64,000 nt of DNA, taken from Candidatus Poribacteria bacterium (lineage in GTDB: Bacteria > Poribacteria > WGA-4E > WGA-3G). Below the pieces are notes generated by a model. It was not told the origin of the DNA. It saw nothing but the letters and a program-made list of their open reading frames with translations, and did not search any database. Positions 1-64,000 of the stretch are shown here, piece by piece; within the stretch, counting starts at the first letter, position 1, and each line of letters begins with the position of its first letter. The translations under genes were made by a program, and so were the position numbers. The DNA lies in NCBI GenBank assembly GCA_965197475.1, contig CBDANF010000003.1:1344001-1408000 (forward strand), given 5' to 3'.

Positions 1-426
1 TACGAAACGGCCACCAACCAGATTTGCAGACTTCTGCCCATATACTACTACTTATGCTTTCCCGATTCGTACCAGATTCTGTTGTCATACGGGCATAGCA
101 ATAGGCTGAACCGCTGTAGAATTCCTTATTCTTTAGTTTCCCTTTAATACTACATGAAACGAGTGCTTCAGCATAATCGGCTGTAGCTCCTGCGTTGGGG
201 TAAACTGCGGGTGCTCCGGCATCGGTGTGTTCAAAGAACATCATTAAACAGGACTTACGCAATGTCTTCTTTTGTAGCATAACCTGTTAGGTTGTGCTAC
301 CAGAACGTCTGCGTTTTCCGAGACCCGCATCTAAACAGAACGAACTTCGCCCAAAACTGCGTAAGTCCTGATTAAAGTTAGGACCGCGATTAGCATTGCC
401 ATGGGGGGGAAAAATAGGTTTTCATC
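1..426 (-). pseudogene. Secreted hypothetical protein pseudogene (MITE insertion plus frameshift), runs off the window start
   Basis: SD AAGGAG then ATG at 426 gives MKNLFFPPMAMLIAVLTL. Removing the 249-370 MITE and one TSD continues in frame as MMFFEHTDAGAPAV. A frameshift near 140 (AAAGGGGAAAC) separates a further open frame (KNKEFYSGSAYCY...). Confidence 0.65.
249..370. mobile_element. 122-bp MITE with IS4-like TIR CAGGACTTACGCA and 6-bp TSD ATTAAA
   Basis: Perfect 13-bp TIRs; ATTAAA at 243-248 and 371-376; internal palindrome gtagcataacc-tgtta-ggttgtgctac. Confidence 0.9.
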
Positions 427-511
427 GGAATACTCCTTATATTAAAATGTTACGTTTTTCAACGCAATTTAATGGTTAGTTGTTATCACAAATGTGCTAC
501 GAAATACGAAG

Positions 512-1132
512 CTATCGATTATCGTTAGTGACAGAGTTATCTTGACTTATTCCGTCGTACCTACTGAAAACAGTTTGGATGTCTATTAATGTGCCAAGTT
601 TGAAGAACCCAGGCCAATCCTCTGGATCATTTCCGAAATCCCGCTCCAATTCATCGCCTGTCGGTCTATTTCCAGGGAAAAATGTTTCATCGTAATTTCC
701 TTCCTCAGAATTTTCATCACGGTTAAACTTGATAATTAGATGGAGCGAGCCAGTGTCTTCGCCGCTTTCAGATTCAAGTGCATTGCATTTGAGTTGGACA
801 GAAAAGTATTGTTCATCAGGATCTACTAACGGAAATACATCAGAATCTCCCAATAAAAATGTCTGACTGAAATCTTCTGTAAAAGAGTATTTCTGTTCTT
901 TATTGTGAACGATGAATCTGTTCCCAAGATCGTCCCTTTCTTCTCTGTAGTCGCTGGAAACAGCAAGATCAAATGCTGCACCTGCAGGGACTTCTACTGT
1001 CACAGTAACACTGTCAGGTAAATCCAGATTCGGGAATGCCATATCACTTTCGTCTTCTCCACAACCAATAAGATAAGGTAACGCAAATAGAAAGACGAGA
1101 AGAGTAAATCTAAAAAACTTATTTAATTTCAT
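512..1132 (-). CDS. Hypothetical lipoprotein
   Basis: Signal peptide ending in lipobox-like LIGC; SD upstream. Confidence 0.75.
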   Translation of the reverse strand: MKLNKFFRFTLLVFLFALPYLIGCGEDESDMAFPNLDLPDSVTVTVEVPAGAAFDLAVSSDYREERDDLGNRFIVHNKEQKYSFTEDFSQTFLLGDSDVFPLVDPDEQYFSVQLKCNALESESGEDTGSLHLIIKFNRDENSEEGNYDETFFPGNRPTGDELERDFGNDPEDWPGFFKLGTLIDIQTVFSRYDGISQDNSVTNDNR

Positions 1133-1222
1133 TGGTCTCTCCTTTTAGACTTGATATGCACATGGATTGTCCAAACTTTGGCATATTGTAGCACAATCTA
1201 AAAATTTCGACAAGATACGCCA

Positions 1223-2695
1223 TTAGCGTGGCGTGTCTTGTTTCACATTAGTAGGATATTGTTGGGAAAGAAAAAACCGTTCAAGATGCTCCGCAACCTC
1301 TTGATCGGTTTTCCTGATCCGTTGTAGGCCTTCTTTGAAACCATACCGTTGTAAGGTAGTGAAAGCTTTCTCAAAACGTTGTGGAGCAAATTGTTTGGGA
1401 AAAGAGGCTTTGATATGATCGTCCGTTAGCAATTCTTGTAATTCGGAAGTCAATAACCTTTCAAGTTCAGCATCATCTTTTGTCAATTTTTCCCAAAATT
1501 CCATTCGTCTTTTTTCTTCCTGTTTTCTTGTCGTTCGTACTTCTTCAGTAGTATTCTGAGAAGATTCAGAAAATGTTTCTACGAAATCATCCTGAGGTGC
1601 GTAATTCTCATTGACAGGAAATCCTTCCATTGATGGGAAAGGTGTTGAAAGAGTTTGCTTCACTTGAATGTTTTGTCTCTTCCCACCTATTTCTTCACGA
1701 GTTATAGGCGGGGGCACCTCACTGAGGATAGCATCATTTCCATCAAGATAGATAATATCATATCCTTCAGGATGAATACCCTTAATCAAGAGGTCAAACT
1801 TCTGTTTTTCAGTCAGAGATTCTCCACGAAAAAATGCTCCCCTTTTAATTTTACTAACGTAGACACGTCCAGGTTTGAACGGGAGAAAGGTTCTTTGGTC
1901 AGGACCAACAAAAAATCCACCTGCCACCTCTGGATCTGCTGCCTTTACTGCTTTTAGTTGTTGATACTGCCAAATGTGTCTATCGATAAAAGAGGCTTTA
2001 AATGTTTCCCAATTTTCGGTGGGTAAATTACCGGTCTCTCCTGACTGCCAGATATCCGGGTTGTTTTCAAAGTAAACTAAATTCTGACGTACCGACAAAT
2101 AACCTGAGTAATCGGCAAAATCTTCAATAACGACACCTCTGTTAAGTAGCATCTGAACCCATTCGGACTGTGGATACTTCTCATCTATTTCGGGATATAC
2201 TAACATCTCTTCAAACGAATTGAGAAGTGCTTGGACGGTTTGAGGCCCTTCATGTTCTTTGTACTCAGTTTCTTCTTGGTTTTTAGGTAAACCGAGTTCA
2301 GAAAAGTCATATACTCTTATCGGAGGTGGTTCAGTAATACTCTTTTTCAATTCCTCTGCTTTTCGCTCAAAAGCTTCGCGTAATTCCGACTTTATCTCAT
2401 CAACTTGTGCTGTTACCGATTCAAGATAATAAGGTTTCTCCTTCTTAACTGATTCTAAAAAAGCATCCGTTTGAATTTCAACTTGTTTATCCAACCAAAC
2501 ATGCCAAACATCAACCGGTCTTTGCTGGTTGTCAGAGTTATCACGATTTAAAAAGTCGTTAGTGCCATCAGGCAATGCTACTTGTTGTGAAGTACCATTC
2601 GGTAGTCCCTGTCGCAATTGCGGATTGTTGTGAAACAGAAAAAAAGCGACAATCCCTAAAACGAACAACCATAAATACGTCTTGCTTCGATTCAT
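1223..2695 (-). CDS. Membrane-anchored hypothetical protein; paralog of split gene 46505-48570
   Basis: Likely ATG at 2695 after AAGGAG; N-terminal TM; motifs GPQTVQAL, EID.KYP..W.Q.LL..G..IE.F..Y..YLS.R and PT..WET.KA..ID shared with 46505-48570. Confidence 0.8.
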   Translation of the reverse strand: MNRSKTYLWLFVLGIVAFFLFHNNPQLRQGLPNGTSQQVALPDGTNDFLNRDNSDNQQRPVDVWHVWLDKQVEIQTDAFLESVKKEKPYYLESVTAQVDEIKSELREAFERKAEELKKSITEPPPIRVYDFSELGLPKNQEETEYKEHEGPQTVQALLNSFEEMLVYPEIDEKYPQSEWVQMLLNRGVVIEDFADYSGYLSVRQNLVYFENNPDIWQSGETGNLPTENWETFKASFIDRHIWQYQQLKAVKAADPEVAGGFFVGPDQRTFLPFKPGRVYVSKIKRGAFFRGESLTEKQKFDLLIKGIHPEGYDIIYLDGNDAILSEVPPPITREEIGGKRQNIQVKQTLSTPFPSMEGFPVNENYAPQDDFVETFSESSQNTTEEVRTTRKQEEKRRMEFWEKLTKDDAELERLLTSELQELLTDDHIKASFPKQFAPQRFEKAFTTLQRYGFKEGLQRIRKTDQEVAEHLERFFLSQQYPTNVKQDTPR

Positions 2696-2804
2696 CTTAA
2701 AATCTCCTTTACATTTTGTTTCAAACTTCAATCCTGCTAAGAACACACGCGGGGACTCTTCGTGCGTTTGATCTGATAAAGAGGGCGTTGTCTACATCCT
2801 CCGA

Positions 2805-3329
2805 ATGCTTGCAAGATGTAGACAACGGTCTAATAACTCTTCTATAGATCATAAGAAAGCGTTATTCATCACGGTTCTGACTGATATAGGTGTTCAAGAA
2901 TACTTTATCCATCAACCAGAAATGAAAAAACCAGCGGAATTTCGTGGTTGGCAGCGCAGCCCTTCTGGTGACATTATTGAAATTGAGCCTGATGAACAAG
3001 GTGGTCTGTTCAGTGAAGCGTTAAATCTCTGGTTACGTTGGGAGGACGATCAAACGACACATGTAAGGTTATTACGTCCATATCTACCTGATGGCACACC
3101 TATAACGACATCTATGGAAGAAGAACACCTCCGGAAACAAGAAAAACAACTGCGAGAACAAGAACAACACCTACGAGAAGCGGCGGAAGCGATGGCAGCC
3201 GGAGAAGCAGAACGGCGACAAGCAGCAGAGGCACTTGCTAAACAGGAAACTGAGCGGCGACAGGAGTTAGAAGCTGAGTTGGAACGACTCCGGACACAGA
3301 TCGTTAAAAGTGAAGATGGGACTCCTTAA
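2805..3329 (+). pseudogene. Uma2-family (PD-(D/E)XK-like) endonuclease C-terminal fragment with coiled-coil tail
   Basis: IGVQEYFI...LFSEALNLWL and tail AERRQELEAELERLR are typical of Uma2 proteins; N-terminal half is not recognisable. Confidence 0.6.
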
Positions 3330-3451
3330 TATATCCGAGACATAATCATAGGCGCACGGCAGATCAGAGGAGATGCGTTAACTCTGGGTTGGGATAATGT
3401 CTTTTTATTCAGAGCAGAGACACATTTTTTAAGGTGAAACTATGAAAAATT

Positions 3452-4389
3452 GAGGGTATTGGTTAAATAATGATGCAAGAATTAGCGGGATACCCTCTGA
3501 ACCGCGCTGCATCATATTTCAGTTGCGGTAATGATAACACTTATAACGAGAGTTGTCAATGAAAAAATCAGACTGATTTTCATTGACTTATATGCCTAAA
3601 ACTTGTATCCTCATTGAAACAACTCATTTCTACTCACAGGAGGATACCATGAAAGCGTGTCCAAGATGTCAACATATTCACTTCGTCAAAAACGGGTTCG
3701 TCAACGCAAAACAACGCTATAAATGTCCAAGTTGCCACTATCAATTCACACGCAAAACACCACGAGGTAAACCCCAGACACATAAAACCCTCGCTCTGCT
3801 CTTGGACTGCCACGGTATTTCAATGAATGCTATCTCAAAACTCTTCAACATTCATGTAACAACTGTTCTCAAATGGGGACGCTCCTATGCGAAAAAACAC
3901 GCCCCGAAACGGACATTTTCACCCGGATCCACCGTAGTTTTGGAGCTTGATGAAATGTGGCATTATATCGGAAAGAAGAAAAACAAACTTTGGATATGGA
4001 AAGCACTTGACAGGAACACAGGATACCTCATAGATTGGCAATGCGGCGGACGCAACACAGAAACCCTTGAAAAACTGACGCATCGCCTCAAAGCCTTGAA
4101 TGTCAAAATGTCCTACACCGACAAGTGGCAGGTGGACGAATCCATCCTACCTGCTTCAAAACATGTTCAAACGAAGGCGGAGACACATCGCATTGAACGC
4201 AACAATTACTTGATGCGGCACTGGTTCGGCCGGTTCAAACGTCCGTCCATTATTGTTTCAAAAAGTGTGGAGATGGTGAACCTAACGATTGCCTTGTTCG
4301 CACGATTTCGTGTTAATGGAGACGTGTTTGACATTTTAAAACTTGGCGGAATGGAAACCATGAATATCATTAGTTAGGCAATACCCTCC
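3452..4389 (+). mobile_element. IS1-family insertion sequence
   Basis: Imperfect IRs GAGGGTATTG(gttaaa/cctaac)TAATGAT at about 3452 and 4389 around the transposase; no clear TSD. Confidence 0.7.
3649..4377 (+). CDS. IS1-family transposase, single ORF
   Basis: Zn ribbon CPRC...KQRYKCPSC, HTH, ELDEMWHYIG, YTDKW, IERNN. Confidence 0.9.
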   Translation: MKACPRCQHIHFVKNGFVNAKQRYKCPSCHYQFTRKTPRGKPQTHKTLALLLDCHGISMNAISKLFNIHVTTVLKWGRSYAKKHAPKRTFSPGSTVVLELDEMWHYIGKKKNKLWIWKALDRNTGYLIDWQCGGRNTETLEKLTHRLKALNVKMSYTDKWQVDESILPASKHVQTKAETHRIERNNYLMRHWFGRFKRPSIIVSKSVEMVNLTIALFARFRVNGDVFDILKLGGMETMNIIS

Positions 4390-4481
4390 ATTTTTGTATG
4401 GTGATTTCTCTTGTAGATTCTTCACTGTTAGGTTCCCAAGTGTGCAAAGTAAAATTTGCTTATATTTTAATTATACACGCG

Positions 4482-4519
4482 AATTTTGCTTTTGACAAAA
4501 ATTTGTCAAAAGCAAAATT
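4482..4519. terminator. Perfect 18-bp inverted repeat downstream of murJ
   Basis: aattttgcttttgacaaa-aa-tttgtcaaaagcaaaatt. Confidence 0.5.
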
Positions 4520-4560
4520 GAAAATCTTTCTTTTATCTGTCCCTGATTTGATACAACCCA

Positions 4561-6207
4561 CTAATTTTGGAATCTCCGTTTAAATATGTTCAAAATATCG
4601 TCAAACTCGGTAACTTTCAACACCTTATACATTCCTGCAAGTGCCAACACGCTGAATATGATCGGGACAAACACACTGACAATGCGGGGCATGAAGTCGT
4701 AAGTGCCGAGCCAATCTTTTTCAATAAATCCATTTGTCACCCAGCACACAACTCCCATCATCGCTGAAGCGATTAAGATTTTGAGTGCCAACGGAATAAC
4801 TGACCGAAGTCCTAATCGTCCGACCTTGCGGCGGAGCAGTAGCAATAAAACAGCACTATTCAGTGTCACAGTCAGCACGGTTGAGAACACCACTGCACGC
4901 GGGTCTAAAATCAATTCGCGGTAGATAAACAGGTAATTAAGGCAAATGTTAAGTATAACCCCGCAAAGACTGACAATAACAGGCGCGCGAATGTCTTTAT
5001 AAGCGTAAAACCCATCTGTAACGATCTTGAGAGTAGAGAACCCGCACAAACCAAATGCGTAGACGAATAAGACATCCCCCGTAGCAATTGTATCTGATTC
5101 TAAGAATGCACCACGTTCATAGAGCAACCGACAAATCGGCTCAGACAATACCATCAATCCAATTGATGCCGGTATAATCACAGTCAACATCAAGCGCAGG
5201 GCATAAGAGAGTGAGTTGCGGAATTGTTCCGTTTCACCTGCATTTGCAAACTTCGCGAGTTGTGGGAGTGCCACCGTTGAAATTGCCACGCCGAATATAC
5301 CGAGCGGAAGGTGCATAATACGGTATGCACCTTGAATCCATGCCAGCCATTCGTCACCTGAGGTAATAAACCATGTATTCGTGAGTTGATTGATAGGTAC
5401 TGCGGCAACACCCAAGATAGCAGGTCCTAGCAGGCGAAGGACTTGGCGCACCCTTGAATCACGCAAGCTCAGGAGCGGTTTATATCGAAATCCTACTCGG
5501 AACATTGATGGAACCTGAATAAAGAATTGTGCAATTCCACCTACAATGACACCAACAGCCATACCTATTATCGGATGCATACCGAATCTTGGAAACAGAT
5601 AAAAACCGCTGATACCTATCAGAAGTGAACTTAGGTTAAAAAAGGAGGATGCACACGCAGGAATAGCGAATTTTCCTTTGCTGTTCAATAATCCCATTGC
5701 AATTGCAGCAAGTGAAACAAATAACAGGTACGGAAACATCAATTGGGTAAGAAAGATTGTTAATTCAACTTTAGTATCAAACCCGTAATGTTTGCTACTA
5801 TCTAATGACTCGTCAAAATTCTCGCGTGCTAAAATATTGACGATAGTAGGAGCAAAAACAATTCCGAGTACTACAATGCCTATCAGGACGAGGCATATCA
5901 GATTGAAAATGCGATTTGCAAGATTCCACGCTGCCTCCGCTCCATCTTCGGTTTCCGTTGCGAGGAAAGTAGTGATAAATGCCTTGCTTAAGATGCCTTC
6001 CCCAAACATATCGCGAAGAAAATTGGGAATGCGGAACGCGAGGTGAAAAGCTGATGCACCAAGTTTTGTCGAGAAATACTTAAATATCACTATTTCGCGG
6101 GCAAGTCCAAGTATACGAGAGCCCATCACTGCTAAACTGACAATTCCCGCAGCACGAGTGACATTTTGATTCTGCTCCTCAGCAGATTTCGTTTCGTTTT
6201 CTTCCAT
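4561..6207 (-). CDS. murJ: Lipid II flippase MurJ (MviN)
   Basis: SRILGLARE, AFRIPNFLR.MFGEG, LPLGIFGVAISTV, multiple TM helices. Confidence 0.95.
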   Translation of the reverse strand: MEENETKSAEEQNQNVTRAAGIVSLAVMGSRILGLAREIVIFKYFSTKLGASAFHLAFRIPNFLRDMFGEGILSKAFITTFLATETEDGAEAAWNLANRIFNLICLVLIGIVVLGIVFAPTIVNILARENFDESLDSSKHYGFDTKVELTIFLTQLMFPYLLFVSLAAIAMGLLNSKGKFAIPACASSFFNLSSLLIGISGFYLFPRFGMHPIIGMAVGVIVGGIAQFFIQVPSMFRVGFRYKPLLSLRDSRVRQVLRLLGPAILGVAAVPINQLTNTWFITSGDEWLAWIQGAYRIMHLPLGIFGVAISTVALPQLAKFANAGETEQFRNSLSYALRLMLTVIIPASIGLMVLSEPICRLLYERGAFLESDTIATGDVLFVYAFGLCGFSTLKIVTDGFYAYKDIRAPVIVSLCGVILNICLNYLFIYRELILDPRAVVFSTVLTVTLNSAVLLLLLRRKVGRLGLRSVIPLALKILIASAMMGVVCWVTNGFIEKDWLGTYDFMPRIVSVFVPIIFSVLALAGMYKVLKVTEFDDILNIFKRRFQN

Positions 6208-6291
6208 ATTTGGTTATGAGTCTTCGGGCGGGATAATGTTCGCCGATTGTTTGAAGTTTATCAGATGCTCTCAGGTAATTGAATTTGATGC

Positions 6292-6320
6292 TTGACATCT
6301 GTTCTGAATTTGTATAAAGT
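6292..6320 (+). promoter_or_regulatory. Sigma70-type promoter
   Basis: TTGACA-N17-TAAAGT, 30 bp upstream of the ORF at 6351. Confidence 0.55.
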
Positions 6321-6350
6321 TAAGAAAAATATTGTAAAGGAAACCTACAA

Positions 6351-6731
6351 ATGCAGGAAAAAAGATATTTTACGGTTGAAGAAGCAAACGAATGTATTCC
6401 GGAATTGATTAGAGACATTTCGACGTTGTTAGAACTGAAAGAGGAATTGGAAAAACTGCACGCGGAACTCACACCTTTTTTTGAGGTAATTCCGACTAAC
6501 GGAGGACACAAAAAGGCTCCATTACTTATGCAAACCGGTGAACAGTTCAGGGAGATTGTTGAAAGCATTAAGCACCGAGGTTGCCATATCAAAGGACTTG
6601 ATCCTGCCTTAATTGATTTTCCACACATCCGAAATGGAAAAGAAGTTTATCTTTGCTGGCGGTATGGAGAAAAGGAGATTAAATATTGGCATGAAATCGA
6701 GAGCGGGTTTTCAGGACGACAACCTTTGTAA
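6351..6731 (+). CDS. DUF2203 family protein
   Basis: RYFTVEEAN, IKGLD..LIDFP, EVYLCWRYGE..I.YWH...GFSGRQPL. Confidence 0.85.
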   Translation: MQEKRYFTVEEANECIPELIRDISTLLELKEELEKLHAELTPFFEVIPTNGGHKKAPLLMQTGEQFREIVESIKHRGCHIKGLDPALIDFPHIRNGKEVYLCWRYGEKEIKYWHEIESGFSGRQPL

Positions 6732-7517
6732 TTAGCTCAAAAAATAGAAATGATTTGTGGGTCCATGACCGTTGCCGATATCCAATGCATGTTTAATGGC
6801 ATTTGAAATATAGTTCTTTGCAGCACTAATCGCGTCAAATAGATCCTTTCCATGTGCAAGATGTGTTGCAATCGCAGCTGAGTAGGTACATCCTGTGCCG
6901 TGAGTGTTCTTCGTATCAATCCGTTCAGCATCAAAAAATGACCAATCACCATCGCAATACAGGACATCTGTGGCAGTCGCATCACCAAGATGTCCACCTT
7001 TTACAAGTACCGCATGACAACCAAGTTTCGCTATGGTTTTTGCCGCCGATTTAGCATCATCAATGGTTCGGATTTCATGTTGTGAAAGCAGTTCTGCTTC
7101 ATAAACGTTCGGTGTTATTACCGTTGCAATCGGAATTAATACATGTCTTAGACTATTGATGGCTTCTGCTTTCAACAGTGGAAACTTGCTTTTAGATATC
7201 ATTACAGGGTCTACCACAATTGCTTGTGGCGTATATTCACGTAGTTTTCGTGTCACCGCTTCAACAATGATTGACGATGAGAGCATCCCTGTTTTTACGC
7301 TTGCCACTTCAAAATCTGTAAAAACCGCATCCAGTTGTGCTTCAATCAGTGGAATTGGTAGATCGAAAGCGTCTGTAACTGCGACTGTATTCTGTGCTGT
7401 TACGGAGGTAATTGCAGACATTGCGAAACCCCCGTTTGCCGAAATCGCCTTGATATCTGCTTGTATTCCAGCACCCCCACCTGAATCTGATCCTGCAATT
7501 GTTAAAATTTGTTTCAT
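6732..7517 (-). CDS. thiD: Hydroxymethylpyrimidine/phosphomethylpyrimidine kinase
   Basis: LTIAGSDSGGGAGIQADIK, VKTGML, VVDPVM, TPN..EA, NTHGTGCTYSAA. Confidence 0.95.
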   Translation of the reverse strand: MKQILTIAGSDSGGGAGIQADIKAISANGGFAMSAITSVTAQNTVAVTDAFDLPIPLIEAQLDAVFTDFEVASVKTGMLSSSIIVEAVTRKLREYTPQAIVVDPVMISKSKFPLLKAEAINSLRHVLIPIATVITPNVYEAELLSQHEIRTIDDAKSAAKTIAKLGCHAVLVKGGHLGDATATDVLYCDGDWSFFDAERIDTKNTHGTGCTYSAAIATHLAHGKDLFDAISAAKNYISNAIKHALDIGNGHGPTNHFYFLS

Positions 7518-7662
7518 GTTTTTCTCTTTAGTCAATTTCTGTTTTCTGTAATAATGACAAATTATAGCACTGTTTATTGACTTTGTGCAAGTCATAGTAA
7601 GGTTACTTTCTGGCAAGAATTTGATAAAAACTCGGATTTTCACATATAAGTATAAAATTTAT

Positions 7663-7691
7663 TTGACGAAATTAAATATTTTGTGTATAAT
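7663..7691 (+). promoter_or_regulatory. Near-consensus sigma70 promoter divergent from thiD
   Basis: TTGACG-N17-TATAAT; a MITE starts immediately downstream. Confidence 0.55.
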
Positions 7692-7922
7692 ATATCCTAC
7701 ACTCTGCACTTCTAATTTTCGATTTAGGAATTTATTTCTCAAACCTGCGTGGTCCCTACATTGAGCAAGCAATCTCAGGTGAACCAGAGAAAAAGACAAG
7801 TGGAAAATGGGATCTTAATCTACAACTCCAAATCTCCGTTATCCTGTGCGAATCCTTTTGTAACGCGGGTTTGTCCTAAAGATACCAGAATGTGTCAAAA
7901 CAAGTGCGGAGTGTAGGGTATA
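7691..7922. mobile_element. ~230-bp TA-flanked MITE (IS630-like)
   Basis: TIRs tatatcctacactctgcact / agtgcggagtgtagggtata; the same end recurs at 15360-15381. Confidence 0.7.
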
Positions 7923-7974
7923 CCTTGTCTCTATTGATTATTATTAGGTTGAAGACCAGTATGAGAAATATCAG
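7922..7974 (-). mobile_element. Isolated end of the IS701/IS4-like element
   Basis: Nearly identical to 9922-9974 and to the reverse complement of 11488-11540. Confidence 0.75.
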
Positions 7975-8171
7975 TTATGATATTCTATTTTTTGAGGATA
8001 CCACAGAAATTTGTTAAAGAAAAGCATTAGAAGAACTTACCGCGGGGCACGGTCACAGCGTAATTTTGATAGTCGTAAAACTCGTGCAATAGCAAAAGCA
8101 AAAATTCAAAAAACATTCTCAGATGAAACACAAGAACTGCAACAACGTAGAGAGAAACAGGGAAGGACAGG

Positions 8172-8540
8172 GTGTCAAAAAACGGAACGTGGGTGTTTTT
8201 TCGTATGCGTTTGCTTAGCCCCTTCGTATATGCATTTTCATGTTGGTTCTGTGGTGGCAGGGTTTCTTTGGTTTTTTTGGTTGGAGGTTTGTTTGTCGCT
8301 GCATACTTATTGGAAGTTCATTTGCTAAAAACAGGGCGACTAACAAAAGAAAATGAAACGAATGTAGGATGCGGTTTTACATTTATAATATGGGCTATTT
8401 TATTTGGCATGTTTTCTCTCGAATATGCCTTATATGATACTGATAATTGGGGGATAGGTTTTTTTGAAATAGGTAGCTTTGTTTTTCTGATTATGGGAAT
8501 TGGTATAATCCTTTTTAACCTTTTCAAAAGGGGAAAATAG
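8172..8540 (+). CDS. Hypothetical membrane protein
   Basis: Several hydrophobic segments; start uncertain. Confidence 0.5.
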   Translation: MSKNGTWVFFRMRLLSPFVYAFSCWFCGGRVSLVFLVGGLFVAAYLLEVHLLKTGRLTKENETNVGCGFTFIIWAILFGMFSLEYALYDTDNWGIGFFEIGSFVFLIMGIGIILFNLFKRGK

Positions 8541-8586
8541 CAATTGGACGGGTGCGGGTTCTGCAGCGTTGTTTAGAATAATTGTT

Positions 8587-9974
8587 CTGATATTTATCAA
8601 AATTCTTCAGATATCAATGTTTATGAGTGTTTTCTTGGTATTTGTTCATGAAAATGCGCGCTGAGAGTAGACGGCATCTGTCTTTTTCCTGAAAGTTGAA
8701 GTTGTGTTTGATGAAATGTTAGACGCACTGAACGACACACATGTTGTAACAGAAGGTAGCTCACTATTTTTATACCTAAGTTCGCATAAGCACCCTGTCG
8801 TCCCTCTAAACTTATTGATGAAAGGTTCAAGTCTGTTTTCAAATCATGCAGAATACCACACGCGTATTCTACCAAAACTGTTCTATGCCGTGGTGTTGCG
8901 ACCAAATCCTGAGTATCTCACACGCCCGCAAGGGTTTGCCAAAAACCATCATTGTTTGTCCTTTTCCGCCGTCTTGAAAGAACAACAGCACAACATCTCC
9001 AAATGTCCGACTATTGCCTTTGGTGCGATAGACCGGTTTAGGACACCCCCATTGATTTGGGAGCAGTTGTCCTGACTTTTTATGTTCCGAAAGTTTTGTC
9101 TTTTCTTCACCGATAGTCATCACATAGTTGTTTTTACCATGTATCAGGATCGTCTCAAATCCCATCTTTTGCAAGATGTCAATCAGTTTGCGACTGCCGG
9201 ACCACGAATCAAAGGTGATTGGATATTTTTGAAGATCCGCCCCTTCCGCATCAAAGAAATCCAGTCCTTCTTTGAGCATAGAGACAAAACAGGAGGGTTT
9301 ATCCGTATTGCCTCTCCCTTGTTTGCTGACAAAACATATATTCAGCGGAATATTGAGTTTTCCAATCTTGATGGTGATGCCTAATATATTTTGTCCTTTC
9401 ACCGGTTGGTTCGCTTTTGTAGACCACCAGTTGTAGCAATAGGACACTTTCTCTGTGTCTCATGCGTTATGCGTATCATCCACACTTATCGTGGGACACT
9501 TTCGGGATCGTGTTGAAGCACTTTTCAACTCGGCATCCCGGATCTCCTATAGTGCAACAGAACATCCGATACGCACAAATAGGCACTGCCACTGATAAAG
9601 ACTCACTTCGTTCAGGTGCCGATATAGGCTCGCTTTCGGTATAGACAAGACAACGCATCCGACACTTGATTCGGGTTGTAGAGCCTAAATAGATGACACA
9701 ATGAAAGCAACATTATGGTTTTGACCACCCGTTCTTTCAAGGTCCGAAAACGTGAAGAAAGAAGTTGTTGAAAAAAGACTGTTGATTTGATAAGATGAGT
9801 TCGCATGAGATTTTCTCCTAATGGACTACTTGAGTTTAAATATATGTTTATTAGGATGCTATCTCATGCTATAAAAGTCAAGGAAAATGGACACAGCAAA
9901 AACGCATTTTCATGGCGTTGGACCTTGTTTCTATTGATTATTATTAGGTGCAAGACCAGTATGAGAAATATCAG
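8587..9974 (-). mobile_element. Degenerate IS701/IS4-like insertion sequence (fragmented DDE transposase)
   Basis: TIRs CTGATATTT(A/C)TCA; fragments 9612-9806, 9476-9658, 8869-9447 (ITFDSW, W.QHHGIEQFW). Confidence 0.7.
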
Positions 9975-9982
9975 TTGCTATA

Positions 9983-11074
9983 ATGTTGAATAGTTCTGTG
10001 GATTTTATAGAAGCGTGGGATGTAGAAAACCGTGAAAAACTATTCGAGATATCTGTAGGTATTGGTGCTGCTGGGTTGGCTCATTGTTTAGCTACTGCAT
10101 ATACACAACAACTATCTAAAACCCCAAACACCAAACAGGATGATGGAGGAATACCGATGTACTCAATAGCACCTGACCCTGGGTTCCCGGCACCTGGACC
10201 AGAGGTGCATTGGTTGAATGATGGGATGCTTGTGAGTGATTCTACCGGAGGAATAACGATATGGGATGTTGACAAAAAATGTATCCGAGAAACATTGTTC
10301 ACAGATGACCAGATAAATGCTATCACCCTTTTGCCCTCTGGTAAACTGCTGGTAAATTATATTAATAGAAAGGATAGGAACGTGTATGTTGTCAGTATGC
10401 CCGATCAGCTGATTGCTAAGTTTCCTCTTCCCGAAAAACCAGCAGAATTGGCGTGGTGCAATGAGATTGCACCGACTGGTAAGTATCTTGCATGGGGAAG
10501 TAATGAAGGCACAGTTATTGTGTGGAATCTCGAACAACCCGAGCAGCCGATACTGCTCAAAGGACATACGGATTTTGTTAGAACACTCGCGTTTTCGCTG
10601 GATGGGAAACGACTTGTGAGTGGGGCAAAAGACGGGACTGCTCGTGTGTGGGATGTGGAATTAGGCAAAGAAATCGCCAGATTACCTATTGAGGAGCCTT
10701 GCATACCGATGGGAATTGTATTTTCACCCTGTGGTGACCTTATCGCTGGCTCTTTGAAGAATGAGGCCCGTTTATGGTGTGCTAAGCAGTTCACAAAGAT
10801 ACGTTCAATACCACACCTGGAAGGATACCGACAGACATACCCACTTGCATTTTCACCTTGTGGAAAGTATCTTGCAGGAGAAACTTCGTGGCAGGAGGAT
10901 TGGGAGAATCTGGCAATTCGGATATGGGATGTTAATTCAGGTGAACAAATTCATGCCTTCCAGGGACATGATTCACTCGTGATATCGCTTGCGTTTTCAC
11001 CGAATGGCACAATGTTAGCAAGTGGTTGTAACAATGGCACAATTTTAGTGTGGGACTTGAAACCGTATCTGTAG
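9983..11074 (+). pseudogene. WD40 repeat protein, C-terminal part (5' end replaced by IS)
   Basis: GHTDFVRTLAFSLDG, GHDSLVISLAFSPNG...WD; starts 9 bp after an IS end. Confidence 0.75.
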
Positions 11075-11080
11075 AACTAA

Positions 11081-11163
11081 TAACAAATTACCTAAAATCG
11101 TAGGGGTGGGTCTCTGTGCCCGCCCGTGTTCTCCGCAGTGAATACAAATCTCGTTAATTGGTA
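11081..11163. mobile_element. ~85-bp MITE with a GTAG-REP core
   Basis: Ends taacaaattac / gttaattggta resemble those of the 15104 and 15383 MITEs; core gtaggggtgggtctctgtgcccgccc. Confidence 0.55.
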
Positions 11164-11175
11164 TAAGGAGATGTT

Positions 11176-11487
11176 TTGATGCATGACAAAAAATCAATAA
11201 TTCCCGTCCCAGTAGGGAACAACGGAGATGACGTAACTACATGGCCACTCCCCGAAGGTGCAATTGCTCGTTTAGGGCGCGGATGTGAACCAGATATCGC
11301 TTTTTCTCCAGATGGAAAATATATCGCAATAGGGAACTCATTAGGGCTTTGGTTGTACGACTATGAAACACTATCACCCATAGCACTATGGGAGACAGAA
11401 CGCGGGTTGATAGTTTGCGTTGCCTTTTCACCTAACGGGAAATGGATCGCCATCTATAATCTCAACAATATCATAAAAGTATTAGAC
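11176..11487 (+). pseudogene. WD40 protein N-terminal fragment truncated by an IS end
   Basis: WPLPEGAIARLGRG, AFSPDGKYIA; IS terminus starts at 11488. Confidence 0.8.
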
Positions 11488-11761
11488 CTGATATTTCTCA
11501 GAATGGTCTTCAACCTAATAATCATCAATAGAAACAAGGTGTAACGCCATGGAAATGCGTTTTTGCTGTGTCCATTTTCCTTGACTTTTATAGCATGAGA
11601 GCCCATCCTAATTACAGTTTCAGACATAAAATGCATTAGGAGGACATCTCATGCTAACTCAGCTTATCAAATCTATAACCTTTTTTCAACTACTTCTTTC
11701 TTCACAGTTTCGCACCTTGAAACAGGGTCTTGTTCATACCTTAGTGTTTTTGTCAACCTGT
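11488..11761 (+). mobile_element. IS701/IS4-like left end and transposase 5' remnant, cut by IS3
   Basis: Reverse-complement similarity to 9700-9974; MLTQLIKS resembles MRTHLIKS. Confidence 0.75.
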
Positions 11762-13031
11762 TGAAGTGCCAACGCTAATTAGGGCCAAAAAATCAGTAAA
11801 GTTAAGACAAGTTTTGTTGTTCAAATTCAACAGGTGTCAAATACCCTAACGCCGAGTGAGGGCGTTTGTGATGATACACCTGTGTGATAAAATGCCCGAT
11901 GCGTGTGCTGGCATCGGTTATATCCTCATAATCATTGAGATGAACTTCTTCCTCTTTGAGAGTTCGGATGGGTCTCCTTTCAGCATACCCGTTCTCCCAC
12001 GGACACCCTCTACGCGCTAAGGAAATCTCAATGCCGTGCTGTTTCAGCGTTGAGATATAGGCACTTGAAAGGGACTGAACCCCTTGATCGCTATGGTGGC
12101 TCTCTGGGATACTTTGGCGTCCTGCCTGTTCCAAGGCTTTCAGGGTCAGAGATGTGTTCAAATGTTGGCTGACCTGCCACCCTCTTATCATGCGAGTGAA
12201 TACATCCATGAGCACCGAAACATAGACGAAGCGTCTGTGGAGACGGACATACGTTATATCGCCAACTCAGACCTGATCACATCGACAGATGTCAAGTGCT
12301 TCAAGGCGATTCACCCAAGGCTGCGCACCTTCAAGCGATCTCGTAGTTTGACTGGAAACCCCTTTGACCGAAACCGACAAGTTCTGGGATTTCATCAATC
12401 GGGCGACGCGCCGATACCCAATGGTGTATCCCATACCCAACAGCATCTGCGTGATACGCCTATACCCATATTTCGGATAACGCGCACATAACTTCTCTAT
12501 TTCCTCACCAAGCACCTCTTCAGAAGGATCCCTTTTCGGGTGATAATAGAGAAGGCTCCGGTTGAAACCCAGCGTCTCACAAATCTGGTGAACTGAATAA
12601 TCGTCCCGCAACGCCTCAACGAGGTTTCGCTTATCAGACGAGGTTTCGCTTATCAGACGAGGTAACTCAACCAAGTGGAGGCTTTTTTTGGGATGTCTAA
12701 TGCCACGGTTAACCGTCCAACGAGTTGTTCAAGGTGGGCGATCCGCTCGGCCGCCTCGCTGGATCGCTTATCCGTGGAGGCAAACAGAGATGCCGCATTT
12801 TCAACGAGTTGCTGCTTCCACTTTGAGAGCTGGTCTTCGCTGAGGTTATGGCGGCGACACACTTCTGCTTGGGAACTTTCACCGCTGAAGGCCTCAAGAA
12901 CAACCTCCGCTTTAAACTCGGGGGTGAAGCTTCTTCGTTTTCGTTTCGCCATCGGATACTCCTTATAATTAGATTGTTATTATACCAAAATCTTGGTTTA
13001 GACAGTGGCCCTAATTTCCGATGGCAGTACA
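11762..13031 (-). mobile_element. IS3-family element, orfB inactivated
   Basis: TIRs TG(AAG/TAC)TGCCA...AATTAGGGCCA; orfA 12653-12952 (RRSFTPEFKAEVV); orfB 12267-12674 and 11802-12215 (YGYRRI, HHSDQG, WENGYAER, RPHSALGY) with internal TGA; no TSD. Confidence 0.9.
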
Positions 13032-13440
13032 GATTCGTGAAGGTGCCGCGGGTATGTACGCTAATTTTATCGTTACTGGCTTCGGAGAAGTTGGACTTGA
13101 TATCAATACACCCTCTTCACACGAGCAAGCTAAAGATGGTGGTTTGATTGTCAAAAACAGTATCTTCTTTGAGAATGGAAATGCTAACTTTGGCGATGAA
13201 AAAGATGATGATGGGTTTGATGAAGCCGCGTGGGCAAAAGGTCTTGGCAACAAGGAAAATGACCCAAATCTCGTAGATCCATTCAACAAGGATAACCCGA
13301 CCTTCACATCCGGCTCAGGTTCCTCTAGCGTGACACCAGCTACTCCAACCGATGGATACTTTGACCAAGTTACCTTCATCGGTGGCGTAGATCCTTCCAA
13401 CGATTGGACTAAGGGGTGGACAACGAGTGCGCGGAACTAA
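13032..13440 (+). pseudogene. C-terminal fragment of a secreted beta-helix-type protein, truncated by IS3
   Basis: IREGAAG...DGYFDQVTFIGGVDPSNDWTKGWT; the ATG in the ORF track lies inside the IS3 TIR. Confidence 0.65.
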
Positions 13441-13954
13441 ACAGTGTAGTACTACAATCTCTGCTGGGTGCTACCTCTCTTACATTGCGATTGCAGTTAT
13501 ACTGTTTAGCACTAGTTTGATGGGGTGTCAGCACCAAGTATGGAAAAACAGTCTCGACTCGCCAGACCAGCTTGGTCTGGTAGTCGTTGACGCTTTAAAT
13601 CAGAAAGATATTGTCCAGTTAAACGAGTTGCGGGTGCAACGGGAGGAGTATCTTTCCTGAATTTATCCATCTTTTCCGAAAAGCAATTTTTCACCTGATT
13701 TCGCTTAGTCAAACCTGAATAAAAAATGTTACGTCGGCATGAAAAGGTGGATCAACAGATACGGTGGTCTCAACCTTAGTTTTGTAAATATAAGATTCGA
13801 TGAACCAACAGAATCTTATGACGGGTTCCAACTTTTACGTGGAACCGTTTTGACGTTACAGAATTCCGCGGGGCAAAAAGGAGAATTGAAGATTCTGGGC
13901 TCTGTTGTTATGATGGATAATCGTTACAAACTACTTAGTTACGATGATGGCTAA
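13427..13954 (+). pseudogene. Lipoprotein pseudogene with two in-frame stops
   Basis: 13427-13660 and 13739-13954 are in the same frame, linked by TGA-IYPSFPKSNFSPDFA-TAG; lipobox-like LMGC. Confidence 0.7.
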
Positions 13955-14087
13955 TTTCGGTTTTTATGTAAGTTGAATCGTTTATTAATGTGTTTTTGGT
14001 ATGATATTTATACCAAATTGAAATCCATAAATATAGGCAAATATCTTAATCTAATTGCCTTTCCAGAATCTGGGAGGACTAAACTGA

Positions 14088-15101
14088 ATGAGTTACGCAC
14101 TCTCTAATTACGCATCTGGCAAACAGAGAAGAAAGCGTCGCAAGAAAAAGATGGAATTAACTGACAGCGCGGGCGGAAAAGTCCCGAACGTCGCAAAGAG
14201 GATGGCATCTGAAAAAGCTTCCGAAGTTTCAATCACAGTTGTTGATGCGCAACGGGAAAATCGTCAGGCAACTAAAAAATGGAAAGCAAAAGCAAGAAAG
14301 TTCGCATTCGGGATGGCAATTGGTCTTCACGCCGTTGCCCTTATCGTCGTTACGTTTTGGTTTATTAAAAAGACGGTTTTGCAGATGAATGTGGACAAGG
14401 TCCAAAGCATCGTTGTGGATCAACCCAAACCTCAAACAAAACGCACCAGTGCCCCTCGTCCAACTCAGAAAACGGCAAAACCCAAAGCTGTTGAAGTTCT
14501 TGTGCCGAAGAGCGGTGCTATTACTCCGCACACTAACGTCTCATTGGGACCAGCAGATTTTACTATTCCAATGACGGAACTACCGTCTGACGACACGATG
14601 CAACTTACGGCATTAGGAGCTGGAAAAGGTATAATGGATCAATCCGGCCAAGTGAAAATTGTCTCCACTGTTCCCAAGTTTGAAATGCCTAAGTTTGAAA
14701 CAACAGGCTTAACGATGAAAATGGATATGGGAACAAGTTTAGCCTCTATGGATTTTGGTGCTTCGGCGGATATCGGTCTGTCTGCTACAGATTTTGGAGC
14801 AACAAAGCAATCATTCACAGAATTTTTGAGGCAGGTCCGTGAACGGATTAAAGAGGTACAACGCTTCCCTCCAAACGTTCAGAAATTAGATGAAGGGTCC
14901 ATTACAACAATCCGCTTTACACTTCTTAAAAATGGTACAATTCGGGATCCGAAGGTTTCAAGTTCGTCTGGTTCGCGTGTTTTGGATAACGCTGCCCTCG
15001 CGGCTGCCCAAAACGCTGAGCCTTATCCACCGTTCCCCGAAGGACAAGCAGGAACAAGTATTCGGCTTGAATTACCGGTTGTCTTTGAATTGGCTAATTA
15101 G
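14088..15101 (+). CDS. TonB/TolA-family energy transducer
   Basis: TM with LHAV, Pro/Lys linker, C-terminal RFTLLKNG...SSSGSRVLDNAA..A...AEPYPPFP. Confidence 0.85.
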   Translation: MSYALSNYASGKQRRKRRKKKMELTDSAGGKVPNVAKRMASEKASEVSITVVDAQRENRQATKKWKAKARKFAFGMAIGLHAVALIVVTFWFIKKTVLQMNVDKVQSIVVDQPKPQTKRTSAPRPTQKTAKPKAVEVLVPKSGAITPHTNVSLGPADFTIPMTELPSDDTMQLTALGAGKGIMDQSGQVKIVSTVPKFEMPKFETTGLTMKMDMGTSLASMDFGASADIGLSATDFGATKQSFTEFLRQVRERIKEVQRFPPNVQKLDEGSITTIRFTLLKNGTIRDPKVSSSSGSRVLDNAALAAAQNAEPYPPFPEGQAGTSIRLELPVVFELAN

Positions 15102-15475
15102 TTATACCCAATTAACCCGATTTGTCCTGTGAGGTCCCCGTGCCTTGCAAGGCAAACCCTTATTAGAAAACTTCTAATCCCGTTAATTTGATATTAGATG
15201 TCTTGATAGGTTATCTATGAACACCCAATATTGATACCTACTAATACCATTTCTAAATGATGACTTTTCATTAACAAAAACGCGTTTGTCCTCGCGCAAT
15301 TCATTGCGCCTCGGACATTCAAGATGTCATAAATCTCCGTAATGCTATTTTATTCATTACAAGTGCGGAATGTAGGGTATAATACCAAATTAACTTGATT
15401 TGAAGTTTTCCGATAAAGTCAGCAGTGCAAGGCACGGGGACCTCACAGGACAAATCGGGTTAATTGGGTATAACT
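15100..15475. mobile_element. MITE cluster bounded by a perfect 50-bp inverted repeat
   Basis: 15100-15149 is the exact reverse complement of 15426-15475; two ~90-bp TACC(C/A)AATTAAC-ended MITEs with other MITE pieces between. Confidence 0.8.
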
Positions 15476-17409
15476 CACTGTAAATCTATTTCCCATAGTA
15501 ACACTGTGCCATCCTCACTTCCACTTGCGAGTATTGTGCCATCGGGAGAAAACGCCAGAGATGAAACCTCGGCAGTATGTCCTATAAACGTCTTTTTGAG
15601 CATTCCGGTGTTTGCAACCCATAACAATACCTTCCCATCACTATCCCCACTTGCGAGTATTGTCCCATCAAGCGAAAACACAACAGAAGATATACGCGAA
15701 GTGTGCTCTGTAAGAGTCTGTTTCAAATTTCCTGTGCTTGCATCCCACAGATGAATTTTACGATCATTCCCACCACTGGCAAGGATAGTGCCATCTGGAG
15801 AAAATGTAAGTGAAAAGCAGTAACTTGTATGTCCTGTGAGAGTATTGGTGTGTTCTCCAGTGTTTGCGTCCCAAAAACGGATATTCCCATCACCATCTCC
15901 ACTTGCAAGTATTGCACCGTCTGGAGAAAATGCCAAAGCATAAACCTGATGTATATGCCCTTTGAGAGTTTGTTTTAATTCTCCGGTGTGTGCATTCCAC
16001 AACCGAATCTCCCTTGCGTTATTTCCGTTTGCAAGTATCGCACCGTCCGGGGAATATGCCAGAGATTGAACAGCCCCTGCGTATTGAAACGTTTGCTTTA
16101 GTTTTCCAGTATGTGCATCCCATAAATGAATTTGCTCATTTAGACCCCAACTACCACTTGCGAGTGTTGCACCATCCGGGGAATACACCAGAGATGAAAC
16201 ATTAGCACGCCCTGTGCCTGGACCCGTAATAAGAGTCTTTCTTAGTTTCCCGGTATGTGTATTCCACATCCGAATCAAACCATCGTGTCCTCCACTGGTG
16301 ACAGTGTTTCCGTCCGAGGAATATGCAACTGATGAAATTAGAGAGTAGTGTCCTAAAAATGTAAGTTTGTGTTTTCCAGATTTGGCATCCCACAATTGTA
16401 TTTCGCTGCCTGCACTGGCAAGAGTTGTGCCATCTGGAGAATATTTCAATAAATATATACCTTCATTGTGTCCCGTCCCTACAAGCCTTTGTTTTAATTT
16501 TCCAGTGCTTGCCTCCCATAGACGAATTGTTCCACTTGCATCCGCACTGGCGAGTGTATTACCATCCACGGAATATGCCAGAGATGAGATGACATTGTCA
16601 TGTCCAGTAAGAGTATGCAGTATTTTGCCTGTCCGCACGTCACACAACAGGACTGTATGATTCGATTCCTCATCAAAGTCGGTATTAACTCCATATCCGC
16701 AAGCGAGTGTATTACCGTCATTGGAATATGCCAAAGAAAGAATATAATGTGAATGTTCACTATGCATGCGTTTGAGTAGTCCGGTTTCTACATCCCATAA
16801 TTGTACTTTACCATCTCCTGCACCACTAGCAAGTGTAGTGCCATCTGGAGAATATGCTAATGCGTAGACAGGTTTAGTATGTTCTTTAAAAATGTGTTTT
16901 ATTTTCCCTGTGTTTGTGTCCCACAGCTGGATATCAGCAGTTTCAAGAACCTCACCTCTACCATACATGCCTGTTCCATACCCACTGGCAAGCGTATTGC
17001 CGTCTGGAGAATACGTTAGAGCATATACAGGTTTCGTATGTTCTATAAGTATTTCTTTGAGTTTTCTGGTCTGTGTATCCCACAACCGAATCTCTCCATT
17101 GTGATATCCACTTGCAAGTATAGATCCATCCACGGAATACGCCATAGACATGACAATACCCGGACCAGTGAGTAGAGCGTTTTCTTGATGGGTTTTTGCA
17201 TCGTAGAGCCAAATCCCGATAGAAGACCCAACTGCGATTTGCGTGTTATTAGGTGAAAAAGTTATTCTTGTTGCTACTCCCTTACCAAGGCGAGATTTCA
17301 CACCCTCAGGTAAATTCAATTGTGATAAATCTTGAGCGATGGCGAATGGAGCACATACGAGCATCACAACAGTGTAGAATGTGAGGATAGAAAATAGTTT
17401 AGTTTTCAT
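15475..17409 (-). CDS. Secreted WD40 repeat protein (about 14 repeats)
   Basis: Signal peptide, LPEGVKSRLGKG, repeated H...V..LAYSPDG..LASG...I.LWD. Confidence 0.92.
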   Translation of the reverse strand: MKTKLFSILTFYTVVMLVCAPFAIAQDLSQLNLPEGVKSRLGKGVATRITFSPNNTQIAVGSSIGIWLYDAKTHQENALLTGPGIVMSMAYSVDGSILASGYHNGEIRLWDTQTRKLKEILIEHTKPVYALTYSPDGNTLASGYGTGMYGRGEVLETADIQLWDTNTGKIKHIFKEHTKPVYALAYSPDGTTLASGAGDGKVQLWDVETGLLKRMHSEHSHYILSLAYSNDGNTLACGYGVNTDFDEESNHTVLLCDVRTGKILHTLTGHDNVISSLAYSVDGNTLASADASGTIRLWEASTGKLKQRLVGTGHNEGIYLLKYSPDGTTLASAGSEIQLWDAKSGKHKLTFLGHYSLISSVAYSSDGNTVTSGGHDGLIRMWNTHTGKLRKTLITGPGTGRANVSSLVYSPDGATLASGSWGLNEQIHLWDAHTGKLKQTFQYAGAVQSLAYSPDGAILANGNNAREIRLWNAHTGELKQTLKGHIHQVYALAFSPDGAILASGDGDGNIRFWDANTGEHTNTLTGHTSYCFSLTFSPDGTILASGGNDRKIHLWDASTGNLKQTLTEHTSRISSVVFSLDGTILASGDSDGKVLLWVANTGMLKKTFIGHTAEVSSLAFSPDGTILASGSEDGTVLLWEIDLQ

Positions 17410-17488
17410 GAGAAGATATCCTTTTGAAATAAGATAGTTAAGTAATACCAAATTAACTTGATTCGAAGTTTTCCGATAAAGTCAAGCA

Positions 17489-18808
17489 TTACTCTGTTTC
17501 AAACGCGAGTTTTTCAGCTTTCGCTTTCTCCTCATTTACAAAGGCAAGTAGAATCAACCCAACGATAAAGAAAACCATTAATGAAATGATAGCGAGGCGT
17601 GCGCTACCTGTGACCTGCTTGATAACGCCAAAGGTCATTGGACCCCAAATCGACGAAAACTTGCTAAAGACAGAATAGAAACCGTAGAACTCTGCGCTTG
17701 TCCCTTCAGGAATCATCGCGCCATAGAAGGAACGACTCAATGCCTGTGTCCCGCCGAGTACAATACCAACGACTATACCCAAAATAAAAAATTCCGTTGC
17801 GGTATGGATGAAATAGCCGTAGATAACGACACCACTCCATAAAACTAAAGCGAACATCACAGAACGCCTCGCTCCAATGCGGCCTGCAAGTTGACTGAAG
17901 ATCAGCGCACCCCCTATTGCGACCACTTGGACAAGCAAGAGTGTCACCATCAGTGCTGTCGTGGAAAGTTTTAACTCTTCGGTACCGTAAATTGTCGCCA
18001 TGCTGGTAACTGTGTGGATACCATCGTTGTAGATCATATAAGCGATGAGGAAGAGGGTAAGGTGTTTAAAGCGTCCGACTTTTTTAGCGGTGGCGATTGT
18101 CCGGCTGATGCCAACGGTAAGATACGCTAAAACTTTCGGTTGATTGCGGTACTTTTCCGGAAGTTGATATGGTGTTTTTACCTCTTTTAGATATTTCATG
18201 GTCAACAATGTCCAACCTGCCCACCAGATCCCCGTCATAGCCATCCCGATGCGTGCTGCCATCGTTATACTAATACCGACTGTCTCGTGCATTGCAATAA
18301 GCCCGAGGGCGATAGCAAACTGCAGTGAACCGCCGACATATCCAAACGCATACCCTCTTGCAGAGACGGCATCCATTTTGTCCTCAGAGGCGATCTGTGG
18401 TAAAAACGCGTCGTAGAAGACATTAGCCCCAACAAAACAGACTTGAGAACCGATAAATAATAGAATTGTTAATCCTACATTGCCAGATTCTGAAAAATAG
18501 AGCAGCATTGCAAAGAGACTGCCCGTATACGCAAAACCCATGAGAAATCTCTTTTTCGCTGAAGAAAAATCAGCGATAGCACCAAGCACCGGAGCAAAGA
18601 GGAACACAAGGAATGCCGCGCCACCAAACATAAAGCCCCATAATGCTGTAGCACTCATATTCATGCCGAGGATGTCAACCCCAGCTTCACCTACAACAAC
18701 TCTCGCGAAATAATCGGGCAATATTGCGACAGCGGCGGTCGTGATGTAAGCTGAATTTGCCCAGTCGTACATACACCACCCAAAGATTGTTTTCTTATCG
18801 TTTTTCAC
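17489..18808 (-). CDS. MFS transporter (UMF1/Atg22-like)
   Basis: GWCMYDWANSA, VFYDAFLP, G.AFGYVGG, QALSRS; likely GTG start after AGGAG. Confidence 0.9.
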   Translation of the reverse strand: MKNDKKTIFGWCMYDWANSAYITTAAVAILPDYFARVVVGEAGVDILGMNMSATALWGFMFGGAAFLVFLFAPVLGAIADFSSAKKRFLMGFAYTGSLFAMLLYFSESGNVGLTILLFIGSQVCFVGANVFYDAFLPQIASEDKMDAVSARGYAFGYVGGSLQFAIALGLIAMHETVGISITMAARIGMAMTGIWWAGWTLLTMKYLKEVKTPYQLPEKYRNQPKVLAYLTVGISRTIATAKKVGRFKHLTLFLIAYMIYNDGIHTVTSMATIYGTEELKLSTTALMVTLLLVQVVAIGGALIFSQLAGRIGARRSVMFALVLWSGVVIYGYFIHTATEFFILGIVVGIVLGGTQALSRSFYGAMIPEGTSAEFYGFYSVFSKFSSIWGPMTFGVIKQVTGSARLAIISLMVFFIVGLILLAFVNEEKAKAEKLAFETE

Positions 18809-18978
18809 TGTTCTCCTGTCTGAAAAATGATCAGGATGGGACTTTTTCTGTATTTTCACACACTTTGGAAAGAAAATCAATAAGATTCTTTAGAGCGGGC
18901 GGCTGTCGGTATGAGTCGCGAGTAAAACTCGCTCCTACAAAAAGGATGGGAGAATGGAAGGAGGGAAGGCAGGTAAAA

Positions 18979-19023
18979 TAGGGGCAGTAGGAGCGTGAGG
19001 GTTCCACGCTCCTACTGCCCCTA
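18979..19023. terminator. 19-bp perfect hairpin downstream of katG
   Basis: taggggcagtaggagcgtg-agggttc-cacgctcctactgccccta. Confidence 0.65.
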
Positions 19024-19036
19024 CCTCGCGCCGAGA

Positions 19037-21244
<2,208 letters not shown>

Positions 21245-21424
21245 CTACATTTTTTCCAGCTTATTCTTTGACATACTCCCCTCTAAGCACTTATTTGAAA
21301 AATATAAATGGATCTCTGAAAGTTGTCATTTTACGGATTGATACCCTAAAAATCGGTTGATTTTGCCTCTAAAATGACAAAAGATGACCATTTCATCTAC
21401 TTCTGAAACACGTTCTAAGTGTTA

Positions 21425-21546
21425 CAGGACTTACGCATTCCCCCTTGATAAGGGGGTTAGTGGGGTTAAATAAGCAGAATTTTGGTATTTTAACCCCCTA
21501 AATCCCCCTTATCAGGGGGACTTTAAGAGGAAATGCGTAAGTCCTG
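21425..21546. mobile_element. 122-bp MITE with TIR CAGGACTTACGCA and 6-bp TSD GTGTTA
   Basis: Same TIR as 249-370; GTGTTA at 21419-21424 and 21547-21552; interior has two ccccct..aggggg palindromes. Confidence 0.9.
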
Positions 21547-21650
21547 GTGTTATAAAAGGGAGACTTACATCCTATTCCTTGAATATATTATACATCAACG
21601 CTGCAAAGAATGAAAACAAAAATTTGACTTCGCTCGTACACGTCATATAA

Positions 21651-21846
21651 TACCATTTCTATGTGATTATATTTTATTATTCCGTAGGTCGGGTATCGTT
21701 TTGCGCTCTACCCATAGCCGTCAATTTAAGAAAAAAGATATGTGATGTAAAGTAGTAGGCACACTCCGTGCGCCGTAATCTTTTCGCTTGTAGACAGCAC
21801 ACGGAGCGTGCCGTCTACCTTTAAGCGTATATCTAACATCGGCTAT
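21651..21846. mobile_element. Nested MITEs: truncated TACCATTTCTA-type MITE followed by an ATAGCCG-ended MITE with a REP doublet
   Basis: 21651-21713 matches the reverse complement of the 24760-24818 end; 21714-21846 has atagccg/cggctat ends and gtaggcacactccgtg...cacggagcgtgccgtctac. Confidence 0.6.
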
Positions 21847-22023
21847 TTATGAACCACCCTCAACAAAATAACCTTGCTGTCCAGAACATTGTGGGGAAAG
21901 ATTGATATTCTTTGAAGAACTCTTGGAAGAATCCAGAAGATTAATGTATAATTTTAACAGATTGGGTATAATAGCAGTAATCTTTTTAACGCTGAAAATA
22001 TACTTGTCTGTAGGAGAAACTCA

Positions 22024-23142
22024 ATGAAAATAGTTGAGGTAAAAACCTATATGGTCGACGTGCCGCCTCCACATTGGGGTGGTAGGCATTGGATTTTTGT
22101 CAAATTAGTGACTGATGAAGGGATTGAAGGCGTAGGAGAATGTACCTATCATACCCGATTAAACCACGTCGTCATCGAATTGATCAAGGATTGGGGAGAA
22201 CGTTATCTCATTGGTACTGATCCGTTTCGGATTGAAAAAATCTGGTCAACACTTTATGAAGGACCTTGCGTGCGACATTCCGGTCCGCTCGTCACACCCG
22301 CGATGAGTGCAATAGAGATGGCGTGTTGGGATATTGTCGGGAAGGCAGTCAACCAACCCATTTACAATCTATTGGGTGGTATGTTCCATGAAAAATTGAG
22401 AGCCTATTCCTATCTCTTGGAATGGCGGCACGGCGATTCTCCAGAAAAAACCGGTGAACTCGCTCTTTCTTACGTTGAAAAGGGGTTTACCGCTGTCAAA
22501 TTCGATCCTGTCCATCCACATACGGCAGATAGGTTAGAAGTGCTTAACTATGCGGAGAGTGTCATCCGTGGAATTCGTGATGCTGTTGGCGATAAATGTG
22601 ATATTCTTATCGGCACACACGGGCAATTCAACACGAACAGTGCCATCCGTTTTGCAAAACGTGTAGAACCTTACGACCCGCTTTGGTTTGAAGAACCGAT
22701 CCCCCCTGAAAATATAAAAGAGATGGCACGTGTCGCACAATCTACAAGCATTCCTATAGCTACCGGTGAACGGTTGCTGACCAAATATGAGTTTGCTGAT
22801 CTGTTGGAACAGCAGGCAGCATCTATTTTGCAGATGGATTTGACAATAACCGGTGGCATCCTTGAAGCGAAGAAAATTGCATCTATGGGTGAGGCACACT
22901 ACGCGCAAATTGCTCCACACCTATACGGCGGTCCCATCGGCGGCGCAGCGAATATACAGTTAGATGTCTGTAGTCCAAACTTCCTGATTCAAGAAGGAAT
23001 CCACATGTGGGACGGATTTCACGCGGAAATTCTCAAGGAGCCAATACAGTGGGAAAATGGATACATCATTCCACCGACAAAACCTGGGCTCGGTGTTGAG
23101 CTGAACGAAGATGTTTTGGAAAAACACACAATTGAACTCTGA
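22024..23142 (+). CDS. Mandelate racemase/muconate lactonizing enzyme family (DgoD-like dehydratase)
   Basis: VKLVTDEGIEGVGE, SAIEMACWDIVGKA, WFEEP, ATGERL, PGLGVELNE. Confidence 0.9.
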   Translation: MKIVEVKTYMVDVPPPHWGGRHWIFVKLVTDEGIEGVGECTYHTRLNHVVIELIKDWGERYLIGTDPFRIEKIWSTLYEGPCVRHSGPLVTPAMSAIEMACWDIVGKAVNQPIYNLLGGMFHEKLRAYSYLLEWRHGDSPEKTGELALSYVEKGFTAVKFDPVHPHTADRLEVLNYAESVIRGIRDAVGDKCDILIGTHGQFNTNSAIRFAKRVEPYDPLWFEEPIPPENIKEMARVAQSTSIPIATGERLLTKYEFADLLEQQAASILQMDLTITGGILEAKKIASMGEAHYAQIAPHLYGGPIGGAANIQLDVCSPNFLIQEGIHMWDGFHAEILKEPIQWENGYIIPPTKPGLGVELNEDVLEKHTIEL

Positions 23143-23260
23143 TTCTGAGGAGCATTACATTGTTTATAGTAGATTTTACAGTTAACGATACACCATTGAT
23201 TAGCGCGCAGACATCGGATATCTACATATTTTATATTCACCATAAATCACCTATCAGAAA

Positions 23261-24595
23261 ATGAAACATAAACGTTTTCACGCAGTTATCGCTTCAGTGT
23301 TAATTCACCTCATCTTTGCTGTAATCATTGGGCTGCTTTTTTCAGAACACTATTGGACATTTGATCAAGATGCAATAGATGTGAAATTTGTCAACTCCAA
23401 ACCAGCCAGGGAGACAACGCTGCGAACACATAAAACGGTATCGTTTCCCATAACCCAGAAGTCGGTGAACACGTTGCGAGTCCCACTTTCCCCAATCAGA
23501 CAACTGCCAAAAACCCACACCCCAATTGAAGAGACTATGACTACGCCGATGTACGACACGGATGTGCTAAATCCTATTGATGTGTCTGTTCCAAATCTAC
23601 AACCAAAAACATCCCAACGTGCTGTTAATACTGTTCAGGGGACTCCTATAGTTGTGCCGACTGTACCATCAGGTACAACGAAAATAAGATCGCGTCCTAC
23701 TGTTAGTATTAATCCAAAGCCAAACACCCCTACAACTGGGGGATTCGCTGAGTTTCTTGAAGGCACTTTACCTGAGGACAACTTAAAGGAAAACGTTAAT
23801 ACCACATTGCAAAATCCTGTTATGCTGCCACAAGGCGAATTGGGGGCAATCCTAAAAGGTTCAGATGACAATTTACGTGGTCATATTCGGATCATCCGAC
23901 TAAAACATTCACTTTCGGATTGGTGGCAAGACCCAACTGCAATCCCTGCACTCATCAAATGGATGGATGAAAATACCACAATCCGGGCAGATATGAGTTT
24001 TGCAGGAGGCGCATTAACCTTGACAGATCCGAGAATTTTAAACGCACCGCTCATTGTGATGACAGGCCACGACAAAGATATTACTGTTGGGCGCGGGCTC
24101 GCAAAAGATGGTCCTTTGCAGAACGGTTTCACACCTGAAGAGCGCGCTGCGCTTCGGAAATATATTGTTGATGAAGGGGGTATGCTCTTTTTCGACGACT
24201 GCGGTTTCCACGGTCTGTTCGCCCATATTGTTGCTGAGGAGTTGAATCAGATTTTTCCGGAGTATCCGCTTGAAATTCTACCGCATGAACATGAACTTTA
24301 TAGTATCCATTACCACTTGCCGAAACCACCCACGGGTGGTGATGTGTTCTGGGGAAACGAAAATAACGCACAGCCAACACAGTTCCGTTTTCAGAAAGGG
24401 ATTATTATTGACAATCGATTAGCGGTTGTTTACAATCGTAAGGATTATATGTGCACAATGGAGACTGCCGAAATTGAGAGCCGCACGATGCTAAGGCTTC
24501 GACGTTCTCCTGACGTTTTTCGGTTTATGACGAACTTGCTGATTTATGCACTGAAGTACGGTGGAAATACGGATAGAACAGGGTATAAGAAATAG
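23261..24595 (+). CDS. Membrane-anchored protein with Pro/Thr linker and DUF4159-like C-terminal domain
   Basis: N-terminal TM (SVLIH); DWWQDP, MTGH, ERAALRKYI..GGMLFFDDC. Confidence 0.7.
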   Translation: MKHKRFHAVIASVLIHLIFAVIIGLLFSEHYWTFDQDAIDVKFVNSKPARETTLRTHKTVSFPITQKSVNTLRVPLSPIRQLPKTHTPIEETMTTPMYDTDVLNPIDVSVPNLQPKTSQRAVNTVQGTPIVVPTVPSGTTKIRSRPTVSINPKPNTPTTGGFAEFLEGTLPEDNLKENVNTTLQNPVMLPQGELGAILKGSDDNLRGHIRIIRLKHSLSDWWQDPTAIPALIKWMDENTTIRADMSFAGGALTLTDPRILNAPLIVMTGHDKDITVGRGLAKDGPLQNGFTPEERAALRKYIVDEGGMLFFDDCGFHGLFAHIVAEELNQIFPEYPLEILPHEHELYSIHYHLPKPPTGGDVFWGNENNAQPTQFRFQKGIIIDNRLAVVYNRKDYMCTMETAEIESRTMLRLRRSPDVFRFMTNLLIYALKYGGNTDRTGYKK

Positions 24596-24646
24596 ATGTG
24601 TATTTGTCTGAACCAATGATTTTCGCGACCAGAAACACAGACCTTA

Positions 24647-24818
24647 TACCATATCTAATTGACAAATTATCATATTGATTTTCTGTGTATATCATCTATA
24701 GGTCAGGTAGAGTATACGAAACACGACATGTATACCCATATCCACTCATCCTTGTCGGGTTTGGCTTGCGCTCTACCCGACCTACGAAATAATGCGATAT
24801 AATCACATAGAAATGGTA
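24647..24818. mobile_element. ~170-bp TA-flanked MITE with REP-like core
   Basis: TIRs taccatatcta / tagaaatggta; core gcgctctacccgacctac. Confidence 0.6.
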
Positions 24819-24908
24819 TTACATTGAAAAAATATTCAAATTGGCAAACGAACGGATCAGACAATACACCGATCAAATCCGTTTGCCAGAATAAATTAAC
24901 TTCGGCTT

Positions 24909-27218
24909 TTATGTCAAAATTGTGTAAATCTTTCTTGCTTCCGTGTGAAAGTTAACAACCCACTTTGACTGAGATGACTTTACCCGTAATCCATCACATG
25001 TCACAGAAGCAGAAACAGGTTCAGAAGTTCGGATCCAACAATCTCTGCCGAGAGCAGAAAATACTCGAGCTTGTGTGAGTTTTCCATCTTTCCATTCTAT
25101 ATCCACTTCAAACCCGCCGCGAGCACGTAACCCTTTAACGTATCCAGTGTCCCATGCCTTTGGAAGTGCAGGAAGTAAGTGTATCTCGCCTGCATGGCTT
25201 TGTAGCAACATTTCAGCAATACCGGCAGTTCCGCCAAAATTACCGTCAATCTGGAAAGGCGGGTGCGTATCAAAAAGGTTTGTCAGGGTACATCTTGCGA
25301 GAAGCGTTTGGAGATGGTTGTATGCCTCTTCTCCTTCCTCAAGCCGCGCCAAGAAATTGATAAGCCATGCCCGACTCCATCCTGTGCCGCCGCCGCCGTG
25401 TGCTAAACGATGTTCCAACGATTTCTTTGCTGCCGCCGCCAACTCTGGCGTACCGCGTAATGTTATCTGACAACTCGGATGCAGCGCATACATGTGTGAC
25501 ATGTGCCGATGTCCCGGCTCCGGTTCATCGTAATCAAACACCCACTCTTGTAGTCGGCCTGTTTTCTCGCTAATCTGAAGTGGCGCGAGCAGTTCAAGCG
25601 CAGAAACCAATTCAGCACGGAAGTCGGCATCACCATCGAGAACATCAATACAAGCGAGGCAGTTTGTGAAGAGTTCATGGATAATCTCCAAGTCCATCGT
25701 TGCGGCATAAGTAAAGAGAGATCGTGTACCGTCAGATTTCAAGAAACTGTTTTCGGGTGAGTGAGACGGATTCGTGACAAGTTTACCAGCAACGGGTGTG
25801 CCTTCCGGTGCCTCAATGAGAAAATCAAGGACAAAACGGGTAGCACCTTTCATCAACGGATAGGCTTGTTCCTTAAGAAATTCCACATCACCACCGAAAA
25901 GGTAATGTTCCCATACATGCCCACACAACCATGCAGCACCCATCGGCGAGATACCCCAAATTCCATCAGCAGGCGTTGTGAATCCCCACACATCAGAGAG
26001 ATGATGGACAACCCAACCCTCAGCACTGTAATGCCGTTTTGCTGTCTGATTGCCAGGTTCAACAAGCGTGTCCATGTAATCAAAAAGCGGTTTATGACAC
26101 TCTGCAAGGTTGCAGATTTCGGGTACCCAGTAGTTCATTTGGAGATTGATATTGGTATGGAAATCGCTGTTCCATGGTGCCTTCATGTGTTCATTCCAGA
26201 TGCCTTGCAGATTTGCAGGTAGGCAACCCGGGCGTGAGCTGCCCATCAATAGATAGCGTCCGAACTGGAAGTAAAGCGCAACGAGTCCTGGATCTGACGC
26301 GCCTTCTTTTACCGCTGCCAAACGTTCATCGGTAGGTAAGTTCTCCGCATCAGTCGCGCCAAGGTCTAAATCAACCCATCTAAAGAGCGATTGATGTTCA
26401 GCAATGTGGTCCGCCCGAATCGCTACATAAGATTTTGTCTCAATACCCTTGAGATAATTTTCACAAAGTTCATGCGGGTTTCCACTCGCATCTGTCTGAT
26501 TGATATAACTTGTCGCACCAGCAAGGAGGAGTGTCACAGCATTCGCGTCGCGCACAGAGATTCGGTCACCTTCCGATTGGATCTTGCCGTTTTCAACCTG
26601 TACCTGTAGATATGCAGAAAAACGCATACCCCCATCGCTACACTGTCCGCTAAGTCTGAGTACACTATCGGAGATAGCTTCAACGGCGGCATCCTGCTCC
26701 CGTGTCATCGTCACATCAAAAGCGAGTTTTCCTGGTGTGTCACATTCAACGCTGATAACGATGAGATTGTCTACTGCTGTTGCGAATACCTCCCTGCTAA
26801 AATTGACACCTCCGCAGCAGTAGGTTGTTTTCGTGATTCCTGTGTCCAGATCAAGTTCTCTGCGATACTCGGTAACATCACCTTTATATGAGAATTCCAA
26901 GATGAGATCACCTAAAGATTGATACGATTTGACGCGAGATGGCACTCCCAGCATCGTTTCGCCTGCAAGTTTTGTCGCCTCGTCGTTTTTGTCTTCAAAA
27001 AGCAGTTGTTGCACTTTCGGGAGTGCTTCCAAAGCCTTTGGGTTGTTCGTGTCGCGAGGACCACCCTCCCAAAGCGTATCTTCGTTCAGTTGGATACGTT
27101 CACGTTCTACGCCGCCGAACACCATCGCACCGAGCCGTCCATTTCCAACGGGAAGTGCGTCTGTCCACTGTCCGGCTGGTTTGTTATACCATAAAACATA
27201 ATCATTTGTATTTTTCAT
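24909..27218 (-). CDS. GH95 alpha-1,2-L-fucosidase family glycoside hydrolase
   Basis: [54 protein letters not shown]. Confidence 0.93.
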
Positions 27219-27265
27219 AATTATCCTCTGTTGCAAAAATTATGTAAAAAGATCCACTATAAGGA

Positions 27266-28645
27266 TCAAAACAGGTTATACAGATTAGATTTAAGTTGTA
27301 CATCCCAAGCACATCGGAACCCAATATTCGCCATAAAACTTGATAAATATAATGAAGTCAGGAAACTGGTGAGAATAGGTGTGCCGCCCCAACGTGCAGC
27401 AGTGTGGAAAGGTTCTGAAGAATTAAACAGCGGACCACCCCGTAATACACGATCAGTTTTATCGTCCCAGAAGTTGAATATTAATAAATCCAAATCCTTT
27501 TTCGTGTTTACACCAGCAACCGGATTCCGCAATGGTGAAGAAGCATAGAAATTCACATCATACGCATCAAGACACCACTCCCAGACGTTCCCTACCATGT
27601 CATGCAAACCGTAGTTGTTGGCTGGGTATTTCCCTATAGATATGGTACCACCAACACTCTGTTCACAATATGCCATGTTCGAATCCATAAAATTTCCCCA
27701 TGGATATTTTTGTCCAGTTAAGGCTCCGCGCGCTGCTTTCTCCCACTCAGCTTCTGTTGGCAAACGTTTACCGACCCATTTAGCATACACCATCGCCGCA
27801 TACCAACTTATGTGCGTTACAGGGTGGTCATCCTCCCCAATCGGAAAGTTGTTTCCATCCCAATGCTTTAGATAGTCTCCATCGTGATACTTGCTAGGAA
27901 TAGATAGCAGCATCTTTTTTGTCCTATTCCGCTCATTCCTTTTTAATGGCTTGCGCCATTGTAGGTTGGCATCAATGAACACTTTATATTGTGCGTTTGT
28001 CACTGGATATTTATCCATATAGAACGCATCAATATAGACTTTATGCACAGGCTTTTCGCGGTCATTTGCTTTTTCGTTATTGCTTCCCATTTGGAACTCC
28101 TCTGCGGGGATGAGCATCATATCCTCTGGCACTGAGGCACTTAAAGGTGTCCGCTCGGATGTAGCAAATTCCTCTGGTTCGGGAGTAGCAAATTCCTCTT
28201 GCGAGATAGAATCAATAGGTTGCAATATTTCAGTCTGTAATGTCGCGATGTGTTCAACCCGTTTTTGTGGATCTTTTAGAATATCCCGAGATTGATTTAA
28301 AACAGTCCGCCACTGTTCTTGTGTCCTACCGTCAGGGCGAGGGAGTCCACCCGCACGTAACGATTCACCATAGAGTTTTTCATGTGCCTCACCAACTTGA
28401 GTCGTGATCTTATCTTCACTTTGGTCCTGAAGTTCGTTGATGGAAAGTCCCAGAACTTCAAAATAGTTTGTCCTCTCACCGACAATTAATCCTGATGCTT
28501 GCAGAATTGCATCCGCTTCATCTATAGCAAGACCATACTGCTGTACTGCTTGCTGAAGGAGTCCTTTGCGCTGCTCAGGCGTAATTGACTGAGAAGCAGC
28601 TCTAAAGATGTTGATTGCTGTTATGAATTCTTCGCGTTTAGACAT
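27266..28645 (-). CDS. J-domain-like + FGE/SUMF1 (C-type lectin fold) protein, paralog 2
   Basis: RLPTEAEWEKAARG, GLHDMVGNVWEW, RVLRGG, NIGFRC. Confidence 0.88.
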   Translation of the reverse strand: MSKREEFITAINIFRAASQSITPEQRKGLLQQAVQQYGLAIDEADAILQASGLIVGERTNYFEVLGLSINELQDQSEDKITTQVGEAHEKLYGESLRAGGLPRPDGRTQEQWRTVLNQSRDILKDPQKRVEHIATLQTEILQPIDSISQEEFATPEPEEFATSERTPLSASVPEDMMLIPAEEFQMGSNNEKANDREKPVHKVYIDAFYMDKYPVTNAQYKVFIDANLQWRKPLKRNERNRTKKMLLSIPSKYHDGDYLKHWDGNNFPIGEDDHPVTHISWYAAMVYAKWVGKRLPTEAEWEKAARGALTGQKYPWGNFMDSNMAYCEQSVGGTISIGKYPANNYGLHDMVGNVWEWCLDAYDVNFYASSPLRNPVAGVNTKKDLDLLIFNFWDDKTDRVLRGGPLFNSSEPFHTAARWGGTPILTSFLTSLYLSSFMANIGFRCAWDVQLKSNLYNLF

Positions 28646-28691
28646 GTAATAGTTTGCCTTTATGAAATATCCCAATGAGGACTATAACAGA

Positions 28692-30041
28692 TTATAATGA
28701 TTTAGATTTAAGCCCTACATTCCAAGCGCATCGAAACCCGATGTTCGCAGCGAATCTTGTTGAACGTGAAATCATGAATTTTGTTGAATATACTACTTTT
28801 GTGAGAAGAGGTGAACGCCCACGACGTATAGCAATCTGGATGGGTTCTGATGAAGTAAACAGCGAACCACCCCGTAATACGCGATCAGTTGAAATGTCCA
28901 GGAAGTTGGATAGTAATAAATCTAACTCCTTTTTTGTGCTTACACCAGCAACTGGATTTTTAACAGGTTCAGAAGAATAGAAATTCGGAACATACTCATC
29001 AAGACACCACTCCCACACGTTGCCTACTATATCCTGCAAACCGTAGTTGTTTGCAGGATATTTTCCGACAGAAGTTGTCTCACCTACATTTTTTCCACAA
29101 TATACCATATTTGAATCCATGGTATTTCCCCATGGGTATTTTTGGCCTGTTAATCCGCCGCGTCCCGCCTTTTCCCATTCCGCCTCTGTCGGTAAACGCT
29201 TGCCTGCCCATTGTGAGTATGCCATCGCCGCATACCAGCTGACATGGGTCACAGGATGATCTGCTTTTCCAATCGGAAAGTTGTTCCCATCCCAATGTTT
29301 TAGATAGTCTCCATCGTGATACTTGCTAAGAATAGATAGCAGCATCTTTTTTGTCCTATTCCGCTCATTCCTTTTTAATGGCTTGCGCCATTGTGGGTTG
29401 GCATCAATGAACACTTTATATTGTGCGTTTGTCACTGGATATTTATCCATATAGAACGCGTCAACATAGACTTTATGTGCAAGCTTTTTCCTTTTGCTAT
29501 TGTTTCCTATCTGGAACTCGCCTGCTGGGATGGGCAACATATCTTCAGGGATTGAGATTTTTAAAGATGTACTTTCAGGTGTGCGGAATTCCTGTCGTGA
29601 GGTAGGATCAACAAGTTGCGATATTTCAGTCTGTAACGTTTCAATGTGTTCACTTCGTTTTTGTGGGTCTTTTAGCGTATCACGTGCTTGATTCAAAACA
29701 GTTCGCCACTGTTCTCGCGTCCTACCGTCAGGGCGAGGAAGTCCACCGGCCCGTAAAGATTCAGTATAGTATTTATTATGTGCAACATCAACCTGAGTAG
29801 CAATGGTAGCCTCACTTTGGTTTTGGAGATCTTCTACGGAAAACTCTAACACCTCAAAATAGTTCACCCTCTCACCGACAATTAATCCTGATGCATTCAG
29901 GATTTCAGATGCCTCATCAACGGAAAGACCATGTCCCTGTACCGCCTGCTGGAGTAGTCCTTTGCGCTGTTCATCGGTAATCGTCTGCGAAAGTGTTTTG
30001 AGCGTATTGATGACTGTAATAAATTCTTCGCGTTTAGACAT
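28692..30041 (-). CDS. J-domain-like + FGE/SUMF1 protein, paralog 1
   Basis: Same motifs; tandem duplicate of 27266-28645. Confidence 0.88.
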   Translation of the reverse strand: MSKREEFITVINTLKTLSQTITDEQRKGLLQQAVQGHGLSVDEASEILNASGLIVGERVNYFEVLEFSVEDLQNQSEATIATQVDVAHNKYYTESLRAGGLPRPDGRTREQWRTVLNQARDTLKDPQKRSEHIETLQTEISQLVDPTSRQEFRTPESTSLKISIPEDMLPIPAGEFQIGNNSKRKKLAHKVYVDAFYMDKYPVTNAQYKVFIDANPQWRKPLKRNERNRTKKMLLSILSKYHDGDYLKHWDGNNFPIGKADHPVTHVSWYAAMAYSQWAGKRLPTEAEWEKAGRGGLTGQKYPWGNTMDSNMVYCGKNVGETTSVGKYPANNYGLQDIVGNVWEWCLDEYVPNFYSSEPVKNPVAGVSTKKELDLLLSNFLDISTDRVLRGGSLFTSSEPIQIAIRRGRSPLLTKVVYSTKFMISRSTRFAANIGFRCAWNVGLKSKSL

Positions 30042-30375
30042 GTGTTAAATCTGTTTTATGTTCAAGGGCGAATTTCTGAGTTTTTGTTGATTACAACGTA
30101 GCGGATTCTACAAGTGTTGACTCGCGAATTTTTCTCGTTTGAACTCGTAACGATCAGATATTGACTCTACTAATTTTACAAACCAATCGAGACAAAAGGA
30201 ATAATGATTACTTCTTGAATCAAGATGCTGCATTTGAAGCGAAACATCCGCTGACACAACCCGATACTTCGCTGCAAACTCTAAACAAGCGTTAACTCTA
30301 TATGACGAAAAACATGAAACTAAATAACCCTACATTTCAAATTTCTATGTACAAATCTTCTGTCCTTACTTGCAT

Positions 30376-30978
30376 CTACTGTGTGTTATTTTTGATATAT
30401 TTCCACCCATCAATAAGCACAGGAAATCCCCGAATAAGGCAGATTGCAACAGCAATAGTCGCAATTATGATGGATGCAGTTGAAAAGATATTGAAGATGG
30501 ATGTATCTGGATGCGTGTCCTTAAGGACAGACACAGTGGCGAGGAAGATAAAAGCAAGTGCCTTAGATAAACCGGAAAAAAATCGGGAAATGCGGGAACT
30601 TGTCAACGCACGCGTCCAAGGGATGGACATCATTTCAAAAGGTGTTTTTCCATCTGTAAGTGCGATGCTCCGGACACCATCGGTTAGAAGTCCGCGTGTC
30701 ACCACAGCAATGGGCATCCAAAGGTGAACGAGATCGTTTACTGCGAAGTAAATCCAGAAGACATTTTCAATAATCCTGTCAGCAGCAATATCAAAGACCG
30801 CACCGAATGTGGAGGTCTGGTCGCGTTTGCGAGCAACGAAACCGTCTACTGCATCAAGTAAAAAAATAAGTGCAATAGTTGCAATGCACGCAATATTTAT
30901 GTAGGTATGTTGCCCGAAGATAGCAATGACAATGAAAGTAAAAAAAAGACGATAAAGCGTTATTACGTTTGCTGTCAT
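30376..30978 (-). CDS. CDP-alcohol phosphatidyltransferase family
   Basis: ANVITLYR, DAVDGFVAR...STFGAVFDIAADR. Confidence 0.92.
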   Translation of the reverse strand: MTANVITLYRLFFTFIVIAIFGQHTYINIACIATIALIFLLDAVDGFVARKRDQTSTFGAVFDIAADRIIENVFWIYFAVNDLVHLWMPIAVVTRGLLTDGVRSIALTDGKTPFEMMSIPWTRALTSSRISRFFSGLSKALAFIFLATVSVLKDTHPDTSIFNIFSTASIIIATIAVAICLIRGFPVLIDGWKYIKNNTQ

Positions 30979-31111
30979 GTTGGCTTATTCTCCTGATTCT
31001 GTTTCAGGCGTAGGTCATATTACGGGCATTTTAGCAGAATCCGTTTTGAATATCAAGACATTTTGCAGAGATGTATGCGTAAAGTTTTGGTAAAGGTTGT
31101 CCACCTCTTAT

Positions 31112-31219
31112 TGTAGGGGCGGGTCCCTGTGCCCCCCGTAGTTTAGATACATCAGACGCGGTCAAATCAACGCTCCATGCGCGTATGGTATTCGGCGAGG
31201 GACAGAGACCTGCCCTTCA
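31112..31219. repeat. GTAG-type REP-like doublet
   Basis: gtaggggcgggtccctgtgcccccc ... gggacagagacctgcccttc; similar to the 11100 core. Confidence 0.5.
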
Positions 31220-31287
31220 GTAGAAAAACTCTAACGCATTCTTTGTAAATTGGAGTTATGCGACAAAATATACACACCCTAAAGCAG

Positions 31288-31522
31288 CAGGGCTATTTAG
31301 TTTTCGGTTTTTCTTATGATATTTATCACAAATGTTAATATTTTATGATAAGCAGAAGTAGCGTGATTTTTTACGCTACTTCTGCTATACTTCACCTTAA
31401 AAATCTTCCCTTTTTTGAGGTGAACCATGACAAGAAAATCTTCTTGCCACTCGATGGATATGTTAGCAGAAGTTCAAGACCTACGCAACAATAAAGGCAA
31501 ACGACACAGGGTTATTTAGTTT
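31288..31522 (+). mobile_element. ISAs1-like left end and transposase 5' remnant, followed by a second ISAs1-like end
   Basis: CAGGG(C/T)TATTTAGTTT at 31288 and 31507; ORF from 31427 MTRK...AEVQDLRNNKGKRH resembles the ISAs1 N-terminus. Confidence 0.6.
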
Positions 31523-31639
31523 CGGAATAAGTAGTTTTGGACATAAGAAAAACAGCATAAAATCAGACATAGACTGACATCGTAAGGGCTTCCTGACGAG
31601 GAAGATAATTGTTAGACCATTTCTTTTGATGGGAATTGG

Positions 31640-31762
31640 TTATAGATTGTGTTTAATCTTAAGTAGATAATTTTCAATAATCATCATAATTAAACGCGAT
31701 TCTATCACGTTTTGTCCTGCTTTTATTTCGTTGAGCAGGAACTGATTATTTTGGTTATACAT
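31640..31762 (-). CDS. Small 40-aa ORF inside IS1595
   Basis: AAGGAGGTGA SD, then ATG: MYNQNNQFLLNEIKAGQNVIESRLIMMIIENYLLKIKHNL. Confidence 0.5.
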   Translation of the reverse strand: MYNQNNQFLLNEIKAGQNVIESRLIMMIIENYLLKIKHNL

Positions 31763-31801
31763 AACTATCACCTCCTTTTATTTGAGTTAAAAGAGGTGGT
31801 C

Positions 31802-31863
31802 TAACAATCGCTTAACAATCGCTTAACAATCGCTTAACAATCGCTTAACAATCGCTTAACAAT
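31802..31863. repeat. 11-bp tandem repeat (TAACAATCGCT)x5 plus partial
   Basis: Read directly from the sequence. Confidence 0.95.
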
Positions 31864-31938
31864 TAAAGCATTAAAAAGGAAGTTAATCAAGAAAAAGTAG
31901 AAAAGTGCTGTAAATGTAGATGGTTATTGACTTTTTCC

Positions 31939-31967
31939 TTGATTTAAATGGTAAGAAATGGTATAAT
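31939..31967 (+). promoter_or_regulatory. Putative transposase promoter
   Basis: TTGATT-N17-TATAAT with extended -10 TG. Confidence 0.6.
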
Positions 31968-31974
31968 ATAGGCA

Positions 31975-32091
31975 AGAAAATAGGGGGCGGACACCCCCTA
32001 TTGAACCGAAAAAGCGGAGTTGCTTTTTCTAAGTTCTATCTTATCTATATCATATTAAGATAGTATAGCACAATCTTTCAGAATAAAGCAA
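31975..32091 (-). ncRNA. Predicted ~80-nt antisense RNA to the transposase leader (coordinates include its promoter)
   Basis: Minus-strand TTGCTT-N18-(TGc)TATACT at 32091-32062; hairpin AATAGGGGG..CCCCCTATT followed by TTC at 32002-31975. Confidence 0.4.
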
Positions 32092-32118
32092 CTCCTTTTG
32101 ACATATAGGAGTATTCTG

Positions 32119-33000
32119 ATGGATTTAATCAAGGTTATGGAGAGATTCCCAGACCAGTCATCCTGTATTGAGTATCTTGAGAAGATACGATGGAAAGGTA
32201 AGCCTCATTGCTCACATTGTGGGATTACCGATGTTTTCAGGCGTAATGAGACGGCAACTGGTCGGATTGGTCGTTGGAATTGTAATGGTTGTAAGGCAAC
32301 CTTCAAGGTTACTCAAGGCACAGTGTTTCACGGGGCTAAGATCGCACTTCAAAAGTGGTTTCTGGCTATTTCACTAATGGGAAACGCAAAGAAGAGCTTG
32401 TCCAGTTATCAGTTGAGTCGTGATTTAGACCTGAATCAGAAGACGGCTTGGTTTATGATGCAACGCATTCGTGCTGAAATGGCTACTAAAGGTCAAACTC
32501 TGCTGAAGGGTATTATTGAGGCAGATGAGACTTATATAGGAGGCAAACCTCGGAAAAAGAACAAGCGCGAGGACGATGAACCCGCCAAAAGAGGAAGGGG
32601 AACATCAAAATCCGCTATTCTTGGCGCAGTTGAGCGTGGAGGTAAGGTAGTAGCTAAACTTGCTGATGATTTAACGGGAAGGGGTATCCTGGCGTTTATT
32701 CGGGATGCTGTCAAAATAGATGAATCCGAACTGATAACCGATGAATATGCTGCTTACAATGAGATCGGAAAGCAGATAAAACATCGGGTTATCAATCACA
32801 AAGAACAGTTCGCTGATGGGGATACCCACACGAACACTATTGAAGGTTTTTGGGCGTTGTTGAAACGCGCATGGTATGGACAGCATCACCACTACTCTAC
32901 TGGGTATATCCCGCTATATGTGGCTGAGGCTTGCTATAAATATAACTACCGGAATGTGGATAGCATATTCTGGAAATTTGTTAATGAAAGTATGAGGTGA
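32119..33000 (+). CDS. IS1595-family transposase
   Basis: CIEYLEKIRW..PHCSHC, F....GTVFH..KI.L.KWF, IEADETYIGG, LITDEY, HTNTIEGFWALLKR. Confidence 0.95.
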   Translation: MDLIKVMERFPDQSSCIEYLEKIRWKGKPHCSHCGITDVFRRNETATGRIGRWNCNGCKATFKVTQGTVFHGAKIALQKWFLAISLMGNAKKSLSSYQLSRDLDLNQKTAWFMMQRIRAEMATKGQTLLKGIIEADETYIGGKPRKKNKREDDEPAKRGRGTSKSAILGAVERGGKVVAKLADDLTGRGILAFIRDAVKIDESELITDEYAAYNEIGKQIKHRVINHKEQFADGDTHTNTIEGFWALLKRAWYGQHHHYSTGYIPLYVAEACYKYNYRNVDSIFWKFVNESMR

Positions 33001-33004
33001 AAAA

Positions 33005-33145
33005 ATGACTAAAGAAAAACAAGTCTGCCAAGAATGTGGAAACAAAAAGGCCCGCCTACCTGTAAAAAAAACAGATGGTAGACCTATTGAACCAATTAAA
33101 GCAATATGGAATGGAAGATTTAGGGAATATATCCGAAAAAATTAA
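33005..33145 (+). CDS. Small basic 46-aa passenger ORF with CxxC
   Basis: GAGGTGA SD overlaps the transposase stop; MTKEKQVCQECGNKK... Confidence 0.45.
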   Translation: MTKEKQVCQECGNKKARLPVKKTDGRPIEPIKAIWNGRFREYIRKN

Positions 33146-33426
33146 GTGTTCGTCCGAGCAACCCTAATCATATCGTCTAAAGTTTCTATTGATACTTTTA
33201 AATCTGAGATGATATTTTGTATATCAGTTTGGAGATTTGGTGGAATTGCACCGCTTTCAACGATCAAACAGCATTTACAAAGTGGTCGAATCTGTAAGGC
33301 ACGGACATCTTTGGGGTTAATTTCTAATGCTGTTTCTACATAAGCGAGGGCATCAACAAAATTACCTGTTCTGAATTCATTGAGGCTAAGTCGGATTAAC
33401 TCAGCTGCTTGTCTGGTGGATTTCAT
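33142..33426 (-). CDS. Passenger protein with a TPR-like motif
   Basis: GNFVDALAYVETALEINPKD; ATG at 33426. Confidence 0.6.
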   Translation of the reverse strand: MKSTRQAAELIRLSLNEFRTGNFVDALAYVETALEINPKDVRALQIRPLCKCCLIVESGAIPPNLQTDIQNIISDLKVSIETLDDMIRVARTNT

Positions 33427-33437
33427 GGTTTTCTTCC

Positions 33438-33725
33438 CTATTTGTTGGCATGTTCGATTATAAACACGCCAAACTGATGTCGGATTTCTTTTGGCATTGA
33501 AGTGTCGAGGGTAGTCCACCCGAATTCTTGATTGGAAAGAACCCAATTTCTTAAATCTGAAGTGAGTGGATACAGGAAATGTTCGTTTTCAATAGCATTA
33601 ACATACATTTTCCACATCTTTTTAGTATGTTCATCGCTTGATTGATCCATCTTTTCTTTGTCAGCTCGAAGATGTGTTACCATAAAAAATACTACGATGA
33701 TAACAAAGACACTGAAAATTATCAT
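33438..33725 (-). CDS. Passenger membrane-anchored hypothetical protein
   Basis: N-terminal TM; SD-like AAGGGG. Confidence 0.6.
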   Translation of the reverse strand: MIIFSVFVIIVVFFMVTHLRADKEKMDQSSDEHTKKMWKMYVNAIENEHFLYPLTSDLRNWVLSNQEFGWTTLDTSMPKEIRHQFGVFIIEHANK

Positions 33726-33909
33726 ATTGTACCCCTTAAATTGTAGGTTTGGTCATCCAGTAAATCCCAACTTCTCCACAAAAGAAGTGGGCATCCCTGG
33801 TGACCAAACCATAACACCTAACTTACATTAGATATGGGATACCCATAGTCCAATGGTGTTATAGTTTGGTCTGTTAAGAATTCTACAATTTTAAGAAGGG
33901 GAATGTCAA
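33726..33909 (-). promoter_or_regulatory. Promoter and structured 5' leader with alternative folds
   Basis: TTGACA-N18-TAGAAT (33909-33880); segment 33801-33818 can pair with either 33855-33871 or 33746-33755. Confidence 0.55.
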
Positions 33910-33980
33910 GTTAAAGGTGGGAATTTTGAAAAAAGTGGAGAAAAAAATGAGAAATCTAATGTCCGAAACTACTTATTCCG

Positions 33981-34190
33981 TTGATTATTGTGATTGGAAT
34001 AGCGGCCACAACACTTGGGTGTGTCTGGATGGTTTTTTCTTTCGTTACAAAGGTAACTGGTGCAGGAAAAGGGGCAACTAAACGTGAGATAGATGCACTG
34101 CAGGAACATGTAAACCACATTCAGGAAGAAATAATCTCACTGAAAAAAGAGGTTAGACAGCTTATCCAGATCGCTAAAGGTAGCGAGTAA
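33981..34190 (+). CDS. Small TM + coiled-coil protein, probably 5'-truncated by IS1595
   Basis: Starts exactly at the TIR boundary. Confidence 0.55.
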   Translation: MIIVIGIAATTLGCVWMVFSFVTKVTGAGKGATKREIDALQEHVNHIQEEIISLKKEVRQLIQIAKGSE

Positions 34191-34204
34191 AGGGAGGGAA
34201 TTGT

Positions 34205-34543
34205 ATGCCGTTTCTACTGCTGACATTACTTGGGGTGATGCTCTTTTTGATAATAAAATATGTCGCTGCAATGTCCATTATTATGGCGGTTGTTATTAGT
34301 GGCATAGCAGTGGTTGTGTTTGTAGGTATTTGGCAGGGAGCATTATATTTGTTGAAAAAATCAGGGCATTACGTCTCCAATTCGAAACAAACTTATGGGC
34401 AAGTTGAATCGAATTTGAAGCAGATAGGTGTGGATTTGCAGGAGATCCGTTCACAGTTGGCGGAAGTTGAACCACATCTACAGAATTTAGAATTTTTAAA
34501 GTACGCCCAGCAAAATACCGAAGTTAAGAAAAGCGAAACGTAG
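34205..34543 (+). CDS. 2-TM + coiled-coil hypothetical protein
   Basis: SD GGGAGG; hydrophobic N-terminus. Confidence 0.7.
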   Translation: MPFLLLTLLGVMLFLIIKYVAAMSIIMAVVISGIAVVVFVGIWQGALYLLKKSGHYVSNSKQTYGQVESNLKQIGVDLQEIRSQLAEVEPHLQNLEFLKYAQQNTEVKKSET

Positions 34544-34658
34544 GCAGGAGAAAAACACGTCCTGCATATTGTGCTTATCAAAGCCATTCAATTTTCAGTT
34601 TTGAATACAGAGTGTGAAACCACACCTTAAAAGGCGTTAAAAAGAGGCTCAATGAATT

Positions 34659-34695
34659 GCGTTTAGTGAATGTGCGTATGACATTCACTAAACGC
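34659..34695. terminator. 15-bp hairpin between convergent genes
   Basis: gcgtttagtgaatgt-gcgtatg-acattcactaaacgc. Confidence 0.65.
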
Positions 34696-34700
34696 GTTTG

Positions 34701-36122
34701 TTACTCTGTCCATGCCATTGTTTCCCGTAGTTTTTCTTTTGCTTTAGCGTAATTTCGGCGTGCCTGATAAAAAACTCGTTGCGTCTCCGTGTATTGTGCT
34801 TGCGCCTGAAAAGCATCGTTGAGTGTCAATCCTCGATATCCCTGTATTTCAACAGTACCTTCTTTGAGTACCTGTTCTATTGACCGTAGCCGTTGCTCAA
34901 AAAATTTCACCCGTTTCTGCTCAATTTCCATGCGTTCTTTCGCATTCGCCACTTCCCGGTAATCACGACGCACAGCCACTTTGATAAGTTTCGTCTTTTC
35001 GACGTACTCCAATTGGAGCCTCTCCAGTTCTGCGAGTTCTACAGAGCGGAGGTTTGCTGTCTTTTTCCCATCGTATAGCGGTATATTGATGTTGAAACGT
35101 AACCCCCATCCATCTTGTGTGCGTGGATCTGTCGCAAAAATGCTCGTGGTATCCCGCTCTCGGTCAAGTATTACCGGATCATAAAGAGCCTTTGCATCCC
35201 AAGTTCGGTTTTGTTGATGTTGTTGTAATAGTAGATGCAGATCTTTGTAGCGTGCTTCAGCAGAGAGTTCAGGAAATCGATTCCACATTGTCTCCACGAC
35301 AAGGCGTTCCTGACGTACAATATCACCTTGTAAGTCGCGCAGATCGAGCCTGTTTGTGAGTGCCAATTCAACAGCGGCTTCAAGCGTCACGTCGTCATCA
35401 GGGAGAGATTGTGAGAGAACAACTTGTGCCAGCGGATCAAGTCCCGTCAGACGAATGAGTTCCGCTGTGTCCACGTCAAGCCTCCGCTGGAGTTTGTTAA
35501 GATCAAGTTGTTGTTCAGACAATTCAAGTTCCGTATTGAGTCGACTGAGAAAGGGAATACGTTTCTTGGCGTGTTTGATTTGTGTACTCTTCAGTTTTTT
35601 CTGGAGTTCTACCTCAATCGTTCGACGTTGCGTGATCTCTTCCTGTGTGAGCGTAAGATCATGCCAGAGATTCCGAACGGCGTGAACCGTTTTCTTTTTT
35701 ACACGTTCGTATTCAATCTCCGCTTTGCGCACTTCTTCCTGTGCAGCGTCAAGTCCTTTCGGAATTTCACCGAATTGGGCGAGGATAACACTCATCTGTG
35801 CACGGGTAAGATAGTCTCTTTCGTCAATATCACCGTGTTTTTGGCGTTGATATTCGCTGGTGATCCCTACTTGTGGCAAGTACACAGCTTTGGACACGCG
35901 AAGGTTTGCCTTTGCGCGTTCCACTACTTTTTCCGCTTTTTTCACTGCCTCGTTGTTCTGCAAAGCGAGTTCTATTGCACGGGTTGACCGAAGTGAAACA
36001 AGTTCTTGTGCAGATACAGTACCAACTCCTTTAAATAACCAGCTTTGGCTTACAAGCAATGTAAAAACAAAAAATAGGCAGACTGCCAGCGGTGTCGTCC
36101 TTTTGTTCATTTCAATCTCCAT
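34701..36122 (-). CDS. TolC/outer-membrane efflux family protein
   Basis: Signal peptide, AIELALQNN, YLPQV, TLEAAVELAL.NR.DL, NIPLYDG. Confidence 0.8.
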   Translation of the reverse strand: MEIEMNKRTTPLAVCLFFVFTLLVSQSWLFKGVGTVSAQELVSLRSTRAIELALQNNEAVKKAEKVVERAKANLRVSKAVYLPQVGITSEYQRQKHGDIDERDYLTRAQMSVILAQFGEIPKGLDAAQEEVRKAEIEYERVKKKTVHAVRNLWHDLTLTQEEITQRRTIEVELQKKLKSTQIKHAKKRIPFLSRLNTELELSEQQLDLNKLQRRLDVDTAELIRLTGLDPLAQVVLSQSLPDDDVTLEAAVELALTNRLDLRDLQGDIVRQERLVVETMWNRFPELSAEARYKDLHLLLQQHQQNRTWDAKALYDPVILDRERDTTSIFATDPRTQDGWGLRFNINIPLYDGKKTANLRSVELAELERLQLEYVEKTKLIKVAVRRDYREVANAKERMEIEQKRVKFFEQRLRSIEQVLKEGTVEIQGYRGLTLNDAFQAQAQYTETQRVFYQARRNYAKAKEKLRETMAWTE

Positions 36123-36131
36123 AAATCTTTT

Positions 36132-39100
36132 CTACCGTCGGCTAATGCGGATTGTGACAATGACTATACCGATCATAAGAAGTATCAATACCCCAACCAG
36201 AATTGTTATCACCGATATCTGTAATTTTGACTCAACCTGTACTGTGATGGATCGGTCGCGTGCCTGAAACTTGCGGTTGTCAACCGTTACTTCCGCGTTG
36301 AGCTTCGCCTGATATTCTCCTACCCCGATGTCCGCAGGCGGATTTAGTGTGAGTTGTATTTCCGTTTCTTCGTTTCGTCCGAGTGATCCAATGACTTCAG
36401 GCGAAACTGTATATTAGACATTATAATGATTTAGTTTTAAATTTTGTTAACCTCTGTTATACTGACTTATTATCTTACGATAGGAGGTTAACTCATGACC
36501 AATTTTCAAGATCTCAAGGACAGACCTGATGCGTTTCTGTCCCTCACCGGATATACATTAGAAGAGTTTACAGAACTATTACCTCATTTTTCTTGTTGTT
36601 TTTTAGAATATATGCGAACACATACCCTTGATGGCAAACCACGCAAAAATCGGAGATATAAACCCTATAAAAATAGTCGTTTTGCTTGCCATGAAGATAT
36701 GTTGCTATTTATCTTGATTTACCTGCGTGATGCTCCGAAACAAGTTCTATTGGGTGCGCTCTTTGGTATGTCTCAACCTCTTGCTAATAAATGGATACAC
36801 TTGCTTTTATCAATATTGAACAAAGCATTAGCAGAACTTGGAGAGTTGCCATCTCGGGAAACAGACCCCGCCCCTATATGTGCTCCATCAAAAGTATCAA
36901 CTCAAAATCAAGAAGGAGAACATTTTTTTCATGATAGCACCGAACGCCCGATACGACGCCCAAAAGACCCGTCAACTCAAAAGGCGTATTATAGTGGTAA
37001 AAAGAAATGCCATACAGTGAAAAATAATCTGATTATCAATGAGGCCTGCAAAGTCGTCCTATTGACACCTTCTTTTGAAGGAAGACACCATGACAAACAC
37101 ATAGCCGATATGGTGGGCTATTGTGTGCCACAGGGTAGCACATTGTCCCAAGATACCGGTTTTCAGGGTTTCACCCTCCCGGATATAAACATCATTCAAC
37201 CGAAGAAAAAACCGAGAGGTAGAGAACGGACGAATGAAGAAAAAGAAAACAATAGAAAGATAGCGTCTATACGCATACGCGTTGAACATGCGATTAGTGG
37301 TGTCAAAAGATGCCGCATTGTCAAAGATAAACTCAGGAATTGGAAGAAAGGGTTTTGTGATTTAGTTATGGAAACTTGTTGTGGTTTACACAACTTCCGA
37401 CTAAACTTTAGACCCTGGCGTTATGAAACTCCTGTTATTTAAATCATTATAATGTCTATTTCCAATCCGTGTTGACATCAACAAGCATGCGGATATCAAC
37501 CAGGTCACGAGTGCCGATGTTTTTTAGCGTTGCAGTCATGTTAACCTGATCGCCAATTTTAATAGTTTGGAAAGCATTTTGAACGAAAACCTCAATTTCT
37601 GGCACACCCTTTGGAATCAATTCAAACCGCTCCACACCACCTTGTATGCTGGCGATCTTGTCCGCGGGCAAATCCAATCGATTGTTGACACCTCCGAGTT
37701 GGTTTGCTTCGGTCTCATCAAGCACGGCAACATAGAACTCAGTTGTGTTATCAAGATAGGACGCATCCAATTCTTCTGGTAGATAGACAATCAATGACAG
37801 ATTTCGCTTCGACTGTTCCTGTGTAAATTTGACCTGTGACTGCCGCGACTTTGTCTCCGGGTCTTGGAATTCAAAGGAGAGACGATTCAACAGATTGATG
37901 ACACGCAACTGGAACGTATTTTCGGTTTCTGCCAATCTATCCAACGTCAAATCGTAGGTGACACTGCTCCCTAAATTGCCTTCCTGCGAAAAACGTAGCG
38001 AACTGACATTTACTACATCTAATGCGGACTCTTTTTGCAGATAGATCAACCGCGTGTCAGGTTCGGGAATTTCAGGGTACTTCATCGATACCTTGACACT
38101 ATCAACATCTTTCTGGAGTTGAAACGTCAATTCCGCAGTTTCATTGTAACCAAGAACTGCAATTTTATCTTCATACGGTTTAACGATATTTGTGCTATCC
38201 ACGGCATCAAGTAAAGAGACATAAATAGAGCGGATTTCATTTGCCGCTGCGATTTCTTCAGGAGTCGCAGCGCTCGGCATTGCTTCTGTCGCTGATGTGT
38301 TCTTTAGTTGAATTGTCACCATCATTTGGTTATCAACGCGAAATTTCTTCGCACTGAGAATAGAGATATGACGCGTGTCTTCTTCAAGGTGGATTTTATA
38401 AGGGTAATCCCTATCAAGGTATCGGAGATTAACCGTGAGACTGTCCACGTTGCGCCTTAGTTCAAAATCAAGTGTTTTCTCCTGTCCATCCTTTAATGTC
38501 GGGATGCGGTACTCGTAAGGAAAACCGATAATAGCATCACTATCGTCTTTGATGGAAACATAGACATTGTTGATCTCTTGTGCTGTGTTAACATTGGTTT
38601 CCTCTGTTTCATCCTTCACCGCACCATACGTCAGAACAAGTTCCAAACGTCTTCGGTCACCCTCCTTGTAACGCTTCACCGATACCACGGATATATATGG
38701 ATCTTCCTGTTTTAGATGTATATGGCGTTCGTCAGGAGTATCAAGGTAGTTCAAATGAACGACAACATTACGTACATCCTCTTTAATTAACTCAAATTCC
38801 AAAGTGACAGTCTCGTTCTCTTTGAGTGTTTTGATGCGGCGTTCGTAAGGCACGGCAATAATCGCGCTACCGGAACCATCCTTTTCCTTAATTGATACAA
38901 AGATGTCATTAATCTGCGCACTGATGACAATGTCTCGTCCGAGGACTTTGGAACTCTCAACCAATTTGACAGGTAATGAACTATTCTGCAACGTAATCGA
39001 AAACATCTCGCGACCGTCACGCGATTCATATAGACGTGTGCCTTCTACTGTAATGTGCCAAGCATCCTTCAAGGAATCAAGCTCTACTTGTTGCAAACTG

Positions 39101-39423
39101 AGCTTCGATTTCTCATATTCCGAGGCAGCACTTTCATATTCCTCCTCAGCTTTATTTACTTCCGAGACCGTGACGATATTGTTTTCCTCTTCCATCATCG
39201 TGCATAAGTTCTCAAGTTCAATCTGTTTCTTTTTCATCAGGTTTTCCGCCAATTCCATCTCTAAGCGTGCAGTCTCTATAAGGATTTGACGGCTCTGCTC
39301 ATCTCTGGTCTTCGTGGTGTCAACATCAGTAGGAGGTTCCTCTTCAGATTCAGCTGCCATTCCCACTTGCAGTGACATCCCTATCACGACGATGCAAACC
39401 AGTACAAGAATTTTAATTCGCAA
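36132..39423 (-). pseudogene. Secreted coiled-coil/Ig-like (NEW3/NPCBM-assoc-like) protein with C-terminal TM, split by IS
   Basis: Removing 36416-37457 and one ATT restores ...NTDWK-YTVSPEVIGSL...PPADIGVGEY...TM-RISRR* ending at 36132. Confidence 0.85.
36416..37457 (+). mobile_element. IS5-family (ISL2-like, DDE_Tnp_4) element with intact transposase 36495-37442
   Basis: TIR AGACATTATAATGATTTA; 3-bp TSD ATT; DSTERPI.RP, YYSGKKK.HT, DTGFQG, RIRVEHAI. Confidence 0.92.
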
Positions 39424-39489
39424 AACTTTTCCTCTATTGGTATGTATGTTTTAATCCTTTAAATCTAACAATGGATCCACTGAGGTTAT

Positions 39490-40224
39490 TTACTCGCTCG
39501 CTTCTTCCTCGGGTTCATATCCAGCGACATAGTGCAGATACAATTCCTCAAGATTTTCATTTTGAATTTCTTCGCGAGTTAACTCACGCTCAAGGTTACC
39601 CTGCACGAGAATTCCGATTCTATCAGCGATCTCCTTCGCGCGAAAGATGTCGTGAGTAGACATAAAGATGGCTTTTCCTTCCTCTTTTAATTGGCGGAGA
39701 AGGTTCAGAAAATCGGCACCCCCTTTCGGATCAAGCCCCGAAGTCGGTTCATCAAGTAATACAGCTTGTGCGTCCTTCATAATCGCAATAGCAATGCCGA
39801 GACGTTGCCGCATCCCTTTAGAGAAAGTTTTGACGCGCCGTGTAAACGCTTCTTCGGCTAAACCGACCCTGCCGAGTGTTTCATCCAGTTCGGCGTTTGA
39901 CACCTTCTTTCGTCCTCCAAGTTTCGCGAAAAAGGATAGGTTTTGGCGTGCCGTAAAGTTCCGATAAAGTTCAACGTTCTCAGAAACGTAGGCGAGATGT
40001 TTCTTCGCTTCCAGTGGGAACTTTGGAATCTCAATATCCCCTACAAGTGCGGTGCCGCTTGTCGGTTCAATGAAGTTGAGCAGCATGGATATGGTCGTGC
40101 TTTTACCGGCACCGTTCGCACCGAGGACGACATAGATTTCACCATCTTCCACTTTCATGTTCAATTTGTTGACAGCTAGAACGCTCTCGTTATAGACTTT
40201 TGTTAAATCACGTGTTTCTAACAT
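39490..40224 (-). CDS. ABC transporter ATP-binding protein
   Basis: GANGAGKST, FSKGMRQR, LLDEPTSGLDP. Confidence 0.95.
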   Translation of the reverse strand: MLETRDLTKVYNESVLAVNKLNMKVEDGEIYVVLGANGAGKSTTISMLLNFIEPTSGTALVGDIEIPKFPLEAKKHLAYVSENVELYRNFTARQNLSFFAKLGGRKKVSNAELDETLGRVGLAEEAFTRRVKTFSKGMRQRLGIAIAIMKDAQAVLLDEPTSGLDPKGGADFLNLLRQLKEEGKAIFMSTHDIFRAKEIADRIGILVQGNLERELTREEIQNENLEELYLHYVAGYEPEEEASE

Positions 40225-40455
40225 TTTGTTCCTCCTATCAGTCTTGTTTTAAGTTGCACTTTCAAACAACATTGACTTACGTTATATAGACGCGTTTTAA
40301 GGGCAAAAGGTTGCAATATTTCAGAGACAATCTATATTGGTTATACACACTCCCTTCCTTGAAAAGTTCAAACAAAAAGCACAAGGTCAAAAATGTTGCC
40401 GCACAACGAAGATCATTGAACGGTCACCTGCGAATAACCGTTTCCGTCACCACAA

Positions 40456-41862
40456 TTATACCTCAACGCGTACAAACGCAAGGTAAGTCCCATACGAAAG
40501 AACAACAAAAAACAGCGTCAACAAGAGCAGATCCACTGCCGCAGCGTTGAAATCACGACTGAGACTGAGTGTATCTTCAAATGTTGGAATCGCCTCTGGA
40601 CTGACAGGTTTTTGCGACATACCTTCACGAACTCCAATGATGTGGAGACTGTCCGGGTCTGCTCTATCCATATCCGTGACGAATTCTCGATATTCACGGG
40701 CGTAACGTTGCACGTTTTCCACAAATTGTTGATGCCGTTCAAACCCAGTTCCAGCAAAAACCTCAAGGAGGTGCTGAACAAGCACAACGGGTGAGATGCG
40801 GGTGACAGAACGCGCCAGTTGAATTTGGGCATGCTGCTGAGTTAAGTATTCTTGGCTCAAACGTTCCCGTTCCGCTACGTCTTTGGTGACGTATTCACCC
40901 GCTAACTCCATTTTTTTCGCTGGATCCTCACGCGTGCCTTCCAAACGAGCGTCGTATTCACCCCTAAGTTCATTTACAAGTTGTCTGGCGCGTTCGTCGA
41001 ATTGACCATAAGTTATGGGGGTTGAAAATCCGCTTGCAATAGAGGCGAGAGTGCTCGGCATAAAAACAACAAAAGTAACCCACGTCAGCAAGAGTATCAC
41101 AAGACTCGCCGCACTATGCTGCACAAGTGTTGACACTAACAAACCTAACGCAAGAAACAGACATAAGTACAGAATCGCAATAAACAAAATTATGCCTAAA
41201 CGGCTCCACGCATCGGTGCCAAGTTGGACATCACTGGACGTGGAAATTACCAACAGGTTCATCAATACCGCGAGCATAAACGGGACGCTAATACTTACCA
41301 ATGCCCCTAAAAATTTGCCAATTAACACGGTATGGCGCGGTACAGAGTTCGCCAACGTCAAACGTAGTGTACCATGCTCTCGTTCGCCGGAAATCGAATC
41401 AAAGGTGAATAGGATCGCGATGAGACTTAAGACTTACCCTATCACAAACGCCCAATCTATTTTGATAGTGTCCGGACGAATATTTTTTGAATTGACAGTC
41501 GCAGGGATATAATATAACTGCCAGAAGCCTGCTAAGCCATCGGTGGCCCAAGCGTAAAATCCGCCGTGGACATTATCTGACAAAAAGGCCTCACCGCCAT
41601 CTGCACAGAAATGGAGAGATGATGGCTTTTTGTAAAGGTATCCGGGACCCTCTTGCGCAATGTGATACAAATTTGTTCGAGACCTTAAGCGATTCAACGA
41701 TCCTGTGACGGCATCGTGATATTTCTGCATCCGCACAGGATGTTCCTGGAGATGCACAATCGCATTGATCAGCATCAAGCCAAGAAACAATACGGTTGCC
41801 AACGCAAACCGGAGGCTATTGAGATTATCATAGAGTTCACGTTTTGTGATATGCCAAATCAT
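40456..41862 (-). pseudogene. ABC-2 type permease with one in-frame TAA at 41434-41436
   Basis: FVIG*VLSLIAILFTFDSISGEREHGTLRL continues in frame into 40456-41361. Confidence 0.85.
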
Positions 41863-41990
41863 ATTTTAAAGTCCCTTGCGGTTCGTTCAGGGTGTTTGTG
41901 AAAAAACGATTTCTTCCGTATATCCAGCCCGCCCGTTGGTTGGGCTTGCCTCCGTTGAATACGTTTATCAGCAGAATGCCGAAAGCCATC

Positions 41991-43526
41991 CTATACTTCG
42001 CTTTTGATGAAAACCAGAAATATTATCATAAAGAGAAGAAGGTTCATCATTAGTAATAAGAGTAGATCCGGTAACGCTCGCTCCGCATTTATTCGGACAC
42101 TGCTTCTCTGAAAAGAAAACTGAGGTAAACGATCCCAATCTACCGCGCCCTTGTCGGCAGAAAACCATTGTTGAGACCCGAAAGCGTTCTTATCGTAGTA
42201 ATAGTCAATCAAGGTCCGTCGATGCCTTCGCGCCGCTTCAAAAAAATCTCTGAGTCCGCTCAGGTCTGTCCCCGCCCACGCTTGCGTTGCCGCGTCGTAC
42301 ATCCCGACTGGCGAACCTCTCAAAAGGATGCGATCAATAATCGCTGGTTGAACGAAGATAGTTTCGAGTGCCTGTTTTCGGACAAGCCATGCGCGTTCTG
42401 CGGTGTTGACGATTTGCGGTCCGAGGAAGCGGTAATAATCCTGCGCGTGTGGCACCTGAGGTTTGGATGCTTCACTAAGCTTCTCAATGTTTGAAACAGC
42501 GTGATAGTCATACCTAAGTATTGATGAATCTCTATGAAAATATTCGTAGTGGTAACCTGATCCCCATATCATGTTGAAATTCGGATCTGCTCCTACCATG
42601 CCAAAATGCGGATCTTCTCCTGGAACGGCATCATTCGCAAGGAAGTGTTTTCGCTCTCTGTCGAATTCCTCCCATATCTGTTTAATTTCGTCGTAAGCGG
42701 ATACCATACGTGGTTGAGAAGTCTGAGGCGGGGCAATAGCGGCGAGAATCGCGTTTGGATACACTAACACCCAAAACCCCCAGACAAACATAGCAAGCAT
42801 CAGCACAGTGCCGGTTCTGCGGGTTACTGTTGAAATTAGCATGCCGATGAGGTAGAATACCGACAGATACACAATTGAACTCAAAACAATGCCACCGATA
42901 CAGAGAAGATCATTAATATTCAGGGAAATAGCGGTGGATGTCGTCAGCAAAATCACTGCAAGGAACAGACTTGTCAGCAACGGGACAAGCAAGCAGAGCA
43001 TCGCACTGATGTATTTCGCAAGCAGGATTTGGCCGCGACTCACCGGATGCGTTACGACCAAACGCAATGTGCCGCGCTCGCGTTCCCCCGCAATGGCATC
43101 GTAGGCGAAAATAAGTGCGATTAGACTCAGAACGACCTCAAAAATAAAAACAATATCAATCGAAGTGAAGAGGTTGAGAAGTGGATTCGTCATTTTATAC
43201 GTTCCAGTATCCCACAGTGTCGGTACAAAACCTTGAGATATCCAAATTTCGTTCCCCAGTCGTTTATCCAACCCGATATTGAAAATACTCAACGGATTTG
43301 GTGGACGGGCAACGTGCAATCTTCCGCCCGAATAAGTCTTCAATTCCCGCGATCGCTGATGCTCCGTTTTGAGAACAGTGTTGTAACCTTCCAAGCGTCG
43401 CTCATAATCTTTGATAAGCACAAAGGTATTGGCAACCACGAGCAACAGCATAATGAAAACTGCAGCAGCGAATCGGAATGTCATCAAATTATCAAGGAGT
43501 TCTCTACGGATGAGTGTTCTTATCAT
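41991..43526 (-). CDS. ABC-2 type permease
   Basis: YDAIAGERERGTLRL....PVSRGQILLAK; multiple TM. Confidence 0.9.
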   Translation of the reverse strand: MIRTLIRRELLDNLMTFRFAAAVFIMLLLVVANTFVLIKDYERRLEGYNTVLKTEHQRSRELKTYSGGRLHVARPPNPLSIFNIGLDKRLGNEIWISQGFVPTLWDTGTYKMTNPLLNLFTSIDIVFIFEVVLSLIALIFAYDAIAGERERGTLRLVVTHPVSRGQILLAKYISAMLCLLVPLLTSLFLAVILLTTSTAISLNINDLLCIGGIVLSSIVYLSVFYLIGMLISTVTRRTGTVLMLAMFVWGFWVLVYPNAILAAIAPPQTSQPRMVSAYDEIKQIWEEFDRERKHFLANDAVPGEDPHFGMVGADPNFNMIWGSGYHYEYFHRDSSILRYDYHAVSNIEKLSEASKPQVPHAQDYYRFLGPQIVNTAERAWLVRKQALETIFVQPAIIDRILLRGSPVGMYDAATQAWAGTDLSGLRDFFEAARRHRRTLIDYYYDKNAFGSQQWFSADKGAVDWDRLPQFSFQRSSVRINAERALPDLLLLLMMNLLLFMIIFLVFIKSEV

Positions 43527-43612
43527 AAGTTTTCTGTATGAATCTGTTCAAATGGAAAAATACACCATCGGTTTTAACGCTTAAACACATTTTCGGATGC
43601 ACTTTTGGAACG

Positions 43613-44080
43613 TCAAGAGAGTGATAACTTATGCATTGCTGCAAGATATAAAGCTTTGATTTTCAAACGTTCCCGGCTTGGACTGATTTTCGGGAAGCAC
43701 GAGAACAGTTTCGCTTCACTGACTTCGTTAAGGTCTAATGGACTACCTAACTTTTTAATCTCTCCCAAGTAAGCAATTCCCCAATATTTGAGATTGAACA
43801 TGAAGCAGCGGATGTAACACAACACTTCAATGTTTTTCAACGTCGCGCCTGTCTCTTCCATGAGTTCACGGTGCAAAGCTTCTTCAGCTGTTTCTCCAGA
43901 TTCAATATGTCCGCCCGGCAAAACCCAGATGTTGTCATCCCGCCATTTGCAGAAAAGTATCTGATTTTGTTGATACGCAAGACAAGTAACGAACTCAAAT
44001 TGTCCTACATTTTCTGGAGGGTCACTAAAATAGAATAACATGTAACCGTCTTGTTTTTCAATTTTTCTCCTTAAATTCAT
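43613..44080 (-). CDS. NUDIX hydrolase
   Basis: Nudix box GGHIESGETAEEALHRELMEETG. Confidence 0.92.
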   Translation of the reverse strand: MNLRRKIEKQDGYMLFYFSDPPENVGQFEFVTCLAYQQNQILFCKWRDDNIWVLPGGHIESGETAEEALHRELMEETGATLKNIEVLCYIRCFMFNLKYWGIAYLGEIKKLGSPLDLNEVSEAKLFSCFPKISPSRERLKIKALYLAAMHKLSLS

Positions 44081-44104
44081 ATAATGTCTCTAATAATGTG
44101 AGTT

Positions 44105-44446
44105 GGCTCATGTAAAAAGTATATGCTTTTTGTTTAGCTGTGCTATAGTTTAGTGTATGGATTTTCCAATACTTTCTTTGATTGATGAAGAACGTGCGGG
44201 GGAATGGTTGCTAAATCATTTCCATCCTCAGGGTCTATACTGTCCACATTGCGATGCAAGCGTGGAGGAGGCACGCCATTTCCGAACAACAAAAACGAGT
44301 TGCTTAAAGGTATACTGCTGTCCTGTATGTGCAGGTGTGTCCAACCTATATAGTGGGACAGTATTTGCTCAAAAGCAGTTTCGTCCTTCGCAGGTTGTTC
44401 TTCTTGGACAAGGTCTGCTAAAACGCACTCAATCTTAACATGAGCT
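44105..44446 (+). mobile_element. Internally deleted IS1595-family mini-element
   Basis: IRs (G/A)GCTCATGT(A/T)AA; ORF 44157-44438 is a transposase N-terminus only (HPQGLYCPHC...NLYSGTVF). Confidence 0.65.
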
Positions 44447-44794
44447 GAAATGGATTATCAAGACTACGCGCCGAAGCATTAGAAATCATCGGAACGGAAC
44501 TGTGATAAATTTCAAGTGTTTCCTCAAGCCGCTTGTCCAGTCCTGCGCTAAAGAGACCTAAGGGTTAGGAGGGCGTTCAACAAAAAGTTTTAAAAATGAA
44601 TAGGTTTTCGCTTCTTGCGCTTTCTGACGATGAACATTTTCTTGATGGCTATATCTTTCCAACCGCCCTTCGTAGTCTTCGAGAAGTACGACAGCATTCT
44701 TGACAACAAGCAGGAGTGTAATGATAACAGCAGCAAAAAACCGTGCGTTCATCAGATGCGCGAGAAATTCTTGTCGGATAAGTGTTCGTAACAT
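44447..44794 (-). pseudogene. ABC-2 permease 5' fragment, frameshifted and truncated by mini-IS
   Basis: MLRTLIRQEF...RPPNP, then shifted LGLFSAGLDKRL. Confidence 0.8.
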
Positions 44795-44923
44795 AACGTC
44801 TCCTTAAAAATTTGAGGGGTTGCTTATTAGAGAAACTTCGGATGGGAAGGATAGTAAAAACCGCACAGGATAGAGAAGAGGAGGATTACGCTATCTGTAA
44901 GCCACGCAATGAGGAAGAATAAG

Positions 44924-46337
44924 TTAAATATCGGAACGGAAGAATTTTAGAAACGCCACAGTTGTCAACGCCACTGCAAAGAAGCAGAGTAGCAGTACAT
45001 CTACCATTGATTGACGGAGTGTTTCTCCTAAGGTTATTGTCTCTAAAGGTGGCGGTTGTGTGATTTTGACAGTATCCTCTGCTGTAAATGATCTTCCTGA
45101 AGCATGATCCGAAATTTTGCTGAACAAATCTGTATGGAGCATATCGTAATAGCGATCTCCCACTTGAAAATAGATACTTCTTGCGCCTTTTCCTGTCTGT
45201 GTTAGGTTAGTAGCAAGGTAGGTGAGAGAAGATGTCGGTGTGATTCGGGAAAGCATCTCACCGATCTGCTCTTGTCGTTCGGTTTCACGTTTGTAATCGC
45301 GATCGAGTTTGTCAGCATAGTCTTGGAATTTCGATCGATATTCCTCTTCGAGAGGTTTCACGCGTTCATCAACTTTTTTAGCATTTTCTCCTCCTATCAT
45401 TACATTGCCGTCCTCATCCGGGGGGATCTCCATTATGAATTTCCATTTTTCCTTATCGATTACCGCGTTGAAATCGTCTCGCATGGCTGTTTTTTCCATA
45501 TAGACACTCTGCAAAGTTCGTGTTGGAGCGATGAGTTTTGCGGCGAGAAACCCAACGCGTGGTGTAATCAACACGGCAAACACCCATACGGTGAAGGCGA
45601 CGATGAGCGCAGTTTTGGAATTGTCTAAGTAGGTAGAAATCACCGTTCCGATTGCAAAAAATACACCAATGTAGAGTAGTGATACGAGGGTTAGAATGAG
45701 CACTCGTGGAAAAATTTCTGCCTCGCCGAGAGGAAAGCCTTGCCAGACAAGCACAAGTAGACCAAATAGAAAAGACACCAAAAACGGAACGACAAACACA
45801 ATGTATCCGCCAATCAATTTGCTCCACAGAAATAGGTCGCGTGGCAAAGAGTTTGCTAAGGTAATTCGGAGTGTGCCTGTTTCTCTTTCCCCAGCAACGG
45901 CATCGAACGTAAACAACAACGCAAGGAGACTAAAGACTGTGCCTACCACAAACAGAAAATCGAGATGTCCTAAAAGATAGGAAAGGGGTGCCGAAACCAG
46001 TGCTGGTGGACCTAAGTGTAACCCCATTGCGCGTCATTCCAAGGTAGCTCGGGAGTGCATCCCCTAATCCATTTGCAAAGACACTTAAGGGTGTGGGTTT
46101 GAGAATGAGTTTGGAAACCTCAATCTCCGGTTCCAACGGCATCTTCGGGTTTACCGTGGTTTCCTCAATGTTGGCAAGCTTGACAGCTTCTTGATAGTCA
46201 ATCAGATTTTGGCGATAATTCCGATAGTTAATGAAAAGGGTGAGTGGGATGAGCAGGAGACACATCAAAAGCAGTGCCACAAACCGGACGCTCAGGATAT
46301 GATGCATCATCTCTTTGCGAATTAGCGTTAGTAACAT
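44924..46337 (-). pseudogene. ABC-2 permease with frameshift near 46015
   Basis: Overlapping ORFs 45930-46337 and 44924-46027 (FDAVAGERETGTLR) form one paralog. Confidence 0.85.
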
Positions 46338-46504
46338 TTAGTGTTCTCCATATATGATGGCAAAAAACTCCCTTAAGATTTACACAAATCCGTTTTTTGC
46401 TGGTGCAATTAACGTGTACGCCAGTAAAAGGTGTGGTGTGCAAGCTTACGGTTATTAAGCCAGAACAGGATAGCCCATAAGAGTCTATCGCGCTATTCTT
46501 TATG

Positions 46505-48570
46505 CTATATCTGGATAGTAGATGGCTTCTTTCCCATATTCCGGTTTGGATCCTGAGGAGGCATTGATTTTTTAAGACGTTCTAAAGTTTCTTGTAAATG
46601 CTCAATCTGTTTTCTGGCGTTCTCAAGTTGTTTCCTTACACTCTCAAGCTGTTGTGAATTGAACATTTTCTTTACGCGTTCAGCCTGTGCCTTAGCTTGT
46701 TCAGCCAGCACCTTGGCGCGTTCAACTTTTTCTTTACTCTGTTCAACTTGTTCTGCAGCTTTCCGAAGATTGGCATAATCCATTTCCAATTTATCAATAT
46801 AGGCGGCTTTATAGGTTTCCCAATCATCTGTCGGTGGAATGCCGAGAATTCTGGCGTTACGGAGATTTGGATTGTCTTCTAAAAATGCCAAAGTATGTCG
46901 TTTTGACAGGTAGGACGCGTACTCTCCGAAATTTTCTATGGTGATACCTTTGTCCAAAAGTATCTGAAGCCATGCTGCTCTCGGATATCGTGCATCAATT
47001 TCCTCGTTTGTAAACTGGCTGACGTGTCTTTTTCCATCAACACTATCAATTATATTGGATAAATTTACTTTCCCCTCACCGGAAAGTTTTATAGAAGCAC
47101 CTTCATTCAGACGCATCTTAAGCCATGTTATCTGTTGATGTTGCGCATCAATTTCCTCGTTTGTAAATTGGCTGACGTGTCTTTTTCTGTCAACACTATC
47201 AATCTTATGGGAGAGGTTTACTTCACTTGTTGTTAGTATAGAAGCAGTGATTGTTCCGCCATCGGTTTTACGGTATATAATAGACATTATAACTAATTAG
47301 TTGTCCGTTTGGTTAGTCTCTATTATACTTATTACAATCGGACAATAGGAGGCTAACTCATGATAAGTTTTCAAGAACTAAGGGACAAACCTGATACGCT
47401 CCTGTCCCTCACCGGATATACCTTAGAAGATTGGACTGAACTATCACCTTATTTTACTAAATGTTTTTTAGAGTATGTTCAAACACATACCCTTGCAGGA
47501 AAACCGCGCAAAAAACGGAGATATAAACCGTATAAAAATAGTCGTTTTGATACACCTGAAGATATGTTGCTATTTATACTGATTTACCTTCGTGAAGCAC
47601 CGAAACAAGTGCTATTCGGTGCGCTCTTTGGCATGTCTCAACCTCTTGCTAATAGATGGATTCACTTGCTTTTATCGATATTGAACAAAGCATTAGCAGA
47701 ACTTGGAGAGTTGCCATCTCGGGAAACAGACCCCGCCCCTATATGTGCTCCATCAAAAGTATCAACTCAAAATCAAGAAGGAGAACATTTTTTTCATGAT
47801 AGCACCGAACGCCCGATACGACGCCCAAAAGACCCGTCAACTCAAAAGGCGTATTATAGTGGTAAAAAGAAATGCCATACAGTGAAAAATAATCTGATTA
47901 TCAATGAGGCCTGCAAAGTCGTCCTATTGACACCTTCTTTTGAAGGAAGACACCATGACAAACACATAGCCGATATGGTGGGCTATTGTGTGCCACAGGG
48001 TAGCACATTGTCCCAAGATACCGGTTTTCAGGGTTTCGTTCTCCCGGATATAAACATCATTCAACCAAAGAAAAAACCGAGAGGTAGAGAACGGACGAAT
48101 GAAGAAAAAGAAAACAATAGAAAGATAGCGTCATACGCATACGCGTTGAACATGCGATTAGTGGTGTCAAAAGATGCCGCATTGTCAAAGATAAACTCAG
48201 GAATTGGAAGAAAGGGTTTTGTGATTTAGTTATGGAAACTTGTTGTGGTTTACACAACTTCCGACTAAACTTTAGACCCTGGCGTTATGAAACTCCTGTT
48301 ATTTAAATCATTATAATGTCTAATCACCCTGGTTTTTAAATGGTGACGATTGTAGATTTTGTCAAACGCTTCCATCAGGGCTTGCACGGTTTGTGGTCCA
48401 TTATATTCTTTAGCGGTACTTAGTCCCTCCTTCGTTAGTTTTGCCATTTCAATCATACTGAACCCTCCTGTATTCTCTGCTGTTTCTGAGTTCGCGTGTA
48501 ACCCAAAAATAGTGGCTATACCCAGAACTGTCAAAAGCGAAAAAAATCGTATAATGTTTTTACGTTTCAT
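46505..48570 (-). pseudogene. Secreted hypothetical protein split by an IS5-like element
   Basis: Removing 47282-48321 and one AAT restores HHLKTRVI-IYRKTDGG; paralog of 1223-2695. Confidence 0.85.
47282..48321 (+). mobile_element. Second IS5/ISL2-like copy, chimeric and frameshifted
   Basis: TIR AGACATTATAA; TSD AAT; 1-bp deletion near 48132 relative to copy 1. Confidence 0.9.
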
Positions 48571-48711
48571 AATGTCTCCTTCGCTAATTTAAATTGTAGA
48601 TGTGATCCCTATGTTTGTAAACCTGCGTTTGTCCGTTAATCCTTTGCTAATTTCTATACACTTGACTCTCAGAAAAGTTGCAGAAAAATAATTCTTACTC
48701 AAATTCACAAC

Positions 48712-49122
48712 TTACGTCCCAAACAACTCGGTTTTGTACGTTTCAACAATTGCGTTGAAAACGGATTCAGGAATATCCTCTAACTGCGATGCTAACTCCT
48801 CTTCAACATTAACCATCAGACTGTGATCAAATGTTTCGCGTTCTGCACAAGGGTCAAAAGATTCACCATGCGATTCCAGTAGAATTGCTAAACGCGCAGG
48901 TGTCAAACCCGCAGAGATACCGTGCAAGTCCCAAGCGGTGCCACGATAACCTTTTTCATAATCTGTGCCGAGATGTTTCTGTAAGATTTCTTCTCTTTCT
49001 GCGCCTTGCGCGCTGCTGTTTTCAAGTTCTTCTGCAGCAGCAATTGCTCGCGCGTCCAATTCTATTTGGAATGCTGTTGAAGCATCCGCAGCTGCGACAG
49101 AATATATTTTGTAGGTCTCCAT
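48712..49122 (-). CDS. Hypothetical acidic protein
   Basis: SD GAGGG; follows nnr. Confidence 0.7.
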   Translation of the reverse strand: METYKIYSVAAADASTAFQIELDARAIAAAEELENSSAQGAEREEILQKHLGTDYEKGYRGTAWDLHGISAGLTPARLAILLESHGESFDPCAERETFDHSLMVNVEEELASQLEDIPESVFNAIVETYKTELFGT

Positions 49123-49140
49123 TTTCCCTCACAAATTAGG

Positions 49141-50754
49141 TTAATTGGATATCAGTGATGAAATAGCCTCAGGTACTGCCTGTAGCACATCACCTGCGAT
49201 GAGTCCGTGCATTCCCAACGTTTCAGCGGCAATGTCTCCCGCTAATCCATGTAGGTAAACACCAAGTACTGCTGCTTTTTCACTTGGCACATTTTGCGCC
49301 ATCAATCCTGCAATTATGCCTGTCAACACATCTCCCATTCCCGCTGTTGACATACCAGGGTTACCTGTTGAGTTTATCCATACATTTTCGTTTAGATCTG
49401 AAACAACTGTGGGTGCACCTTTAAGTACAAGGGTTAAACCGTATTCTTTCGCAAAATCTACGGCAGTCCTAATTCTTTCTGCTTCTAATGTTGGGATGGA
49501 GGTATTTGTTAGCCGTGCCATCTCGCCAAGATGCGGTGTTAGCACTGCTTCCTCACCGAGTAATGAGATAAGTTCTGTTGCTTGTGATAAGGCGTTCAAT
49601 CCATCCGCATCAATGACCATTCTTAAACCGAGTTCCTGTTTTCGATTTTCGTTAATCAGTTGATGAACGAGTGCCACCGTTTCAGGATGTTGAGACAACC
49701 CCGGTCCTATAGCAACAACAGATTTCGTCTTCTCTGCAAATTCGAGAATAGCTGAGGTTGCTGATTCTGCTAAACTTCCTGCTCCTGTTTCAGGCAGTGG
49801 CAACGTCATTACTTCAGACAACTTAACTTCCAGAATTGGGTTCAGGCTTTTCGGAATAGCGAGCGTTACCAACCCCGCGCCAGCGCGCAAAGCTGCCTCA
49901 CTTGCAAGTGAGGCAGCTCCTGTCATCCCTGTTGAACCCGCAACGACAAGAACTCGTCCGTAACTACCCTTGTGAGAATCAGGTGAACGAGGCGGTATCC
50001 ATTCTGCAGTGTTTTTTTTAGTTGTCCAATTTACCTTAATATTCTGAGCGTCAATAACCTGTTGCGGAAAACCGATGTCAACAATTTCCAATTTGCCTGC
50101 AAGTTCGGTACCCGGATGCACCAACAAACCCCTTTTAGGTAAGCCTATTGTTACCGTCCTATCCGCTTGCACGCAGGCACCTAAAGGACTACCTGTATCT
50201 GCATCCAAACCAGAAGGCAGGTCAACAGCAAGAATAGGTATCGGATGGTCATTGATAGCATTGATTATATTTGCGATGGGTTTTCGCACGGCACCCCGTA
50301 ACCCCGTGCCAAAAATAGCATCTACCAATAATTCACAACTTGTGATACTACTCTGTGAAACTTTCAATGGAGCATCTTTTTCTTTGGAAGGATCATATCC
50401 GAGAGCATCTATAAGGGCTGCATCTGTTAGAATTTCCTCAATGTGCAACCTAAGATTTTTGGCAACATCCAAATTGGTGCGTGCTTCCCCCGTGAAACTT
50501 TCTGCTGGGGAGACAAGAAAAATATACACCTCACGACCAGCGTGGGCAAGCTGTCGTGCGATAACTAGACCATCGCCTCCGTTATTCCCCTTGCCAACAA
50601 AAATACCGATACGTTGCGCAGTCGGATAATGGCGTTCTATGACTCGGACGATTTCACTCCCCGCAGTTTCCATAAGAACAATGCCGGGAATTCCGATGCT
50701 TTCAATCGTATCCTGGTCAATTTTGCGCATTTCGGCTGCAGTCACAACTTTCAT
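49141..50754 (-). CDS. nnr: Bifunctional NAD(P)H-hydrate epimerase/dehydratase
   Basis: GKGNNGGDG, VDAIFGTG, DLPSG, HKGSYG, DADGLN, TPHLGEM, AGMGDVLTG. Confidence 0.93.
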   Translation of the reverse strand: MKVVTAAEMRKIDQDTIESIGIPGIVLMETAGSEIVRVIERHYPTAQRIGIFVGKGNNGGDGLVIARQLAHAGREVYIFLVSPAESFTGEARTNLDVAKNLRLHIEEILTDAALIDALGYDPSKEKDAPLKVSQSSITSCELLVDAIFGTGLRGAVRKPIANIINAINDHPIPILAVDLPSGLDADTGSPLGACVQADRTVTIGLPKRGLLVHPGTELAGKLEIVDIGFPQQVIDAQNIKVNWTTKKNTAEWIPPRSPDSHKGSYGRVLVVAGSTGMTGAASLASEAALRAGAGLVTLAIPKSLNPILEVKLSEVMTLPLPETGAGSLAESATSAILEFAEKTKSVVAIGPGLSQHPETVALVHQLINENRKQELGLRMVIDADGLNALSQATELISLLGEEAVLTPHLGEMARLTNTSIPTLEAERIRTAVDFAKEYGLTLVLKGAPTVVSDLNENVWINSTGNPGMSTAGMGDVLTGIIAGLMAQNVPSEKAAVLGVYLHGLAGDIAAETLGMHGLIAGDVLQAVPEAISSLISN

Positions 50755-50765
50755 GCAATATCGCC

Positions 50766-51158
50766 TTATAATTTATCTGCAAATTCTAACAACTGTGTTT
50801 CCATTTTACGAACAGCGTGTTCTAACTCATCCTGTGCTATCTGAATTTCCTGAATCCGCTGATCTTGGTGGGTTTTCAGACAGAACGTCAGATTCGTGCG
50901 GAGGTCGAACAAACTCTGCTGAATATGGTCTTGGAAAGAACCCTTTGGGTACATCCATCGCCTACCGCGAGTCTGCCGTAAATTGAAGTGACAATGTCCA
51001 TTGTTTCCGCTGAAGCAATCGAACCGCATAATCTCATCGTCATAAACATATAGAGATGCTGCTGGTCCGCGTCCGCCGACATCATCGCGCCAATATACTT
51101 GTAGCAAGACGTTATCTTGGATAGGGTATTCAACCAAATCATGTTTTCGGTTTGCCAT
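50766..51158 (-). CDS. Hypothetical protein
   Basis: SD GAGGAG before ATG at 51158; motif EIMRFDCF....GH.H. Confidence 0.7.
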   Translation of the reverse strand: MANRKHDLVEYPIQDNVLLQVYWRDDVGGRGPAASLYVYDDEIMRFDCFSGNNGHCHFNLRQTRGRRWMYPKGSFQDHIQQSLFDLRTNLTFCLKTHQDQRIQEIQIAQDELEHAVRKMETQLLEFADKL

Positions 51159-51311
51159 CTGTAGTTCTCCTCTTCCCATAAAAAAGATTTGTGGACAGAA
51201 TTTGGTGTTGTGCACTGGGTAAAAAGTCGCTTGAGTTTCAACTTGATATGTGCTAAATTATAGCATTGTTAAGAATAAGGGTCAACACCTAACTTACCTA
51301 TAGACTTAAAG

Positions 51312-52292
51312 TTGTGGAGAAACAACTTGCTTATTTCCATTGATGAGGCACGGAAACTTGCTGAATCTTTCCTGACAACCATCGGAATGTCGGTAACTGA
51401 TTCCGCTATTATTGCGGATATTCTGTTAGAAGCGGAGTTGCGCGGAAGAAAAACGCACGGTTTCATCAGACTGCCCGGAATTAAAAACCGCTATGAGCAG
51501 GGCCAACGCGCTGAAATCCAAGTAGACAAAGAAGGTGGGCAGTGTATTCGGGTTGATGGCGGAAATCAACCGGGTTACCTTGTGGCTTACCGCGCTATGG
51601 AATTAGCGATTGAAATGGCAAAGCAGACTGGCGCGAGCATTGTTGGTGTTTACAATACATCGCACTGTGGTATGGCAGGCTACTATGCGGATATGGCAAG
51701 AAAAGCGGATGTCATCGGAATGTTATTTGCTGACTGTCTACCGCGTATTACTCCCGAAGGTGGAACTGAAGCAATTTTAGGCACAAACCCAATCGCTATC
51801 GGAATTCCTTCCAACATTGTCCCACTCCTGTTTGATATGTCTACTGCAGCGATTACCAACGGGGATCTGCTCGTAGCAATACGGGAGGAGATATCTATTC
51901 CCGAAGGTTTCGCGTTTAATTCTGACGGTAAACCGACAACAGATGCGGAAGAAGCATTGAGAGGAAGCGTCCGCCCTTTCGGTGGGCACAAAGGCTTTGG
52001 ACTTGCCCTCATAACACAAATCCTTGCGGGTGCTCTTGTGAATGCATCCACAATTCCACTTCCCGGCACAAACTACGGTTTGCTCATTATTGCACTGGAT
52101 CCTACGGTTTTTGTTCCGTTGGAACAATTTAAGATGGAAGTAGATGAGTTAATTTCTCGAATCAAAGCAAACCGGCGAGAAGCGAGTGTCGCAGAAATTC
52201 TTATCCCCGGTGAACGCGCTTATCGACAAAGGGAACTCTATCTCAAGTCAGGGATAGACTTAGACGAAACACTTGTAAATCAATTAACGTAA
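51312..52292 (+). CDS. Ldh_2 family (malate/L-lactate/ureidoglycolate/sulfolactate-type) dehydrogenase
   Basis: AELRG..THG..RL, SHCG.AGYY, LGTNPIA, DMST, GGHKGFGL, IPGE. Confidence 0.9.
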   Translation: MWRNNLLISIDEARKLAESFLTTIGMSVTDSAIIADILLEAELRGRKTHGFIRLPGIKNRYEQGQRAEIQVDKEGGQCIRVDGGNQPGYLVAYRAMELAIEMAKQTGASIVGVYNTSHCGMAGYYADMARKADVIGMLFADCLPRITPEGGTEAILGTNPIAIGIPSNIVPLLFDMSTAAITNGDLLVAIREEISIPEGFAFNSDGKPTTDAEEALRGSVRPFGGHKGFGLALITQILAGALVNASTIPLPGTNYGLLIIALDPTVFVPLEQFKMEVDELISRIKANRREASVAEILIPGERAYRQRELYLKSGIDLDETLVNQLT

Positions 52293-52369
52293 ACACATTG
52301 GCAAGCGCGATCTTCTGATCGCAACGAAATGTAACAACGATTTTCGGATCACAACGAAAGGAAATTTAC

Positions 52370-53374
52370 ATGGCAACTTTTAAAGCAGGCGTTATTGGCT
52401 GTGGTGGACGTGGACGCGCCCATGCACAAGGATATCAAGCCTCTCCAGATGTTGAGATTGTCGCATGCTCAGATCCAGTCGAAGGGGCACGGAACAGATT
52501 CGCAGAACAGTTTGAAGGTGCAAAGCCTTATGAAGATTATCATGAGATGCTTGAAAGGGAATCACTCGATTTTGTCAGCGTCTGCACGTGGATTGCACTT
52601 CATAAGGACATGGTTATCGCTGCTGCCAACAGCGGTATCAAAGCCATCCATTCTGAAAAACCGATGGCACCCACATGGGGAGATGCGAAAGCACTTTATC
52701 AAGCTTGCGTGGATAATGATGTCGTCATAACGTTTTGTCATCAACGTCGTTTTGGTGCACAATTCATCAAGGCGAGACAGTTGGCAAACGAAGGGGCAAT
52801 CGGCGAACTTCGCCGCCTTGAAGGTTCATGCTCGAATTTGCTTGATTGGGGAACGCATTGGTTTGACATGTTCCAATTTTATAATAATGACGAACCTATT
52901 GAGTGGGTTATCGGTCAAATAGATGTGACGGGTACACATATCGTCTTTGGCACTCAGGTTGAGACGAGCGGTTTAACGTGGTACCGCTGGAAAAACGGTG
53001 TAGAAGGATTGTTAACAACAGGCGGCGTTTCATTAAAAGGCTTCGCAAATCGTATCATCGGCACTAAAGGCATTATTGATGTCGGTGGAGGTTCGCCTGT
53101 CCGTATGCTTCGAGAAGGTTCAAGCGAATGGGAAAACCAAGACTTAAGCGATGTCACGCCTAAAGGGAACGACACGACCCTTTCTGTTCTTGATCTCATT
53201 GACAGTGTCAAGACAGGACGTGAACCTGAACTTAGTGGTCGTAAAGCAATACAGTCAACTGAACTTATTTTTGCGACTTATCACTCCAGTCGGGAGCGAG
53301 CGAAAATAACTTTGCCGCTCACTGCAGACGACTCAGCATTTTTAACGATGGTCGCAAATGGTGATATCGGTTAA
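52370..53374 (+). CDS. Gfo/Idh/MocA oxidoreductase
   Basis: GVIGCG, EKPMA, HQRRF, DWGTHWFD. Confidence 0.92.
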   Translation: MATFKAGVIGCGGRGRAHAQGYQASPDVEIVACSDPVEGARNRFAEQFEGAKPYEDYHEMLERESLDFVSVCTWIALHKDMVIAAANSGIKAIHSEKPMAPTWGDAKALYQACVDNDVVITFCHQRRFGAQFIKARQLANEGAIGELRRLEGSCSNLLDWGTHWFDMFQFYNNDEPIEWVIGQIDVTGTHIVFGTQVETSGLTWYRWKNGVEGLLTTGGVSLKGFANRIIGTKGIIDVGGGSPVRMLREGSSEWENQDLSDVTPKGNDTTLSVLDLIDSVKTGREPELSGRKAIQSTELIFATYHSSRERAKITLPLTADDSAFLTMVANGDIG

Positions 53375-53385
53375 TTCTGTTTAAG

Positions 53386-53412
53386 CGTGGGCAGGTTGTG
53401 AACTTGCCCACG
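53386..53412. terminator. Hairpin after the oxidoreductase
   Basis: cgtgggcaggtt-gtg-aacttgcccacg. Confidence 0.55.
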
Positions 53413-53783
53413 AAAAATCAAATTGAGAGATCCCATGAGTCGGTTTTAATCAACCTAATTAAAAATACTGCGTCTAACATACCAATTAAACCATAACCTT
53501 TTCTGTTAAATCTCAAAATCAGTAAAATAGATAAAGGGACGTTCCGACACTGCAAGACATTGCAATCATCACACTGATTCAGGTCTATAATGTGTTGAAT
53601 TATATTTGTGCTAATAAGAAATTACGGTGAAACATAAAAATAATAGACATCTGCTGTAGGCGCGCTCTATAAGCGCGCTGATTGACGATATTTTTTAATT
53701 GTAAATCTACTATAATACTTGTGAATTCACGCGAAGTTTAAAAATAGGAATAGACCAGACTTCGCGGTAGCGGGGGAAAACGC

Positions 53784-56700
53784 GTGTCAAAAATCAAAAA
53801 TAGTTTTTCTGTTCTGTACCACAACAAAAAGAAGTCCACATTACCATTCGGTTTTTATTGGGCACCCTTTCTCATTTTTCAATTGTTTGTCGCGCTGTTA
53901 GTTATACAATCTCCTGCTTGGGCGGGACTTGTTCCAAATTCATTAAAAGTTGATGCGAATGGTGATTCCATTTTTAACGGGGACAATGAAAAGTTAACCA
54001 TCTCCTTTACAACTGACAATGTAGAGCAAGAGTACACCTATGAGATTAAGTTGGATGACGGTAGAAAAATTGCCGAGGGGCCTAACACGGATGCTGGACA
54101 AAAATTGTCTAAAAATCAGACTGTAAAAGTAATATGGGATGGGAAAATTGGAAATGATCAGCTTCCAGATGGTGATTATAAGATTAAAGTCTTTCTTACG
54201 CTCATAGATTCTGATGGCAATCCGCTCATAGATTCTGAAGACAATTCGCTAGATCCCATTTCGAGCAAGGAAAAAGAGGTAACATTAGACACTAAAGCCC
54301 CAGAGCTTTCCATCAGTATAGATGCTAAGGAATTTTCACGCATCTTGGAAGATCGATTTCCTATTCACTATAGTGGTTTGGACGAAGATGTTGCCGAGGC
54401 GTGGTTAGAATTGCAAAAAATCATTGGAGGGGACCCAATTAAAAGGGCAATTGAGCCGAATGAATTGAGCAAAGAAGGCGGCATCTACTATTGGGATGGC
54501 AAGGATAACAACTCCAAACCCTTTTTCGATGGCCAGTACACCTTGCAACTATGGGTAAAAGATAGAGGCGGAAATGTAATAGGAAGTAATAAAATAGAAA
54601 CTATCACAATTGACTCGGCTGATAACGCTGCACCAACTTTAGAAAGTGTCGCTACCGACAAAGGTAAATTTATTACTCCCGGTAGCGGTATCAGTGGAGA
54701 GATGAGTTTTGTTGAAGCTATTTTAGAAGACAATATAGAACTTAATCTTGATGATTCAACTATCAGACTTATAGGGCCAAGTGGAAGTCCGGTACTCGGA
54801 CAGCAAACTCGCCCTGCCGACAATAAAATTCGGTGGCAACTGCTATCTCCTCTGTTAGCAAAAGACGGGCTTCAGGACGGTCAATATACCATTGAAATTG
54901 TTGGTGCTGACAAAGCAGGAAACAGAACCTCACCGATTCAAATCTCATTTCTTTTTGATAATCTGGCACCGGAACTCGTTTCCCTAAAACCGACGCGGGA
55001 TGGTGAAGCATTTAACATCTTAGGCGATACTGTCTATTACAATCTCCCCCTCAACCAGTTTGTCGCAACCTTTAATGATGGTGAATCTGGAACCGGCGTT
55101 ACTTTTGCAGGTGGAGAGGAAATTAGCCGTATTGTGTTTGGCACTCCCAATGCTGACGGTGGAGTTAACGCAATTTCCGGTCGCGCATTTCCAGACAGAA
55201 ATAACAGCGTACTAACTTACATATTGGATGCCCCACTCCTAAAAAGCGATGGCAGTCAAGACAGAAACTATACACTCAATGTTAAGGCTGCAGACCCCCT
55301 CGGTAATACCAAGACTTACACATACCGGATTATCTATGACACGCAAGTCCCAACACTTGCTTCAACAGTTCCTGTTGTTAATCAGACTGTTTCAAATCTC
55401 TCACAAGTTGTAGTCAAACTTAATGAAACAACGAGCGGTGTTAATTTCGTTAATAGCACTTTCCGACTGACACACAGCACCGGCGAAACTCAGGTTGAAG
55501 TGCCTGTAAATATGACAAGTAACGGCGCAGATACTGCTACGCTCACACTGTTGCAACCGATTGCATTGGACGGTTCGGATGATGGAACTTACACGATTGA
55601 AGTTACCCCAACCGATCTTGCAGGAAATATGGGGGCAGTTGTCCGACGTCAATTTTATCTGGTTAGCCAGACACAACCACAAGTTAAATTAACAGCACCA
55701 TCAATTGGAACTGTCAATAGTTTGGATAGTGTCACGGTAGAGATTGACAATTATATCGGTTCAGGTATCAATTTTGATGCTTCAACAATAAGTGTCAGAA
55801 ACGCGCAAGGACTCATTGTGCCACAAGCAAAGGTTGAATCGGATGCGACAAACAATCAGTTAACTTGGAGTACCGAGGCAACGATTCCACGAAACGGCAC
55901 CGCAGATGGAGAATATACTATCACTGCAACTTTTGTGGACTTTTCTGGACGGCGTTTTACCTGGCGGTTTCCTCTCCTGTTGGATACACAATTTCCTGCT
56001 ATCAACAAGGTCCAGGTTATAACCGATCCGCAACAACAACTTTCCCACAATAGTGCTACAAACATAGCCGAAACATTCTCTCAGGTAACCGTTGAATTTG
56101 ATAAAACTGACATAGACTTTGAAAACACAATTGTCTCTTTGACAGGGCCTGACGAAGCTCACATTGCGCTTCACCGAAGTAATGATGGCGATACCGTTTT
56201 GACACTTAATTTCCCAAACCTATCCCAATCCGGAACATATACCCTCGCAGTCACGCCGCAAGACAGAATTGGTAATGTTTCTGAAAACCCATTTGTCTAT
56301 AGGTTCCGTTTGGATATAGGAGTACCTGTTGTTACGACAGTGTTGATAGACGGTCAGAGCAGTGCTGTTGCCTATGTCAACGGCACTGCTAGTGACATAA
56401 CTGCAACGTTGGTAGATACCACAGGGACAGGCTTAGCGTTTGGTGAAGGCGAATCAAGCATCGTTGTAACGAGTGTCGTTGGATTACCAGTACCTGGCAT
56501 CACAACAACCAATGTCGAAAATCAATTGGTATGGCGACCAATAGCACTTCCGGACGACGGTAGTGTCGATGGAAGATACACTGTGGCTGTCACGCCGGTA
56601 GATAAAGCTGGACACACAGGTGATGTTGCGTATCGTGCATTCATATATGATACACAAGTTCCCCGAATAACTGCTGCTACTCCCGTGACATTGCATCAAC

Positions 56701-59700
56701 CTATATCTTATATTGGTGGTAGTTTGACGCAGTTCCAATTTACTATTGAAGATGTTGGTCCTGCATTACTTGAACTTGATGACCAAACAATTGGGTTTAG
56801 CAAGCAAAGCGGTGAACCGGTCCCAGGACAAATAACTCATGATGGTAGCAACCAACTTTTCTTTACTCTCTCCGCGCCTTTACCGACAGATGGTAGTGCT
56901 GATGGTGAATATACCCTGACGGTTAACCTCATTGATAAAGCTGTCAACCCTTATCAGGTTGAACACAATATCTTTTATGATTCTCAAGCACCGCGCCTGT
57001 CAACAGTCTCTCTGAACACTGAAACGCCATTGAACCTAACACCGTATCAGGTTACGGATCTGTCTGAGTCTATCAACAAGCTCACACTTAATTTCGCAGA
57101 GGCGACACGAGTTGACTTCGAAAATACGATGATTACTCTTATGGGTCCGGATGGTTCTGCGATCCCGCTGACATTAGAAAATAATGGTATTGACCAAATA
57201 ACCGCAAGTTTTGTCTCTTTGACACAAGGTGGCTTGTATACACTGTCAGTGACACCTCAAGACATAACAGGCAATGCTGCACAAGGTGCGGTTCCGTATC
57301 CGTTTAGACTGAAGTTTGAAGTTCCGGACTTAACGTCTGTGAAAGCAAACACAGCAAACGCTTCTTTAGAACTTATACAGCACGAAATTATTGATATTTC
57401 TGAAACCCTCAGAAGCCTCACGCTTGAGTTCACAGATGCAACGCGGGTTGACTTCGAAAATACCAGAGTGGTATTGACAGGACCAGGTGGGCAAGAGATT
57501 CTTGTTACCCAAGAAAGTGGAGACGACTCTCAGTTGATGGTTCGTTTTGTCTCTTTGACGCAAAGCGGTTTGTATACGCTTTCCGTTTCCCCGCAAGATG
57601 TTGCTGGTAATGTCGCACAAAGTCCTGTTCGGTACCAGTTCCGACTTGATATCGCATTGCCGATAGTCAGTTCTATTCTTATTGATGGCAAACTTGGCAC
57701 CAATGTTTACGTCAACAATGCGAACACTGATATAGTCGTCACATTCACTGATGCAACAGGTGTAGGATTAGCGTTAGGTGATAACGGATCGACTATCGTT
57801 GTCACGGGTGCTGAAGGGCTTCCGGTGTCCAGCATTATTACCTCCAACGGAACGAATCAGTTGACGTGGACTCCCACAGCACTTCCGACAGATGGCAGTG
57901 CTGATGGGCGATATACAGTCACTATCACACCAATAGATAAATCTGGGCGTTCTGGCACAGTTGTCAACCGTCACTTTATCTACGATACGCAGGCACCTCG
58001 GATCACCGCTTCTACACCTACCACACTTCATCAACCTATATCTTATATTGGCGGCAGTTTGACACAGTTCGAATTTACTATTGAAGATGTTGGTCCTGCA
58101 TTACTCGATCTTGACGATCAAACAATTGAGTTTAAGAAGACAGAAGGTGAAGTGGTTGCGGGTCAAATAACACATAATGGTTTCAACCAACTTTTCTTTA
58201 CTCTCTCCGCACCTTTACCGACAGATGGTAGTGCTGATGGTGAATACACACTGACGATTAACCTCGTTGATAAAGCAGGAAATCCTTATCAGATTGAACA
58301 CAACATCTTTTATGATTCTCAAGCTCCACAGTTATCCGCAGTGTCTCTGAACACTGAAACAGCATTAGACCTAACACCTTATCAGGTTACGGATTTATAT
58401 GAGTCTATCAACAAACTCACTCTGAATTTTGTAGAGGCGACACGGGTAGACTTTACAGAAACGGTAATTATGTTAATCGGTCAGGACGGTTCTTCCATTT
58501 CGCTGACTTTAGAGAATAACGGTATTGACAAAATAACCGCGAGTTTTGTTACGCTGACGCAAGGTGGTTTGTATACGCTTTCCGTTACCCCACAAGATAT
58601 TGCTGGTAATGTTGCACAAGGTGCTGTTTTGTATCCGTTTAAGTTGGTGTTCAAAGTTCTGGGCTTAGCGTCCGTGAAAGCTAATACAGCAAAGGCATCG
58701 GTAGAACTTATCCAGCACGAGATTGTTGAGATTTCTGAATCCGTAAATGGTTTCACCCTTGAATTCACAGATACAACGCGGGTTGACTCCGAAAATACAA
58801 GAGTGGCATTGACAGGTCCAAACGGTCAAGAGATTCCTGTCACCCAAGAAGACAATGATTCCGCTCAGTTAGTGGTTCGTTTTGCCTCTTTGACACAAAA
58901 TGGGCTTTACACGCTTGCTGTCACACCCCAAGATATAACCGGCAATGTCGCACAAGGTCCGGTACTTTATCCGTTCCGACTCCAGTTCAAAGTTCCGGGA
59001 TTATCTTCAGTGAAAGCAAATATCGGAGATGTTTCACTTGATCTTATTCCATACGAGATTGTTGAGATTTCTGAATCTTTTAGCAGCCTCACGTTTGAAT
59101 TTACAGATGCTGCACGGATTGATTTTGCAAGTACTAGAGTGACATTAACAGGACCGAACGGTCAAGAGATTCCTGTCACCCAAGAAGACAATGATTCTAC
59201 TCAGTTGGTAGTTCGTTTTGTCTCCTTGACACAAAGCGGTCTTTATACACTTGCTGTCACACCACAAGATAAAGCTGGCAATGTCGCACAAAGTGCAATT
59301 CGATACCAGATTCGACTTGAAATCGCACTCCCAATGGTCAGTTCCGTTCTTATTGATGGCCAAATCGGTGCTACTATATACGCGAATAATGCCGACACCA
59401 GCATCATTGCCACGTTTACCGAACCAACCGATGCGGGGATAGACCTTGGTGATGGTGGTTCAACTATTGTGGTCGCCAATGCCGAAGGCATTTTGGTTCC
59501 TGGAATCATTACCTCCAACGGAACGAATCAGTTGACGTGGACACCGACAGCATTTCCTGCCGATGGTAGTGCCGATGGACGATATACAGTCACTATTACA
59601 CCTATAGATAAATCTGGGCGTTCTGGCACAGTTGTCAATAGACAGTTTATTTACGATACACAAGCACCCCATATTACATCTGCTACGCCTGTAACACTAC

Positions 59701-62700
59701 ACCAACCCATCTCTTATATCGGTGGTAGTTTGACACAGTTCCAGTTTACTGTCGCAGATGTGGGTCCAGCATCACTTGACCTTGATGATCAAATAATCGG
59801 CTTGAATAATAAAAATGGTGAAGCGGTTCCAGCTCAAATAACGCATGATGGAACAGATCAACTCTTCTTCACCCTTTCTGCACCTTTACCGACAGATGGT
59901 AGTGCTGATGGGGAATACACACTGACGGTTAACCTCGTTGATAAAGCAGGAAATCCTCATCAGGTTGAACATCACATCTTTTATGATTCGCAAGCACCAC
60001 GCCTATCTACAGTCTCTCTGAGTACTGAGACACCGTTAAACCTGACACCGTATCAAGTTACTGATCTCTCGGAATCTATCAACAAACTTACACTTAATTT
60101 TATAGAGACAACACGGGTTGACTTCGAAAATACTGTGGTTACCCTCATAGGTCCGGACAATTCTCCCATTCCCCTCACCTTAGAGAATAACGGTGTTGAT
60201 CAACTCACAGCGAGTTTCGTCTCTTTGACGCAAGGGGGTTTGTATACTTTGTCAGTGATGCCACAAGATATCGCAGATAATGTTGCACAAGGGTCAGTAC
60301 CTTATCAGTTCCGACTTGAATTCCAAGTTCCAGGTTTATCATCTGTAAAGGCAAACACAGCAGAGGCATCGGTAGCACTGATCCAACACGAGATTATTGA
60401 GATTTCTGAATCCGTAAGTGGTTTCACCCTTGAGTTCACAGATACAACCCGAGTTGACTTCGAAAATACAGGAGTGGCATTGACAGGTCCAAACGATCAA
60501 GAGATTCCGGTGACATTAGAAGATGATGACGGCTCTCAGTTAATGGTTCGTTTTGTCGCGCTGACACAAAATGGACTTTACACGCTTGCTGTCACACCAC
60601 AAGATAGAACCGGTAATGTCGCACAAGGTGTAGCACTTTATCAGTTCCGACTCCAGTTCAAAGTTCCGGGGTTATCTTCAGTAAAGGCAAACACTGAAGA
60701 CGCTTCATTAGAACTAGTACCATACGAAATCGTTGAGATCGTTGAATCTGTCCGTAGCCTCACGCTTGAATTTACTGATGCAACGCAGGTTGACTTCAAA
60801 AATACAAGCGTGGCATTGACAGGTCCAAACGATCAAGAGATTCCGGTGACATTAGAAGATGATGACGGCTCTCAGTTAGTGGTTCGTTTTGTCTCCTTGA
60901 CGCAAAGCGGTCTTTACACACTTTCAGTCACTCCACAAGATATAGCTGGTAATGTTGCGCAAGGTGCAGTGCCGTATCCGTTTAGGCTAAAATTTGAAGT
61001 TCCGGGCTTAGCATCCGTGAAAGCAAACACCGTTGACAGGTCTTTAGAACTTACATCATACGAGATTACTGATATATCAGAATCCATCAACAGTGTCACG
61101 CTTGAGTTTACAGATGCAATGCGCGTTGACTTCCAAAATACAAGCGTGACATTGACAGGAGCAGACGGGCAAGAGATTCCAGTGACCTTGGAGAACGATG
61201 ATGATTCTCAGTTAGTGGTTCGTTTTGTCTCCTTGACGCAAAGCGGTCTTTACACACTTTCAGTCACTCCACAAGATATAGCTGGTAATGTTGCGCAAGG
61301 TGCAGTGCCGTATCCGTTTAGGCTAAAATTTGAAGTTCCGGGCTTAGCATCCGTGAAAGCAAACACCGTTGACAGGTCTTTAGAACTTACATCATATGAG
61401 ATTACTGATATATCAGAATCCATCAACAGTGTCACGCTTGAGTTTACAGATGCAATGCGCGTTGACTTCCAAAATACCAGAGTGACACTGAGCGGTCCAG
61501 ATGGACAAGAGATTCCTGTTACCTCGGAAGACGATGATGATTCTCAGTTAGTGGTTCGTTTTGTCTCCTTGACGCAAAGCGGTCTTTACACACTTTCAGT
61601 CACTCCACAAGATATAGCTGGTAATGTTGCGCAAGGTGCAGTGCCGTATCCGTTTAGGCTAAAATTTGAAGTTCCGGGCTTAGCATCCGTGAAAGCAAAC
61701 ACCGTTGACAGGTCTTTAGAACTTACATCATACGAGATTACTGATATATCAGAATCCATCAACAGTGTCACGCTTGAGTTTACAGATGCAATGCGCGTTG
61801 ACTTCCAAAATACAAGCGTGACATTGACAGGAGCAGACGGGCAAGAGATTCCAGTGACCTTGGAGAACGATGATGATTCTCAGTTAGCGGTTCGTTTTGT
61901 CTCCTTGACGCAAAGCGGTCTTTACACACTTTCAGTCACTCCACAAGATATTGCTGGTAATGTCGCTCAAAGTGCTATTAGATACCAGTTTAGACTTGAC
62001 ATCGCATTACCAATAGTCAGTTCCGTTCTCATTGATGGCAAACTTGGTACCAATGTTTACGTCAACAATGCTAACACCAATATCATCGCGACGTTCACAG
62101 AACAAACCGATGCCAGGATAGACTTTGGTAATGATGGTTCAACTATTGTGGTCACTAATGCTGAAGGCGTTTTGGTTCATGGAATCATTACCTCCAATGG
62201 AACGAATCAGTTGACGTGGACACCGGCAGCACTTCCGACAGATGGCAGTGCTGATGGACGATATACAGTCACTATCACACCAGTAGATAAATCTGGGCGT
62301 TCTGGCACAGTTGTCAACCGGCACTTTATTTACGATACACAAAACCCTCGTATTACGGCTACTACACCTGCCACACTCCATCAACCCATCTCTTATATCG
62401 GTGGAAGTTTAGCACAGTTCCAGTTTACTGTCGTAGATGTTGGTCCAGCATCACTTGACCTTGATGACCAAACAATTGGTTTTAAGAAGAAAAGTGGTGA
62501 AGCGGTTTCAGGGCAAATCACACATGATGGCACCGACCAACTCTTCTTCACCCTTTCTACGCCTTTACCGACTGATGGTAGTGCTGATGGGGAATACACA
62601 CTGACGGTTAACCTCGTTGATAAAGCAGGAAATCCTCATCAGGTTGAACATCACATCTTTTATGATTCGCAAGCACCACGCCTATCTACAGTCTCTCTGA

Positions 62701-64000
62701 GTACTGAGACACCGTTAAACCTGACACCGTATCAAGTTACTGATCTCTCGGAATCTATCAACAAACTTACACTTAATTTTATAGAGACAACACGGGTTGA
62801 CTTCAAAAATACTGTGATTACCCTTATAGGTCCGGACAATTCTCCCATTCCCCTCACCTTAGAGAATAACGGTGTTGATCAACTCACAGCGAGTTTCGTC
62901 TCTTTGACGCAAGGGGGTTTGTATACTTTGTCAGTGATGCCACAAGATAAAGCAGGCAATGCTGCTCAAGGTGCGGTTCAGTATCCGTTTAGGCTAAAGT
63001 TCGAAGTTCCTGGCTTAGCATCCGTGAAAGTAAACACCGCTGATGCTTCTTTAGAACTTACATCATACGAAACTACTGAAATATCAGAAACTATCAGTAG
63101 TCTCACGCTTGAGTTTACAGATGCAATGCGCGTTGACTTCCAAAATACAAGCGTTATATTGACAGGAGCAGACGGGCAAGAGATTCCAGTGACCTTGGAG
63201 AACGATGAAGGTTCTCAGTTAGTGGTTCGTTTCGTCTCCTTGACGCAAAGCGGTCTTTACACACTTTCAGTCACGCCACAAGATAAAGCAGGTAATGTCG
63301 CGCAAGGTGCAGTGCCGTATCCGTTTAGACTGAAGTTCAAAGTCCCGGGCTTAGCATCTGTGAAAGCAAACACAACTAAAGCTTCGGTAGCTCTTATCCA
63401 ACACGAGATTATTGAGATTTCTGAAACCATCAGTAGTCTCACACTTGAATTCACTGATGCAACACGCATTGACTTCCAAAATACAAGCGTGACGTTGACG
63501 GGACCAAACGGTCAAGAAATTCCTATCACTTTTGAAGATGATGGTTCTCAGTTGATGGTTCGTTTTGTCCCTTTGACGCAAGGGGGTTTGTATACTTTGT
63601 CAGTGATGCCACAAGATAAAGCAGGCAATGCTGCTCAAGGCGCAGCACTTTATCAGTTCCGACTCCAGTTCAAAGTTCCGGGGTTATCTTCAGTAAAGGC
63701 AAACACCGCTGATGCTTCTTTAGAACTTACATCATACGAAACTACTGAAATATCAGAAACTATCAGTAGTCTCACGCTTGAGTTTACAGATGCAATGCGC
63801 GTTGACTTCCAAAATACAAGCGTGGCATTGACAGGTCCAAACGATCAAGAGATTCCGGTGACATTAGAAGATGATGACGGCTCTCAGTTAGTGGTTCGTT
63901 TTGTCTCTTTGACACAAAGCGGTTTATATACACTTTCAGTCACGCCACAAGATATTGCTGGTAATGTCGCGCAAGGTGCGGTTCAGTATCCGTTTAGGCT
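53784..64000 (+). CDS. Giant secreted Ig-like repeat protein (>3,400 aa), continues beyond the window
   Basis: GTG at 53784 after GGGGG; signal peptide ending SPAWA; FlgD-Ig-like WDGK...LPDGDY; repeats with DG.Y...V.P.D.AGN and D.QAP; same frame at start and window end, and no in-frame stop reported by the ORF track. Confidence 0.9.
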   Translation, partial: MSKIKNSFSVLYHNKKKSTLPFGFYWAPFLIFQLFVALLVIQSPAWAGLVPNSLKVDANGDSIFNGDNEKLTISFTTDNVEQEYTYEIKLDDGRKIAEGPNTDAGQKLSKNQTVKVIWDGKIGNDQLPDGDYKIKVFLTLIDSDGNPLIDSEDNSLDPISSKEKEVTLDTKAPELSISIDAKEFSRILEDRFPIHYSGLDEDVAEAWLELQKIIGGDPIKRAIEPNELSKEGGIYYWDGKDNNSKPFFDGQYTLQLWVKDRGGNVIGSNKIETITIDSADNAAPTLESVATDKGKFITPGSGISGEMSFVEAILEDNIELNLDDSTIRLIGPSGSPVLGQQTRPADNKIRWQLLSPLLAKDGLQDGQYTIEIVGADKAGNRTSPIQISFLFDNLAPELVSLKPTRDGEAFNILGDTVYYNLPLNQFVATFNDGESGTGVTFAGGEEISRIVFGTPNADGGVNAISGRAFPDRNNSVLTYILDAPLLKSDGSQDRNYTLNVKAADPLGNTKTYTYRIIYDTQVPTLASTVPVVNQTVSNLSQVVVKLNETTSGVNFVNSTFRLTHSTGETQVEVPVNMTSNGADTATLTLLQPIALDGSDDGTYTIEVTPTDLAGNMGAVVRRQFYLVSQTQPQVKLTAPSIGTVNSLDSVTVEIDNYIGSGINFDASTISVRNAQGLIVPQAKVESDATNNQLTWSTEATIPRNGTADGEYTITATFVDFSGRRFTWRFPLLLDTQFPAINKVQVITDPQQQLSHNSATNIAETFSQVTVEFDKTDIDFENTIVSLTGPDEAHIALHRSNDGDTVLTLNFPNLSQSGTYTLAVTPQDRIGNVSENPFVYRFRLDIGVPVVTTVLIDGQSSAVAYVNGTASDITATLVDTTGTGLAFGEGESSIVVTSVVGLPVPGITTTNVENQLVWRPIALPDDGSVDGRYTVAVTPVDKAGHTGDVAYRAFIYDTQVPRITAATPVTLHQPISYIGGSLTQFQFTIEDVGPALLELDDQTIGFSKQSGEPVPGQITHDGSNQLFFTLSAPLPTDGSADGEYTLTVNLIDKAVNPYQVEHNIFYDSQAPRLSTVSLNTETPLNLTPYQVTDLSESINKLTLNFAEATRVDFENTMITLMGPDGSAIPLTLENNGIDQITASFVSLTQGGLYTLSVTPQDITGNAAQGAVPYPFRLKFEVPDLTSVKANTANASLELIQHEIIDISETLRSLTLEFTDATRVDFENTRVVLTGPGGQEILVTQESGDDSQLMVRFVSLTQSGLYTLSVSPQDVAGNVAQSPVRYQFRLDIALPIVSSILIDGKLGTNVYVNNANTDIVVTFTDATGVGLALGDNGSTIVVTGAEGLPVSSIITSNGTNQLTWTPTALPTDGSADGRYTVTITPIDKSGRSGTVVNRHFIYDTQAPRITASTPTTLHQPISYIGGSLTQFEFTIEDVGPALLDLDDQTIEFKKTEGEVVAGQITHNGFNQLFFTLSAPLPTDGSADGEYTLTINLVDKAGNPYQIEHNIFYDSQAPQLSAVSLNTETALDLTPYQVTDLYESINKLTLNFVEATRVDFTETVIMLIGQDGSSISLTLENNGIDKITASFVTLTQGGLYTLSVTPQDIAGNVAQGAVLYPFKLVFKVLGLASVKANTAKASVELIQHEIVEISESVNGFTLEFTDTTRVDSENTRVALTGPNGQEIPVTQEDNDSAQLVVRFASLTQNGLYTLAVTPQDITGNVAQGPVLYPFRLQFKVPGLSSVKANIGDVSLDLIPYEIVEISESFSSLTFEFTDAARIDFASTRVTLTGPNGQEIPVTQEDNDSTQLVVRFVSLTQSGLYTLAVTPQDKAGNVAQSAIRYQIRLEIALPMVSSVLIDGQIGATIYANNADTSIIATFTEPTDAGIDLGDGGSTIVVANAEGILVPGIITSNGTNQLTWTPTAFPADGSADGRYTVTITPIDKSGRSGTVVNRQFIYDTQAPHITSATPVTLHQPISYIGGSLTQFQFTVADVGPASLDLDDQIIGLNNKNGEAVPAQITHDGTDQLFFTLSAPLPTDGSADGEYTLTVNLVDKAGNPHQVEHHIFYDSQAPRLSTVSLSTETPLNLTPYQVTDLSESINKLTLNFIETTRVDFENTVVTLIGPDNSPIPLTLENNGVDQLTASFVSLTQGGLYTLSVMPQDIADNVAQGSVPYQFRLEFQVPGLSSVKANTAEASVALIQHEIIEISESVSGFTLEFTDTTRVDFENTGVALTGPNDQEIPVTLEDDDGSQLMVRFVALTQNGLYTLAVTPQDRTGNVAQGVALYQFRLQFKVPGLSSVKANTEDASLELVPYEIVEIVESVRSLTLEFTDATQVDFKNTSVALTGPNDQEIPVTLEDDDGSQLVVRFVSLTQSGLYTLSVTPQDIAGNVAQGAVPYPFRLKFEVPGLASVKANTVDRSLELTSYEITDISESINSVTLEFTDAMRVDFQNTSVTLTGADGQEIPVTLENDDDSQLVVRFVSLTQSGLYTLSVTPQDIAGNVAQGAVPYPFRLKFEVPGLASVKANTVDRSLELTSYEITDISESINSVTLEFTDAMRVDFQNTRVTLSGPDGQEIPVTSEDDDDSQLVVRFVSLTQSGLYTLSVTPQDIAGNVAQGAVPYPFRLKFEVPGLASVKANTVDRSLELTSYEITDISESINSVTLEFTDAMRVDFQNTSVTLTGADGQEIPVTLENDDDSQLAVRFVSLTQSGLYTLSVTPQDIAGNVAQSAIRYQFRLDIALPIVSSVLIDGKLGTNVYVNNANTNIIATFTEQTDARIDFGNDGSTIVVTNAEGVLVHGIITSNGTNQLTWTPAALPTDGSADGRYTVTITPVDKSGRSGTVVNRHFIYDTQNPRITATTPATLHQPISYIGGSLAQFQFTVVDVGPASLDLDDQTIGFKKKSGEAVSGQITHDGTDQLFFTLSTPLPTDGSADGEYTLTVNLVDKAGNPHQVEHHIFYDSQAPRLSTVSLSTETPLNLTPYQVTDLSESINKLTLNFIETTRVDFKNTVITLIGPDNSPIPLTLENNGVDQLTASFVSLTQGGLYTLSVMPQDKAGNAAQGAVQYPFRLKFEVPGLASVKVNTADASLELTSYETTEISETISSLTLEFTDAMRVDFQNTSVILTGADGQEIPVTLENDEGSQLVVRFVSLTQSGLYTLSVTPQDKAGNVAQGAVPYPFRLKFKVPGLASVKANTTKASVALIQHEIIEISETISSLTLEFTDATRIDFQNTSVTLTGPNGQEIPITFEDDGSQLMVRFVPLTQGGLYTLSVMPQDKAGNAAQGAALYQFRLQFKVPGLSSVKANTADASLELTSYETTEISETISSLTLEFTDAMRVDFQNTSVALTGPNDQEIPVTLEDDDGSQLVVRFVSLTQSGLYTLSVTPQDIAGNVAQGAVQYPFR

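Follow-up and report, generated by a model that had tools for sequence, protein, structure and literature searches.

The locus described here lies within a 64,000-nucleotide stretch of the genome of a Candidatus Poribacteria sponge symbiont (the whole of this stretch is referred to as the window). It consists of an insertion sequence with a transposase gene, passenger genes and three structured non-coding regions (Table 1). The original prediction had taken it for a transporter-type IS1595 element whose transposase is enclosed by terminal inverted repeats of 22 bp. Both the type of element and the place of the transposase were confirmed, although the inverted ends proved to be 26 nt long at 92%. 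The transposase matched the Pfam families DDE_Tnp_IS1595 (PF12762; 7e-35, 120.7 bits against a cut-off of 27) and, over residues 11-60, Zn_ribbon_IS1595 (PF12760; 1.6e-10, 41.2 bits, cut-off 25.4), as well as the NCBIfam IS1595 family transposase model (NF033547; 190.8 bits, cut-off 75).

Table 1. Features of the element, in window coordinates; entries written as right-to-left ranges follow the minus strand.
Feature	Position	Strand	Remarks
IS1595-family element, whole	31523-33980		2458 bp
Left terminal inverted repeat	31523-31548		26-nt arm; 92% complementary to 33955-33980
Left module	31608-31808		20-nt inverted arms (31608-31627 / 31789-31808, 90%) around 161 nt
Candidate 40-aa ORF	31640-31762 (31762 to 31640)	-	strong SD GGAGGTGA 5 nt before ATG
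Tandem array	31802-31863		11-nt unit TAACAATCGCT, 5.6 copies in window element
47-aa ORF	31920-32063		overlies transposase promoter and leader
Predicted transposase promoter	31939-31967	+	TTGATT-17-TATAAT with TG; 10/12 consensus matches
Transposase 5' leader	31968-32118	+	hairpin 31981-32000 (fold and RNAalifold)
IS1595-family transposase	32119-33000	+	293 aa; Pfam and NCBIfam matches
46-aa ORF, not a gene	33005-33145	+	intact in window copy alone
Passenger 2	33142-33426 (33426 to 33142)	-	94 aa; weak single-TPR likeness
Passenger 1	33438-33725 (33725 to 33438)	-	95 aa; N-terminal membrane segment
Structured 5' leader RNA of cargo operon	33726-33874	-	hairpins ~33874-33757
Hairpin P4	33800-33757	-	built on invariant CACCAGGGAU(A/G)CCC
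Long irregular hairpin P1-P3	33871-33802	-	starts within ~3 nt of predicted 5' end
Predicted cargo promoter	33880-33909 (33909-33880)	-	TTGACA-18-TAGAAT, inward-facing, sigma70-like; 11/12 matches
Right terminal inverted repeat	33955-33980		26-nt arm pairing with 31523-31548

The host genome contains five full copies of the element, 99-100% identical and all delimited by identical inverted ends, together with one interrupted or split copy. The full copies differ from one another almost solely in the count of 11-nt units, the other four having one more, one fewer, three more and two fewer than the window copy. Members of the IS1595 family generate 8-bp target-site duplications. None of the copies in this genome had matching flanks at its target site; the sequence on the left of copy L004 (TTGATTAT) recurs on the right of the window copy, and that on the right of copy L002 (AAAACTTT) recurs on the left of copy L005. 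Such swapped flanks would fit a history in which copies recombined with one another after 8-bp duplications had formed, and perfect 8-bp duplications surround three related elements, L070, L083 and L041 (3443, 2271 and 2265 bp), that bear the leader RNA described below.

Four small passenger ORFs had been proposed, two of which, encoding 95 and 94 amino acids and separated by a gap of 11 nt, were retained. The 46-aa ORF was discarded, because an extra A at element position 1541 (a 1-nt difference in the length of a poly-A run) frameshifts it in the other four full copies; the same extra A is present in one RNA-library contig. The 47-aa ORF coincides with transposase control sequences (Table 1). 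Passenger 1 has a hydropathy of 3.42, and a homologue with 58.5% identity is found in a transposase-less element of G017. Passenger 2 scored 23.6 bits against TPR_2, under the cut-off of 27, and its relative (27% identity) is the second cargo gene of L083. Both proteins are near-orphans, with two protein clusters each, in the case of passenger 2 out of 5.8 billion. The 40-aa candidate, whose SD sits inside a hairpin predicted on the minus strand, had no match in Pfam, NCBIfam or PADLOC and, because it has no relatives, is unproven as a gene and is listed as a candidate only. No Pfam or NCBIfam family scored above cut-off for the 95-, 94- or 40-aa products, the four proteins tested against PADLOC matched none of its families, and an Atlas search with the cargo gave a best score of 0.85, which is no lead. 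Cargo function was thus not indicated by Pfam, NCBIfam, PADLOC, two protein searches or Atlas. A role in addiction or defence, which had been suggested for the element, found no support in these near-orphan proteins without PADLOC matches.

The original prediction also held that the non-coding DNA of the element comprises three regions with RNA-level structure, to be checked by covariation. All three regions were present and each folded better than its shuffles. The stems proved to be conserved and covarying in the right region and, to a modest degree, in the transposase leader. In the left region, the fold of 31549-31870 was stronger than that of shuffles (z -4.5 on the plus and -5.0 on the minus strand); the module was confined to the element's own copies and absent from the 39 further genomes of the genus, which left no relatives for comparison. 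Related elements of G006 and G017 carry a tRNA-like stretch in its place, which is at best a fragment, since ARAGORN found no tRNA in L025, L028 or L001. The left stem and the 11-nt array are lineage-specific DNA.

IS relatives share the transposase leader, and in most of the 27 that were aligned the promoter retains its TGGTATAAT box. On the plus strand, the fold of 31972-32130 had a z of -6.10, with none of 200 shuffles as good, and RNAalifold (n=15) kept 15 pairs, seven of them with compensatory changes, which points to modest covariation. Within this leader GGAGTTGCTTT (32016-32026) is predicted to pair with AAAGCAACTCC (32085-32095), and the latter is complementary also to the transposase SD, AGGAGT (32107-32112). 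This anti-SD would pair either with the SD or with the upstream SD-like segment, an alternative that resembles ordinary translational control for an IS. RNA-level control of transposases is familiar from the leaders of IS10 and IS200. ISPpu9 is reported to be under the control of two small RNAs and of structure in the 5' UTR of its mRNA (PMC8450116). The transposase leader predicted in our element, with its conserved hairpin and alternative anti-SD pairing, is similar. It differs in belonging to another IS family and in being deduced from sequence alone, and the more striking RNA of our element heads the cargo rather than the transposase. In three of four RNA runs the interval 31855-32600, which spans the transposase promoter, the leader and the 5' half of the gene, was uncovered, although a gap between contigs is no proof of silence.

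At the right end, the minus-strand MFE of 33715-33876 had a z of -5.99, again with none of 200 shuffles as good, and RNAalifold on 24 leader sequences found compensatory changes in 12 of 26 pairs. A 30-pair structure imposed on 30 sequences was paired in 95.1% of 890 cells, with double changes in 16 of the 30 pairs (63 cells); slid controls reached four pairs at most and none of 500 shuffles equalled the real covariation, though the leader sequences all come from two related genera and shuffle tests overstate significance for kin. In a second sequence set, mostly from the other genus, the paired share was 93.2% and double changes affected 13 pairs, which again none of 500 shuffles matched. As to alignment A5, it had been fitted to the model, and two antisense matches and a few near-duplicates of training sequences are among its rows. 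Both genera share 21 invariant alignment columns, most of them in loops and the junction; the invariant nucleotides include GGGUAUCCCAUAUCUAAUG and AAUUGG in the loops of P1-P3. These comparisons strongly support the assignment of the right-end region to a covarying family of structured RNAs, whose model, R1, spans 33877-33787 of the minus strand.

P1-P3 and P4 follow directly on the promoter, 0-2 nt apart from each other, and P4 overlaps the 3' strand of P1. In 26 of the 40 instances the complementarity of P4 exceeded that of 195 or more of its 200 shuffles, the median z being -3.06, and by our own reading about 18 of 25 leader folds place such a hairpin on the invariant box after P1-P3. The stretch from P4 to the start codon varies among instances in length and sequence. 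Pairing of the SD with the invariant box is confined to a seven-member subgroup that includes the window, and neither the leader alignment nor the folds contained a U-tract after P4; hence neither of the classical riboswitch read-outs is general here. A leader peptide was considered and rejected: the ATG of the window opens a seven-codon frame at the invariant hairpin, and there is no ATG where the box reads TGCGGG (5 of 26 rows).

A conserved, covarying fold with invariant unpaired nucleotides is what is expected of an aptamer. Riboswitches for c-di-GMP are 5' leaders upstream of genes for surface and secreted proteins. Our RNA shares with these classes the covarying stems, the invariant unpaired nucleotides, the variable downstream part and an association with adhesin-like, peptidase-like and membrane protein genes; it differs in having no Rfam match and no conserved terminator or general SD sequestration. 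As a ligand c-di-GMP was rejected, since no GGDEF domain was found in the host genome (92.7% complete). The junction CAGGGAUG resembles what we take to be the CsrA consensus; CsrA-type control was set aside because the same genome contained no CsrA domain, although at 92.7% completeness its absence is not thereby shown.

Several observations indicate the strand and the start of the RNA. Over the whole region promoter-like sites are not in excess (11, against a mean of 9.6 in shuffles). A promoter of the form TTGnnn-16..18-[TG]AnnnT stops 0-3 nt short of model position 1 in 37 of the 43 instances, compared with 3% of shuffles. G.U cells outnumber A.C cells in the leader alignment by 99 to 20, and sense matches to the model scored 68-107 bits, while two antisense matches scored 27-31. 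The fixed promoter distance and the excess of G.U fit an RNA that heads an mRNA. An integron attC-like site, suggested by the ends of P1, which loosely resemble what we take to be attC core sites, was rejected because of the hairpin's place ahead of ORFs, its fixed distance from a promoter and the excess of G.U. In four sponge metatranscriptome runs, all from one study, the RNA libraries yielded contigs over 33064-33521 and 33559-33861. The start predicted at ~33873 is close to the ends of three of these contigs (33841, 33858 and 33861), and another passes through the cargo promoter to the end of the element. Since such contigs show neither strand nor true ends and the libraries may contain DNA, they give no more than a hint that the cargo leader region is expressed.

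The position of P1, some 1-3 nt from the predicted 5' end and at a fixed distance from the promoter, would also suit a constitutive module for expression or stability, in which the 5' hairpin protects against 5'-end-dependent decay and insulates the message, nothing is sensed, and the invariance reflects recent descent and spread by the IS. The variable spacer to the SD agrees with such a module, as does the recent relationship among the many instances that are carried by an IS. Stems that have changed doubly in over half of their pairs, yet enclose loops and a junction that stay invariant in two genera, imply a constraint on unpaired nucleotides beyond shared descent, and the module would leave P4 and the segment that may compete with P1 without a role. 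We consider this explanation rather unlikely.

The RNA was found in two genera of Poribacteria only, in 34 of 151 genomes of the phylum, and its surroundings were compared in 43 distinct instances. A strict sequence pattern recovered 28 stretches in species-representative genomes, 26 from Candidatus Poribacteria, one from an 'uncultured bacterium' and one from a Desulfobacula MAG; the last is a chance match in which the stems are missing. As an exact pattern, which diverged relatives would escape, it had no match in metagenome_contigs or viral_contigs. An inward-facing inverted end of IS1595 type lies 87-124 nt upstream of the RNA in 13 of the 43 instances, and a convergent transposase lies downstream in nine. 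Another 13 have neither IS end nor transposase in their stored flanks (mostly ~1.5 kb per side, fewer in some loci) and precede chromosomal genes for exported proteins, so occurrence of the RNA is not confined to the mobile element. Conversely, the host genome has eight matches to R1, none of them in its approximately 34 shorter IS1595 copies, and the RNA is therefore dispensable for transposition.

A first ORF could be assigned in 29 instances, always on the strand of the RNA, starting 122-219 nt after the start of the RNA in 27 of them and 319 and 372 nt after it in the remaining two; the other 14 had no convincing nearby ORF or were not assigned. Chromosomal genes downstream of the RNA encode LRR, cadherin and peptidase-like exported proteins, and the downstream genes, which have only export signals in common, suggest no ligand. 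Elements with a common leader carry different cargo. Seven leaders are alike up to the ATG, and the coding sequences diverge directly after it into, by eye, at least four unrelated N-termini.

Varying cargo behind a common leader might also mean that the transcript serves the element itself, either as a convergent antisense brake on the transposase or through a hairpin that acts as a single-stranded DNA site for cargo capture. The cargo operon and the transposase gene do run towards each other, their stops lie 141 nt apart, a scan of the sequence detected no terminator-like site in between, and one RNA-library contig (32953-33292) bridges the junction. This contig carries no strand information, the 13 instances without IS end or transposase in their stored flanks have no evident element to serve, and promoter distance and G.U excess agree better with an RNA at the head of an mRNA. 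We regard this explanation as very improbable.

A third alternative is by analogy with the put RNA of phage HK022, a cis-acting leader of two-hairpin architecture that makes RNA polymerase resistant to termination. The two hairpins of our leader are likewise adjacent and directly follow the promoter, and their action would depend neither on the downstream gene nor on the spacer; the polymerase might thereby reach the end of cargo that is foreign and AT-rich, and of long genes that encode secreted proteins. Only one NusG-family gene was matched in the host genome (92.7% complete), which led us to reject a specialised NusG paralogue of the RfaH or LoaP type and means that a put-like leader would need a factor-independent mechanism. 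The RNA has no likeness in sequence or model to put or any other known family and no terminators were identified downstream, which leaves pure analogy and makes this possibility improbable.

Searches against known RNAs gave no family to which the leader could be assigned. With Rfam 15, E values up to 1 brought no match within the element, and on 33690-33930 all 4227 families, admitted up to an E of 10, gave nothing but hairpin-like microRNA models and a Moco model (11 bits). Across the window and 19 RNA-bearing loci a single tRNA reached a gathering score, and the models RT-12, Mahella-1 and mcrA did not match. An RNA motif named 'Poribacteria-1' was reportedly described by Weinberg et al. in 2017. 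It is likewise a structured-RNA candidate of this phylum, and our comparison with it is by name only. The word 'Poribacteria' does not occur in the main text of PMC5737381, and a search with the motif name found no literature. If 'Poribacteria-1' is among the 4227 families of Rfam 15, it does not match the leader RNA at E up to 10. Should the two be the same, the RNA would be less novel and its link to IS1595 as novel as before.

Transporter IS, as defined in ISfinder, are insertion sequences of the IS1595 family that carry passenger genes. Our element conforms to them in its zinc-ribbon and DDE transposase, short inverted ends, extra ORFs and long non-coding DNA, and related elements in their 8-bp duplications. 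It departs from them in a conserved promoter and leader RNA at a fixed place at the right end, common to elements with different cargo. We know of no description of a leader RNA as a fixed part of the cargo slot of a transposable element, and the listings returned by literature searches on IS1595 elements with passengers, untranslated regions or secondary structure contained nothing on one.

We favour the interpretation that the Candidatus Poribacteria genome carries here an IS1595-family transporter element with recent activity, whose right end forms a mobile module for cargo expression with a cis-acting, switch-like leader, and give this combined explanation a probability of about one half. 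The sigma70-type promoter would start a minus-strand transcript, the first ~115 nt of which would fold into the two adjacent hairpins at the head of a two-gene operon for the 95-aa membrane protein and then the 94-aa TPR-like protein. The 5'-terminal hairpin may shield the end of the mRNA. The base of P4, joined in the window's subgroup by the segment CUGGAUGACCAAACC, would compete with the 3' strand of P1. The SD of that seven-member subgroup (AAGGGGUAC) has its complement in the invariant GUAUCCC of P3, so opening or closing of P1-P3 would alter access to the SD. The state of the leader and, through it, of its own mRNA might be set by a factor, either a small ligand or a protein, able to recognise the invariant loop.

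A wider picture can be drawn tentatively, and we think it somewhat doubtful as a whole. A subfamily of IS1595 in sponge-symbiont Poribacteria would possess at its right end a standard mobile slot composed of a promoter and a sensing leader RNA, with varied cargo joined to it at the start codon. Derivatives that are miniature or lack the transposase would spread this module, and the same RNA would control chromosomal genes whose products are LRR proteins and cadherins of eukaryote-like type or secreted peptidases. One signal, a ligand or a protein, would then co-regulate host-interaction genes and mobile cargo, making the module a transposable riboregulator.

Transporter IS and structured 5' leaders are each already known, and it is their combination in a cargo slot that is, to our knowledge, new. 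Even on a modest reading, the results add to the known RNA families a new and well-supported one, whose strand, start and genomic context are clear. The same RNA heads genes for eukaryote-like surface and secreted proteins that are thought to mediate the interaction between sponge and symbiont. Should the leader sense a signal, it would offer a testable handle on the regulation of host-interaction genes in an uncultivated symbiont, and an example of a regulatory RNA that spreads by transposition.

Sequence comparison shows the right non-coding region of the IS1595 element to be conserved far outside the element itself. A 281-nt query from it matched 24 of 40 genomes of the genus at 73–93% identity, which exceeds that of the transposase gene (~70%), and the matches were often detached from that gene. 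Aligned on the minus strand, the copies share the order promoter, long hairpin (P1–P3), invariant junction, second hairpin (P4), SD and ORF start, with compensatory changes visible in the long hairpin. For the window copy the predicted folding energy is −60.4 kcal/mol (z −5.99), and RNAalifold predicted 26 pairs from 24 sequences, 12 of them with compensatory changes. When a hand-written structure of 30 pairs was applied to an alignment of 30 sequences, 95.1% of 890 cells were paired and 16 pairs (63 cells) had changes on both sides. None of 500 column shuffles attained any of the five measures, and sliding the partners by 1–3 columns left 24–52% of cells paired and at most four double-change pairs. 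A weaker inner helix (columns 31–35 with 56–60) was 80.7% paired.

Features of the element, in window coordinates
Feature	Position	Strand	Remark
Element ends	31523–33980		26-nt inverted repeats, 92% complementary
Candidate 40-aa ORF	31762→31640	−	Strong SD
11-nt unit array	31802–31863		TAACAATCGCT; ~75 nt upstream of the transposase promoter
Transposase ORF	32119–33000	+	Sole long plus-strand ORF of the element; Pfam and NCBIfam matches
Passenger 2, 94 aa	33426→33142	−	Credible; 11 nt after passenger 1
Passenger 1, 95 aa, N-terminal membrane segment	33725→33438	−	Credible
Right-end leader RNA (model R1)	33877–33787	−	
P1–P3 (long hairpin)	33871–33802	−	
P4 (second hairpin)	33800–33757	−	

The covariance model R1 was then applied to 18 loci, mostly from the second genus and mostly outside its training, and gave 20 matches (15 distinct). 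In this second set, whose alignment is fitted to R1 and includes two low-scoring antisense hits and a few sequences nearly identical to training ones, 93.2% of cells were paired and 13 pairs had double changes, with 0/500 shuffles as high. Since G·U cells outnumbered A·C cells (99 versus 20) and R1 scored 68–107 bits in the sense direction versus 27–31 bits antisense, the structure belongs to the minus-strand transcript. A promoter of the form TTGnnn-16..18-[TG]AnnnT ends 0–3 nt before R1 position 1 in 37 of the 43 distinct instances, compared with 3% for the same placement in shuffled upstream sequences, and the spacing is kept even where the promoter sequence differs. The RNA would begin ~1–3 nt before the first P1 pair (G at 33871).

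The 5′ strand of P4 is the invariant CACCAGGGAU(A/G)CCC, with its complement GGGUAUC...CUGGUGAC(C) downstream; in 26 of 40 instances the duplex was more stable than those of 195 or more of the 200 shuffles (median z −3.06). At its base, P4 takes up the last 3–4 nt of the P1 3′ strand. For the window and the other members of its subgroup, the complement extends further (CUGGAUGACCAAACC) and competes with P1, an alternative that the minimum-energy fold adopts in 2 of 25 leaders. The right end encodes a promoter-proximal, strand-specific, covarying two-hairpin RNA with invariant unpaired nucleotides.

R1 was present in 34 of 151 sampled genomes of the phylum, all belonging to a single family and, within it, to two genera (20/38 and 13/56 genomes, with the element's own genome in addition), and in none of 56 genomes from 20 other genera of the phylum. 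A strict sequence pattern picked out 28 stretches in 185,579 species-representative genomes, 26 titled Candidatus Poribacteria and one 'uncultured bacterium', and none in metagenome or viral collections; a match in a Desulfobacula MAG lacks the stems and was dismissed as chance. In the own genome the eight matches are six element copies and two independent loci, L112 and L119. These two, together with the chromosomal instances L068 and L057, have a second, TTGCAAAATAGTGCTAAATGTGGTAAGAT-like promoter type that differs from the IS-borne TTGACAT...TAGAAT type. Several of the four also carry the P1 variant GACGAAAC/GTTTCGTC, and the promoter and P1 variants hint at two RNA subfamilies.

With an IS1595-type end defined as at most four mismatches in 20, and in context classes that overlap, 13 of the 43 instances have an inward-facing end 87–124 nt upstream of the RNA and eight more have one 326–1228 nt upstream. 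Downstream, a transposase gene or remnant runs convergently to the RNA in nine, and ten have an opposite-facing end at 139–1579 nt but lack a transposase match within the stored flanks. The latter are candidate transposase-less derivatives, three of which are bounded by an end on either side (368, 556 and 1519 bp). Neither IS end nor transposase was found in the stored flanks of 13 instances. One RNA-bearing element, L128 in a related genome, holds a tRNA gene (1704–1777; reaching the Rfam gathering score, 49.8 bits) that precedes the leader RNA by ~110 nt and is located between the RNA and an IS-type end, itself 326 nt upstream of the RNA. The RNA keeps the same orientation relative to the gene that follows it and is physically part of transposed units. 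That it serves the element itself, as an antisense to the transposase or as a DNA site, seems to us most improbable.

A first ORF on the RNA's strand was assigned in 29 of the 43 instances, the other 14 having only short or doubtful ORFs nearby or being unassigned. It starts 122–219 nt after the RNA start in 27 cases; for the remaining two the distances are 319 and 372 nt. By Pfam, the genes downstream of chromosomal instances encode LRR proteins (L112, L068), LRR and cadherin proteins (L053, L046), secreted, weakly metallopeptidase-like proteins (L119, L052, L054, L056), a Laminin_G_3 lectin-like protein (L140) and an SNase nuclease (L048). IS-borne instances are followed by small membrane proteins and other orphans, including one DUF805 protein (L069). 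A strongly hydrophobic 15-residue window lies within the first 70 residues of 24/29 first ORFs versus 12/34 long ORFs of the window, against a crude background and with homologues among the 29. Seven leaders, the window's included, are alike up to the ATG, and the coding sequence diverges straight after into at least four unrelated N-termini (judged by eye).

In the element itself, two of the four small passenger ORFs originally proposed are credible genes. The 46-aa ORF (33005–33145) was rejected because it is broken in the four other full copies, and no relatives of the 40-aa ORF were found. The two credible passengers each have only two clusters among 5.8 billion proteins. A homologue of the 95-aa protein (58.5% identity) occurs in the element of a related genome (G017), and the second cargo gene of L083 is a homologue (27% identity) of the 94-aa protein, whose TPR likeness falls below threshold (23.6 bits versus a Pfam cut-off of 27). 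The suggested role in addiction or defence found no support: neither protein matched in PADLOC or had an above-cut-off family in NCBIfam or Pfam.

Transposase domains and ends place the 2458-bp element in the IS1595 family, as the original prediction had it. Pfam found DDE_Tnp_IS1595 (7e-35) and Zn_ribbon_IS1595 (1.6e-10), and the NCBIfam IS1595-family transposase model scored 190.8 bits (cut-off 75). The own genome (5.7 Mb in three contigs, 92.7% complete) is heavily colonised by the family, with five full copies (99–100% identity), one additional copy split in two, and 34 further matches (66–71% nucleotide identity) restricted to the transposase gene and leader and falling in several subgroups of identical copies. 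The split copy (L006, 3448–4695; 3354224–3355471 of the third contig) is interrupted by an IS3-type element with an HTH_Tnp_1 ORF and an rve integrase-core ORF, which takes the place of element positions 275–512, the repeat array and transposase promoter.

Four point changes, a 1-base difference in poly-A length and the count of 11-nt units distinguish the five full copies. No copy in this genome has a matching pair of 8-bp flanks; TTGATTAT stands both to the right of the window copy and to the left of L004, and AAAACTTT both to the left of L005 and to the right of L002. Duplications of 8 bp followed by recombination between copies would leave such swapped flanks, and repeat-induced misassembly would give an identical pattern. 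Perfect 8-bp duplications flank RNA-bearing relatives in other genomes, namely L070 (3443 bp, ATATTTTT), L083 (2271 bp, AAGAAAAA) and L041 (2265 bp, TATAATAA); that of L042, a transposase-less 1519-bp derivative, matches at 7/8. A 69-aa membrane-protein ORF (33981–34190) begins right at the element's right end, its first codons seemingly lost. The left flank of L004 (third contig, near 1597241; 221 kb off) ends ...ATGACAACCACATTGATTAT and joins this ORF in frame via the shared TTGATTAT, a fit that suggests either that IS copies recombined or that the repeat was misjoined. Directly left of the element lies a 16-nt motif, CAGGG(C/T)TATTTAGTTT (31507–31522), which recurs 219 nt upstream (31288–31303) without an element. 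Near-identical ...ATTTAGTTT flanks adjoin two other IS1595 copies (L017, L020), and the recurrence suggests a preferred, repeated target sequence.

Of the RNA-level modules originally proposed, the right-end RNA covaries and the transposase leader is conserved, whereas the left region is restricted to the element's own copies (0/39 other genomes of the genus). Its 20-nt inverted arms enclose 161 nt and it folds well on both strands. The 11-nt array, with a period of about one helical turn, is unstable, as is shown by a unit number that varies among otherwise near-identical copies (+1, −1, +3 and −2 in the other four relative to the window copy). In place of the stem/repeat module, the elements of genomes G006 (L025, ~2700–2830) and G017 (L028, ~780–900) have a minus-strand tRNA-like fragment with T-arm and acceptor-like sequence, which ARAGORN rejected as a tRNA. 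Since the stretch occurs only in own copies and relatives differ at the site, comparison speaks neither for an RNA function nor against one.

Most of 27 aligned IS copies from the own and related genomes share, upstream of the transposase gene and in this order, a TGGTATAAT box, a GGGGG/CCCCC-type hairpin, a GAGTTGCTTT segment, a variable inner hairpin, AAAGCAACTCC and the SD AGGAGT. From 15 distinct leaders RNAalifold predicted 15 pairs, 7 with compensatory changes, and retained the first hairpin (one pair has compensatory changes in seven sequences) and a 10-bp long-range helix; the window leader folds with z −6.10. ACUCC in the 3′ strand of the helix could alternatively bind the SD. The arrangement resembles the usual translational control of IS transposases; a literature search found no description of it for IS1595.

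We read the right-end RNA, with a probability of about 0.5, as a cis-acting, switch-like cargo leader answering a putative signal. It would act on the mRNA that it heads. Near-terminal P1 would protect the 5′ end of that mRNA; that the leader is such a stabiliser without any sensing is unlikely in our view. In the switch-like reading, P4 and the extended segment, which overlap P1, would create two exclusive states, and leaders of the window's subgroup may also pair their SD box, AAGGGGUAC, with the invariant GUAUCCC. A partner would set the state, as the invariance of the loops indicates. The variable spacer before the SD and the missing U-tract after P4 speak against a classical riboswitch. 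A look for obvious partners in the 92.7%-complete genome gave none: neither CsrA nor a GGDEF domain was found, and only one NusG. A put-like antiterminator is quite improbable.

Candidatus Poribacteria are sponge symbionts, and four sponge metatranscriptome runs of one study yielded contigs on 31520–31853, 32600–33050, 33064–33521 and 33559–33861. Three contigs stop at 33841, 33858 and 33861, 12–32 nt short of the predicted start, and a fourth reaches the element end. Coverage by contigs that show neither strand nor true ends, from RNA libraries that may contain DNA, is no more than a weak hint of expression.

A motif named 'Poribacteria-1' reportedly goes back to Weinberg and colleagues. The main text of Weinberg et al. 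(2017) does not mention the name, and a name search of the literature gave no result; if that motif is in Rfam, the right-end RNA differs from it, because no family of Rfam 15 matches. What seems to be new is the combination of features: a conserved structured leader that is a constant component of a transposable element's cargo slot, and one that also heads chromosomal genes for eukaryote-like exported proteins of a sponge symbiont.
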